Numbered from the whole stretch's first letter, positions 1 to 60,214 are shown. The stretch: DNA of 60,214 bases, filler included, from Circinaria calcarea (GCA_051942165.1; 14 parts of 14 records of this genome joined end to end with filler, not necessarily neighbours in it); one strand, 5' to 3'. Numbers and translations: made by a program. Notes: generated by a model from the sequence alone, not told the origin.

Positions 1-1980
1 TTCCCCCGACAGCGTAAGTAGATCCATTCGGGGCCCAGGCAGCTACGAGGACATCCTTTGAGACCCCAGTCCAGGTCCACCTGTACGTAAGTCGTTCACC
101 TACATGATGCCGCATTGCAGGCGCTGAAGACTTCTGGGATCTGAAGCCAAGCTCACGGTTGTGGAGCAGCATTCCCATAGCCATGGTAGAGATCTTGGGT
201 ACGTAATGGACTAGATTTCGGTGAACTGGCAAGGTTCGCCTATCCTGAACAGCAGCATATTTTGTAGGTACGTGGGTTAAATCTGCAGAGTATCGACCTC
301 GATGAGATGGCGCTGCATCGGGTAACACAAGAAGTGGTAAAGGTGGATTAAATGAAACGGTTTGGTTGTGCTCCTCGACCGCTTCCAAATGGTTATCCGG
401 ACAGCCTTTTCTTCTCGAGTTATGAACCTTACGGAATCGAGGAGACTTCACGGTTAGATTTGGACGAGGTTGAGCTCCTGCGTCTTTATTCCTGTCCGCC
501 GCTGGAGTTATAATATTCGACTTCTCACCTCTAAACAATCCTTTAGTGATCGCTCTGTTAGTCCGTTGCTCAAGGACCGCATCTATGATAGCTTTTATCT
601 CTCTCTTATGTACACTACTTAAATGGTACTTATTGTTTCTCAGATACTTGAAGAGCTTAGGGTTTATAACTTTTTCAGCGCACTGCCATATGTCAGCCAA
701 GTATCGGCAAAGTTTACCAAACGAATACTCACCTCTGTTTCGATAGTAGACGTAGCAGAGGCAGAAGATGTATATTGAAACCGAAGACAGGCTTTTCGAA
801 TGATTGGGTAGATCTCGTTTTGAAAAGCTAAGGTAATGGCGGCAGAGTCTTGACTGGAAGAGACACTATGACGACCAGAAGTCTTTCCCAAGGAGCCGGG
901 CGTATGCGGAGACAGTGGCTCACAAGGATCGGTAGTAGAGGGTTCTTTACCTTCATTAGGGGACTCATGCCATGACTCTCTTGGGACTCGATTCCGGGTT
1001 ATTTGGGGTATGCTGTGACTTCCATGCCCGTTGGAGTTGGGTTGAAAAGGATCGATATTTTGAGCTTGCAGACCACCCACCAGGAGGGCCTCATTAGAAC
1101 TGAAAGTATCGCTTTGGACCTTGCTTTTTCGAGGAACATAATGGTCACCCGGATTATCAGCCGCGCCTAATTTGGATTGACGTGTTCTCTTTCCTTTCCT
1201 TGGTGGTGAACCAAAGATCACCTCACACAAGGGATCCTTCTGAGGCTGTAGGCGGTCCTTCTTGTTTTTTGACCCTAGAGGCCGACCTCTTTTCTTTGCC
1301 CCAGCTACTGTTCCTGTTCCTTGCTGACCCATATGTACAACGGGTTTGTCTTCATTGAGATTTTGCGTACCACCGCCGACATTGGTTTTTCGCGATGGAC
1401 CAACATTCGAAACCTGAGTATCACTCCATGCCTCCGGCGCGGGAGGACCAGACGTGGGAATGGTGGTAAAAAGATTTTCATCGTCTAGATTAGGCGTATA
1501 TAAGCCTGATGGTGAAGATGTGAGGTCGATTACTGTCTTCGACTGGCCCATAGGGCGAGTCACATTAGTCGCGGATGGGCTGCCTCGGTATTTACTCGAT
1601 CCGCTATGGAGGTTCGCGAATGGACCAGCAACAGATGCGGAGGTACTGGTTTCAATGTTGTGGGCGACTGCACATGACTTCCGGGATGCATCACTGCCGG
1701 CAGCCTGGTGCTGAAATACAGGACCGGGGGTCATAGAAGCTGGGGTACCCTGTGACAGCTGCGGCGCAGGCAAGGCCGGAACAGAATTTATTGAGCGCGT
1801 GTATAAATCCATGGTATGGTCCCTGAACCGAGCAGCGGCATTTTGAGCTCTTGACGCGACTGAGCGCAAAGTGTCAAAATCATGGAATATTCTCCCACTC
1901 TCCTCATTGCTAGGAGCTGTAGGATCGTGGTCCAACTGGAGTTTCTCCAAGGACATGGACAGCAGCTCTCGTTCCCGCAA
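1..1980 (-). CDS. Raf1/Dos1/DIM-9-like WD40 (DCAF) protein; 3'-truncated by window start, true start uncertain (possibly upstream to ~2165)
   Basis: ORF 664-1980 splices via a GTGAGT...GCTGAC...CAG intron (683-732) into an exon open from 682 to base 1. That exon reads ...LLHNRELGFRSQK...RWTWTGVSKDVLVAAWAPNGSTYAVGG, resembling the 'LL..RELG...W.G.S.DV...AW.PDG..F..G' start of the WD region in Rik1-associated factor 1-like proteins (recalled similarity). Confidence 0.55.
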
Positions 1981-3598
1981 AGAACAACCTCTCCAAAAGC
2001 GTATCGAAGCAAGCCTTTAGCAAGAATTGTGGGGTGAGTATCGAAGATTCTACGAACTACTGACTGTTGGCATTCGTTTACATTGCGGGTAAAGCGCCGG
2101 GCGGCAGGATAATTATGGTAACCGCGCGGTTCACAGTACTCGACCCATTCCATGACAATAGACATTCCAGAGAAATCTCAGTTCTGAGACCTTATATAGA
2201 CTAATCTGGATGTAGATATGCTCGAGACACCTAGACAACCGCAATAACCAGCCACCGCAACGCTCAACTCTTTCTGCTTTGGCTCTGATAGCATTTTCCT
2301 ACAGACTTTATATGATAGTGCCACCCCACAACAACTTATCACAGCTAACCTAAGCTTTTCGACCTGTTTCAGCTGCCCCTGGTCCCTCACTTTTCCGAAT
2401 CCGCCTTTCCCTGACCGCACCACCATACCATACATTCTATTACCATCCTCGGACTTGAAAGATCCCTGCAATATCCGACCCTACGTCAATTCCTTGCTTT
2501 CCTAGTCAAAAAAATCGTTTCTTTTGCATGCCGTCTAAACATCCTGAATACGTAGACATCCAGATGCATTTAGATATCGTGGCTCAGGGAAGCGAGGGAT
2601 AAATTGCCTTGATAAAATGATATACGGTTGGGCATGAAGGACTAAGCGGAAATGCAAAATCAGCAGGGAGCTTAAGGGCTATTCTACCGGAGCAATTCGT
2701 ATTGACGAGGGCTGAATTGGGCTACGGGAACCTCTTTAGGGCGGGTAGGATGTATGATGGCTAGGAAGGGCGAAGTGGGGAAAATGGAGCAAATACGAAG
2801 ATGGTTGATTTGATATGAAAGTGTCAAAAGCGACAGCGAGACATCCATATGAAATGTTTCTTACAAACCTGAGGGTGAGTACGAGATATTATTCGGTTGT
2901 TAAGATCAAAGCAATTGATTTGGTGGATTATAGTGATAAGAACATCATTTATCAGACTCCTTAGGCCCTTAACCAACCTTCCCATTTGCCTGCCTTCACA
3001 TTTCACACAATACACAAACCCTATCCAACCTCACCATCATCGTCACGGAGGCCTTGGCCCATTACCGTAACGCATCCAGACTTCTATAATCGACTTATCA
3101 ACCCCATTTTCGATTTTGCAAGTACCATGTTGCGCCGGAGGTAGCCAGATAGTTGAGAATAGTAGCGCCCGTCGATGGAGGCGGGATTCTCGTGGTTTAT
3201 GAGATGTACTGGACGGTAGAGACAAGACCTCTACCTTTACCTTTACCTTTCAGCATCCATTCCCATTCCCTTATCTACATGTCTGCGAGCGGTAACAAGT
3301 GATTTGTCAAGTTGTGTACCCCAGGGCCGGGTAGAAAGGGAGATCCAGCCGGAGCAAATGATTCCTAACATCGTCTCACAGCTACTTGTCGCCATCACAA
3401 TCACGAGATTAGCAATGTCGCTAGACGGGTACAAGTACGAAGGTGAGGTACCTAGGTCTCGATAACTACGGAGGCAAGGTACTTGTAAAATAGTACAAAG
3501 CAAAGGCTAAATGCAAGTTGTCACTTCGCGGCTGCGTACCACCAATCTCAGCGGTAGATGCCACTCTACTACTTGGTAAACGGGTACGTAAGAACCAT

Positions 3599-4222
3599 CT
3601 ATAGCTTCGCCTTTCCATTTCCATTTCCATTCCCCTTCTCCTCCTCCAACGCCTCCGCATAGAGCTTGTCCAGTTCCGTGCGATATTTCTTCGCCGTCTG
3701 CGGCCGCTTGAGCTTTAACCTATATACCACCATTAATTCACACTTCAATTAAAATACATCTAAGATACGTGAGGAAACTTACGTCGGTGTTAGAAGCTCA
3801 TTATCAATCGTAAAAGGTTCCAGATACAAATAGCAATTCCTCACCCTCTCGTATCCCATAAACTTATTCTTTCTCCCTACTCTTTCCATTTCCTTACAGA
3901 CCTCTTTCCGGACCTTCTTATCTTTGCACGCAGCCGCAACAGCTTGTAGATCGGTCGCTTCGATTGTCCTGCCGAGCACTTTACTCGCAAAAGGGGCGAA
4001 CGTCTCGGGCAAAACGCCAAAGATGGCTACGAGAAAGGTTTGCATCGAATCGCCATGAACGTAGGCTTGAGAGAGGTAGGGCATGTGGGACAGGTAGACG
4101 TTCTCAATGCGCTCCGGGGAGATGTATTCGCCCTGGGCGAGTTTGAGGACGTTCTTGACGCGATCGATGATCCTGAAGCGTCCACGGGAATCGACTGAAC
4201 AGATATCTCCGGTGCGGAACCA
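3599..4222 (-). CDS. Long-chain fatty acyl-CoA synthetase, C-terminal part, peroxisomal (ends in AKL); 5'-truncated
   Basis: Reads WFRTGDICSVDSRGRFRIIDRVKNVLKLAQGEYISPERIENVY...EPFTIDNELLTPT / intron 3720-3782 (GTAAGT..TAG) / LKLKRPQTAKKYRTELDKLYAEALEEEKGNGNGNGKAKL*. The TGD, IIDRxK and LAQGEY motifs are typical of FACL; the C-terminal AKL is a PTS1. Confidence 0.9.
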
Positions 4223-4322
4223 NNNNNNNNNNNNNNNNNNNNNNNNNNNNNNNNNNNNNNNNNNNNTTAATTAATTAANNNNNNNNNNNNNNNNNNNNNN
4301 NNNNNNNNNNNNNNNNNNNNNN
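4223..4322. other. Artificial contig-joining spacer (first of 13)
   Basis: About 100 nt of N with a central TTAATTAATTAA (stops in all six frames). The same spacer starts at ~8545, 12865, 17184, 21502, 25817, 30132, 34443, 38751, 43049, 47344, 51635 and 55926. Confidence 0.98.
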
Positions 4323-7074
4323 CCTGCTGTCCGTTGGTGGAATTTGACTGTTCTCGTGCGGGGTGATTTCGTTCAAGGAGGACGCAAAGTTTGTGAATCC
4401 GTACCGTTTGGAAGCGTCCGGGACTAGCTCATTAACGGCCCAGAGTGGCTGGGGCCGTGAGACACCGTTTTCCGTGATTGTGAGAGAATGAATCCACTTG
4501 CCAGTTAAGCCGAGAGGGAGCTCGTCTCCGAAAGTGTCATAAGCCTGGACGACAACGTCTTCGCTACGCCCAGAGAACATGCCCTTGGATTTGAAAGAAG
4601 CTATGGCCTTTTCACCCGTTGTTTCGTTCATAATTGTTATAGTCTCCACGGGCTCAACGTATTTCTCACCTGCAATCACGTTCCGAAGAAAGCATTTCGC
4701 AGAATTCCAACTATAATGCTCTCCATTGGTATGCAACACAACACGGGCTCGACCTTCGTTGGCTATTTCCACTGATTTACCCCAGAATTTGGAAATCGGC
4801 TCAAAGGTTTGAACGAAGCTCCACTTCTCCGATTCCGCTTGGCTTGCAATGCGAACTGGCCGATGGGATACCTTCTCAGCAATGAACCGGTACCCCCGGT
4901 CCTCTCTTACCAGCTCGAATGTCTCGCCAAGCATGGGATTGAAGGGCTTACGAAGCGCGCGCTCCTTAACGCGGGCTGATGCTAGGGAAGAGATGGCAAA
5001 TGCAGCAATATGAAGAAGACGTTCAACACTGGAAGATTGACCTGATGCTGCGTCCAATAATTCTGAGTATTCCATTTGCTCACATTGTCGTTGCAAAAGG
5101 GATAACGGCTCGTTCAGCGAGGCAGGCGTCGAGATCGTTGACCAGTCTTTACCTGCATTTTTACGAAGGATACTGATCTGACTTGGAGGACTGACCGTAG
5201 GAATTGGAACGGTCATCCGTCGTTTTACTGATTGCAATGGCAGGGGAGTCAACGACTTTGGTTGTGTCGGAAAGGCTAAACTGGTTGCATCAATCTCCGC
5301 TGATAGCTCAAGCTTATCAGGTTCCTCCACTTCACTAGCAGACGCCGAATCTTCCTCGTTGGCGGTGGAGTCGCGACTTGTATGTTCACCTTCTTCATCG
5401 GTATCTGCATGTAGCGTAAGAAGCTGAGAGACATCACCTGACTCCGCATCAAAAAACTCTTCATCCCCTTGAGTGTCCCAACTCCTACGAGAGGAAACAG
5501 GCATTAGTACTGGCATACGTCGCTGCTTATTTTCCGCAAGCAAAACAGAAAAATCGGCGACGACAGCGTCGAGGTCTTTCAAAATTTTCATACAATGTTC
5601 ATGCAGGTTTTGTTCGGGAAAGGTAGGAAGCAGTTGATTCCGAACAACTGTGGACATTGCCCGCTCTGTAGGTATCAACATGCTGTTTGACGGGGATAGC
5701 GATGGCTGAGCGGAGACGCTCCTTTTAAAGGGCTTTGGAAGTGACACTCCGCTGCTTGGTTTACGCTTCCAAAATGACCGACGATCATTGAGTTGAGGCA
5801 GTTCATCCGCAAATCCTGCTTCCGTCAGGCTGTCTTCCGTACTCGATGTACTTTGCAACCGTATCGAATCCATGCTCCGGCCAAGAACAGGACTAGGCGC
5901 GTTCGCTGACAGATATTTGGGGTCGGTGTCTTTGGCTAAACGACGGACATCATCACGGGATGCAGCTACTCTCTGAACCAATTCATCCACTTTCGACCAT
6001 TCCCTCTCGTCCTCGGCATTGAACGTCTGGGCTGACTGATGCAATCCCACCGAATCCGGACGTTGATCATAAGACGATGAGAGACTTATGGGAGCCCTAG
6101 ACGCTAGTTCTAGAGCACGTTTCCACGCGGTGAAATCCTTTTGGTTCAAGGCTCTGAGATGCCATACTTCGGCGCCAGAATCAATGGAAATTTCGCGGGT
6201 TTTGCCATTTGCCCCTATCGCAGCCAAGGAAAGTGGAACAGCTCCTCGTAATGCCAAGGTGTGACGGTTGTGATAATATGATAGTGTTGACGAGGCAAAA
6301 TCAAGCGAGAAAAATCTCCGGGCGTAGCCTTGGTGCTTTTTACGACGTCTCTTTTGCAGGATCCCAGTATAGAAGTGTGATCCCGTGATACTGCCGTTGC
6401 GATCTGGCCCTCCTGAAGACGTGCCTTTATTGCTAACCGCGTGAGGAGGAGAGCCGACTGGTGGAACTGAGTCTGACGAGTTTCGATGCTCGAAGCCTAA
6501 CTTCGGTCTTGATCCCTGAACATGATGCACGTGATGACTGGACAGCGGAGCACTATCGATAGGGTAAGTAAGAAGGACAAACGTGACTGTTTTGGAAAAT
6601 TGCTTCGCGAAAGTATTATCGAAGACCAAAGCATACATGCACCCTTCGCTCTTGGGAACAGCATATAAGCCGGAAGTAACCTGGTTGGCTTCACAAACAC
6701 CGTGCCAGGATACCAATTTTAATCCAATGCCCGTTAACTTCTCGATCGCCATGGAGGTTGCGCTTGGGGATGAGGTTTGTTCATGCGATGCATCGTCAGG
6801 TCGCAGATGAGGGGTAGGGGGTGCTTCGAATGTAGAGGAGGGCATCTTCGGAGTGGGAGCAATGCCGGATCCAGGATGCTTGAAGATGCCAAAGTTGATG
6901 GATTTCTTGTGGGGTTGAATACTCCATGATATCGTGTGCTCTGATTTTACTTCTATCCATCGTACAAGGTAAGACTGTAGCAGAGATACAGCAATCAGTA
7001 CTTAGAGGGGGGTTTCGAAAGGGTGTCGAGATCTTTACCCTGCTGTGTATCTCAAGCTCCTCCATTCCTGCCAT
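4323..7074 (-). CDS. OSH3: Oxysterol-binding protein Osh3-like (GOLD + PH + ORD domains); 3'-truncated
   Basis: Exon 1 MAGMEELEIHSR (7039-7074), intron 6975-7038, then SYLVRWIEVK...YALVFDNTFAKQFSKTVTF (GOLD), GILQKRRRKKHQGYARRFFSL (PH), EEFFDAE (FFAT-like), KPFNPMLGETFEL...EKVSHRP (ORD signature). Confidence 0.93.
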
Positions 7075-8704
7075 CTTGGCACCCTTTCAGCTTCTGTCTT
7101 GGGTTTATCGCATCATATCACCTGTTGGGGAGTGTCCGAGCCTCTAGAGACGTCTTGAAGTGAGCCTGTCTGGCATTCCATCACAGCCTCGGTATGGGTT
7201 GGTGCTGACATCTGTCATGTTCGAGGGATTATATGACCATGTTTACCTGCGTTCGGGCTTTCACGCCGGCGAGCGGCACTTCGCAACGGCCGATGCGCAA
7301 ATTAATGCAGCCCTGTGATGCCCGTCATTCGTGCACGGTCCCTTCGGATTTTAGGTGCACTGGAAACCTCCGACGCCTTACGGAATAGCGTGACATGGCC
7401 AATGATGTGAGCAATGAAACTCAAATCAACCATGGTCACTGGCATGACTGCGGTTATTCAGCGATTCTATATATGGACTCTGTACATCCAAATTATCCAA
7501 CGGAAGTAACCAAGCATATCCGAACATGTTCCAGAGGATGGGAAGCCTAGCCTTTGGCTTTAACGAGAATAATACCTGAGTACGTCAACAGCGTATCAGA
7601 AGAAGGCAAGATATATGCAAGGTTCATGACCAACCTTGGGAGTCCATCTCAGCTTTACATAATTTCATGCCCCTTGCAGACTGATATTACGGAACTCGAC
7701 ATCGCCTCAACCATGTGAAGTCAAGAGAGGATGCCCTCCCAACTCTTAATTTTAAATTTGCATCTCGAACCTTATTACGTCCGGCCACGGTACCTGTCTC
7801 TTATATAACTCACTATTCGAGGAATAAACGAACGGGGCGATGCAGGTAGGCTACAGGAGGACAATGCAAAAAGATGACAAGGGCGGGGAAAGGGGGCTAA
7901 AACGTTAAAGAGGAAGGATTATGAAAATAGAGAGCAGCTATAATGGGAACAAGAACATATGCGACAATGAGAACGGTAAGACCCTCTTTATTATCTTAAG
8001 GTCCCCTAAAATTATAGATCTAGCTAGCTTTATAATTTATCTATTACGCATTTCATAGATCGGAAATTCTCAATCCTAGTAAACTATTCCGTCTTGTAAC
8101 ACGTTTTATGCCAGCACGACGTCAACCGGTACCTAACATCAACTAGAATGGGATAGAAAGGAAGGGCATCTACAATGTGAAATCGGGAAATGAAGAGATA
8201 CGAGGCTCCAAGGGTAAGGGAGAGTATGAAAGGGAGAAGGCTTCCGCATCACGACCACATCCAAATAGAGCATCAAAGAGCTGCAAACAAACTTTAAAAG
8301 ACAAAATATCCATCCACCGAAGAAATTCACAAAACGTCTTTGCCTCCCGCTCCCTTCCCCCATTTGCCCCATATCCCAGTCTAATTCACATGTCAGCCTA
8401 ATTGCAAACTCATACTCAACCGCTCGTCAACATACTGAGGTGGAAGCCCTCACTCCTTATTATGAAAAAGGTCCAACGAACTGGAAGAAGCTTTCATCTT
8501 GGCTTTAGGGACTGCCTCCCCCTGCGCTGCTTTGGGAATGAAAANNNNNNNNNNNNNNNNNNNNNNNNNNNNNNNNNNNNNNNNNNNNTTAATTAATTAA
8601 NNNNNNNNNNNNNNNNNNNNNNNNNNNNNNNNNNNNNNNNNNNNCCTTCCCCCCATCCCAAGCCCCTACCGCCCATCTTTGGTCTGGCCGTGTTCCAACC
8701 AGCA

Positions 8705-9988
8705 ATGGCATCTCAGAGTTCCCTCCCGGCTTCCGACTCTTCGACTCTTCACCTTACCCACCCGAACGAATCCGAAAAGATTGAAACCTGGACCATAAAT
8801 GGTAAATCCTGGCGCGGCGCCCTCTCCCTTCCCGCCTACCTCCGCCGGGAGGAGCACTTGGCCAACCAACCATTGACCCTAAACGGGGGTATCACCTACT
8901 GGATATTGGTTGACTCTTCTGCTTCCTTCAACAGCTCAAGCTCCCCCAGTCCTTCTACCTCTGCAGATTCCACTTCGACAAATTTTACCTCCGAACAAAG
9001 GATCATCCTCGCCTCGTGCGAAACAATCTGCAGACGCGCCCTGATAGCTACAAGAGGGAAGGAGGTGGAAGAGGTAGTCAGTCATGGTGTGGGCAGTGTA
9101 TTCTGCAGAGAGGATTTCCGAGGCAGAGGCTACGCGGGTCGCATGATGAAGGAGCTAGGGAAACACTTGGAGCGCTGGGATCAAGACAAAGGCAATACCA
9201 CAAGATTCACTGTTCTCTACAGCGACATTGGCAAGAAATTCTATGCCAAAAATGGCTGGAAGCCCTTCCCCTCAAGCCACATTTCGCTTCCCCCTATACC
9301 GGAAACCTCCCGACCCACCCCATGCCTCAAAGAGCTTCCCATTTCTGCTCCCCTCCGTGCATCCGATCTTACCCCACTCTGTCTCCTCGACGAAACCCTC
9401 CTTCGAAAGCAGATTGTAAACTTTCCGCCGGCATTCGGTCCGAGCATAAGGGCAGCTATAATCCCCGACGTCGCAATCATGCAATGGCACCACGCGCGTG
9501 AAGAATTCACCGCGAGGGAAACCCTCGGACGGGATCCGGAAGTTAAAGGCGCCATTATCTCCCTAGGCCCCGGAGACAAGAACAAAGTCTGGGCCATCTG
9601 GACGCGCACCTTCGGCGACGAAGCGAGCAAAAACAAACTGCATATCCTTCGCATCGTCATTGAAGGCGAATACGAATTCGCAGCCTCGTCAGAGCACTCG
9701 CCTCATGGCCCTCGCACATGGGATGAAAGGACAATCCAGGCCACCGCCTCGATCCTTCTCACTGCCCAAAAAGAAGCCGCAAGGTGGAACCTGCAGACCG
9801 TCGAGGTCTGGAACCCGTCACCTTTGATCGTGCGGGCGGCGAGGGAGTTGGTCCCGCGCGCCGAAGTCGTGCACAGGGAGGAGGATAGTATCGCGAGTTT
9901 GATGTGGTATGGAGACGGGGAGGCCGACGAGGGCAAGCGAAAGGAAGAGGTGGAGTGGGTAGGGAATGAAAAGTACGCGTGGTGTTGA
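8705..9988 (+). CDS. GNAT-family N-acetyltransferase (Lyc1-like lysine acetyltransferase)
   Basis: Intronless ORF, ATG at 8705. Contains the acetyl-CoA-binding motif A GVGSVFCREDFRGRGYAGRMM, plus VLYSDIG..FY..GW and the C-terminal W..NEKYAWC typical of this fungal family. Confidence 0.85.
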   Translation: MASQSSLPASDSSTLHLTHPNESEKIETWTINGKSWRGALSLPAYLRREEHLANQPLTLNGGITYWILVDSSASFNSSSSPSPSTSADSTSTNFTSEQRIILASCETICRRALIATRGKEVEEVVSHGVGSVFCREDFRGRGYAGRMMKELGKHLERWDQDKGNTTRFTVLYSDIGKKFYAKNGWKPFPSSHISLPPIPETSRPTPCLKELPISAPLRASDLTPLCLLDETLLRKQIVNFPPAFGPSIRAAIIPDVAIMQWHHAREEFTARETLGRDPEVKGAIISLGPGDKNKVWAIWTRTFGDEASKNKLHILRIVIEGEYEFAASSEHSPHGPRTWDERTIQATASILLTAQKEAARWNLQTVEVWNPSPLIVRAARELVPRAEVVHREEDSIASLMWYGDGEADEGKRKEEVEWVGNEKYAWC

Positions 9989-11351
9989 AATGGGGATTTT
10001 GTTGACAGAAGCGGGACCCCGGGGGAAGTGGGGGATGATAGACGCCACCTACACGGCCTTTGGGGAAGTTGACGGAGAAGTGGAGAGCTATGGCATCGTA
10101 GAAGCCCATGACAATCCCAACCAGGTTAATCCTATACATACATAGCCTTGCCAAGGATCTATCCAACTCACCCACCCCCCCTTTCCATGAAAAGTACAAT
10201 CCACCACGCGCATCCCAAAGCCAAACGTAGCGTACAAATCTATCGATGCGCCAATCCGCTTTCATGCCTATTTCATTAAATCGTCCCCTTTTTCCCTTTT
10301 ACCTCACTTCCCCCTCCCCAATTTCCTTCCCCCAGATAAAACAGCAGCCCACCCACTCACTCACTCACTCCCAACCCTCCACCTTTCCCCTCCACTCCAC
10401 TCTATTTCCTCATCACAACATAGAGCACAACAGGAGTCACTTTTTCGCAAGATGTTTCCAGCCAAAAGGGGGAGTTTTCTCCAAATCTCCCACACTGTTT
10501 TTCTCGTTTTCCGTTTTCTGTTTTTTTTTCTCCCCTCGCAATGTTTAATCCTTTCCAGTGTGTGTGAAATTACTGTTTTTACCAAGAATGGACAACCTGT
10601 TCCTCTTCGTTTTTTCTCTCTTTTTTTCCTATTCTCAAAGGAAGTAGGCGAGTTGGGGGATTCGCTTATGTCCGGGTTGTTGCGGAACGAGTCCGCATAA
10701 CCTGAGAGTAATGGGGATTTCTAGACCTAGTTCTTCTCGTAGGAGAAAGTCGAAAAAGAATAGAATAGAATAGAATTGCGGTTTGCGGTTTCCGGGATTC
10801 CGAGCTCAGACGTTTTTGTTTTTTCCCCCCCTCCCCTCCCGTCAGGACTTGGAAGCCAGCTTTTACCTTGGCTTGCGGGCGGGAGCTTTGGGAGTCGTGT
10901 GTCCTGGCACTGAAGCTCGCGGATATAGTGAGATCGAACGGGCAAGTTTGGCTTGCCAAATGCCGAAAGGAATTTGAAGGCGTTGCTGGGCTTTGGTGAT
11001 TGGGGTCGCGCAGGACGGGTGGAATTTGGTTTGCTCACTCTGAACAGGATCTCGTTACTTTTTTGAGGGAGAAATTCGCCATGGATGATGTTAAGGTGTA
11101 AGTAATGTTGGAAACGCGGCTGTTTGATGTGGGATTTTGTGTCTTTGATTGGTAACCTCCATGCTAGCAGGGGTTGAGTACTTCCAAAGGGGGTGTTGCG
11201 TTGAAGTAGACGTAGCCTATACCGTGCGCTCCTGTTTTGGCTTGTTGCTCTCAACTTATCCTGGTTCCTTATCCTGAATTCTTCTACCTCTACGGGCTTT
11301 CTGGGGGATTTCAATCGGTATGCTGAGTCCATTCTCTTTATCAAGCCCGAT

Positions 11352-12864
11352 TTAATCCATCCAAGGTCCTTTCCCCCAATCAATCGTATCCAACCAATCC
11401 ACAAACTCCGTGTCACCCATCGACAAGTTCATAAAGCTGTCTTGCGCACCCGAGACTTCGAAAACTGGCTGCGTAGTGTTCTGTTCATCCTCTCGCTCAG
11501 GTTCTAATACCCGGTCAAGGACGTGTTGAAAGATTTTCCGCATACGCCCACAAATCACATAATTTCCATCTGCTGGCCGCACCCAAGCCAGAAAACCAAT
11601 GAACATGCTAAGATTCTGGATTGTCTCGGAGCGAGGCAAATGGAGTTGGCTATTATGGGTATGCTTGGTCTGCTTCAGCATTTCAATGCAGAGTACACCA
11701 CTGGAGGGAACACCATAGGACGTAATCTAATATCCTGTCAGTTCGATGATGCATAGGTAGACTGTGATGTTGTGCCCTTACCAACCACGTAAAGTTAATT
11801 TGGTAGTCCACCAAGCGATCCCTTTGAACCCAGAGGATTACAACAGTGGCTAAAATCTGTCTGGCAGTGTCTAGGAGCTGCTGGCCGCTACTATGACGTT
11901 CTCTTGTCGAAATCTGTTCTAGAAGGAAGTCGTTCTGTAGAATCTTGAGCCTGTTGTTAATATGGACATATAACCATTTGTCGGATTTTGTCGGACACGC
12001 GATATTGTCAGTATTATCAATCAAGCTTGGCGGTAATTGCTTATACATCAGCTTAGCCCGTTGCTTGACAGCACTATGCGATTGTCAGCAGCGTAAATGC
12101 TAATACTCCACCTGGGGACTGACTCGATCCGTGCATCTAAGGGCTCTGTTGATGTACTCAGGGATATTTCCAAGATGTCTTCACGGACTTGTGAGAAGAG
12201 CATAAATGCCCGGCTGCAAGTGGCTGGATGAATCTCCCCGTGTACGTTCCACCCGTGCTCATCAAGTTGACTGACTTCACGTCTCATTTCTTCCACATCC
12301 TCTGCCATCAGACATTGATCACTCAGGTCTAGCGGTAGCTGGCAAGTGGTATAACGACGGCTCAACAGAGGAGGCCGCCCGCTGAAGGATGAGATGGCCT
12401 TATCGTTAATGTACACTGCAATGAATAGTCGTTTTCGTAATTCGGAAAATAAAGACACAGATGCAGCTCCTGGATCAACTTCACGGTGAATACCTAATGC
12501 AGTGAGCGCGGCTACTAATTCACCATGTCGTCGCCAGAGAAGATAACCTGAATCCACTTGTTAGGGCCGGTTTCATGATCGAATCATACCACAACACATT
12601 GAAGATAAATCTACAACTCACTCGTGTCCCCATCAATAATACTTTGCAAGGTTAAGAGTCTTGAAAGTAGACAGAGAACGATATCGTTAATAGTGTCGGT
12701 ATGATCACATAATACCATACAAGCTTCAGAGCACTGCTTCATGCATATCGCAAATTTCATCCTGTTGTTCATTTCCTCTGGCTGGGTGGCGAATAGCTTG
12801 TCCCTATCGTTCAACGCTAGTGCCGCAATACCGAAAAAGGTAAACATTAGCCCAATAGTATCCC
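11352..12864 (-). CDS. Fungal-specific transcription factor (Fungal_trans middle homology region), multi-exon; 5'-truncated
   Basis: Exon ORFs 12611-12847, 12048-12557, 11683-12048 and 11352-11681 include LWRRHGELVAALTALGIHRE and ELRKRLFIAVYINDKAISSFSGRPPLLSRRY, with an acidic C-terminal FVDWLDTIDW. The Zn2Cys6 domain is not in the contig. Confidence 0.85.
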
Positions 12865-13245
12865 NNNNNNNNNNNNNNNNNNNNNNNNNNNNNNNNNNNN
12901 NNNNNNNNTTAATTAATTAANNNNNNNNNNNNNNNNNNNNNNNNNNNNNNNNNNNNNNNNNNNNGGGGAGGGAATCAGGATCACGAACGAGAGCTGTCAG
13001 GTAAGACTACCAAAGTATTCACGAACGAACGGTTTACAACAGCAGGCTGAGTATGTAACAAAATTCCTAGGGCGTGTAGGAGATAGATCGGGCTGAGCTG
13101 AGTCGAGCTAGTGGATTGTATAACATACATTATTTATTTTCACAAGGAAAAGGTTTGGATACCATAGCCCAGTAGTTCAGAAATCCCCAAAACGGGTATT
13201 CCTCACCATCCTATAACCCACACATGGACCGACCTACCGACCCCT

Positions 13246-14376
13246 TTAATCCTTCCAAGCCCGATACAGACTCCTCGCCCCAAACATCTCCCCCTTCTTC
13301 ACCCGACACATGCCCCGCCACTCCTCCCTCCCCGCCGCATTCACATACCTCGACGGCTCCACACAAATCCCGCTCCGCTTCCCCCTCCCTTTCACCTTCT
13401 CACCCCAACTCGTCTCGCAGTCCGGCACATCTATAAATTTCCCCGTATAGAACTGAAACGCCGGCTCCGTGCTTTCGACCTCGAGGTGTAGGCCCGTGGC
13501 CGGATGGTAGAGAGTCGCGAGCGTGCGCATGGGTAGGGGACGCGTGTCGAGGGGGATGGAGGTGGGGTCCGGGTTCATGATGAAGCAGTCGTCGATGTCG
13601 GGGGAGTCGGCGGTAAGGGTGAAGGGGGTGTGAGGTTGAGAAGGAATGGAAGGGTAGGTGGGGTGAATAGTTCCGGTAGGGATACCCGAGGGGTCGATTT
13701 CAAGGTGGGCTGTCGTGCCGAGGGTGGCGGTTGTGTCGGCGATGGTGGGGGAGGGGAGGTTGAGGTTGAAGTAGCTGGTTGTTTCGAATACCGTCAGATA
13801 ATGGTTCTGAGAGGAGGAGGATAAAATTGATAATGGCAACGGAAAAGAAGAGTCTTACCTGTGGTTCGTCATCCCCACAACCGTCTCCTCACACTCGTCC
13901 CCTACGAGCTCAGCTTCATACTCCACCTGCAGTACCGTCTTTCCTTCCTCCATTCCGGCCGTATACCACACCCTCGCTTCTACCGTCCCTGGATACCCTT
14001 CCTCCCCATCTTTACTGAGGTACCTAAACTCCACTCCCTCCCTTCCACCCCTATTCAACGGCTTCGGCCCATCCCACTCTCTCTTCCCCCACCCCGTCGG
14101 GCCCCCATGCAACGCATTGCCATTGTTATTCGCCGTCAATTCGTACGTCTTGCCGTTGAGATTGTGGATCTTGGCATCCTTGATGCGATTGGTCGTTCGA
14201 CCGATTGTTTCGCCGAAATACGGGTGCGATACACTGGAGTAGAGACGGGCTTCGGGGAAGTTCTGCACAATGTTGTGGCCGGCGACTTTGAATTCCTGGA
14301 TGAGAGCTCCACGAGGAAGGAAGGTGAAGGCAGATTCGGCGGTGTCTACCACTTTGGCTGCGGATGCAGAAGACAT
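13246..14376 (-). CDS. Aldose 1-epimerase (galactose mutarotase), 348 aa
   Basis: join(13859-14376, 13246-13774), intron 13775-13858. Motifs: YFGETIGRTTNRI, LHGG, DGEEGYPG, TNHSYFNL (spliced), FQFYTG, GICVEPSRY. Confidence 0.93.
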
Positions 14377-16991
14377 GGTTTGGGATGTTGGGGTGGCATG
14401 TGGGGTTGATGTTTTGAGGATGTGATGACGATGCGGGGTATGAATGCTCGCGAGTCAGTGGGACAGCATGAGTGGGCTATAATAGACAGCAGAGGTGATA
14501 TGTAATTTGGCATCCCCGCTATTCTCAACATGATTTGAGTTTCCAATGACATCAAGCAGGCAAGACGTTGAAAAGGAAAAAGAACCATGTACATGATAGC
14601 TACACTTCCAGTTGGAGCTTTCGGGGAAACCAATCTCGCAATGCAGCACATGCACCTGGGACAGTCCGCGACTGCTGCCAGAAAGCCAGCCAATATCCCA
14701 AGCATATTGCCCCCAAAAGAACCTTCATCCTCGCTAGAACCCTTTTTGAACGTACCAAGGAAGGTAAGGAATACGCTGTCCCTTGAAATAGAGAACAAGA
14801 GTGTAATGAGATTCCACCGATGAAAGAGACGTAACGAGCGATTCAGAAAGGCTTAGGATACCTGGTAGCCAAGGTACCGCATGATGGCGGATCAGGATGG
14901 AAGAATTGAATGTACTTGAATGTCTACTAGACAAATCTAGCAGTACCTTTGATAACACCCGTCGTATCTGTAATGGTATTACCTCAGGAGACTCTTAAAA
15001 CCGGGGCAGACAGAGAACCAATGTCCTCACCATGATTAGCAACGTCGGCAGCAGTGCGGATGACAGGTTCTGTAATGGCAACGTCTGCAAATGCGAGGCT
15101 GACCGTGTTGAAGGGGGTACTTGTATGAAAATAAAAATATGAGGGAAAAGTTGAAGTGGACCCCTACTGAACTGTGCCGCTCAACACTCCAGCTCAACAC
15201 TCCAGAGCCCATGTAATTGTCCCCACATGTAGCATCCCTGCCGCATTCACTTCCCTCTCCTTGCTATGGTTCTCTTCTACCGTCATCACATCCTCATAGG
15301 GTCGTGTTCTCCCGCTCTTATGCCACCTATATCGGTTATGAATAACCGTGAGAACGAGTCTGCCAACCTCGTCACCAGAAACTTCTCTTAGATACCCTTT
15401 GGGTGTAATGAAGATGGGTAGTGATACCGTGTGCTAAATACCTAATCAGCATCCGTGAAACAGCATTAAAGATGGTGCGTGTTTTGCCCAGTCGAACATG
15501 GGCAGACATAGCCCTCGCCCAGAAATCACATCTTATGAACCCCTTACCCACCAAAGGCCTCACCCACTATTTTTCAGAACTCCATAGTGGACCTCACGGA
15601 GGTATTCTCTAATCAACCTCATATCTTCCTTACCAAACTCAAAGAACCTCTCACTCGATCGACACCGCTAAGAGGTATGCAGGAAGGTTGCAGCTCATCT
15701 GTGAGAGGAAAACACGCCCTTAACCATCTCAACCCCTTTCTCCACTTCCGACTCCGCCCGCTTAAAGAACCCCAGTCTTCTTCGTCAGTACTCTATCTGT
15801 ACCATACGCGTAGCCCTACCCTGTCAACTCGGGAAGTATGACGGTGGGACAGAAGTGTATTGCAATTGGAGCAGACGTTTCTCTCCACAAAGAGAGTACG
15901 GTAGATATGCCTCTGCCTTTTCCCGGGTTGAAGCATAGAAAGCCAAATCTCGGATAGTTGGTATTGAACGGGGGGGCCAACGCGAGCAAAATTTGACTGG
16001 AGCGGGAAACTTCGACAGGCCAGGGCAAGGAGATAGATACGTCTTCCTCCCGGCAACGTATCAAACCCTACTGTCGGATATTGGTATTTATTGGTGAATG
16101 GACAAGAACCACTTTGATTGGCGCGGAGGTGTTTGTCTACACCAGGGTAAGGTAATAGGTATTCGTTCTCGGCCTGCGCATAGCTCAACTGTTACATGTG
16201 GGTTGTGGGACGAACGCGGCCGCGGGCATGACGTGTAAAGACCAACCAACAGGGGAAGGATAGGAGCTGATGTTCTATGAATTGATCGGCAAGCAAGAAG
16301 AAGTAGCCTTCAAAAGAAAACCATTACATTAAAAATACGCACCAAGGGAGGTCTAACGCACACTTATCTTTTGAATGACATCAAAGAGAACATTTCCGGA
16401 GCCAATTTGCGAAACAAGATCACCCCAACCCTAGGGTAACCTGCTCAAGCGAGCTGTCGTCGATCGCCCTTCCTGAACGGGGCAACCCTAGAGGCCCTTT
16501 ATCGAAAACCCCCTTGTCAACCAACGCATGCTACCCGGCATTTACATGAATATTATCAACAAGGGACGTGTAAACAGAATTTCGCTATGCTGGGTTACAA
16601 GGTAACAGATTATGGGTTCTTGATATCGGCATGTGATTTGATAGGCTTGTTCACACAGTCTAGGGGACGGTTAAGATTGTGTCTTTCGCGTACTCAGTCA
16701 AATACATGCATAACTTATGCAAAGGTTTGTGCGCCGCTCAATGGATACAATGATGGAAGAATTAGGAGCTGAAATTGTCATATGTACATTTTATTTCCTC
16801 TGCAATTGGGTTACCAGTATCTGTAACAGTATGGGCGCCTAAGGAATCCGGGTATATCCTGATGCAATTGTTGGACCTGTGTTCACTGTCGCGATGATTT
16901 TGTGACACCTGAAAAGAGAGTGCCCTTTGTAACGGACTTTATGCCCAGAACAGGAATCAGTACAAAGGCATAGTGTTAGGCGCAAGACTGT

Positions 16992-17183
16992 TCAATTTAT
17001 GGTCGTGTGTAAGAAAGTCGTAAAATCCTCCTCGCTCCAATCAGGCACCGTCGAAGGCTGAATCGTCGACTCCATCGAGGCCGGTATCTGCTGCCGCAAG
17101 CCTGCATAGGTGTCATAGTTTGAAAACCCGTCGACCTGCATGAGATCTACATCTTCATCATAAGCCATCGGAGAATCCAGCCA
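16992..17183 (-). CDS. 3' end of an unidentified gene (acidic C-terminus); 5'-truncated
   Basis: Open frame from the contig end: WLDSPMAYDEDVDLMQVDGFSNYDTYAGLRQQIPASMESTIQPSTVPDWSEEDFTTFLHTTIN*. Composition resembles a transcription-factor tail (inference only). Confidence 0.45.
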   Translation of the reverse strand, partial: WLDSPMAYDEDVDLMQVDGFSNYDTYAGLRQQIPASMESTIQPSTVPDWSEEDFTTFLHTTIN

Positions 17184-17900
17184 NNNNNNNNNNNNNNNNN
17201 NNNNNNNNNNNNNNNNNNNNNNNNNNNTTAATTAATTAANNNNNNNNNNNNNNNNNNNNNNNNNNNNNNNNNNNNNNNNNNNNTTATTTGCAGCACTTTA
17301 TTTCTTTATGGGCCTGTAGCCTCCATAATGGCCGGAACAATGGGGCAAGTCCCAGCCGACCAAAGGCGAATCATAACGAAATTATTCACCCCGGTGGGCA
17401 GAATATCGGCAGGCTTCATTAAACAACCCAAAGAACGCATCTAGACAAGAAATTCGTCCTTAATATCGAATGCATAATGTCTCTTCGGTTAAGCTCACAG
17501 ACGTATTGCTTAGACTATGGATGAGAGGTTCAGACCTACCATTCGAGCGGGTGCCGGGGTTGAAATCTATACATCGTAGCATGCGGAATGTTTTGTGGCG
17601 ATAAATTTGGCCATGAACCCTCCATTAGTATGTCCATCGAGGCATATTGGAACAACAGCATAAAATTAGTGGTAGGTCACATGGTGGTGAGGCTCATACA
17701 CCTAGCAGCAGTAAGCGCGCCTAGCGACTACAGGCGTCTATTCTAAACTCCAAATCACTTTGACAATCCGTGAATGCGTAACGATGACGTTTTATTCACC
17801 TCGGACACCCTCACTAGACTTTTGCAAACATGGTCCCACTTTCTAATCGCAACACTCCATACATCTACTATATTCCGAAAATCCGTCGACTACAGCCACC

Positions 17901-18546
17901 ATGAGCGCCAGCAAAAACCCCGACTCTGTCGCCAACCAACCAACGCAGTTTACCTCCCATATCCCCCCTAGTGAGCCATTGACCACCAAGGGCGTAAGTC
18001 CCCTCCTCTCGTCACCAATCTCCAAGTTTCACACCTGAACCCTCCTTTCTGCAGCACAAACCCGGCGTCAAAGTCGGCAACGACGCCGCCCCCGAATTCC
18101 ATGCCAAAACCCTTCCCCCCGGCACCGCCCCCAAAGATCGCACCTTTGCTCCCAATCCCATCGGCGAGATCCCCAGCCAAGCCAACAACGACCTCGCCGA
18201 CCGCTCCCACGGCAAAGAAAGCACCGTCACGTCCGCCGAATCCACGCTCGGCGGCGCCACCTCCGCCGACGTTCACCAGGGCCTCGGGAAACCGTTGCAG
18301 GGCCAGACGAAGCGGGAGCAGCGCGATGGCTGGAAGGATAAGGCCGGGACGGGCATCATTGGGAGAGGGGCGAGTGGGGCGCCGAATGAGCCGACGAAGA
18401 AGGTAGACGAGAGGGTGATTTCGGATCAGAGGGGTTTGGGAAAGGAAGAAGGGGATATGGCGGGGAAGAGGTCTGATAAGGCTGATCGGTCTGCGGCAGA
18501 TATGCCGAATGAGCCTGCCGAGAGCGTTGCAGCTGAGAGGAGCTAA
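17901..18546 (+). CDS. Conserved small hydrophilic fungal hypothetical protein (194 aa)
   Basis: CCACCATG context; join(17901-17993, 18055-18546) with a GTAAGT...CAG intron. Reads MSASKNPDSVANQPTQFTSHIPPSEPLTTKGHKPGVKVGNDAAPEFHAKTFPPGTAP...TLGGATSADVHQGLGKPLQGQT...AESVAAERS*. Confidence 0.8.
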
Positions 18547-19512
18547 GGGTTTGCAGAGATACTTGGGTGATGAATGATACCCATGGAAAGTCTATTGAGC
18601 ATAACCGATAGCCAAAAAAAATCTCAAGCTCCTCTAATCATAAGCTACATGCCTGCCTGAGGACCGTTGTTGATCGAGTAGGTGTGATGCTCACCATCTT
18701 TACATCCAACAGCCTGTAATTCCAAAACCCACTCGCCTGCATTCTCCATCCAATTACTGGTGAAATTAGACAAACATTCCCCATCTCTATAGATCACTTG
18801 CCAGCTACATTGAAATGCCATGCCTACAGAACCACCTAAGGTCTGCAGTGTTTCAGTTGCAACGTATGAATTGATTCCGACCGGGAAATATGAGGCCTTT
18901 TCTCCCATGTTGAATGGCTTGACATAAATGATAATATACTTATCACTTGATTTTGTCATTACTGCCTCAACATTCTATTCCTTCAGGCCCTGGGTATCGT
19001 TTGCTAGCTCCTTAACTAAACTAATAGTCCTTCCCGGCCATGAAAGGTAGCCGAAAGATGAGTAAGAGAGTCCCACTAACATCTAACTACCTAAACTTCT
19101 TTCCCTTTTATGTGCGGCACGTTAACCGTACGTCCAATCCCTCGTTGTTTGCCATCTACCTTCTCGCAGCCAGCAACCATCACTTTCAGAGATGTAGTGA
19201 CTGAGCGCGGATGTGAATAGGTATTGGAGGTTCTCCTTCGAAACGAGAGGATTGCAGGTACTAGCGTGCCTAAAGTTTGGAGGAACCGTATAGAGTCGTT
19301 GCTACCAGACTCATAGACTGTAGCCTTGCGGATATGAGATTGTAGACAGCGCAAAGCTGGTCTTTATAACCGTTTTCCGCAGAGACACGAGGAGTCCTAA
19401 TTGAGAATAAAATCAACAACCCATTAGTCAAGCAGCTGAGCAACTATATGAGAGCAATATTAGATAAGGAGCGTTAATAATTAACCAATAATTTCATGGA
19501 TACTTACATTGT

Positions 19513-20336
19513 TCAGCTTTTGCCCTTCTTCTTCTCCTTCTTCTTTTTCAGGTCCCTTGTATCTCCATTATTAGAGCTTTCGATCTGTCCGGGCTGGCCA
19601 CCCCCTTGCATTTCTTGCATCATCTCCTTAAAGATGTTCTCACTCACACCTCCACCACTCACTGCTGGCGAATGCAGTGGTAGAATGGTCCCTATCTTCC
19701 ATCCCCTTGGTGCCGCCGGTGGAGGTAGTGGTTTCTCGGGGGCCGGCATTCCCGCTATACGCAATTTCATAGGAGAGTCTTGAGTTGTAGGGTGAGCTTG
19801 GAGATACTTTGCAACCTGTATGTAGAGATGATGCTCTACCCGAGTCAGAGATCTGGGACCTCAACTGATCAAGGAGACATACTGTTCTTAACTCGCGAAT
19901 TCTGTAACTTGCCATCCTCCTTTACCAGTATCCTCACCCGTCCTGGATTTGCCCAATCCTTAGGGTGCATCTTCTGGGGCTCAAAGACCACGTTCAAGCC
20001 TAGTAGTTGCACAGCGTCCACGATTTCTCGCGCAAGTGGATTTGCTACAGCAAGTTCTTTGCCCACCCTTCGACCCTCGGCCCGTGTCCGACTCGCATCG
20101 AAATAGAGTGGATACAGACATTGCCATTTCTTGTATCTTGCTGCGTCCGAGGCAGAGGTCGAAGGTGCTTGGAATTGAGGTCTTAATTGCTGCTGAGGAA
20201 GAGAAGCTGGGCGGGGTATATCAGAGGGCCGTATTATAGAATTTCCAAATTCAGCGGGGTCGAATTGAGATGGATCCATATCCTCGGGGTCGGAGTCGGA
20301 TTCTGATAGCTCTTCGATGCGTACCTTGCGAGACAT
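19513..20336 (-). CDS. SEC65: Signal recognition particle subunit SRP19/Sec65 (258 aa)
   Basis: join(19883-20336, 19513-19835), intron 19836-19882. WQCLYPLYFDASRTRAEGRRV...HPKDWANPGRVRI...KNKHHLY; ends KKKKEKKKGKS. Confidence 0.95.
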
Positions 20337-20743
20337 TGTGGTAGCTACAGTTACACAGTCTTTCAGTGAATGTGTAAATATCCTCGGATATCAGAGGTCA
20401 GAGGTGTTCAGCGGCCAGCTACGACGACGATAATGGGGTCCTTCCTGCGGTCCCCAAGTGGAAGCGCTTGGGCCAGTCTAAGCTAAGAAAGGGCTGAAGC
20501 TACAGAGCATCTACATAAATCAAACAGCACTTGTCATCTGGGGAATTGGCCTAAATATAAAGCGATGGCAGATTCAATAGCCCGTCAATTTCTCCCACTC
20601 TGGCATGCGGTCAATCTGTACTCTGTTACAAAACTTACAATCCTGCCTTTGGTTCATCGCTCGGAAACCCCAACGCCACGCTGGACATTGCTAACAAAAG
20701 ACAATCGTATCAAACGCTGCTAACGGATCCCACGAGACAGAAT

Positions 20744-21501
20744 TCACTTCTTTGAAGCCAGCTTCGTGTATGCTCGGGCCAACGTTCTGGATTCCTTGGG
20801 GTCTGGTTCGAGAGTTGCGATAACATCCCTCATCTGAATGCCTGCCCCGAACTCCTTGTCTTCTCTGAGCTCACCGAAAGCCTTTCCACTTGATGTTTGG
20901 CCCGTAGGTCCACCGGGACCAGACCCATTGAGATTTCTGGACTGAGTCTGGGAGTTGGAACTTGCTTTTGAAGGGACAGGGAAGCCATTGCTAGCGGACG
21001 GATTGTCTTTGGTCATCCAGGACAACTTTTTGCCGAACAAAGCTCCTCCAAGACCTAGTGCCATGTTCATGGTCTTGTTCGTAGCTGCATGCTGTTGTGC
21101 CTCTGTAGCCTTTGCTTCGGCCTGGCGTTTCTGTTCCTTCTTGCTGACACTTCTTCTAGTATCTACATCTGGCGCTCGTTCACCAAGCAATCCAGTTGTA
21201 CCAGATCCTGGGATTCCGGCTGGGCCCAGGCTTGTAATACTGCCATCTCCCGACAACATGCCGTTAGCTGCTCGCGTTTCGCGTTTCGCTTTTCGCTCAT
21301 CTTCCATACCGCGTTCAACTTGAGAGGCTTTGCGTATACTTTGAACCAACTGGTTAGGAAAAGCTAGCGTCATGGAGGGCATCTTCGCGTTATCCATGAC
21401 TGGCCTTGGTAGCTCGTCAAACGCAGAGAAAGTCCCTGCTACATTGTTAACTCAAGCAGAGTGTTATGAACTGTGACTGCATACGCTTTAAAGGGTTAAT
21501 T
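20744..21501 (-). CDS. TAF4: TFIID subunit TAF4-like, C-terminal part; 5'-truncated
   Basis: EAQQHAATNKTMNMALG...KKLSWMT and FGELREDK..GAGIQMRDVIATLE resemble the TAF4 conserved C-terminal region. Confidence 0.75.
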
Positions 21502-22047
21502 NNNNNNNNNNNNNNNNNNNNNNNNNNNNNNNNNNNNNNNNNNNNTTAATTAATTAANNNNNNNNNNNNNNNNNNNNNNNNNNNNNNNNNNNNNNNNNNN
21601 NGTATGGAGGGAAGGGGGAGGGGGAGAGAGAAAAAGGTGGCTGGAGTTGCCTTTTTGCGAGGGAGAGGTGTTGAAGAGGTAGAGCATGATGAGTTGGTGC
21701 TTCTTGGGAGGAGCATCGGGTTCAACAATGTATGTTGGGAAAAAGCGGATGAGAGGCTAAAGCGGATAATATGGATGGTTTGGATGGAAAGGATCCTACA
21801 TACTGGTGACGGGAGGAGATTTGCACTTTTTCTTATAGTTGATATATATCACCTATGCTCAACTTTGATGTTGACAGGAAGTAAGAGACAATGGTGAATA
21901 CTAGCTTATAGCTGAAGATATTAGCGCTAAAAGTTATATTCCACGCTCTCTAGATGTCTAAGTTTGTAAACGGCGGTTACTTGGAAGGAACCCTCTACCC
22001 CACTACTGATAGCAATGCGTATAGAATTTTTGCAACACACACCACCT

Positions 22048-23020
22048 CTAAGTATACTGCCAAGCGCCATACCCTTGGTAGTCCTGGGATAGGACGGTAA
22101 TTTTTGTGCAACTCGCAGGGACGCTTGTGTTCTTTGCAATGACCTGGTAACGGACCGTCGGCGTGTACAACATGACTCGGCAGGCGAAAAGCGGGAAGCC
22201 GGCGAACGTGGAGGCGGCACCTCCTTCGACGTCGAAGCCTCCGAAGATAGAGCCGGGGGGGTAGCTGGCCGAGTGAGCTTGCGTGAAACTGACGTTGCCG
22301 GTTGGGTCGAGATAGAGCTGTTGACCGCCTGGTACTATGACGGCCTGATGATACTGGGTTAGCGGGAGTAAAGATGAAAGGATTCTTGCTGGGATGGAAA
22401 AAGTCAAGGGGGAAGAAATAGAGTGCGAAAGCGAGCAAGTTTTAGGGAGCAAGTGCTAATGGTAGAAAAAGGACTTATGCTGCTTACAAGAGATGATCCG
22501 ATAAAGGCCGTTACGTTTCCCGGGGGGCAGTTGGGACCCACAGACGAAGGACAGTAGGTAGCTGGGCTGCCACCGAGGAAAAAGTTTCGCCCTGCAGCTT
22601 CAACGGTTTTCCCATCGAACTCAGTGCCAGGTGCGGATGCTACCAAGGTGTAGGTGAAGGATGTGGACGGTGGTCCCAGGCGATTGTTTGCGCATCTAAT
22701 TTCACTTCACGTCAGAAATGGTGCTATAAGCTGATGCGCAGGGAGAGTCTCACGAGTACTGGCTCGGAAGGTAGCAATCGGAGCCGCAGCGTATTGTGGC
22801 TGCGCCACTGATGATTGGGCAAAGGAAGTCTGAGTTGTAGCAGTTATACTAGATGAGTGCTCGAGTCAGTTGCGATGGCGAGAAGCTGGTAGTCCAGTCA
22901 GGGTGTGGGCACCTGGGAAGGATCATAGAAAGCTGCACCACATGGTAAGAGAGTAGTGGTTTGAGCATGAACGCTGAAAAGAATGCTTGACAAGACGGAA
23001 ATGGCAGTGAGAGCGATCAT
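22048..23020 (-). CDS. Secreted protein (235 aa): signal peptide + CBM52-like carbohydrate-binding module + 'IgE-binding protein'-like domain
   Basis: Four exons (22913-23020, 22754-22848, 22488-22695, 22048-22344) splice in frame: MIALTAISVLSSILFSVHA-QTTTLLPCGAAFYDPSQYNCYNSDFLCPIISGAATIRCGSDCYLPSQYSC...FFLGGSPATYCP...CPPGNVT...VPGGQQLYLDPTGNVSFTQAHSA...GAWQYT*. Confidence 0.8.
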
Positions 23021-24938
23021 GATGGCAGACGGATCCTTGCTGTCTCAGAGTGGGTATATGAGAAGATGTGTAGCTTGAATCAGGACAGCCGAGAGGTTCG
23101 TGAGAGAAGAAACGACGGATGGTTTGTATTTCTGGGATCTTACGAGGTTTATATAGAAAACCTTCGTATTACACGGGCCCGGAGCACAGGCTTGGCAAGC
23201 AGGTAACCCTATCTCCGTCCTCTCGCTTACTCTCGTCGAGGAGGTTGTCATCTTTGTCAGCTTCTCTGCGTCGGTAGCACATACCCCAAGTTTATGATTA
23301 CTCCACTTCGTTGAGAGGATGTGAGTGGCCGTGTCATCTGGACTTAATACGAAGAAGTCCGTATTGAGTCTCGTAACTCGGATTAGCTAGCAGTTAAGTC
23401 CATTCTGCCGCCAGATCCTGCCCTCTAGGACATCATGAATTACACCGCAACTTGGTTTAACTTCATGTGACGCTATACGAGGTAAGTCCCGTGACAAACT
23501 TTCAGATGCGAAAGAGGTTCAAAAAGCTTCGTCCGATCTGATTGGCCGATGCTCGCTTAACTGACTTCGGGCCGTCCTTCTGCCTTGCTCAAGCATACTA
23601 CTCCTCGTATGTGCGTATAGCTTCTATGTACCTTGAGCAAGGTGCCACCAGGTCCTGCAGGTGGCAACAGACTCCTACAGGCCTTCCTCAGAGGTCTTAT
23701 GACTGACAACTCACTCTAAGCGGTCGATTGGATCCCAACCTACTGAAGCGTGGTTCCGAAGCTATGTGAACAACAGTACGGTTCGCTCAATCCAGCCTAT
23801 GAACCAGCAATGCCTATGTTTAGTTACGCACCCTACTCTATAGGCCAAGGGTCACCGATGCCATGATACCTCAATTAAGTGTACCGACACGTCCCCCTCA
23901 TCCAGTACCTTCTAGACGTGACCAACGATGGAGAGTTCCATGCAAAGGGTGTATAACTTCTTTCTACCGGAGATGCTTTCAAAAGACATATTCAGTGAGG
24001 ATAATTCCCTTGCAATCTGACTCTCCTCAACAGCAGCTCCGGGGGATCCGACTTGCAATCAAGCAACTGGGATACAGTTCAAGCCGACGCACCCGGTCGA
24101 ACGCACATACACCTAGCCAAGGACCAAATGGGTCGAAGCAATGCCGTAACCATACTTAGCTATGACCAAACATATTGAAACGTTTCGTACAGGCGCTATT
24201 CTAAGCCAAGTTCTCACTCGACAGTTCAGCTAGTGAACGGCAAACATTATCGAAGCTCTAAGTCTTTAAATATCGTGGCACTAGAGATGTCTTTTTCTTC
24301 AGAGCTGATGCATCACTTGCTTGGCCGAATACCCACAGGTTAGGATGTGTATATGCGCTGTTGGGACATGGTAGATATACTGCTTCGCACTGCCCAAAGC
24401 GTACGACACAGACAAAGCCGTTTAGCTATGCCATGACTCGATGGGAACAATCTGATCGCCGGCGGGCTAGCCTTCATGCCGCGATTGGTCTACTCTCCTC
24501 ATTCTTTACATTCATCTACAGCGGTCTCTAAGAGCGCCGTCCCTTCCTACTTAGCACAAGTCTTTCGTTAACGGGACTAAGTGCGCTCAAGGTACAAGGT
24601 ATAACTTCATACCGTCTATCATTTTCTGCGACCGCGTGTACGTTTAGAGGGAAGGTAATCCTGTCATACGGGTATATAAGTCGGATGATTGTTTCATAGT
24701 TTATTGCACGGCTACAAGCGATTCTGCCGATAAGCTTAGATCGATAAGTTGGGCGGCCTGATGGTTTGGTACATAAGGTAGGATCGTTTACGATAACTTT
24801 TTCATGCTGTGTTACATGATAATTTTCCATCGCCTAGGCTACTGAAGACCTATATGCTTCCGATTGGATTTGGCACCTTTGATATAACTCATCAAGGAAA
24901 GCCTATTGGTACTGCTTAAAGCTCTACTCTCGGAAGCC

Positions 24939-25378
24939 ATGAAGATCAACGCCGTCCTCTTTTTCCTTTTCGTCTACTTTACAACTTCTCTTGCTTCAAC
25001 TCTCCGCCACTCCGTGACCCCAACCGCTGCGGACCTTCTCATATCCTCAGGTCCCAAAGGCCGTGAATGGGATTGTGCCAAATGTGCCATGGGATGTAGC
25101 GCGTTACTCATTGCCTGCGCCGACGAATGTCTGACTTTGAAGATCAATCCTGCGCTATGTCCGGTTAGCTCCTCTTATCCCAGTTTCCCATGCTACGTAT
25201 ATTGCAACATGAGGATCAATAGGGCTGATTGAGGTTTTCCGCCCCTATATAGCTCTGTCTATTTGGCTTGGGTGCCTCACCCGCTTGTATCGGCTGTTAT
25301 GACAAGTGCCGGGGAAAACCGGAGTTTAAGAACGCGCTGCCGAAGGGGCATTCGAAACCGCAGACGGCAACGAGTTAG
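24939..25378 (+). CDS. Small secreted cysteine-rich protein (116 aa, 10 Cys)
   Basis: GCCATG start; join(24939-25163, 25253-25378) with a GTTAGC...GCTGAT...TAG intron. Hydrophobic signal MKINAVLFFLFVYFTTSLA, then CAKCAMGCSALLIACADECLTLKINPALCPLCLFGLGASPACIGCYDKC. Confidence 0.75.
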
Positions 25379-25916
25379 AACCGACAGAGGTCAAGTAGAG
25401 GTGAGCAGTGGAGAAGCGGGGTTGTAAGGAAAGAAAGCATAGTACATAAGGCGAGCTGAAACCATAATCAACGGATATAAAAATCTCAAATACCTGATTA
25501 CCCCACAACATGCAAGTCTTCTCGTTCCGTCTTGCTGCATATCATCAAACCTATCCCAGGCATTACAATCGGAAAGTTGCGGAAATACCCGTGCGTCAAA
25601 AAAAGACGCGATCTGTAGCGCTTCCATATGAAACCCTAAACCCTAAACTCCAAAAGCCCTTCATCCTTTCCGACCCCGAATATAAAACACAAGACCCCCA
25701 AGCCCTTTAGTTCCCGTGTCTTACCCACCATTTCCTCCCCGTTCCCACCCACCAGTAGTTTGGTCAGCACCTCCAATTCTACTTCGCTCTCCCAGGATCA
25801 TGCTTCCAGCCTTCTTNNNNNNNNNNNNNNNNNNNNNNNNNNNNNNNNNNNNNNNNNNNNTTAATTAATTAANNNNNNNNNNNNNNNNNNNNNNNNNNNN
25901 NNNNNNNNNNNNNNNN

Positions 25917-26121
25917 CAATAACCTGCCTGTTCTCCTCGATAGCTTCCCTGCAATCCCTATCACCCTCATCTGCAAAGCTTTGTAGTTCTTCATTCGAGG
26001 CTTCGAGATGTGCGATGGAGTTGCAGAGTTCGGCGGCTTTGGCGTGGAGGGAGTCCAAAGGAAGGGCGGCAAGAGCGGCAGCGAAGCGGGTGGGAGAGAT
26101 GGGGGTTGTGGTGGAGGACAT
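25917..26121 (-). CDS. Conserved small coiled-coil fungal hypothetical protein; 3'-truncated
   Basis: MSSTTTPISPTRFAAALAALPLDSLHAKAAELCNSIAHLEASNEELQSFADEGDRDCREAIEENRQVI stays open to the contig end; the F..AL..L....L.....E..NSI.HL..SN.EL...D..C.EAI.EN pattern is a recurrent fungal family. Confidence 0.7.
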
Positions 26122-26559
26122 GTTTGTTAACTTAGAGTTGGGTTATGCGAATGGTGGTCGGTTGCGATTTGGGAGGGGTGTGAGGTGGTCGGGGTTCATT
26201 GCGCGCTCAATCGAATAATCCGGTGAGTCAAGTGAAACAGGCTTATCTTTCAGCTGTATCAAGTCAATGATGGATGGAATCCACCGTAGCCAATTTAAAG
26301 AGCTCACTGGAGGATGTGGGGAGAATAGCGGATTAATCTATGATGCGCCAAAGGGCTGAAAAAATGCTGCTAGGGTGCCTTGTAGTGTGGACTGTACTTT
26401 GAATCTAACATCTGTGTACGGCTATTCATTGAAAGCCTCAGCAAACCGGCCTTCTTTCTTTTCCGTCTAGTCAAATGCCCATGATGCTTGTTTTTTAAGG
26501 GGTTCTCATGTAGATATACTCGGTTTCTGCAACGATTCGGTTGCATACAGGGCATTGAG

Positions 26560-28443
26560 ATGAACCATGTCTACGCAGTAACATGTCGTACATTCAACTG
26601 CGGCCTGCGAGCTGCAGGGCCCATGTTCAAGCTTCTTCCGCAGTATAGTATAAGCCAGATACCCGACCGATCTTCATCAACACAGCGGACAGAGCGAGAC
26701 AAGTCACTACAGTTAATGCGGCGATGCCCCCAAAGCCTACGTATTTGCAACTTGAGCCTGGGCCCTAAGAAACCCACGCATCGAAACTGCCTAGTTCAGA
26801 GCACGGCAAAGGCAGACTTTAGTACTACCGCAGGGGGAGCTGGGAAAAAACGAAGGTCTTCATCCCCCACGCCACAGCATAACAAACCCAGAACACACGC
26901 TGGTTGTGTTCATACGAATGAGCATGCGTCCAGTAAGCAAGGCGGCACCAAAAACCACCAGTCAGAAGGGAATCGACACGGTAAAAATGCTCTAAAGGAA
27001 TTGCCCCAGGATGTTATCACGAAGGTCTTCGGACCCGCCGTGTCTCAAGACGTGGGAAATGACGTTTTGCAAACTCTCCAGCTACAACGTATAACGGGCA
27101 CATTAGATCAAAAACTGCCGGAGCCCCGACTTGACGATCATCTGATAGCAAACGGATTGGCCTGGTTACGAACCAACTACCCGGTTGATGAAGACGCAGC
27201 TATCATCAAGAGGATTGAGGAGGAAGAGTTAAAAGCCGACAGTGAGTTGGTCGCGAATGCCGAAAGGATAGGGCTGTACAAGCCTCAGCAGGATGCCCAA
27301 AAAACTGGAATCTATGGCAAATCAGGGTTAGATGCTATCAAGAAGCACTATGAAGATCGGCAAATAAAGACTCAAGCAGATGAGATTCGTAATGCCGCTG
27401 GTGATAGTGCGGTCCTTCAAACTCCATCAGGTCGGGCTGTGCTTGCTCGACGATCCGAGTCCGCCGAATGGGTGAAGCGGTACAAAGAAAAGGCTGAATT
27501 CCTCAAGGCTTCAGAGCCAGCTAAGATGTCGAAGTTCAGACGGCTTTTCCCGTCAGCCGTATTTGTTATGTCCATTGTTGGATTGTCCATACTTTTTGCC
27601 CAGAATTATGTACCACCTCCGCGCCAGGCACGGCTGTGGCCAGATACGCCTCCTGCAGCTGCGACAGTGTTAACCATCATTGCTATGAACATTGCTGTAT
27701 TTATGGTGTGGAGGCTAGTACCTCCCATGTGGGGTTTCATGAACCGCTACTTTCTCTTGATCGCAGGCTGGCCTAGGCCAATAAGCCTTCTTGGTAACTG
27801 CTTTAGTCATCAAAAACCGGTGCATCTAGCTAGTAACATGGTTGCTTTGTGGTTTATTGGCACTCAAGGTATGTTCAGAGAACTTTCGACTATTTTCCGT
27901 AGAAGGCGACTTTACTAAGAAGTATACAGTACATGACGATATTGGCCGCGGGCCGTTTCTGGCCATCTTCCTCTCCTCCGCGGTTATTGCTTCGTTTTTT
28001 TCCTTGTCTAGGTCCGTGCTGAGCAACAATTTGTTAGTTTCATCGCTGGGATGTAGCGGCGCAGCAACTGGTCTTATCGCAACTTCATGTTATCTGCATT
28101 CTGGGTGCGTATTATGACACGCTGCTACTGCGTTTCTCGAACTGACAATTCATACAGAGAGGATTTCCACCTTGCGTTCTTGCCTGAGGATATAAGCCCA
28201 AACTTGCCAGCCAATGCTATTCTCATCTTACTTATTGGTATTGAGATCTTCGCCATAGCTCGGGGCCGGATGAAGAGGGTTGATCACTGGGCACATCTCG
28301 GTGGCTATGTAACCGGAATCTGCGGCGCTCATATAATCAAATATAAGCAAAAGCAGCGTGAAGATGTGGAATTGGAGAGGCGAAAGAAGATTGTCCTAGT
28401 TGAGGATATTTACAATATCGAGAAAAGCCAATTGCAGACTTAG
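26560..28443 (+). CDS. PCP1: Mitochondrial rhomboid intramembrane protease (Pcp1/PARL-like), 3 exons
   Basis: FSHQ..HL..NM..LW, then GRGPFLAIFL, catalytic SSLGCSGA and DHWAHLGG. Introns at ~27869-27928 and ~28105-28157. Basic N-terminal presequence-like region. Confidence 0.88.
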
Positions 28444-30231
28444 GTTTACGGAAGCAAACTGTCCGCAGGCATATATCTACGGCGAATCCGGCCAACCGTT
28501 GCCACTTGGTCTTACCTACAATGAGGCCAAAAATCTGCATTTGGATTAATCTCAGAACACAGCAACCTCCACTGGAACAAGATCCGAGTAAGGTGCTGCA
28601 AGAGCTACGGGTTCTGGTCTTACATTCCGATTTATCGTAGAAAGCCCAAGCTGTGCCGTATCTAATTGTCGATTCTCAGCCTCCCAAGGCACAGTTTTGA
28701 TGGCCAGATTACTCCCTTCGAATAGGATCCTCAACAACAACTTCAACCGTTTACGCAAGGCGCCCGGCCCTGCTCTTAGAATAGTACAAGAGCTGTGGGA
28801 CGCCTTACCACGTTGTAAGTATAGAGAATCCTATCGGGGAGATATGGAGTTAGGAGCTTGACTTTTTGATAGCTAGAACCTCCTTATAAAAGGCTGTCTT
28901 TCTCTAGCTTCCTCCCACTTTGTCACCCATTCATGCATCCACGACTCTATAGGTCAGGTACGAGTACTTGCCACACCTCATGAGACATCTCTGCCTTAGA
29001 GAGGTACTAGTTCATATCTAACAGCAAGTCCTATCTCAAGATGCTTGTACTACGACGGAGTAGCTCTGTCACTCTTTTCTCAAATATAATAATATCAGTT
29101 CACACTTCCTTGACACACCCGGATACTTTTTAATTCTTCGTTGACTGCGTCGAGTGCAGACAGTGATACATTTCACCCCGCCCTCGAATTTGAGCTCCAG
29201 TTACATCAACATCTGAAGTATCCATCGGATTTTGTGGCCTTTTTCATGCTTGCCTCTGCCCGTCGACCTTGTCAAAGAGTACCCCAAACCGTCTTTGTAC
29301 CTTCCCCAGATATCTCCAGCCTACCATTAGCACCAAGATGAACTTCACTCAATTGTGGCTCTTCTAAGTCATATTGAGCGAAGAGCTCTATCGCGATCCC
29401 CCTGATTCTCCCCAATCCTCACGGCAGAACCCTACAGTGTACCATTCGCCGCGCACTTCATGATCTCCTTCGGCTTCTTTGTCGATACGAGCCAGGATAG
29501 ACCCCAGGGACCCGTCGAACGCCCATTTCCAAGGCCTATCCCAAGGCCTATTTCCAACGCCTGTACCAGGCACCCTTACCATCACCGTTGGAAAAGAGTC
29601 TCCGGTACATAGGATACCACAACGAGAAATAGCCACTGGGCCGTTCTCCTACGCCAGCCAAGGAACTTAACGAGGAGTAAGTCAGGAAAAGCGGAAGGGT
29701 TTTCCAACAGCGCTATAGTCCCCTAGCGCTGAGTGGGAAGGAAGCGAAGAGCGGATTCGCTATCAAAGAGGTTAGGCTTGAGGATGGTGGAAATCAATAG
29801 GGAAGACAAGTCAGGCAGGGGAGAAATCAGAAAATCTCGGTTGAGTGTAGAACTAGGGCCGTTAGTGGAGTAGAGAAGATGGCAATGTGATGGGGAAGCC
29901 CGCTTAATCGGAAAAGATACGTGTGGATGGTTTCCGGGGGGGGTTTATTCCCTGGTCTACCAATCGAGTTGTAAGGTCCCGGGAGGGGGCCAATTGGAAA
30001 TCCGCACCACTTCTCCCCGCGCCTCTATCTTCGCCTGCCCCCTAGCCCGATTTCCCCCCTTTTATCTTCACCTTTTCTGATCACCCAACCTAACCCATTC
30101 CCTTTTCCATTCCCTTTCCCCTCCCTTTCCCNNNNNNNNNNNNNNNNNNNNNNNNNNNNNNNNNNNNNNNNNNNNTTAATTAATTAANNNNNNNNNNNNN
30201 NNNNNNNNNNNNNNNNNNNNNNNNNNNNNNN

Positions 30232-31159
30232 AACATGTTGTCCTGAGGACCATCTCTGCTGGCAACATGCATCCTACTCTTCACCGTGATATAGGGATAG
30301 GTAATACTTGTCGCCAGGAGCTTCCCAATAGCACCCAAGTAGAAGGCGTCTCTGGGCATGACCCTCCTCCTCTTCTCCAGCATATTCTTAAGCTGCTCGA
30401 AGATCGTGTACTGCAGTATCGGATTTATAACCAACACCAATGCCGGTAGCACACCCGCGAATAACGCAGTCGGTCCCTCTTCCCTGAATAAGGACATCAG
30501 CGTTGCTAGTGTAGATGGCTTCTTCGCCGGCTTGCCGGATCCACCAGGGAGGTCTGTGTCGTGCGATCCTGACTGCCGGGCGGTCATTCGCGTATTGATA
30601 ACCCAGATGGGATTGGTGATAAGCACGGTAGCGCTACCGGCTATAGCACCCGCGATCATGGATTCCACAGTTGTGAGTTTCGAGGAGGCGCGGGAGGACT
30701 TTATGGCGGCACGTTCGAAGAATGAACGGGTCCATTCGTACCCTTTGACATTCGTCAGCTCTCGAGTAGGGGTCTGTGGAGAGGCTAGTGAGGAAGCATA
30801 CAGTAGTAGTACACAAAGTTCGTCACGCTGATACCAAAAAGAGCAGAGTCTAGACCGGAGTATAGCCCTGAAATCCCCTCTCTTTGAACAATGCGGCGGG
30901 CAGCATCGTAGGTGGAGGACTGGGCACGTTTTGATTCGACTTGAGCGCGGGTAGACAGAGTGATGAGAGGGTAGCTAAATTGACATGATTGGCATTGGAG
31001 CTCACATGATTAGGGCATTTCTTACGTCAATGTCATAGATAGCAGGCCACCGCCTGCTCCGGCGAGGGCGTGAGCAATGTTGTCACCTTGTTGAGCTGCG
31101 GACGTTGCAACTATCGGTTGAGTGCTTTGCTGAGCAAGGGACTTTTGCGGTTGAGACAT
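30232..31159 (-). CDS. PMP47: Peroxisomal mitochondrial-carrier-family protein (PMP47/SLC25A17-like); 3'-truncated
   Basis: MSQPQK...DNIAHALAGAGGGLLSMTLT/YPLITLSTRAQVE...LYSGLDSALFGISVTNFVYYY/..EWTR...TNPIWVINTRM...TYPYITVKSRM; three carrier-type P-x-x-x-x-x-R repeats across two introns. Confidence 0.9.
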
Positions 31160-31673
31160 GACTGTAGGGAGTCTGAGCTTTGCTTTTGGGTGATACGGTA
31201 TAAACGTTTAGTTGGGCGTTTGCTGCTCAGTGTCAAGCAAGTTAGGAGCTGATGCTCGGTATTAAGCATTCTGGATGAGTGGATGAGGGGCCCTTCTTGT
31301 CCACACATGACGTTCAATGAACCGAGGCATGTGAAGACGCGTGATAGATAATTTCCTATTCGAGGCATGCAAATTCCACAATAATAAACCACAATTATCA
31401 AGAATTGCCATCTGAATCGCGACATTAATCATAATATCCAGCCAAATAAAACAATATCAGAATAAGTAAGCATAAGCCCATATTTACTGTTTCGTGTGGA
31501 ATCTCAGCTGCCATTATCGGAGGATAGGGTCTCTGGATGGCTACGTGCATCTGGAGCAGAAACTCTAACAGACTACTTGAGATGCATCAAAGGACTGACT
31601 TTGACATGTCTGAGATTCAGGTTCCGCTCTCCTATAAGGATCCTCGTGCCTTTTGTTTGGGCCGAGTGTCCAA

Positions 31674-33479
31674 ATGCAGGATGTCTTTCAGTATCCGTTC
31701 CAGAAAGACAAATTTCGCTATTATCAACCTCAGCCGCCCAGGCAGGCCCCTACAGCACACATGCTAGACCCTAATCTGGAAACCCAGGAAACACCACAGG
31801 CGAACGATGAGACGTTTGCTGAAAATACCATGGATCCAGATGTACAGAAAGAAACTCCAAAATCCGAAGCTGGAGAGCCTTCGCGCGTTCTGCCATCTAC
31901 CGCCATTACCGCGAATAACGTCGATGAGGCTTATGTACAGTTTATCTTTTACTGTAACCCAAACATCCCATTATCAACAGATACATCCGAGTTGAGAAGA
32001 GGGTTTCGGTCCCCGCCGAAGACCGATGGCAAAATCTTTGATACCTTTGTCCTGTTCGGACTGATCAAACGGCTGGAAGCCAAAGAAATCGAGACGTGGT
32101 CACAGCTAGTTATTGAGCTTGGAGTGGAGCCACCAGATCCTGTCAAGAATCAAAGTACTCAAAAGGTGCAGCAATTCGCTGTAAGATTGAAGGTAGAACT
32201 ATCCTTAGCAGCTTTCTTATACTTTGTCTTCATATCAATTTCGCTATCCCTACCTGATTATAAAAACTGATATATGATCTCATAGCGGTGGCTTCATGCT
32301 TTTCATATCGATGCTTTCTTTCAGTATTGCCTCGGGAAGCAGAATACGTATTTCTTGGATATTACGTCGCCCGACCAATCGCTGGCTGATCTTGTCCGAG
32401 ATGGCGTGTCGTCCGAAGAAGATCTCGCAATTAGGGCTCTGCTTCCCGAATGGCGGCCAAAGCGTGGAAGGCGAAAAACAGACCATTCCGAGGCCAATGA
32501 TGACTCCCCTGCTAAACGAATACAGAGGGCTAGGTCTGCAACTGCAGAGGCCTCTGCACCGATTCAAACCGGCTATTCTACTTACCCTCAAAGTGCTTTC
32601 CCTTGGGGACCCGGGTCGGATCATGAGTCTGCATGGGCAGCGGCTCAACGTGCCGTTACGCCGAATTCATCTACCCAAAGCCAAATGTTTGGAACACAAG
32701 GAACGTCCGTAGCATATCCCGGACAACAGGGTTTTTGGGGAGACGGCACCCAAAACACACCTGCAACCCCCTACCCGCAGTCTGCTGTTACACCACGTAT
32801 TAACCACAATAATTTCAGTCAAGGAGACACACCCCAATCCGCCCATCCTCAAACAAGTTCCCCCTCTTTCCGTGGTAGAAAGCGACATGGTCCTGCTGTA
32901 TCAGCCGCTTGGCCTATTACAGGTGGTGGTGCTTCTACCGGAAAACTTCGAGGAAGGCCGCCAAGCGATCGTTCAGTCCAAAATGGTCCTTTCTCAACAT
33001 TCCCTGTCAATCCAACATCTAAAAATGGATTACCGAAGAACAACACAGTTGCACAACCTCCCGCGTCCGAGACTGCTGGCTCTAACCCTGAAGCTGAGAA
33101 AGCCACTCAGGCCATAGCGACGCCTGGTCCCCCTAGGGGTGTCGGTACACCATTAGTGACAAGGCCGAGCAAATTGCAGCTGCAAGTACCTCAACACGAA
33201 GGCGGACCAGTAAGACTCGCCACGCCGCCGCCCAAAGTCCTTCTTAATGGTGAAGACAATGGTCTTGAAGTGAGACCTTCATCATATCACGTTCGGCGTA
33301 CATCTGCAGACTTTTTCAACACCATCGATGAGGAAGCCGATGATGATGGCAATGACGACTATACTGAAGCTGATGGGATCGATTGGAAAAGGAGAGCATT
33401 TCTGCTGAAGCGCAAGTTGGAAGAAAAAGAAGAAGAGCTAAAAGCCTTGCGGCGCCGAGTTTTGGAGGCGGTAATGTGA
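31674..33479 (+). CDS. ARS-binding protein 2 (Abp2)-domain protein; start approximate
   Basis: DEAYVQFIFYCNPNIP...FRSPPKTDGK...TWSQLVIELGVEPP..QSTQKVQQFAVRLK / intron 32193-32285 / RWLHAFHIDAFFQY...RDGV..EEDLAIRALLP.WRPKRGRRK, followed by LRGRPP (AT-hook-like) and a C-terminal coiled coil. Confidence 0.85.
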
Positions 33480-34353
33480 TCGACAGCTAAAAATTCCTGA
33501 ACCATCCAGCAACAGAATTAAGTTAATTGCCTTAAGGATGGCTGCGGGAATTCATTAGAGGAAGACTTCGATCGCGAGCCACAACAAGAACGACATGAAA
33601 ACCAAATTGGCAAACTACCACAGGAACCTAGCTAAAGTTCAGATACGTCTTTAGATGGTCAGCGTTAAGAGCGTGCGTGTCATTGGAGTAAAATTTAAAA
33701 GCGCAATGCCAAAAGGCGCAACTAATCAAGTAAAAAAAATAAACAGGTGGGAGGGCTTGATCACTGGACTCACTTCAACACAAAACCGCAAAATTTAACA
33801 CACCTACAGGCCGGGAATACCTCGAGGCTTGTGTTGGCTCTGTGCTTAATACGAGATAGTCTGACAATTGGAACGATCGGTTATATTCTGACTTTGAGCT
33901 TGCCTTTGGTCCAAAAATCTAAATGAGGCAAATATATGCTGTTTCGGTTTCCTGAATGACGATATTAGCAACGCTACGTCTAAGAATCTCCTTTGCCAAA
34001 ACCAGGCAGCTGATGATGACGCTCGAAGGTTGAAAGAATCGCCATGAAAGTATGAACAAGATACCCGACATCAACTAAAAAGCCAGTTCGACGAGGCACT
34101 TTCTCCAGTTAAAACGTTACTAGGCCCAGATCTTTAAGCCGAAACGAGTGTGTGCGCGTGTGTGCTGGAGGAGATGCCTGTGCCTTTGAGACTGGAGCAG
34201 GGGTTGCACGTCATGAGGATTGGGCGTTGCGTTGCAGGAGGCGCTGCTGACGAGGTGGAGTGGTGAGGTTTTATGAGGAGAGGAAGAGCGTCGAGGGGGT
34301 TCGATGTTGTAGGGGATTAGGAATGATCACGACACTACGACCTAACTCAGTCT

Positions 34354-34442
34354 ACGTGACATACCCAGATCCCATCCCCCTTTCCCTTCATTGAGCCACC
34401 CTCAATGAAGGGAAAGGGGGATGGGATCTGGGTATGTCACGT
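34354..34442. repeat. Perfect 42-bp inverted repeat (5-nt loop) at a contig end
   Basis: 34354-34395 is the exact reverse complement of 34401-34442; it ends at the spacer. Confidence 0.95.
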
Positions 34443-34542
34443 NNNNNNNNNNNNNNNNNNNNNNNNNNNNNNNNNNNNNNNNNNNNTTAATTAATTAANN
34501 NNNNNNNNNNNNNNNNNNNNNNNNNNNNNNNNNNNNNNNNNN

Positions 34543-37500
34543 CTTCGCCAACGCCGCGAGCGCGTTCCCGCTGATAGACGTCAAGGCGTGCATCCTGACT
34601 TTTGGTGGTTTTGCCCCCGTGACGGAGGAGGCTATGGCGCGCTGTAGGTGCGAGTAGATGATGTATTGCGGGAGGTCCTTGGGTGGGAGATGCGAGAGGA
34701 CGGACGAAGGGTGGATGTAGACCGCTTTGTCGTCGAGCTCTTGCGGTTTTCCCGCGTTGGAGGGGAAGAGCGTGAGATATGGTACATCGATTGCGCGTTT
34801 GGGTTTGCCGGGTACTTCGGGTGGGGTAGGAGCTAAGTCGGCACGGATGGCGACTTGGTCAATGAAGCCGGCGGCGAGGATCTGTTTCAACGCTTTGAGT
34901 TGTTTCTCGGTAGGCTCCGGGAGGCGTGACTGAAAGGTACCGAGGAGACCGGGACGGTTTAGGCGGACGATGTCGAAGAGTTGACGCCGGAATTGGGAAG
35001 CTTCTTTTAGGGCTTTGGAGCGGAGGAACATGGAGCTACAGAATGCCTCTGGATCATCGGCGTAGGCGTATGCGCAGACGGCGGAGAGCAATTTGAGAGC
35101 GTCAGAGGCAAGATCTCGTTTGCTAAATAAGTAATGTGCTTTGTTGAAGTCTCGTTTACGTTGCTCGCGGACGGTGTCTTCAAGTCTTGCTGCATTGGTA
35201 TAGACTCCGCCCACTTCACGGGTTGAAACGACCATGTCTAGTTGACTTTCTGGTACGAAGAGATCTGGTACGACGAGAGCTGCAACCATCGCAATAGTGT
35301 AAGGCATACATCCGTGTTGATGACCTATTAGAAGCACCTTGGAGAAACGAGGAGACAATGGATATATTGATAGATCTCGGCCGATATCTGTAACCTGTCC
35401 TGCTGTAGTGACAGCTCCGAGATATGTTAGCAGTTTCTCTGCTTTGGTTAGACTCTGACGGTCTGGTGGCGTTGGGAATGGAAAATTCACGACATGCTGC
35501 AGATCCATGGATTTGAGTTGGAGTACTACACCCTCAACCGGCATACGGAGGATTTCTGGTTCACCATACTCTTCAAAGTCTCGCTCGTAAATAGCAGAGG
35601 AGTAGAGTCGATAGCAGTGTCCTGGCCCGGTACGGCCAGCACGTCCAGCCCGTTGACTCGCACTGGCTTTACTGATCCACCCAATCTCAAAGCTTTGTAC
35701 CCCGGTGTTCTTATCGTATTTCTTCTCTTTCGCTCGCCCGCAGTCAAACACATAACGGATACCGGGAATGGTAAGACTCGTTTCCGCTACGTTTGTTGCT
35801 AGAACAATCAGCCGAGTACCGTCCGGTGTTGGTTCGAAGACTCGAAGTTGTTCCCTAGTAGGGAGTTGAGAGTACAACGGCAGAATATGTACGCCAGACG
35901 ACGTTGTTGGGCTTTCGCCAATTTCAAATTCTCGGCCATCGCCAGCATCTCTTTCATCTATGCTTTCCTCACTGCCTTCGAGCTCGCTGTCATATACTTG
36001 GTCATCATTTCCAATGTCGACGTCCTCTATCTCCAAAGGTGCTTCGCTAGCTCCAATGCGCACGCGTGGGCCATTGCTGGTGTCGTAAATATCAGATAGC
36101 GATTGCTTGAGTCTTTTCGCTAATGCAGTAATCTCATTTTGTCCAGTCAGAAAGACGAGCATCCCCCCGGGTGGAAGCTTTTTGTGTGCTCTGCTGACTT
36201 TCACGAAAGCTTCTTCCAGATAATCACGTTGTGTTCGGCGTGCAAAATGTACAGTGACAGGATACTGACGCCCTTCCGCCTGCAACAGGGGTGGTGAACC
36301 ATGACGGAACAGATTAGGATTATTGGTAAAGTCGGATATTCTTAGGGTAGCAGACATGATGACCAATTTCAGGGGTCGAATCTCAACATTACTCCGGCTC
36401 ATTGTAAGTCGGAGATCAACAATTCTGCTGACCATACCTATCAGAATGTCGGTGTTGGCACTTCTCTCGTGTGCTTCATCTATAATGATAGCGGAGTATT
36501 TTGTTAATGCAAAGTCTTTTGCAATCTCACGGATCAAAATACCGTCCGTCATGTACTTGATCGCAGTCTTCTGGCTAACGGTACTGTCAAATCGTATTTG
36601 ATACGACACTTTCCCAGATGCACTCCCCATTTCATCAGCAACACGTTTAGCCATACTAACCGCTGCAACCCTGCGAGGTTGAGTAACGCCAATCATACCA
36701 GGGGTAGGGCCGTCCAAGGTTCCGTAACCAGCTTCATAAAGGAATTGAGGAACCTGTGTTGTTTTTCCACTTCCAGTGGCACCCCAGATAACAACGGCAG
36801 GATTATTATGGATAGCTTCCATGATCTTCTGCTCCTCTGCGACAACTGGAAGGCCGAGTCTAGCTTCTTGGATCTCGGTTGATCGATTAACGTGAACACT
36901 GAATGCCTTACGGTCTGGAATCTTGCTCAATGTTTCAAGCTCTGGAGGTAACGGATCATGTTCGGGGGATCTTGGTCTGTCTCGGATTCGATTTTGAGCT
37001 TCCACGTTGTGCGAAATCGATGCTATAGCTGTAGGCGTAAACCCCAAAGCCTCGTTAACCCGCTCAGCTGCCCATGCTCTGAAGGCCGAAGATCGTTCCT
37101 TACGGTTGTTTACGCCTTCGGCGTTATCCTCTTCATTGGAAGAAGTTGCAGGTTGTTCTTCAGTAGATATATCTACATTATCAGCACCTGTGCCTAACTC
37201 GGAGTCTGTCTGAGTACCCGTTGAAAACGTAACTGAGCTTGACGATTGCGAAGGTCCATCGGAGTCCGATTGCGCAGAAAATCCTTCCCATGGCACAGAA
37301 GATGAAGGAATGAATGTCATCTTTCGTAGTTTGAGCCTAGGTCTCTTCCTTAGAACTGGATAGCCATCATCTCCAAGCTCAAGAGGTCTCTTGAGGCCAG
37401 TGCCGATGGTACCTGGTATTGAAACAGCTGCTGTTGCCTCCGGGCGTTGAAGCTCTTGATAAGGAATGTCCGAATCATCGGAATAAGCCTCGCCCAGGTC

Positions 37501-37974
37501 CCCAGACTCATATAAAACATTATGATTGTTCTCACAATTGATTTTGGCCTGCTCCTCCTTAAGGGCCTTTGCTAGGACATTGCGTTTAGACTTTTTGCCA
37601 ACGCCAAGGGTTTTTGAACTCCTCAGCAAAGACGTATCAGTGGTTTCAATGGCCAGCTTTTTGATAAGATCAAGATTTTCCTCTTTCTTGAGTTTATTAT
37701 CCTACATCCGAAGTCAGCGATTTGACAATGGCACCCTTGCAATACGATCTTTTACAATATATTTATCTAGCCTTTTCTGCTTCTTACTTGATATCTTGGG
37801 TTGCTGAGAGCGTAAGGTATCTTTAAGTTCTTGCCGTCTCTTTTCTTTTTCCTGTTTGCTAATGGGGATAGTTTCCGCCTCATTAGGGTTCCCAAGACTG
37901 GTCCCATTCTGAGACTCTGTTATTTCCCTCCGCCTCCATTTATGCTTACGGTCTCTGGGTACAAATCGCGTCAT
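34543..37974 (-). CDS. DHR1: DEAH-box RNA helicase Dhr1/Ecm16 (DHX37); 3'-truncated
   Basis: Exon 1 MTRFVPRDRKHK...SSKKQKRLDKYI, an intron, then a long exon with GATGSGKTTQ, TQPRRVAA, DEAH, MSAT, ATNVAETSLTIPG and QRAGRAGR. Confidence 0.95.
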
Positions 37975-38414
37975 GAGTTATTGAAGAGGTCATGCATAAT
38001 CATGTTGATCAAGGCATAGAGGGCGAAGCAAACCATAGCCAGCATTTTACTGTATGAAGGAGGATTTTACTGTGGCGTTATGCGGCTCAATGAGGTGTGG
38101 CTCAGAACAGCTAGTGCTGATTATGCAACATTATGTAGACGCATAAAATGGCATCACCGAAATCGGAGGGCACATTCTCCAGACCGCAATAGCTCCACCA
38201 TTCCAAATCCGGGAGTGAGGGTTTGGATAGCTTCCACTACCAGCACAGATCCTGATATGTAAACATTTTTTAAAATCTCACTCTCCTTACCATACCATTC
38301 ATTAACTTTCTCACGGCGAACCCCATTTTTCTTGTTGATTGAACAATTTTACGGGCAATTGGACGTGGCGGAAGGCCCGAACAAAACTTCCCCCTTTGTG
38401 CTCCATCGACAGCA

Positions 38415-38750
38415 ATGAATCGACTTCCTCCGACCACAGGCTATCCGGTGAACCTAAAGCAAGCAGCCGGTCTCGTCGATGGAACGCCCACTGATGTTAT
38501 GCTGTCTTACTTCTCCGACAAGATCATGATCACCGTTACTCAAGGTGGGAGACTGGCTCAATGGGTAAGCACGCCGCAGCAACCGTTGATAAGAGCCTCG
38601 CCGTTGACGATCTTTTAGATGCAAGTACCCTTAAACTCCACAAATCCAGGTCTGGCGGACAATCACCTTTCAGGGGGCTCTAACGAAGATGGACAGTTAC
38701 CGTTGATTCACTTAACCTCACACACCCTGCTTGGTGGGTCCAGTTCTGAA
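38415..38750 (+). CDS. Proteasome assembly chaperone 3-like (PAC3); 3'-truncated
   Basis: KQAAGLVDGTPTDV...FSDKIMITVTQGGRLAQW / intron GTAAGC..TAG / MQVPL...LPLIHLT..TLLGG; the F.DKI.IT.TQ.G motif is typical of PAC3. Confidence 0.75.
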
Positions 38751-38850
38751 NNNNNNNNNNNNNNNNNNNNNNNNNNNNNNNNNNNNNNNNNNNNTTAATT
38801 AATTAANNNNNNNNNNNNNNNNNNNNNNNNNNNNNNNNNNNNNNNNNNNN

Positions 38851-38961
38851 CCTCCCCATCCATTACACAGCCACAACAATGTTCCGCTCTACCCTCCTCC
38901 GCGCTTGGGGCGGAGGAGGGTAGAGCGGAACATTGTTGTGGCTGTGTAATGGATGGGGAGG
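38851..38961. repeat. Perfect 52-bp inverted repeat (7-nt loop) at a contig start
   Basis: 38851-38902 is the exact reverse complement of 38910-38961. Confidence 0.95.
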
Positions 38962-39147
38962 TTTGAGGGGGTTTTGGGGTGGAGATCTGGAAGTGGTGGA
39001 TTTTTTGATGATGTCGTCGGTTGGGGTTGCTGGATTGGAATAGAAATCCAGGTAAGCGTAAGCGAGGCGTCAGATGCTCATTCTAGCATCTAAAAGCTTG
39101 ACCGCGCATGATTGAAGTATTGCATGGTTCTATATTATATTTGATTA

Positions 39148-39894
39148 ATGATGGCGACTACGAGACTACGAAAGACGTTTCACTACCCGGCTGACAATAG
39201 TGATGAGGATGATACACCCCTAGGGCTAGATGAAGAAGGTATTTATACTTGGGTGTACATTTCTCCCGTGCTTCGATGACGAAGTCTTCATAGAACAGGA
39301 ACAGTTCATCGGAAAGTTGCGTGAGGAGAACGAAGAGAAAAACGCCGAGTATATGGTGATGAACAGGTTCTTGGGGGAAAGATCAACATCGTGGCTGACA
39401 TAGCTGCTGCAGAGAATATTCCTCGCCATTCCCCTAATCTCCATCATGATATATCTTCCCGCACTCCTCTACTTTCCATCTCCATCAGCCAAATTTATTT
39501 CTCTCCTCTGCATAACCTCTCTTCTTGCTACCGCATATATACTCTTCATCCCAAACATGAAACCTATCACAGCAAAGAGCAAGCAAACACCGTTCCAGAC
39601 AGAGTCTGGAAGCAATCTCCTGCGTCAATATTTGGACAGACTTAACGGCGGATTAAGCTTCTTGCTGGCCCTGAATGCCATCACAATTCGGAGTAAGCCA
39701 GGAGTGCATGAGGGTTTTTGGATCTTGTGTGTATTGCCTGCGTGTAAGCCTTTCTACGATCGCATTTGTTAAACGGTCTCAATTGACTTTACATGGCAGT
39801 GGTGCTTGGCGTGGTAGTTCTTACAAAACGCGAGATGTTTTCGGTAGATGTAGACGAGCTGGAAGACTTGAAGTATGGATATAAAGGTGCCTAG
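39148..39894 (+). CDS. Conserved uncharacterised multi-pass membrane protein, 4 exons
   Basis: MMATTRLRKTFHYPAD...LDEE/EQEQFIGKLREENE...hydrophobic segments (SLLATAYIL)...VDVDELEDLKYGYKGA*. Three GT-AG introns splice in frame. Confidence 0.8.
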
Positions 39895-40153
39895 GGGTTG
39901 CACCAACAATGCCGCGTCTATTATTTGCCGAGAATAAACGGAAACTCATGCTGCTTTCCTCTCACGTTTCTTGCTGAAATGGATTTGTGACACACCTGGG
40001 ACTGCAATCTTAAGCCAACTCCACGCTGACGATTCAAGACAGCTTCGCCTTGCCAAATCCCACTCGGAACGTCCTATGGCTGCAGGGATGGTACATCTCG
40101 TAAAGATCGCCGGTGACGTCCTTTGCTTTTGGAAGGAAGCCACCGTTGTAAAT

Positions 40154-40596
40154 TTACCGCAAGCAAATATTCATACTTTCATTCAACATCCCGAGCGTAA
40201 TGTCGAAGTGCCGAAAAGCATTCTTATGAATCTCTGACCCCCACGGCACTACATATCTATGCCTACGCCCTTCAATTAGCATCGTCCATTTTAAGGGATC
40301 TGGTCAAAAACGTACTCGACCTTGTGTGTGAAAGATGCGTCTTCCCACCACCGCACATGTAGTAAGTTCTTCAAGACTTTGTGCTCAATTCCTTTTTCCT
40401 TTGCTGCGTTTTGTAAAAAGAGAATGGTGTTTCCTATCCTGAGCGCATTGAAGTCTTCGATGGTGCCATTTCGGAATGCTTGGTCGAGGATCCGTTTCAA
40501 GGTATAGCGAGCAGGCTTTGCGTATTGAACGGCATGTAGCCCATTCCGATAGAGCTGGCGGTAGGCAAGTACAAGCTGTTGCTGACTGACCGACAT
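40154..40596 (-). CDS. Small LYR-like / DUF1763-type mitochondrial protein
   Basis: LVLAYRQLYRNGLHAVQYAKPARY...AFR...NTILFL.NAA...EHKVLKNL / intron GTACGT...GCTAAT...TAG / ...FDITLGMLNESMNICLR*. Confidence 0.8.
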
Positions 40597-41442
40597 GTTG
40601 GTATTGTAGAGATGGGCGGTTACGTCCTTTGGCTATTCTTCTCCACAGTGAACTCTATTCGTGGTGCACTAAGTTCAAATTGCAGTCGATAGATATGACG
40701 TAGAATAGCATTTAAAGGAGAGAGCCTGCGGCTGAAAATTAAAGAAGCAGCCATATCTCTTAGCGGAAGCTTATTTCATCGCCGAAAGTCCCGACGGACA
40801 TCCCGCCCCGTTTCGTGCCCGAGATACCGTCTAAAAGCTTCTTGATATTACTTTGGCTTCTACCTCGCCGTTGGTGTCGCCTCAAAACCACTTACCTTGC
40901 CGCTACTACATGAAAGACCTACGTTATCAGCTTGCTTGATGTTCTGTATGATAATCTTTTCCTTTAGCACCGGAGAAGATGTATCACAACCTCCGGTTCC
41001 CTGCATACGGAAATTCCGGATCGAAGGCAAGTACTCAGTATTGTGTCACCAAAGGATCACAACTATGCGTACCTATCGTGAGTCACGATGCAGGGCCTGT
41101 ACATAAGACTGAGATTAGTCTGCGGACTTCCGGATTCAAGCACTGATATTCAAGATCCTTTCTCTCTGAATTTCATTGATCACCTACCATTCTGGGTAAT
41201 CGATTACCAGCTCGTCTGCAACTATCTTTTAGCTTACTGTCAAGCTCGGTACTCACGGCAAACTCGTCGAACTCTGTACCAACATCTATCCCCGCTTCAG
41301 TCGTCATCCTGAATAGGCAGCCAGTGAAAATTGTAGATGCTGACGCCTGATCCTTCCTCGTATATGAACACCATGAATCCCTCGAAGATGGAAACCAACC
41401 GGGGATACTGTTTTCTTTCCTTTCAGCAATCATCTGTCCACG

Positions 41443-43048
41443 ATGCGCGCCTCCCTCTCCTTTTCAGTGCTATTGGGCGTGTCTGTTGTGGCAGCTCTGC
41501 AAAATCCACATAGGAAAGCGGCAAACTACGCTCCAAAGAAGAAGCAACCTCTTGTCAAAAGGGAAGCTCCCGCCATAAAGCAAACCTTGAGCTATCTTAC
41601 CGACAGCACAGCTCGTAAATAAATTCCCATTTTCTCCGTGCAGACGGTTACTAACACGAACTAGCATTTGCTGTGAATGGAACCGCCTTGCCAGAAGTCA
41701 ATTTCGATATTGGCGAATCCTATGCAGGGACTCTGTCCATTGATTCGAATTCCGACAACTATAATCGACTTTGGTTCTGGTTTTTCCCATCCGAGAATCC
41801 AGAGGCATCCGACGAGATTACAATCTGGCTCAACGGCGGTCCAGGCTGCTCGTCCCTCGATGGTCTATTTCAAGAGAACGGCAAATTTCTATGGCAGTCT
41901 GGCACCTATGCTCCAGTACTCAATCCATATTCCTGGACTAATCTTACCAACATGGTATGTTTTAGTCCTTTCGAATTGATGTTGCCCGACTAACTGGTCT
42001 AGATCTATATCGATCAGCCAGTATCAACTGGGTTTTCGCCTGGAAATGTCACTATCAACGATGAGCAAGATGTGGCAAAATATTTCCTCGGATTCTGGAA
42101 AAATTTCATGAGTACATTTGCTCTAAACGGTAGAAAAGTTTACATCACAGGCGAGAGCTATGCTGGCCAATACGTGAGACATCTCCTCCAAAGGAACCCT
42201 CACTGGTTAACGTGTTCAATAGATCCCCTATATAGCCAGTGCCATGCTTGACGCAAATGACACTGAGTACTATAACGTCCAAGGGATACAGATCATTGAT
42301 CCTAGCATAAATGAGGACGAAGTATTACTAGAGGGTATTTGTTCTCGGCTTCTACCGCAATTTCATTGTCCATTCTTCTAACTTGCTGGCAGCTCCGTCT
42401 ATCATGGCCGTGAATCAGTACAATAACATCCTTAGCATCAATGCGTCATACTTGGCTTTCCTCAATGAAAAGGCTGATTCGTGCGGCTTTACTTCATTCA
42501 TGGAGAATGCACTTGTATTTCCTCCCGTGGGACCTCTTCCTTCAGCGCCAGCAGCGTTTGGGAACGGCTGTGACGTCTTTGATGACTTTACCGTTGCTGC
42601 TGCCTACGTTAATCCATGCTACAATGTCTACCATATCACGGATTTCTGCCCATTCCTGTGGAGCGAGCTGGGTTTGTTATCCGATTATATTGGAGGACGT
42701 GGTCTGATTCATGATAGGATTTCCTTCTCTAGCCGGAGGGCCGAATAACTACTTTAACCGGAGCGACGTCCAATCTGTAATTCACGCGGGGCCAACTGAT
42801 TATTCGATCTGTGGAGGTGGTCCTAATCTCTTTCCTACGGGAGACAAGTCTATACCGAGTGGACTCGGTCCGCTGCCGAGCGTTATTGATAGGACTAACA
42901 ACGTCATCATCGCCCACGGTCTATTAGATTTCCTTCTCTTTGCCAATGGGTCTCTCGTCACCATCCAAAACATGACTTGGAACGGCATGCAGGGGTTCCA
43001 GACAGCCCCGTCGGACCCATTCTTTGTCCCCTACCACCCACAGCTCGG
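41443..43048 (+). CDS. Secreted serine carboxypeptidase (peptidase S10, CpdS-like); 3'-truncated
   Basis: Signal [44 protein letters not shown] and the catalytic GESYAG; several short introns. Confidence 0.93.
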
Positions 43049-44308
43049 NNNNNNNNNNNNNNNNNNNNNNNNNNNNNNNNNNNNNNNNNNNNTTAATTAA
43101 TTAANNNNNNNNNNNNNNNNNNNNNNNNNNNNNNNNNNNNNNNNNNNNGGGTAGGGCAACACCTACCCCACCCCACCCCGGGGTAAGTGGGGTGGGGTAT
43201 TGAGAACACTGATTGAGATGACCGTGAATCTCGGCGACCGGAATGGCACCCTTGACTTCTATTGGCGGTTTGGGATTGGCGAGAAGATCTCTTAGCCGAG
43301 GCAGTTCCCCACGGTCCTTTCACAGCCCTTCCTTCCAGCTTCCGAGAAACAATCAGGACTTGACCTCCTCGGCAGGAAGGCGTTCCAAAGTACTTTTGAT
43401 CTCGTCTCAATCTGTGTGCAGCAGATTAATCTGTTGCTCGTCGTCTTCCCGTCCCTCGAGGATATGCTGCAGATGGACGCTGGAAGTGGTTAAGTCAATT
43501 ATTCGAAGTTATAATACCAGCATTTAAATATGCCGTTGATCGGCTCTTCGCCTGGCTCAAATTGGTCGATAGCGTGTCGGATATCGAATCCCCGTGTTAT
43601 TTTCTCGATTAAGGGAGTTCGTGGTCATGGTATTCTCCGATAGCGCCTCCCATATGCCGTGGCAAGTCCCACGGTTTCTTTCTAGCATTTTTGACGAGTG
43701 CCTCCAGCATCCTGCCTTGCCCTCTGGCTCGTAAAACGTAATATTAAGGCGGGAGGGAGCATATTTTCCTGATATTTCGCAGCCCATACTTTGCACGAAT
43801 CTAGGTACTATCACTGTTTAGGATAGCTAGGTACCTATTCTTCTTCCGTCTGGTACTTTGGTTCAGAGGTTCGTAAGCTTACTCAAAGCTGGTGAACGAT
43901 AAGTATTTTTCGGGAGCGGAAGGGTTTTGGTTCTAGTAGGAAGGCATGGGGCTGGGGGGCCGTTCTTTGTCAACAATGAGCTTTATAAAATTATAATATA
44001 ATAATCGTAGTGGCTCCCTTGTGAGTATGGTGTCTTTCGATGATCCAACCAATCAAGTTCAATGGGTCGAGTAAAGAGGTCTTCGAGATTGAAAACGCCC
44101 TTTGTATCTGATCGGCGACTGGAGTATTGTGAGTTAGATGAGGATATAAACTTGGTAGCTTTGGGGGCAATAGAAGCCTTTGGAATAATTCCATCCAGAA
44201 GGTGATTATCAGGGCATTTTATAACACCCTACAAAGTGATTGGTAAATTCACCTGGAAACAGTTCTGAGTTCATACCGCAAAAGTCCTGGGCGTCAGAGA
44301 GGACTACC

Positions 44309-45950
44309 TCACTCACACCAAAGAAAACGAGGTGTGTGCACCCTATCGTCAGATTGGCAGCCTCTAATATACCGTCGCGTCCCTTCTCTATAGATGTATC
44401 GGTCTATGTTCATAACGGCGAAACATGCTCGAGATCGTATAACGTAAGGCATGGTGGCCAGTGGCACTTGTGGGAAACGTGACATCCTATCAAGGTATCT
44501 AAAATGGATTTGTCGAGCTCCGGCCCAGGTGATCTAGCCAGGAAATTCAGCCACCAAGACCAACACCGCTAGAGGCAATGGACTGGGGCAACTGGGACAA
44601 GATGTTAACACCTAATACTTGAACCTTAGCCGCTGCTTGTTGTTAGTCCACAAATCAGTAACGCGATAAACACCGCCGTCCTTATTCGATTGAGCAAACA
44701 AGCTCCTCGATTTGAAGTATTGCCTTGATATGATGGGATAGTAACAATGCTTGTAGAATTCAGTAAGGACCATTCCGCAACGTTTCGTGGTTTTTTCCTG
44801 GGCGCTTTCGTACAATGCAGTCACTATCTCCTTGGTTTCTAGATTCAAACTGAATTTGCTGCCACCTTGCTCCAGAGCGTTATCAAGTATGTTGCGAGCA
44901 TGTTCAACATAGCACTGGTGTAGATGCGCAATAATAATATCCTCGGTTGGAAAAGTTTGTTTGCACCCGTTGTACAGACAACCAAACCAAGTTGGTTCAT
45001 GTATCGTCTCAACGTGTTTATCCATCTCATCAGAGGTCGGAGATCCCAGGTAGCAGCCTGGCCATATGCACAAAAATTGCCACTTCCGCAGATGTCTCTT
45101 CTGTTGGGACTACAATGGATTTTCCAGGCGAGGATTTAGACGGGGATCCCAAGCGTACCGCCTGGAACTCGGACTTCCCTTATTTGGTGAAAAGAAAGTG
45201 AACCTTCTGTCTCCGATGTTCTCATATCGTTCATTGATATATTTTACTAACTTATACTGCTCCACTCACGTCACCAGGGTTTTCAGACCGCGAGGCGTCG
45301 ACAGGTGACTCAATTCAATATTTATTCTGGTCCATTCTCCCTAAACTCTCTCCCTCCTTATCTGCACTAGTTGCTTCAGGGTCCGTGTGTGCCTGTTAAA
45401 AGCCAACTTATATTTTTAACGCAAATGAGTAAGGAGCGCCAGCTCAGCCGTCCGGATCTCGTAGTGGGAAATCTGGTCCCCCACGCTAATGTCGGCACTG
45501 TGGAGCATTCAAAAGGGGTTTCTTTAAACGAGGCGGTTCATCTTTGCCTGATGGATAGCTAGCGATTTCGATTTATAAATCCAATACGTCATCTGGCTCT
45601 TACTATAAACTGTTTGCAATTTCTTTACCATGTACCGTCATCTATATGGTTCGGGGTTTCTGGTTGGTCAACATTTCGTATGCACGGGCAAAAATGCGCT
45701 TTTGAATTTCTACCTGCTTCTCTTTAAGCTTACTATCAAAAAGCTCTTACAGACGTTTTTCGACGGCTTCTTATCTATTCCTTATCCCCATCATCACCGA
45801 CTTTCAAGACGTCGAAGCAGTCGATGAACGTAGGTGTATTTGCCGGTTTTAGCGATATCGTAGCGTTCTTTATAGGCGTATCGTTTTCAAAGATTGCTGG
45901 GAATGGCCTAATTCTGACGACGTACTAGATGGTGGTATGCTCAGTGATAA
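44309..45950 (-). pseudogene. Decayed gene with two C2H2-like fingers and a His-Cys box (His-Me finger) endonuclease-like motif; RIP-like damage
   Basis: CIWPGC..HVETIH and CLYNGC..HLHQC in ORF 44612-45073. Reading through TAG 44612 gives HVSHKCHWPPCLTLYDLEHVS, and after a frameshift NIDR...GC...HTPR. Upstream frame 45480-45770 carries many TAA/TAG stops. Confidence 0.6.
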
Positions 45951-47929
45951 AGTGTTGAAAGACAATTATACGTCATCCAAAAAGAGGAGAGGTCATTAAG
46001 ACAAGCTAGGCTATTCGCCTATCCTGCCAAAATTTCCATCATATATACTTCAGACCTTGTAGAGATGCCTGTTAGATAGGGTCCGCTGAGAGGTGGTAGG
46101 ACATCGAAGAAGCCTGGTTCCTTGAGTGGATAATAAGCCTTTGGATGTGATTTGCCTGCGTCCGGACTTCAGAATCTGACTGCTAATGCCGTCTGTACTA
46201 GGAGATAGCCGGATAGTGCAATCCTTCTCTTTGTAGTGGAACTGGATTGATGTAAGGAATACCGAAGCTAATGGAATTTTGTCATTAAATACCATATATA
46301 ATTCTCCTTATAATAAGGCGGGAGTCGTTAAAAAGGAATAGGAATTTTTGTAACGAAGTGTTTAATTAAATATGTATTTAAGGAACCTAAGAATATAAAC
46401 AGAAACTCGCGTCTGCTTACAACGCCGGACGTTACGGACAAGAATATATTATTATAGGCAAGGACCTACCTGAGCTGATGAGAGCTTCTTATTCGACTGT
46501 TGCAAGTTCATACTAGAGCAGTACCTGAAATAGAGAGACAGAAACCGGGCCACTAATACATAATCCACCACTCCGATCTCCCCCATTCCCCCTCTATTTA
46601 AACCTCCCACTAAATATACATCTCCCTTCTGGAAAAGGCTCTATGGTTGCATGTATGGACAAATACGGCGCGAAGACTACCAATAGAAAAGAAGCGAAAG
46701 GTTTGGGGGCTAAGGAATGGGAGATCGGTACAGACGGAAGTGAAGGTTAGAAAAGGGAGGGTGAGATAAGCTGTTGGAAGGCGGAGTTTAGGAAGCATAA
46801 GATGTTATATGTAAAGAATGTATTGCATAGATTGCTCCTCACTCCCAAACCCAGTAATTTCCGTCCTTTCGCTCTTGAATCGGACTCCTTGCCGAGAGTG
46901 TTTTTTGCCCGAGGGGAGGATGACAATGGCCAGGGTAAGGAGACTGGTGAAAGGCTTGGGCTGGAGGTAAGAGTTTGGATAGGGAAAGTGGAAGTAGGTG
47001 GGTCAGGAGTTTGCACTCCAAACCGAGATTACCGTGGTGTTTTTGTAGCCGAAACCTCGTCAGGCCGCGTGATACAGCTGCACTCGAAGTATACAGGGCA
47101 AGCAGTAAACCTTGCACTTCCGCATGTATCATACGTAATCAAACAATCGAAATCTCTTCTCTCACATGTATCCCGGGGTCCGCGGGGCTATCGTAAATCT
47201 CGCTTGAACCTCTCTCAATTCTCGACGTACCCCCGTTCTGACTCAGATCTCGGATTTCTCTGTAGCCTTTGAACGGGTACTCGACCGTGTGCGATACCGT
47301 ACTTTGGGCTGGATTCGAAGAAGGTATGCTGCTGACTCCGTACNNNNNNNNNNNNNNNNNNNNNNNNNNNNNNNNNNNNNNNNNNNNTTAATTAATTAAN
47401 NNNNNNNNNNNNNNNNNNNNNNNNNNNNNNNNNNNNNNNNNNNTCGCGGGGGTGTTTTGGTCATTGTTGCAATTTGGGGGGTGGGGGGTTCTGGGAAGTA
47501 GGGATTCTATAGCTGAGGGGAATGAAGGATGCGGAAAGGGGGCTTGGGAAAGGTCGGGGAGGATAATGACGGTGGTAGGGGATATCGCTCTCGCCGTTAC
47601 CCGGGCCCCCGTGCTCAAACTTGGCTTTTGACCAATTTCATAGAAACTTGTGGTTTATTCCTAGGAGAACGGTGGAAAGGAGATAAATAACCGTAGAATA
47701 GGGAAGCCTGCGGAAGGGGTGGACGGACCGGGGAATTGTGGTTCTCGAACGAGGCAAAGGGGGGTGGATATCTCGTAGTCTACGGGTTTTTTTGGGGAAG
47801 GGGGGGGGATCACAGACTCCGTTGGAGTTACCTTAACACGCCTAGATACTCTCTAAAGCCGACTGTACACCGGAAAGCTTGATCGAGTCAGGTTAGTTGA
47901 AGGACTCAAGTCCAACCTCTTAGGCGCAT

Positions 47930-48528
47930 CGTCCGTGGCCTAGCCACTAGTCCCTTACGACGACTCTAGTTATCAAGTCGTCATTATCGCCAAGAACTCC
48001 GCTGTCTCCGTGGTGGCGTTGATCACATCAAAGTACCCGGGCTCTACCGTTACCAGCTATAAGCTACTAACCATTCTGGCGGGCTGCTACTTGACCGGCG
48101 CAAACGGGAAAGGGTTACCTCCCGTCGATTGCACGCTTCGCTCTACAGGCACCAGAACCAACGGAGCAACAGCGACGCAGGACTTTTCATACATCACTGG
48201 GGGTGTGGGCGGCGTTTCTGCTGTTACTAAATACATGCAGAAGGTTTCTTTCGGGTCTGGTTTCATCGACCTGGTATCAGTAAAGGTAGTGCCGATTGTG
48301 AGTTTGGTGAACACGGGGCTTACCGGTGTGGGGTTGGACGGTGTGACATGTGTTGTATCCAAGACTGGACAATTGTCGTACAGAGAAGAGAACGGAGACT
48401 GTTGTGAGGTCTGGTACCATAAGATGAGCTTTGTGAGGTCAGGAGACGCTGCTGGTTCTGCTTATGCGCGCATAAATCTAAAAAAAATAATACCAGAGAC
48501 TTTTCAATACATTACTATCACACTTTGA
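47930..48528 (+). pseudogene. Probable remnant of a small secreted beta-rich fungal protein
   Basis: GC....P..CT...G.....Q.F.Y....M..V.F..GF..L..V...LD pattern in ORF 48010-48528. No ATG or signal peptide, and an in-frame TAG just upstream (~47941). Confidence 0.35.
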
Positions 48529-48974
48529 TTTATTTTTCTCTACTGTGAGATTCTAGCCAGCATGGCAATAAGATACTTTGATACCACCAATCGAGGAGTA
48601 TGGTTTAGCTTGTGAAAAACGTAGAATTTCTTGTAGATTTGCAGAGCTGCTGGCAGATGAAATTTAAGGTTTATCAGGTATTTCAAGTATAGGGGGGCCG
48701 CCGGTTCTCTCCAGATCCGCTAGGTGCGCACGGCGGGATAAGTAGACTAGCGTCCCGGGCAAATTTTTTCTTGACATGTATCTCCAGTTTCCGGAAGAGA
48801 GCTTCCACAATGCGACTATTTTCTTCATCAATCTTCAGAAGCGCAAGCATTGAAATACGTGTGCAGTCTCCCTCCTGTTAGGTTAACATAGCTCAGCACG
48901 ACTAATTAATCTATAACTCTAAGGGGAAAGTTCGGTACGGATCCTTTTAATAACCCCTGGGCTATGGTGGTAGC

Positions 48975-50506
48975 ATGTTACAATCCCAAAGTTGGACGAG
49001 AAACCTTTTCAAGGTACTACAAGCTTCTCCCTGGCGGCTATCTAAGGTAATTGCCCCGCCGCCGGATAGGTGTCAACCGATCGAGGAAGAGAAAACCCCT
49101 TCGTATAACCGCAAGCATTTTTATCCGACTCGCCTTGGTGAGATTCTCAATGGCAGGTATCAAATAGCTACCAAGCTAGGGCACGGTACTAGCTCGACCG
49201 TGTGGCTTGCGAGGGATCTCTACCAGTCCGTGTTCGAGACTCCCACTTTCTTATTGCATCTTAGTTAACATTGCATTAGATGGCGGTGGTCAGCCGAGCG
49301 CTATGTGGCGATTAAGATCCAAGCTGTCAGTCGTGTTATCAAGGAAGCTGCCGAAGGGGAACTCCGTAACACCCAGCGTAGTTCAAAAGCAAATCTGCGA
49401 CATAAAGGATGGCATTTCGTCAGGACTCTACTCGATTCTTTTACGATAAAAGGTCCATCTAGCGATTATACTTGTCTTGTCTTCGAGCCCTTGCGAGAGC
49501 CCCTCTAGTTGTTGAATCAACGATTCGAGGGAGATACCATTCCCTCGGAAATACTCAAAATTATGGTTGAGATGCTACTTCACGGACTGGATTATCTACA
49601 CACGGAATGCTGCATTATTCACACCGGTAAGTAGAGTGTGTATTGAATGCGGATGTTGATAACCGCAAGCACATGGAGTAAGCTTGGCTTATTTCCCCAA
49701 CAGATCTTAAACCTGACGATATTCTGGTGAGACTTGAAGATAAGACGATCCTTGCAAGAGATGTCTACGATGAATTCACAAGTCCGCTTTCCGCAGAAAA
49801 AGTACGATGACCGGAACATATACCTATCACGAAATAATTACGGTCAACCGAAGTCAGTAACAGGGATAGTATCAGTCACCGACTTTGACAGGTCGGTTTC
49901 AGGAGACGTTTTTAATGATAACTGCATTCAAGCCGAGATTTACCACGCTCCGGAAGTGATTCTGGCGGCAGGGTGGACGTACAGCGCTGATATATGGAAC
50001 TTGGGTGCAATAGCATGCCTTTCAGTCCGGGTTTTCATATTGGCGAGTCACGAGGCTGGGATTTGTTGGAAAAGAGACCCCTTTTCGAAGCCGTCGATCC
50101 GTTGAAGGCTCACTATGATGACCAGATGCATCTGGCATATATCACTGCACTATTGGGCCCACCCCCCAAGAAACTTCTTACACGGGGAACGAGGACTTTA
50201 CCATTTTATACCCCTGACGGTAAGTGGTCCTTTTTAGTAGATATTTGTCCCTATATCCGTTATTTCTTACCAGCGAAATAGGAACTCTTAAATCCCCAGC
50301 CCTTGTGCCCAAAAACTTCAGTTCTGGAAAGCTCTATTACCGCAATTGGTGGTAAGGACAAGAGATTGTTCCTCGAGTTTGTGAGTAGAATGCTCAAGTG
50401 GCAACTAGGGGATCGGAGCATGGCGAAGGAGTTGCTGAATGATCCATGGTTAAGGACAGATGGCAGATTTTGGCGACGGACAGTGAATAAGCCTGGTGGG
50501 ATTTAG
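48975..50506 (+). pseudogene. SRPK-like (CMGC) protein kinase pseudogene
   Basis: IEEE..P.Y...FYP..LG..LNGRYQI..KLG.G..STVWLARD, VAIKI, HT/DLKP, APEV and DIWNLG. Disrupted by an in-frame TAG (49506-49508), a frameshift at ~49790, DFG to DFD, and DLKPDN to DLKPDD. Confidence 0.85.
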
Positions 50507-51734
50507 GCTGCTACGAATTGTAACCGCTCAACTCCAGTGTTCACCTCAAACGAGTCCTAGGTTTTCACCAAGATATCTCGGACTTTCTACTTTCCATTTG
50601 CTACGAACCGTAAGCCAAACCATTCCGTCCATGGCTTTCATGCGGACCCGCCACCCAAGTTATAATTCTTAACCCAACCCGTTTTTCAGACCGCACACAG
50701 AACCTGCTCTCCCCCCCTATTCCAGCACCACTCACCTTACCTGGCTCAACCTACCGCGGCTCCCCTTTCACTCCACTAACTCCTCCGTCAACGCCCTTGA
50801 AATTCTTCACCAAAAGCATAACACGCCAAGTCCCGTATATCACGTCCCCCTATAATATCTCCGTGCACGCACTTTATCCCCACGTCCCTAAACCCTTCTT
50901 CCTGCATTCCCTCCTCCCAGCCTCACACTATTCTAGCCATAACGTCCAGTAGCGGCAAGTCTTAGCAGCGGCTTCCGCTGCCGGGCCCTACCAGCCTCTC
51001 TACACCACTTGGAAGATAGGTAGGAATCCAGCCTCATTCTAGTAGAATACTGTTCCGACCCGGCCCGTCCCGCCCGGGCTTTTCAAGATGCGATATATAT
51101 TTTCGCCTGATGCTGCATGCGGAAAGGGGGGTTTTTTAAAAGAAAAATAGAAAAACGCTAAAAATTCATCACCGAGGCACTAGAAAATACAACACCCCCC
51201 CCTTCCCCCCTCCCAGTCAGGTGGCAAACCGGAAGCTCGTGCTCCGTTCCTAAAAAAATCAATATCAAACAGCGCGCTAGCCCGCCCAATTCGGGCTTTC
51301 GCAGCCCTACCAAGGACGTGCAGAATCTCCAAAATCGTTGCGGGTTGCAGAATCGATGGCATGGATGCGAGTAGTTTAGGTAGGGTTTTAAGAAGCTTGG
51401 TGATTATAGCGCCCCGGTTCTTTCAAAGAGCGCTACCATATCGAAGATCTGTGGATTGAGAGATAGGGCGGCGATAGGAGAGTGGGTATTTGGGTTGCGA
51501 TGCAACGTGTGGGCGCGGCCGATTCACCCGTTCGTAGTTTGCGACGGTGCCGCTGAAGGAAGGATTTGAAGAGCGAGGCTAGGTTTGCTTTGGTTTAGAT
51601 GGTGGAGAGGATATGATGCGAGGTTGGTTTTGGGNNNNNNNNNNNNNNNNNNNNNNNNNNNNNNNNNNNNNNNNNNNNTTAATTAATTAANNNNNNNNNN
51701 NNNNNNNNNNNNNNNNNNNNNNNNNNNNNNNNNN

Positions 51735-52465
51735 GGTACAGTCCATGAGGCACCTGGGTTGGAGAAGGCGAATGAATTGGCTGGTACAGATGGTAGCTGC
51801 GGAGTGGGTTGCACCATAGTTCTCTCCGGGATCTTACGCTGTAGGAGCACTCCATAGGGTAAAGAAAAGATCCCATCAACTTCAAAGGGTACTTTGACAA
51901 CATGACTTGTGCCGGAGAGAAAATAGATATGCACTTGGGTCTTGAACACGACCACGAGAGCTCGGCCTTCCTCTAAATGTCCTTCTGGAAAACCTTGAGC
52001 TGACGAACGCTCGAATAGAGTGCTGGTCGGGTCCTTATATCCTACTGCCGCTGAATCATGAGTCTTGCTAATTGACTCGGGCTTCCCTTTGCGTTTCTTC
52101 GGGATATTTAATTCAGACTCCCTTTTGGCCTGTGTAGTACCCTGGCTCTGGGGTGGGTTCTCGACCTTAGGAACATTCTCATTCGTCTGAGATACACTAG
52201 GAAACCTTGCTAGGATTGCCTGTAGCACTGTGTCCTGTTCGAAGTCGAGCTTAAAGATTCGCCGGACCACACCACCTTTGGACCAGACTACACATGATTT
52301 GGTTGTAAGAATTTCTTCATCTTCCGACTGGTGTAACGAATCCTCTCCACAGACGGTCTGCCAAGTATACAGGCTTTCCGGTGGATCTGGCGGTAGGATC
52401 CCATCAGCCACTAAATAAGGTATTGCTGAAGGCGTATGGATGCCTAGGGACTTGGTCGTTGCCAT
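51735..52465 (-). CDS. APC1: Anaphase-promoting complex subunit 1 (BimE), N-terminal part; 3'-truncated
   Basis: MAT.KSLG.H.P..IPYL...EEILTTKSCVVWSKGGVVRR.F...A.LA.F...RALVVVFKTQ.HIYFLSGTSHVV.VPFEV...GVLLQRK matches the recalled BimE N-terminus. Confidence 0.88.
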
Positions 52466-52814
52466 ATCTTTGCATGGTATGCATTCTCTTCATCACCAGA
52501 TCCAAATCTGACTTTGGAATTAGTTTCGTGATCATGTTTGGGCCATCAAAGTAGCGGACCGACATTGTTGTTTCCGCGTGTTGATGGAGCAGGAAGTTTA
52601 ACGCGCCTGAGCTTTCGAAACCCACTTCAACACGAGTTTTCCCTCCGACAAACTCCACAACGATCATAACTGATCCATCATAGATAAGACATTCAACGCT
52701 TCTGAAATGTGGCTATACTATGTTTGAGTTGCAATCGGCACGAGCTGTATTGTATGAGTCCCTAAAGCTGTCGTTCAGTAGTTCTACTTTATCATTTTTG
52801 CACTGAAAGGAAAC

Positions 52815-54851
52815 ATGAAGCCAAAGGCACGCGAGGTCGACGGTCTTCTGCACCTAAGGTTCTACCGGCACTACCTCCAGGCAATACTACAATAGCTAAA
52901 GCAGAGTCATAGGTACCAGGTTCCCTATGAGATCCACACCTCGATTGTCTACCCAGTTCCTGCGCCAAACGGTTCGAATATAATTTTATGCGGTCATGAA
53001 CAAGGGCTACTTATTCTATGGAGGGGTGGTCGACCTTTCAAGCCAGCAGTGAAGATCGGGGAACAAACATCCAGGACAAATGGCACAAGCAGCGATGCCT
53101 TGATGATCATAGACTCGGATGAAGAGGAGCAATTGCCACACCCAAGCGAGACTTATCAGGATCGTCCAGAATACGATGATGAGGAGGAAGAATTGAATCC
53201 AGATGAACCGTATCACCCTATTATCCAACAGCTAGACCTACCTCTAGGCACAGCCATCTTACACATGTCTTTTCCCAATGTACCAGCTTCCATTCAGGCC
53301 CAGGAACTTCAGTCTTTACCGAAGCTGCTTCGTCAACGTCTTGTCATAGCAGTTGCGTGTGCCGATTGTACAATCAGAATTCTAACCCTGCCGCTGTCGC
53401 CACCGTCACCCTCAAGCAAGGCGAGATCGGAGCTTCGCGCCAACGCATTGCTTGCTTTTGCGGGAAACGGTACTTGGGGCGAGCAAGTCATCACTTTGAA
53501 TGGTAATACTACTCATCAAACTTTACCAAAGGGAGTTAGTATCGCTTTGAGCCCCCGCGTCGTTGAAGAGAGCGACGAGAGGCTTTCGCGTGATATTAAA
53601 GGTCAGGAGAAGTTACCCAGTAATTCTACAGTCACACTTACATCTCATCTGCATGATCATCACACTCCAGAAGATGTCAAAAATCAAACCCGGTGGGACC
53701 TAATCATATCCTCCCACTCCGAAGACATATCTGGCCTTTTATTGGTTCACAGAGTCCCTATCTCAGTAGATAGTCTGAATCTGGGCATTGAGTCAACAGA
53801 CAGTAACTTTCTATGGCGTACAGAATCCCTTGCGAGACCAATAATCACTGCTCAGTTGCATATCCCTTTACAATCTGCTCAGGGTAGATATCCATGCGTG
53901 TTGGTTGCCCAGTCGAATGGTCCTGTCAAAATTTATGATTGCTGCACGACTGCTAAACCAGACCACGGATCATGGCGTCTCACACTTTATGCTAGCATGT
54001 ACCCTTTTGCAGACCCATCAAACGGCCGGAGTCTCCTGGATGCTAAATGGGTCCTAGGCGGCAAAGCAATTGCCGTTATCACAAGTGACGGGGAATGGGG
54101 CATTTGGGACATCGCAAGCGGTTCTACTATGCTTGGTGGTATTCCAACACCATTCACCGTTAATGGTTGGATAGGCAGTACCCCTATCGGACTTCAAACT
54201 TCGAAAAAATCGGCAGGCCGATCAGAGACTAGGTCCCGATTAGCACCAATGACACCAGGTACTCGTAGGGTCAAGCAAGAAGTACTCTTTGCGGGTCCAA
54301 CACCTCGCTCGAACGTCTCCACATTGGGTGGCATTTCCGTCTCTTCTTCCGGTAAAGTCTCCAATGGCAGAGAAAACGACGAAGGCGTTGCTATTTGGCA
54401 TGCGGACAAGATCATAAGGATACCTAGTCTGCACACTTTCTGGCAGAACAGAGTGACTGGTTCAGGAAACCTATTCTCTGATGGGTCCAATGGTTGAATA
54501 CGGGAACTCAACAACGTCCCCTTAACAGGGGAAGTGAAACGATCCATTGCCATGTTTTCCTCAGAGGGTACGACTTCGGACGTCGGACATACATCTGATG
54601 AGCCTGACATACTCGTCTTCGGCGAAAGGAGCTTGGTGATTTTAGCATCCCCACTGTCTGGAGCCGAAACTCGAAAATCTTACAATGCAAAGCTACCGGA
54701 AGGAGACCTGGATCAGCAACTTCTTGCACAAAGGGAGCTCGATGTGCTCGGTATGGACAGGATTCTTGATGGTTTATCCCATGGTCGTCGGCCAGTTGAT
54801 GTCGAAGAGAATGATACCATGATGAAAAGAAGAGTTGGATTTGCTACTTAA
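52815..54851 (+). CDS. NUP37: Nucleoporin Nup37-like WD/beta-propeller protein, with one in-frame TGA at 54495-54497; start approximate
   Basis: YQVPYEIHTSIVYPVPAPNGSNIILCGHEQGLLILWRGGRPFK, IIQQLDLPLGT, LDAKWVLGGKAIAV..SDGEWGIWD and LAPMTP.TR. ORF 54534-54851 continues in the same frame after the TGA. Confidence 0.75.
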
Positions 54852-55718
54852 GCATGAGAAGGTGCATGGTTTTGAGCTTCCTGAAACTTTGTATTTCCAG
54901 ATAACCTTTCTAGATGCCCATTTGAGTCCGAAGCGGATTTTTTTGCGATCCATTCAAGTAACCTCAATTGCTGGTTCTGCTCACAGCTACTGGTCTTTTT
55001 CTCACTCGCGCGACAAGGTGGAGCCTTGGGAAAGTTCCATCCCTTCTGCTCTGTATTCGCCAGCGATACATTAGCAATGCCTATTCATCCTACAATACCC
55101 GGTCACTATCATGCAACTGGTCATCCAGTATCGATGAAGTGGCTATGCGTAGGTGTATGAGAAAGGCTGGTAGTATCGCTTCAAAACTATGATAGCCGGA
55201 GCATTGAGGATCATGCTGCAAAGCATGATTTGAAATGTGAGGACGGCATCAAGTCGCAAGGATGTGGTTTGCAAAGCCTGCTCGCTGCCGCGAGATATCC
55301 TCTGCAGGTTAGCGGGCTGCGACATAACTGTAACAGCATGTGCAATGATAGTCCCAGAAAATTACTGAATGCATTAAACCAAAATACGTGTTCTCGCTTT
55401 TCCCTTTGATTATTGCATACACTACTGCTGTACGACCCCGTAATTATAAGCTTTATACGTTGCTGATTCGCTCTCATCCATCGGTATCCACTGATATCCA
55501 TGCGACATATGAAGGAGTCAACGTGACTCCCCACAGTCCCTGCATATTATCTGCTTGGAAAGGTAAGGTAAATGTGTCTCGCAAGGGTGCCGGCTTGCCA
55601 AGATCACTCCACATCTCCTTATTTTACACCATAGATATTGGGTAGAGGTCCCACGGTTTTCGAGACTTGCTCCTGTTAACCAAGCCCAATCAACTGGACT
55701 CGTGTATCTCAGCACATT

Positions 55719-55925
55719 ATGTATGTGACCATTGTGGACTCTAAGATATCGTTGATAGCCTTGCTTGATTCTACCGAGAACCTTCCTACGAACCCGCCAT
55801 CACTATATTTCGATTTAGAAGGAGTGAACCTATCACGTTTTGGCTCTATATCAATCGTTCAGCTTTTTGTCCTTCCGGCAGATCATACATACCTCATTGA
55901 CGTACACACTCTCCATCGAGACGCC
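55719..55925 (+). CDS. DEDD 3'-5' exonuclease (EXD1/egalitarian-like), N-terminal part; 3'-truncated
   Basis: PPSLYFDLEGVNLSRFGSISIVQL....YLIDVH.L is an Exo I motif (DxEG). Confidence 0.8.
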
Positions 55926-56711
55926 NNNNNNNNNNNNNNNNNNNNNNNNNNNNNNNNNNNNNNNNNNNNTTAATTAATTAANNNNNNNNNNNNNNNNNNN
56001 NNNNNNNNNNNNNNNNNNNNNNNNNCCCCCTATCTATCTACCCGAGTCCCCCTTAATCCCCTGATTCCGGGATATCGATTGATTCTGAGTTTCTGAATTT
56101 TTGAATTCTTGGGACCAGGGAGGTAGCGCACGAAGCATGAGCATAAAGGACGAGCATCAAAGACGGTAAGGTGGGGTGGGGGGAGTTGGTTTTTGGTCTT
56201 AGTCTAAGATGGATATTTAAAAGAGGGCGACTCGTAATATTACATTACAATACATACATCACTCTATTCCTAGCATGAATAAGGAAACATTGCCCGGATT
56301 GGACCGGATCGGATAGGTGGTCATTTGAAATGGTTAATGGGTTTCTGTTTTTGGTTTGTGGGTTTGAAATTTTTTTAAAAAGACAAATGACTATCTATAC
56401 CCTACCGCTAAATCCCCTTCCATCTCATCGCTTCCCATCCTCCCTTCATCGAGAACAAAAGAAAACAGATCGCAGATGTGCAGTGTGATGAATAGGGGAG
56501 TCAGGAGGGAGAATAATGAATATCTACTCCAGTAGTCTTCGAGTTTCCAGCTGGTCATCTCGATCATCCGATTTCATCCCCTGCATGGCTCTCAGCTTCT
56601 GATTAAGTTGGAGTCGCGATTTGCAGCGTTTAACAAAAGAAATATGCAGACGTGCAGTGGTGAACGCTCTCGCAGTGTTGAGTGATTCCTGCAATTCTTG
56701 ACAAAGAAAAG

Positions 56712-56750
56712 TGTGCAGATGTGCAGATGTGCAGATGTGCAGATGTGCAG
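56712..56750. repeat. Tandem repeat (TGTGCAGA)x~4.9
   Basis: tgtgcaga tgtgcaga tgtgcaga tgtgcaga tgtgcag; dispersed partial copies at ~56472 and ~56644. Confidence 0.9.
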
Positions 56751-57125
56751 TGGTAGTGTTTGTGTTGGCGTAAGATATCGTGTCTTAAAGGAAAGCTGGA
56801 AGCTAAAATGTGTTGTGTTGTGATCAAACCCTGCAAGTGTGCAAGCGTGTGATCCCCTAAAAATAAAATGATTCGTCAAGGCGGGCTCTTTCTGCGCAAA
56901 TATAGAGAGTGGTGAGGGCATGCTAAAGAACGTAGAGAACCCGCAGACGACATCATCATCTCAAAAGTACACCAAAAAACAGTCTCCAAAAGCTCATAGA
57001 CCTTGCCAGTGCGAAACTCCATGTCGTAATGTCACATCAACGCCACCGATGTCGTATTATGTCGTTATGGGAAAATGCCAACTAAAAAATCAAAGGAGAT
57101 GCAGATAGTGAACCCAAATGCCACT

Positions 57126-58715
57126 CTAAGATTGAACTTCGGTCCCGCCATCACGGCCAATCACGTCCAGCTTCAAGATTCTGCGTAGAGCATCTTCCAT
57201 TATCTCGTTGTGATTATCTCGACTCGTGTTTGACTTCGTATCAGAATGAGGACTGTACGTTGGGAATGCAGACGATAAAGGTGAAATTCCACCATTGAGC
57301 TGAGAATTACGATTGTTCTGCGACATTGCCGAGTTATTGACGCTACGTGATCGATTTGGAGTTGGAGTGGAAGGAAGCTCGTTCGTTTCATTTGAGTCTT
57401 TTTTGGCCACCTCCTCACGGAGATACGAAGAAGAAGCTGGTCGACCTTGAGACAATCCACTCAGAGAAGTCGCCGAAGACGGATGAGGATGGGAGAATCC
57501 GTCTATACCATTTGCTCCGTGGGGAAGTTTGCTTGGGGTACCGTTTCTATACTGTGGCGTAGATGAGCTTGATAAGCTCTTGGTAGGTTTGTTAGGTCGC
57601 GAAGTTGAACTTGGAGAGAGCGAGGCGGAGATCGATGTACTACCAGATTTTGTGATGCCAGAAGGAGGAAGCTGAGGCTTAGGTGACATCAGCAACTTCT
57701 TAAGCGCCATCGATTTTGCTTTACGTTGCTCGTCAGTCTCAGTACGAGGAGCCTTGATCGAGGGGGATGTAGTCAGATCGCGCATATTCGGAAAATAACC
57801 GGTGTCTGCGACATGTGCACCACCAGGAGGTTTGACCCTTTCTGATGCGTCCATCTCCAAAGGAAAGACGTCGGAAATAGAGCTGTTTGCTGTATGGCGG
57901 GAGTAGCCTGGCACAGGAGCTTGGGAAGGGGTTGGCGAATGCAAACCATTTCTGGCTTGAGATGTTTTCTGCCGGGAACTAACATCTTCATCGCTGGGTG
58001 TTTTTGGCGTCCTTAGTAGACGTCTCGCCTTCTCTTCCCGGTCTGCGTTGAAAAACATATCAAGAGGGGATGCCTCCCTCGTTTGAGCGCTCCCCACATG
58101 TAGTAATTTGCTCATAGTCGGCGAATCGTCACTCTTCGTAGAAGACTCTTCTGACGAGTGCTCTTGCAGCGAAGTTTTTAGATTACCATCGTTTTCGACT
58201 GGAGGTAAGGATTTTGAGAAGAACTTCGGTATTGGCAATGCCGACGGCGCAGGAGAGGCATGGAACGTAGGGCCTGCGTAAGCTTGAGCGGGAGTAGCAT
58301 TGGTCCGTTTGGGTGTCAGAGAGCTATTCTGTGATGCCGGGCGCGGAGACCGTTCCTTTCTAGGGGCAGGCGAAGAAGTGGCTCGGTGAAGGTTTCCTTG
58401 TGGGTTACTCATCTTTCTTCTGCCTTTGGTCTGCTTCGTGGATGAGATTGGAAGATCTATGGGAACAGATGAAACACTGGTGATATCTGATTGGGTTGAT
58501 TCATTGGGGGGTGTCGGAGCGGTGGAAGCCTGGTGAGACATGACTTGGGTTTTAACACGCCGTTTTGATTTGCTTTTCTCCGACTGGTTGGGTGTCGAAG
58601 GAGCAGCGGAATATGGCGGTATAGGGTTGTCTCTTACGGTCTTGGTTGGAGTATTCTTGGATTGACGATCGCCGGGTTGAGGTTGTTTGTTTGTGTTACC
58701 AGCGCCGGATGGCAT
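57126..58715 (-). CDS. Disordered PNRC-motif protein (Edc1/PNRC2-like decapping activator candidate), 529 aa
   Basis: Intronless S/P/T-rich ORF with YAGPTFHASPAPSALPIPKF (YAGxxF...LPxP motif), SPLDMFFNADREEK and C-terminal MEDALRRILKL. Confidence 0.8.
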   Translation of the reverse strand: MPSGAGNTNKQPQPGDRQSKNTPTKTVRDNPIPPYSAAPSTPNQSEKSKSKRRVKTQVMSHQASTAPTPPNESTQSDITSVSSVPIDLPISSTKQTKGRRKMSNPQGNLHRATSSPAPRKERSPRPASQNSSLTPKRTNATPAQAYAGPTFHASPAPSALPIPKFFSKSLPPVENDGNLKTSLQEHSSEESSTKSDDSPTMSKLLHVGSAQTREASPLDMFFNADREEKARRLLRTPKTPSDEDVSSRQKTSQARNGLHSPTPSQAPVPGYSRHTANSSISDVFPLEMDASERVKPPGGAHVADTGYFPNMRDLTTSPSIKAPRTETDEQRKAKSMALKKLLMSPKPQLPPSGITKSGSTSISASLSPSSTSRPNKPTKSLSSSSTPQYRNGTPSKLPHGANGIDGFSHPHPSSATSLSGLSQGRPASSSYLREEVAKKDSNETNELPSTPTPNRSRSVNNSAMSQNNRNSQLNGGISPLSSAFPTYSPHSDTKSNTSRDNHNEIMEDALRRILKLDVIGRDGGTEVQS

Positions 58716-59000
58716 TGTGAGCGTGATGTAGAGCGGCTTAAAAAATAGACAGCCTTATATGTGCAGCTTAAATCGCAGCAGCTTGATAAATATCAAGGTA
58801 CTAGGTGGCTTCCTACAAAGTTTGGGGTGATTGTAGACGACGTGTTTATGTCCGGTCTCGTGGTTGCTTTGTTCAACCGTGTCCGAGACTGGGTAGCTCT
58901 AAGTGATTCGAGAGTTTTTTAGGCGTGGCTTGGATCGTCTTTGCGGTAGGAGGAGGGTGGTCGAGGTTGTAGGGAGTGCTCTGGTGGTGTCAATCATGTC

Positions 59001-59022
59001 GTTTGTTTGTTTGTTTGTTTGT
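59001..59022. repeat. (GTTT)n microsatellite in a divergent intergenic region
   Basis: gtttgtttgtttgtttgtttgt between the PNRC-motif gene and RBX1. Confidence 0.85.
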
Positions 59023-59358
59023 GTTGAAAGACATGAGATAAGGACTGGTCAAGGTGTCGAAAGGCGGGGAGGCGGAGAAAAAGGACGCTAGTAAACTGAG
59101 TGAATGCCTGCAAGGACTCGCCTCGTCTTGAAGGTTCATGTCTCGCAGGTCAGGAATTCTCGAATTATAATAACAACCTCGAGAACTGACGGCCATCTGT
59201 CTCTCTCAAATTACAGCTTATTCACGAGACTGACAGGACGCCATCTGCACGCAAATTCAGTCCTGCAAAGTTCCCCGTTGAGCTCCCTCCACTCTTACCG
59301 CATCAACAACACCTAGCTTCCAACGAAGCCAGCTTCAGAGCTTACAACAACCAAGACC

Positions 59359-59896
<538 letters not shown>

Positions 59897-60214
59897 GGTG
59901 CGGGGTTTCTTACTATGAGAAGGAGAAAATCAGACGGATTCTACTCCACCAGGCGCAGGAACGTATGAAGATTACATTGGAATGGCTTTATGACAAGTAG
60001 ATACGGCGTATTGGGATGGTTCTGCAACAGGTAGCTTGAAGCTCCCTTCAACGGAGGGGGGGGGTACCGATAGAATCAACCTTCCAGCTCGCAATATGTT
60101 CTACAAAGTGTGCAGCAATCACTAAAACCATTGAGAGCCTCCCCTCCTCCCCCAATGGTCACAGATGAAAAACTTTTAGTCACGCAAACCCACAACAATC
60201 CCGTATGGCCCACC

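Follow-up and report, generated by a model that had tools for sequence, protein, structure and literature searches.

Engineered zinc-finger nucleases are man-made proteins in which C2H2 fingers are coupled to a FokI domain, a nuclease of the PD-(D/E)xK type. His-Cys-box enzymes are described, in the sections of the literature drawn on here, as small, homodimeric proteins that are encoded in group I introns of nuclear rDNA in protists and fungi and that read DNA with β-sheets (PMC3943268, PMC3384342). The corresponding Pfam family, PF05551 (zf-His_Me_endon), appears with I-PpoI, I-CpiI and I-PchI in the consulted part of a superfamily survey, which counts 62 sequences in this group and marks it Fungi (PMC5714182), and a paper on Naegleria places PF05551 open reading frames (ORFs) on rDNA plasmids. 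For I-PpoI, the residues S97, H98, H110, E114 and N119 are given as conserved or catalytic in the portion of Kojima and Bao 2022 used here (PMC9587614). The same portion describes the KolobokP DNA transposons of animals, in which a small I-PpoI-like nuclease stands alone beside a DDD/E transposase and is thought to serve the selfish element. No description of a fusion between C2H2 fingers and a His-Cys-box domain was found in the papers searched, although such a fusion may already be visible in domain-architecture databases or in subscription journals.

Here we describe a locus at which both kinds of domain occur together. Within the window, that is, the whole stretch of 60,214 bases that was analyzed, the segment 44309-45112 on the minus strand probably represents a single decayed copy of a family gene that encodes zinc fingers, a linker and a His-Cys-box nuclease. 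Homology to this family, the domain order, the spacing of the motifs and the frame breaks are established at the level of sequence comparison.

The locus, its contig and its reading frames

The window consists of 14 contigs sorted by length (4222 down to 4189 nt) and separated by 13 linkers of 100 nt, N runs flanking TTAATTAATTAA, at 4223-4322, 8545-8644 and so on to 55926-56025. Since the contigs are joined by linkers, features facing each other across a linker are not adjacent in the genome, and the contig at 43149-47343 (4195 nt), on which the zinc-finger and nuclease locus lies, is its only real context. Pfam domains on the other contigs (Fungal_trans, Abp2, a LYC1 GNAT-like domain, oxysterol-binding protein, DEAH helicase and serine carboxypeptidase) point to an ascomycete-like fungus as the putative source. 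On the contig of the locus, seven long ORFs, four of them within 45111-47343, gave no Pfam match, and neither tandem repeats nor terminal inverted or long direct repeats were found. An Rfam search at E≤1, run over these 4195 nt only, detected no rRNA or group I intron, in agreement with the first-pass annotation, which had seen no rDNA or group I intron context. With the five related proteins described below as tblastn queries, this was the only locus in the whole window to match the family.

Fingers and linker share one frame, here called A (44615-45109), in a finger ORF of 165 aa at 44612-45109 (-). The two C2H2-like units previously noted in this ORF are indeed present on the minus strand, at 45070-44999 and 44980-44912. 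Finger 1 aligns with the invariant C/W/P/G/C/H/H columns of the family and fits the C-x2-4-C-x12-H-x3-5-H pattern of C2H2 fingers, while finger 2 reads C-x4-C-x12-H and then either H-x-H or H-x3-C, where the family has H-x4-H. Pfam matches of the finger ORF stayed under their cut-offs (zf-C2H2_8, 15.0 bits; FOXP-CC, 16.4 bits). An ORF start at 45073, as proposed earlier, was not borne out: the codon there is TTG, no in-frame ATG lies between the TAG at 45110-45112 and finger 1, and the first in-frame ATG, the codon of MDKH, is inside finger 1. A weak tblastn match to P0142, one of the relatives, crosses this TAG and reaches 45169. At the other end of frame A, the conserved final Tyr of the linker directly precedes the TAG of break 1 (Table 1).

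Table 1 Features of the zinc-finger and nuclease locus, in the order of reading on the minus strand.
Feature	Position	Strand	Description
Upstream TAG	45110..45112	-	In frame A, directly upstream of the finger ORF
Zinc finger 1	44999..45070	-	CIWPGC-x12-HVETIH, C-x4-C-x12-H-x4-H; frame A
Zinc finger 2	44912..44980	-	CLYNGC-x12, then H-L-H-Q-C
Linker	44615..44911	-	Frame A; Y..Y....R.YF..R....Q ... R-x4-Y, conserved
Break 1	44612..44614	-	TAG in frame A
Variable spacer	about 44568..44612	-	Frame C, GVNILSQLPQSIASS; between linker and nuclease
Break 2	44566..44567	-	Two leftover bases between frames C and B, one base missing
Nuclease, first half	44416..44565	-	Frame B; WSWW..ELDK..CHVSHKCHWPPC..DLEHVSP
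Break 3	44414..44415	-	Two leftover bases between frames B and A, one base missing
Nuclease, second half	44312..44413	-	Frame A; M-N-I-D-R-Y-I-Y...GC......H......C-E
Terminal TGA	44309..44311	-	Closes the last piece

From the fingers to the terminal TGA, the reading starts in frame A, moves to B, possibly by way of C, and returns to A. Break 1 is either a nonsense change or a one-base loss that shifts the reading into frame C. Breaks 1 and 2 can accordingly be read in two ways, each of which takes two events: two single-base losses with passage through the frame C stretch GVNILSQLPQSIASS, or one nonsense change together with the insertion of a single base. A frame-B TAG is located at 44569-44571, just upstream of break 2, and the length of the spacer fits the 11-18 residues seen in relatives. 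An intron across break 1 was considered and rejected; in a check by hand of all GT donors downstream of the conserved Tyr and all AG acceptors upstream of WSWW, none could be paired in the correct phase to reach WSWW without including the TAG.

In the first half of the nuclease, SHKCH lies at 44461-44475 (-), with the codon of the catalytic His at 44470-44472 and an Asp 12 residues further on (+12; 44434-44436). Reading break 3 as one X gives back the exact spacing of the family, which leaves no space for an intron here. The second half is MNIDRYIYREGTRRYIRGCQSDDRVHTPRFLWCE plus the TGA at 44413-44309 (-), with an Asn at +21 (44408-44410) and a Tyr (TAT, 44390-44392) where the family has Cys. 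Several statements of the first-pass annotation on this region need revision. SHKCH had been placed in the frame of the finger ORF beyond its TAG; the frame A read-through gives the unrelated peptide VLTSCPSCPSPLPL and runs on to a second stop, and SHKCH is in another frame. The final stretch, said to follow after a single one-base shift, is there as MNIDRYIYREGTRRYIRGCQSDDRVHTPRFLWCE with its TGA, but at least two breaks are needed to reach it, and MNIDRY lies in the finger frame. As for two supposedly lost cysteines, the change to Tyr is confirmed (44392-44390 is TAT, and all three relatives that reach this column have Cys), whereas the change to Phe is not supported, a Cys three residues on (LWCE) aligning equally well with the last Cys of the relatives.

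At the very end of the locus, a donor-like GTGAGT hexamer (44311-44316, minus strand) shares bases with both the TGA and the codon of the last Cys. A 64-nt intron from this hexamer to an AG near 44253 would keep a Cys codon and add 14 residues, in which reading by hand found no likeness to the relatives; a further exon beyond the TGA at 44309-44311 may exist.

Additional observations were made elsewhere in the window. Near-threshold RIP indices were seen in the flank at 45111-47343 (TpA/ApT 0.98, (CpA+TpG)/(ApC+GpT) 0.99), while most other contigs differ; the contig at 47444-51634 is also near the RIP thresholds (0.97 and 1.04, respectively), and the one long ORF tested on it had no Pfam match. 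One contig begins with an inverted repeat (38851-38961), perfect over 52 nt and with a loop of 7 nt, which may be a hairpin end or an artefact of assembly. A serine carboxypeptidase gene (Peptidase_S10; 41655-43048, plus strand) is cut off by the end of its contig. Finally, an aldose 1-epimerase and an Abp2 gene keep their frame across stops (13855-13857 and 32268-32285), with contiguous Pfam profile positions on either side; reassignment of a stop codon was rejected here, as the junctions contain ~80-90 nt of unmatched sequence, for which in-phase introns are the better explanation.

Relatives and fit of the window copy

A phmmer search with the 165-aa ORF against 1.84 billion representatives returned 183 proteins at E≤0.001, nearly all of which cover only query residues ~3-75, that is, generic fingers. 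SHxCH occurs in three of the 150 matches listed, P0010 (262 aa), P0121 (494 aa) and P0134 (1141 aa). In P0142 (255 aa), the likeness is confined to fingers and linker, and P0151 (558 aa) was added by profile search; searching with the profile of the family alignment gave only P0121, P0151 and P0142. All five proteins share fingers and linker with the window copy, and in P0121, P0134, P0151 and P0010 the nuclease part follows behind them in a single reading frame. Separate genes for the fingers and the SHxCH segment, an outcome that the first-pass annotation had named as speaking against its proposal, are thus not what the relatives show: four of the five carry both, in the same order.

The alignments reveal a common architecture. 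In the N-terminal part, an optional extra finger is followed by the C-x-WPGC finger and a second finger. The linker is ~110 residues long in the relatives and has invariant Y, A, R, G and Q residues and an R-x4-Y motif. Within the nuclease part the order is W-W, LDKF, SHxCH-x3-C, [H/D]-L, N-x-[DN]-R-x2-C-K-N and a Cys/His tail. Furthermore, P0134 and the cut-off start of P0151 include an Ulp1-type protease part (Peptidase_C48, 22.1 bits at a cut-off of 20.7), both proteins possess Cys-rich repeats at the C-terminus (GPCA...GW...LC..CY), and P0134 has a long, coiled-coil-like N-terminus. When searched against the PDB, the family profile matched GLI (five-finger; E 1.8e-13) and WT1 (2.4e-9), and also YY1 and ZIC3. 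The C-x-W-P-G-C start is common to the family and to GLI, ZIC, YY1 and WT1, which, unlike the family, are transcription factors without a nuclease.

The four relatives that were looked up are singleton clusters, each found on one or two contigs, and no transposase match was seen in the family proteins. A word-based protein search covering longer proteins gave no match for the finger ORF or for the 52-aa piece of frame B. None of 117 pattern stretches from a metagenome scan with the family alignment was confirmed, nor was any of 77 from a scan of viral contigs, and of nine loci with the degenerate DNA pattern [IV]SHKCHW..C, none matched the family by tblastn at E≤1e-3. The family is small, thinly spread and eukaryotic, and by all signs fungal.

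The window copy was compared with this family piece by piece and as a whole. Tblastn gave two linked matches, one in frame -1 (45076-44636) and the other in frame -2 (44568-44416), with E values of 1.2e-19 for P0121, 3.7e-20 for P0134 and 3.1e-22 for P0010. The 52-aa piece in frame B matches P0121 with 48% identity across 46 residues (E 6e-14). Evidence from the last piece alone (44312-44413) is slighter: BLASTP was not significant, the piece scored 6.3 bits against the family HMM, and hhalign placed it at the next collinear family columns with E 0.0062 and a probability of 6%, as compared with E 0.42 and an unrelated place for the rival frame. A read-through of the window copy, built by a script with X at the three breaks, was scored against the family HMM and fitted as one domain with 137.9 bits over family-profile positions 40-288. 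Its nuclease tail reached 75.4 bits, the maximum in 200 shuffles being 2.9 bits, and its identity to the four relatives was 25-31% over 225-273 columns. The finger and nuclease motifs of the window are real and exceed chance by far.

Assignment of the nuclease domain

Whether the family domain is of the His-Cys-box type was assessed by profile, by cluster and by residue register. At the PF05551 gathering cut-off of 27 bits, P0121 passed with 29.1 bits over profile positions 11-123 of 131, P0151 (22.2 bits) and P0010 (17.0 bits) fell under it, and P0134 gave nothing at E≤0.01. Among the unjoined pieces of the window itself, no nuclease-type or other Pfam family passed, and the nuclease pieces gave nothing at E≤10. 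The PF05551 profile match that had been anticipated is thus found in P0121 but not in the window pieces, for which the link runs through this relative. In the ESM Atlas, the third-ranked cluster for the P0151 nuclease part, with a score of 0.92 and 181 shared features, has PF05551 in 86% of its members, mostly from Ascomycota, and is a lead only; ranks 1 and 2 were bacterial and viral clusters, and P0121 residues 220-494 had no usable match. Four sequence searches of the PDB had zinc-finger proteins only and no I-PpoI chain among their matches, and an AlphaFold2 model from the 4-row alignment had a mean pLDDT of 36.8.

The strongest argument for His-Cys-box membership is the residue register with I-PpoI. 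All four nuclease-bearing relatives share an invariant Ser-His pair and, after it, an invariant Cys-His and Cys, and SHKCH is kept in the window. Counted from the catalytic His, the Cys at +2 and +7 are kept in the family and in the window; these two would correspond to zinc ligands of I-PpoI. At +12 (H110 in I-PpoI), His is found in P0134, P0151 and P0010, and Asp in P0121 and the window. The Asn at +21 (N119) is present in all three relatives that reach this column and, with break 3 read as one X, in the window too. Glu at +14 is shared by the window, P0121, P0151 and P0010, with Gln in P0134, and all relatives and the window have Val at +16, so that the Glu of I-PpoI (E114) is not kept; I-DirI carries E114V according to the portion of the transposon study used here (PMC9587614). 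The Cys at +27 occurs in three of three relatives and is the Tyr of the window, and in the tail beyond it Cys...His...Cys is present at a spacing that differs from the two zinc sites, of eight His/Cys, of the His-Cys box.

At the sequence level, the family and the I-PpoI-type enzymes agree in the Ser-His pair, in Cys residues at +2 and +7 and a ligand position at +12 counted from the His, in an Asn that falls at +21 in both, and in a tail rich in Cys and His. They differ in that the family domain follows C2H2 fingers, the proteins being 262-1141 aa long, and lacks E114, and in that the contig of the locus contains no rRNA or intron. The proposal that a His-Me finger domain stands behind C2H2 fingers is supported: the domain appears to be of the PF05551 type, and the relatives carry both parts in one protein and in that order.

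Such a domain need not cut DNA. It could be catalytically inert and serve as a second DNA- or zinc-binding module like Smad MH1, which would make the family a group of transcription factors; the consulted part of the superfamily survey includes the inactive Smad MH1 domain among His-Me fingers (PMC5714182), fingers of the GLI/YY1 type are typical of transcription factors, and both the exchange of His for Asp at +12 in P0121 and the window and the loss of E114 would be in keeping with inactivity. However, the Ser-His pair with the following Cys-His and Cys is invariant in 4/4 nuclease-bearing relatives, and the +21 Asn persists in every relative that reaches it and in the window, and we regard an inert domain as unlikely.

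Probable decay of the window copy and proposed nature of the family

Three frame breaks fall inside 201 nt of the window copy, and further defects are the in-frame TAG upstream, the missing start codon before finger 1, one lost Cys and the irregular finger 2. Broken in at least three places and devoid of a start, the copy is most likely a relic and not a hidden working domain. The claim of a hidden nuclease domain stands as far as the presence of the domain is concerned, and fails on its intactness. Very probably, then, the window copy is a pseudogene.

The gene could instead be intact, with a working finger and His-Cys-box nuclease and three single-base undercalls introduced by a poor draft assembly. 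The path A->C->B->A consists of three like shifts with one base missing in each, it runs without a stop from finger 1 to the TGA, and every break adjoins a short single-base run. Single missing bases are moreover the pattern expected from base-calling errors in a low-coverage contig, and the assembly is highly fragmented, with contigs of ~4.2 kb joined by linkers. Against this, 14.4 kb of long ORFs are open in the other contigs of the window. From these ORFs (14,376 nt), a uniform indel error rate was bounded at less than about 2e-4 per base, which gives P ~1e-5 for three errors in 201 nt if coverage is even. Indels also leave the TAG at 45110-45112 and the missing start codon unexplained, and the change of a conserved Cys to Tyr and the irregular finger 2 add to the damage. 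An intact gene is, in our view, quite improbable. That finger ORF and SHKCH segment are unrelated neighbours, with a nuclease motif arisen by chance, can be practically dismissed: the window pieces have no Pfam match and the two parts lie in different frames, but four relatives hold both in one ORF with a collinear linker, the read-through fits as a single domain (137.9 bits, with shuffles at ≤2.9 bits) and tblastn E values range from 1e-19 to 3e-22.

Repeat-induced decay was examined separately. RIP as the cause was rejected, as the locus is not RIP-like (TpA/ApT 0.80; (CpA+TpG)/(ApC+GpT) 1.19) and only the upstream flank is borderline.

Under the favoured reading of the locus as a decayed family member, intact members would comprise two to three C2H2 fingers of the GLI/YY1 type, a linker of ~110 residues and a His-Me finger domain of the I-PpoI kind (PF05551). 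The fingers would bind a specific DNA sequence, and the nuclease domain would then cut, the His of the Ser-His pair activating a water molecule, the Asn 21 residues on holding a Mg ion, and structural zinc being held by the Cys/His clusters. An intact member would be a natural zinc-finger nuclease, probably selfish, free-standing and of the homing type, or else one that a mobile element uses as its nuclease; the window copy itself would be unable to make such a protein.

A plausible history, which we would stop short of calling probable, is that P0121, P0134 and P0151 are natural zinc-finger nucleases in which an I-PpoI-type domain left its rDNA intron and acquired C2H2 fingers as a targeting module, spreading or persisting as selfish genes of the homing or transposon type, with the window copy now dead. 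Indirect hints of mobility may be seen in how sparsely the family is spread, in the truncation or decay of P0010, P0142 and the window copy, and in the added Ulp1 part. The nuclease of KolobokP offers a parallel, in that both are I-PpoI-like, eukaryotic and nuclear, and found outside an rDNA intron; the present family is unlike KolobokP in its fused fingers, in giving no transposase match and in the Ulp1-type protease part of P0134 and P0151. With engineered zinc-finger nucleases the family would share a common logic, in which modular C2H2 fingers choose the target and a linker connects them to a nuclease domain of low specificity. It differs from them in being natural, in its putative beta-beta-alpha-metal domain and in having only two to three fingers.

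The window copy, as a relic, matters only as a pointer to this family. If the reading given here is true, the family, with an Ulp1-type protease in some members, would be the equivalent in nature of zinc-finger nucleases made by engineering, and would provide the second case, after KolobokP, of a His-Cys-box nuclease that works outside an intron. It could then yield compact modular nucleases and represent a new type of selfish gene in fungi.
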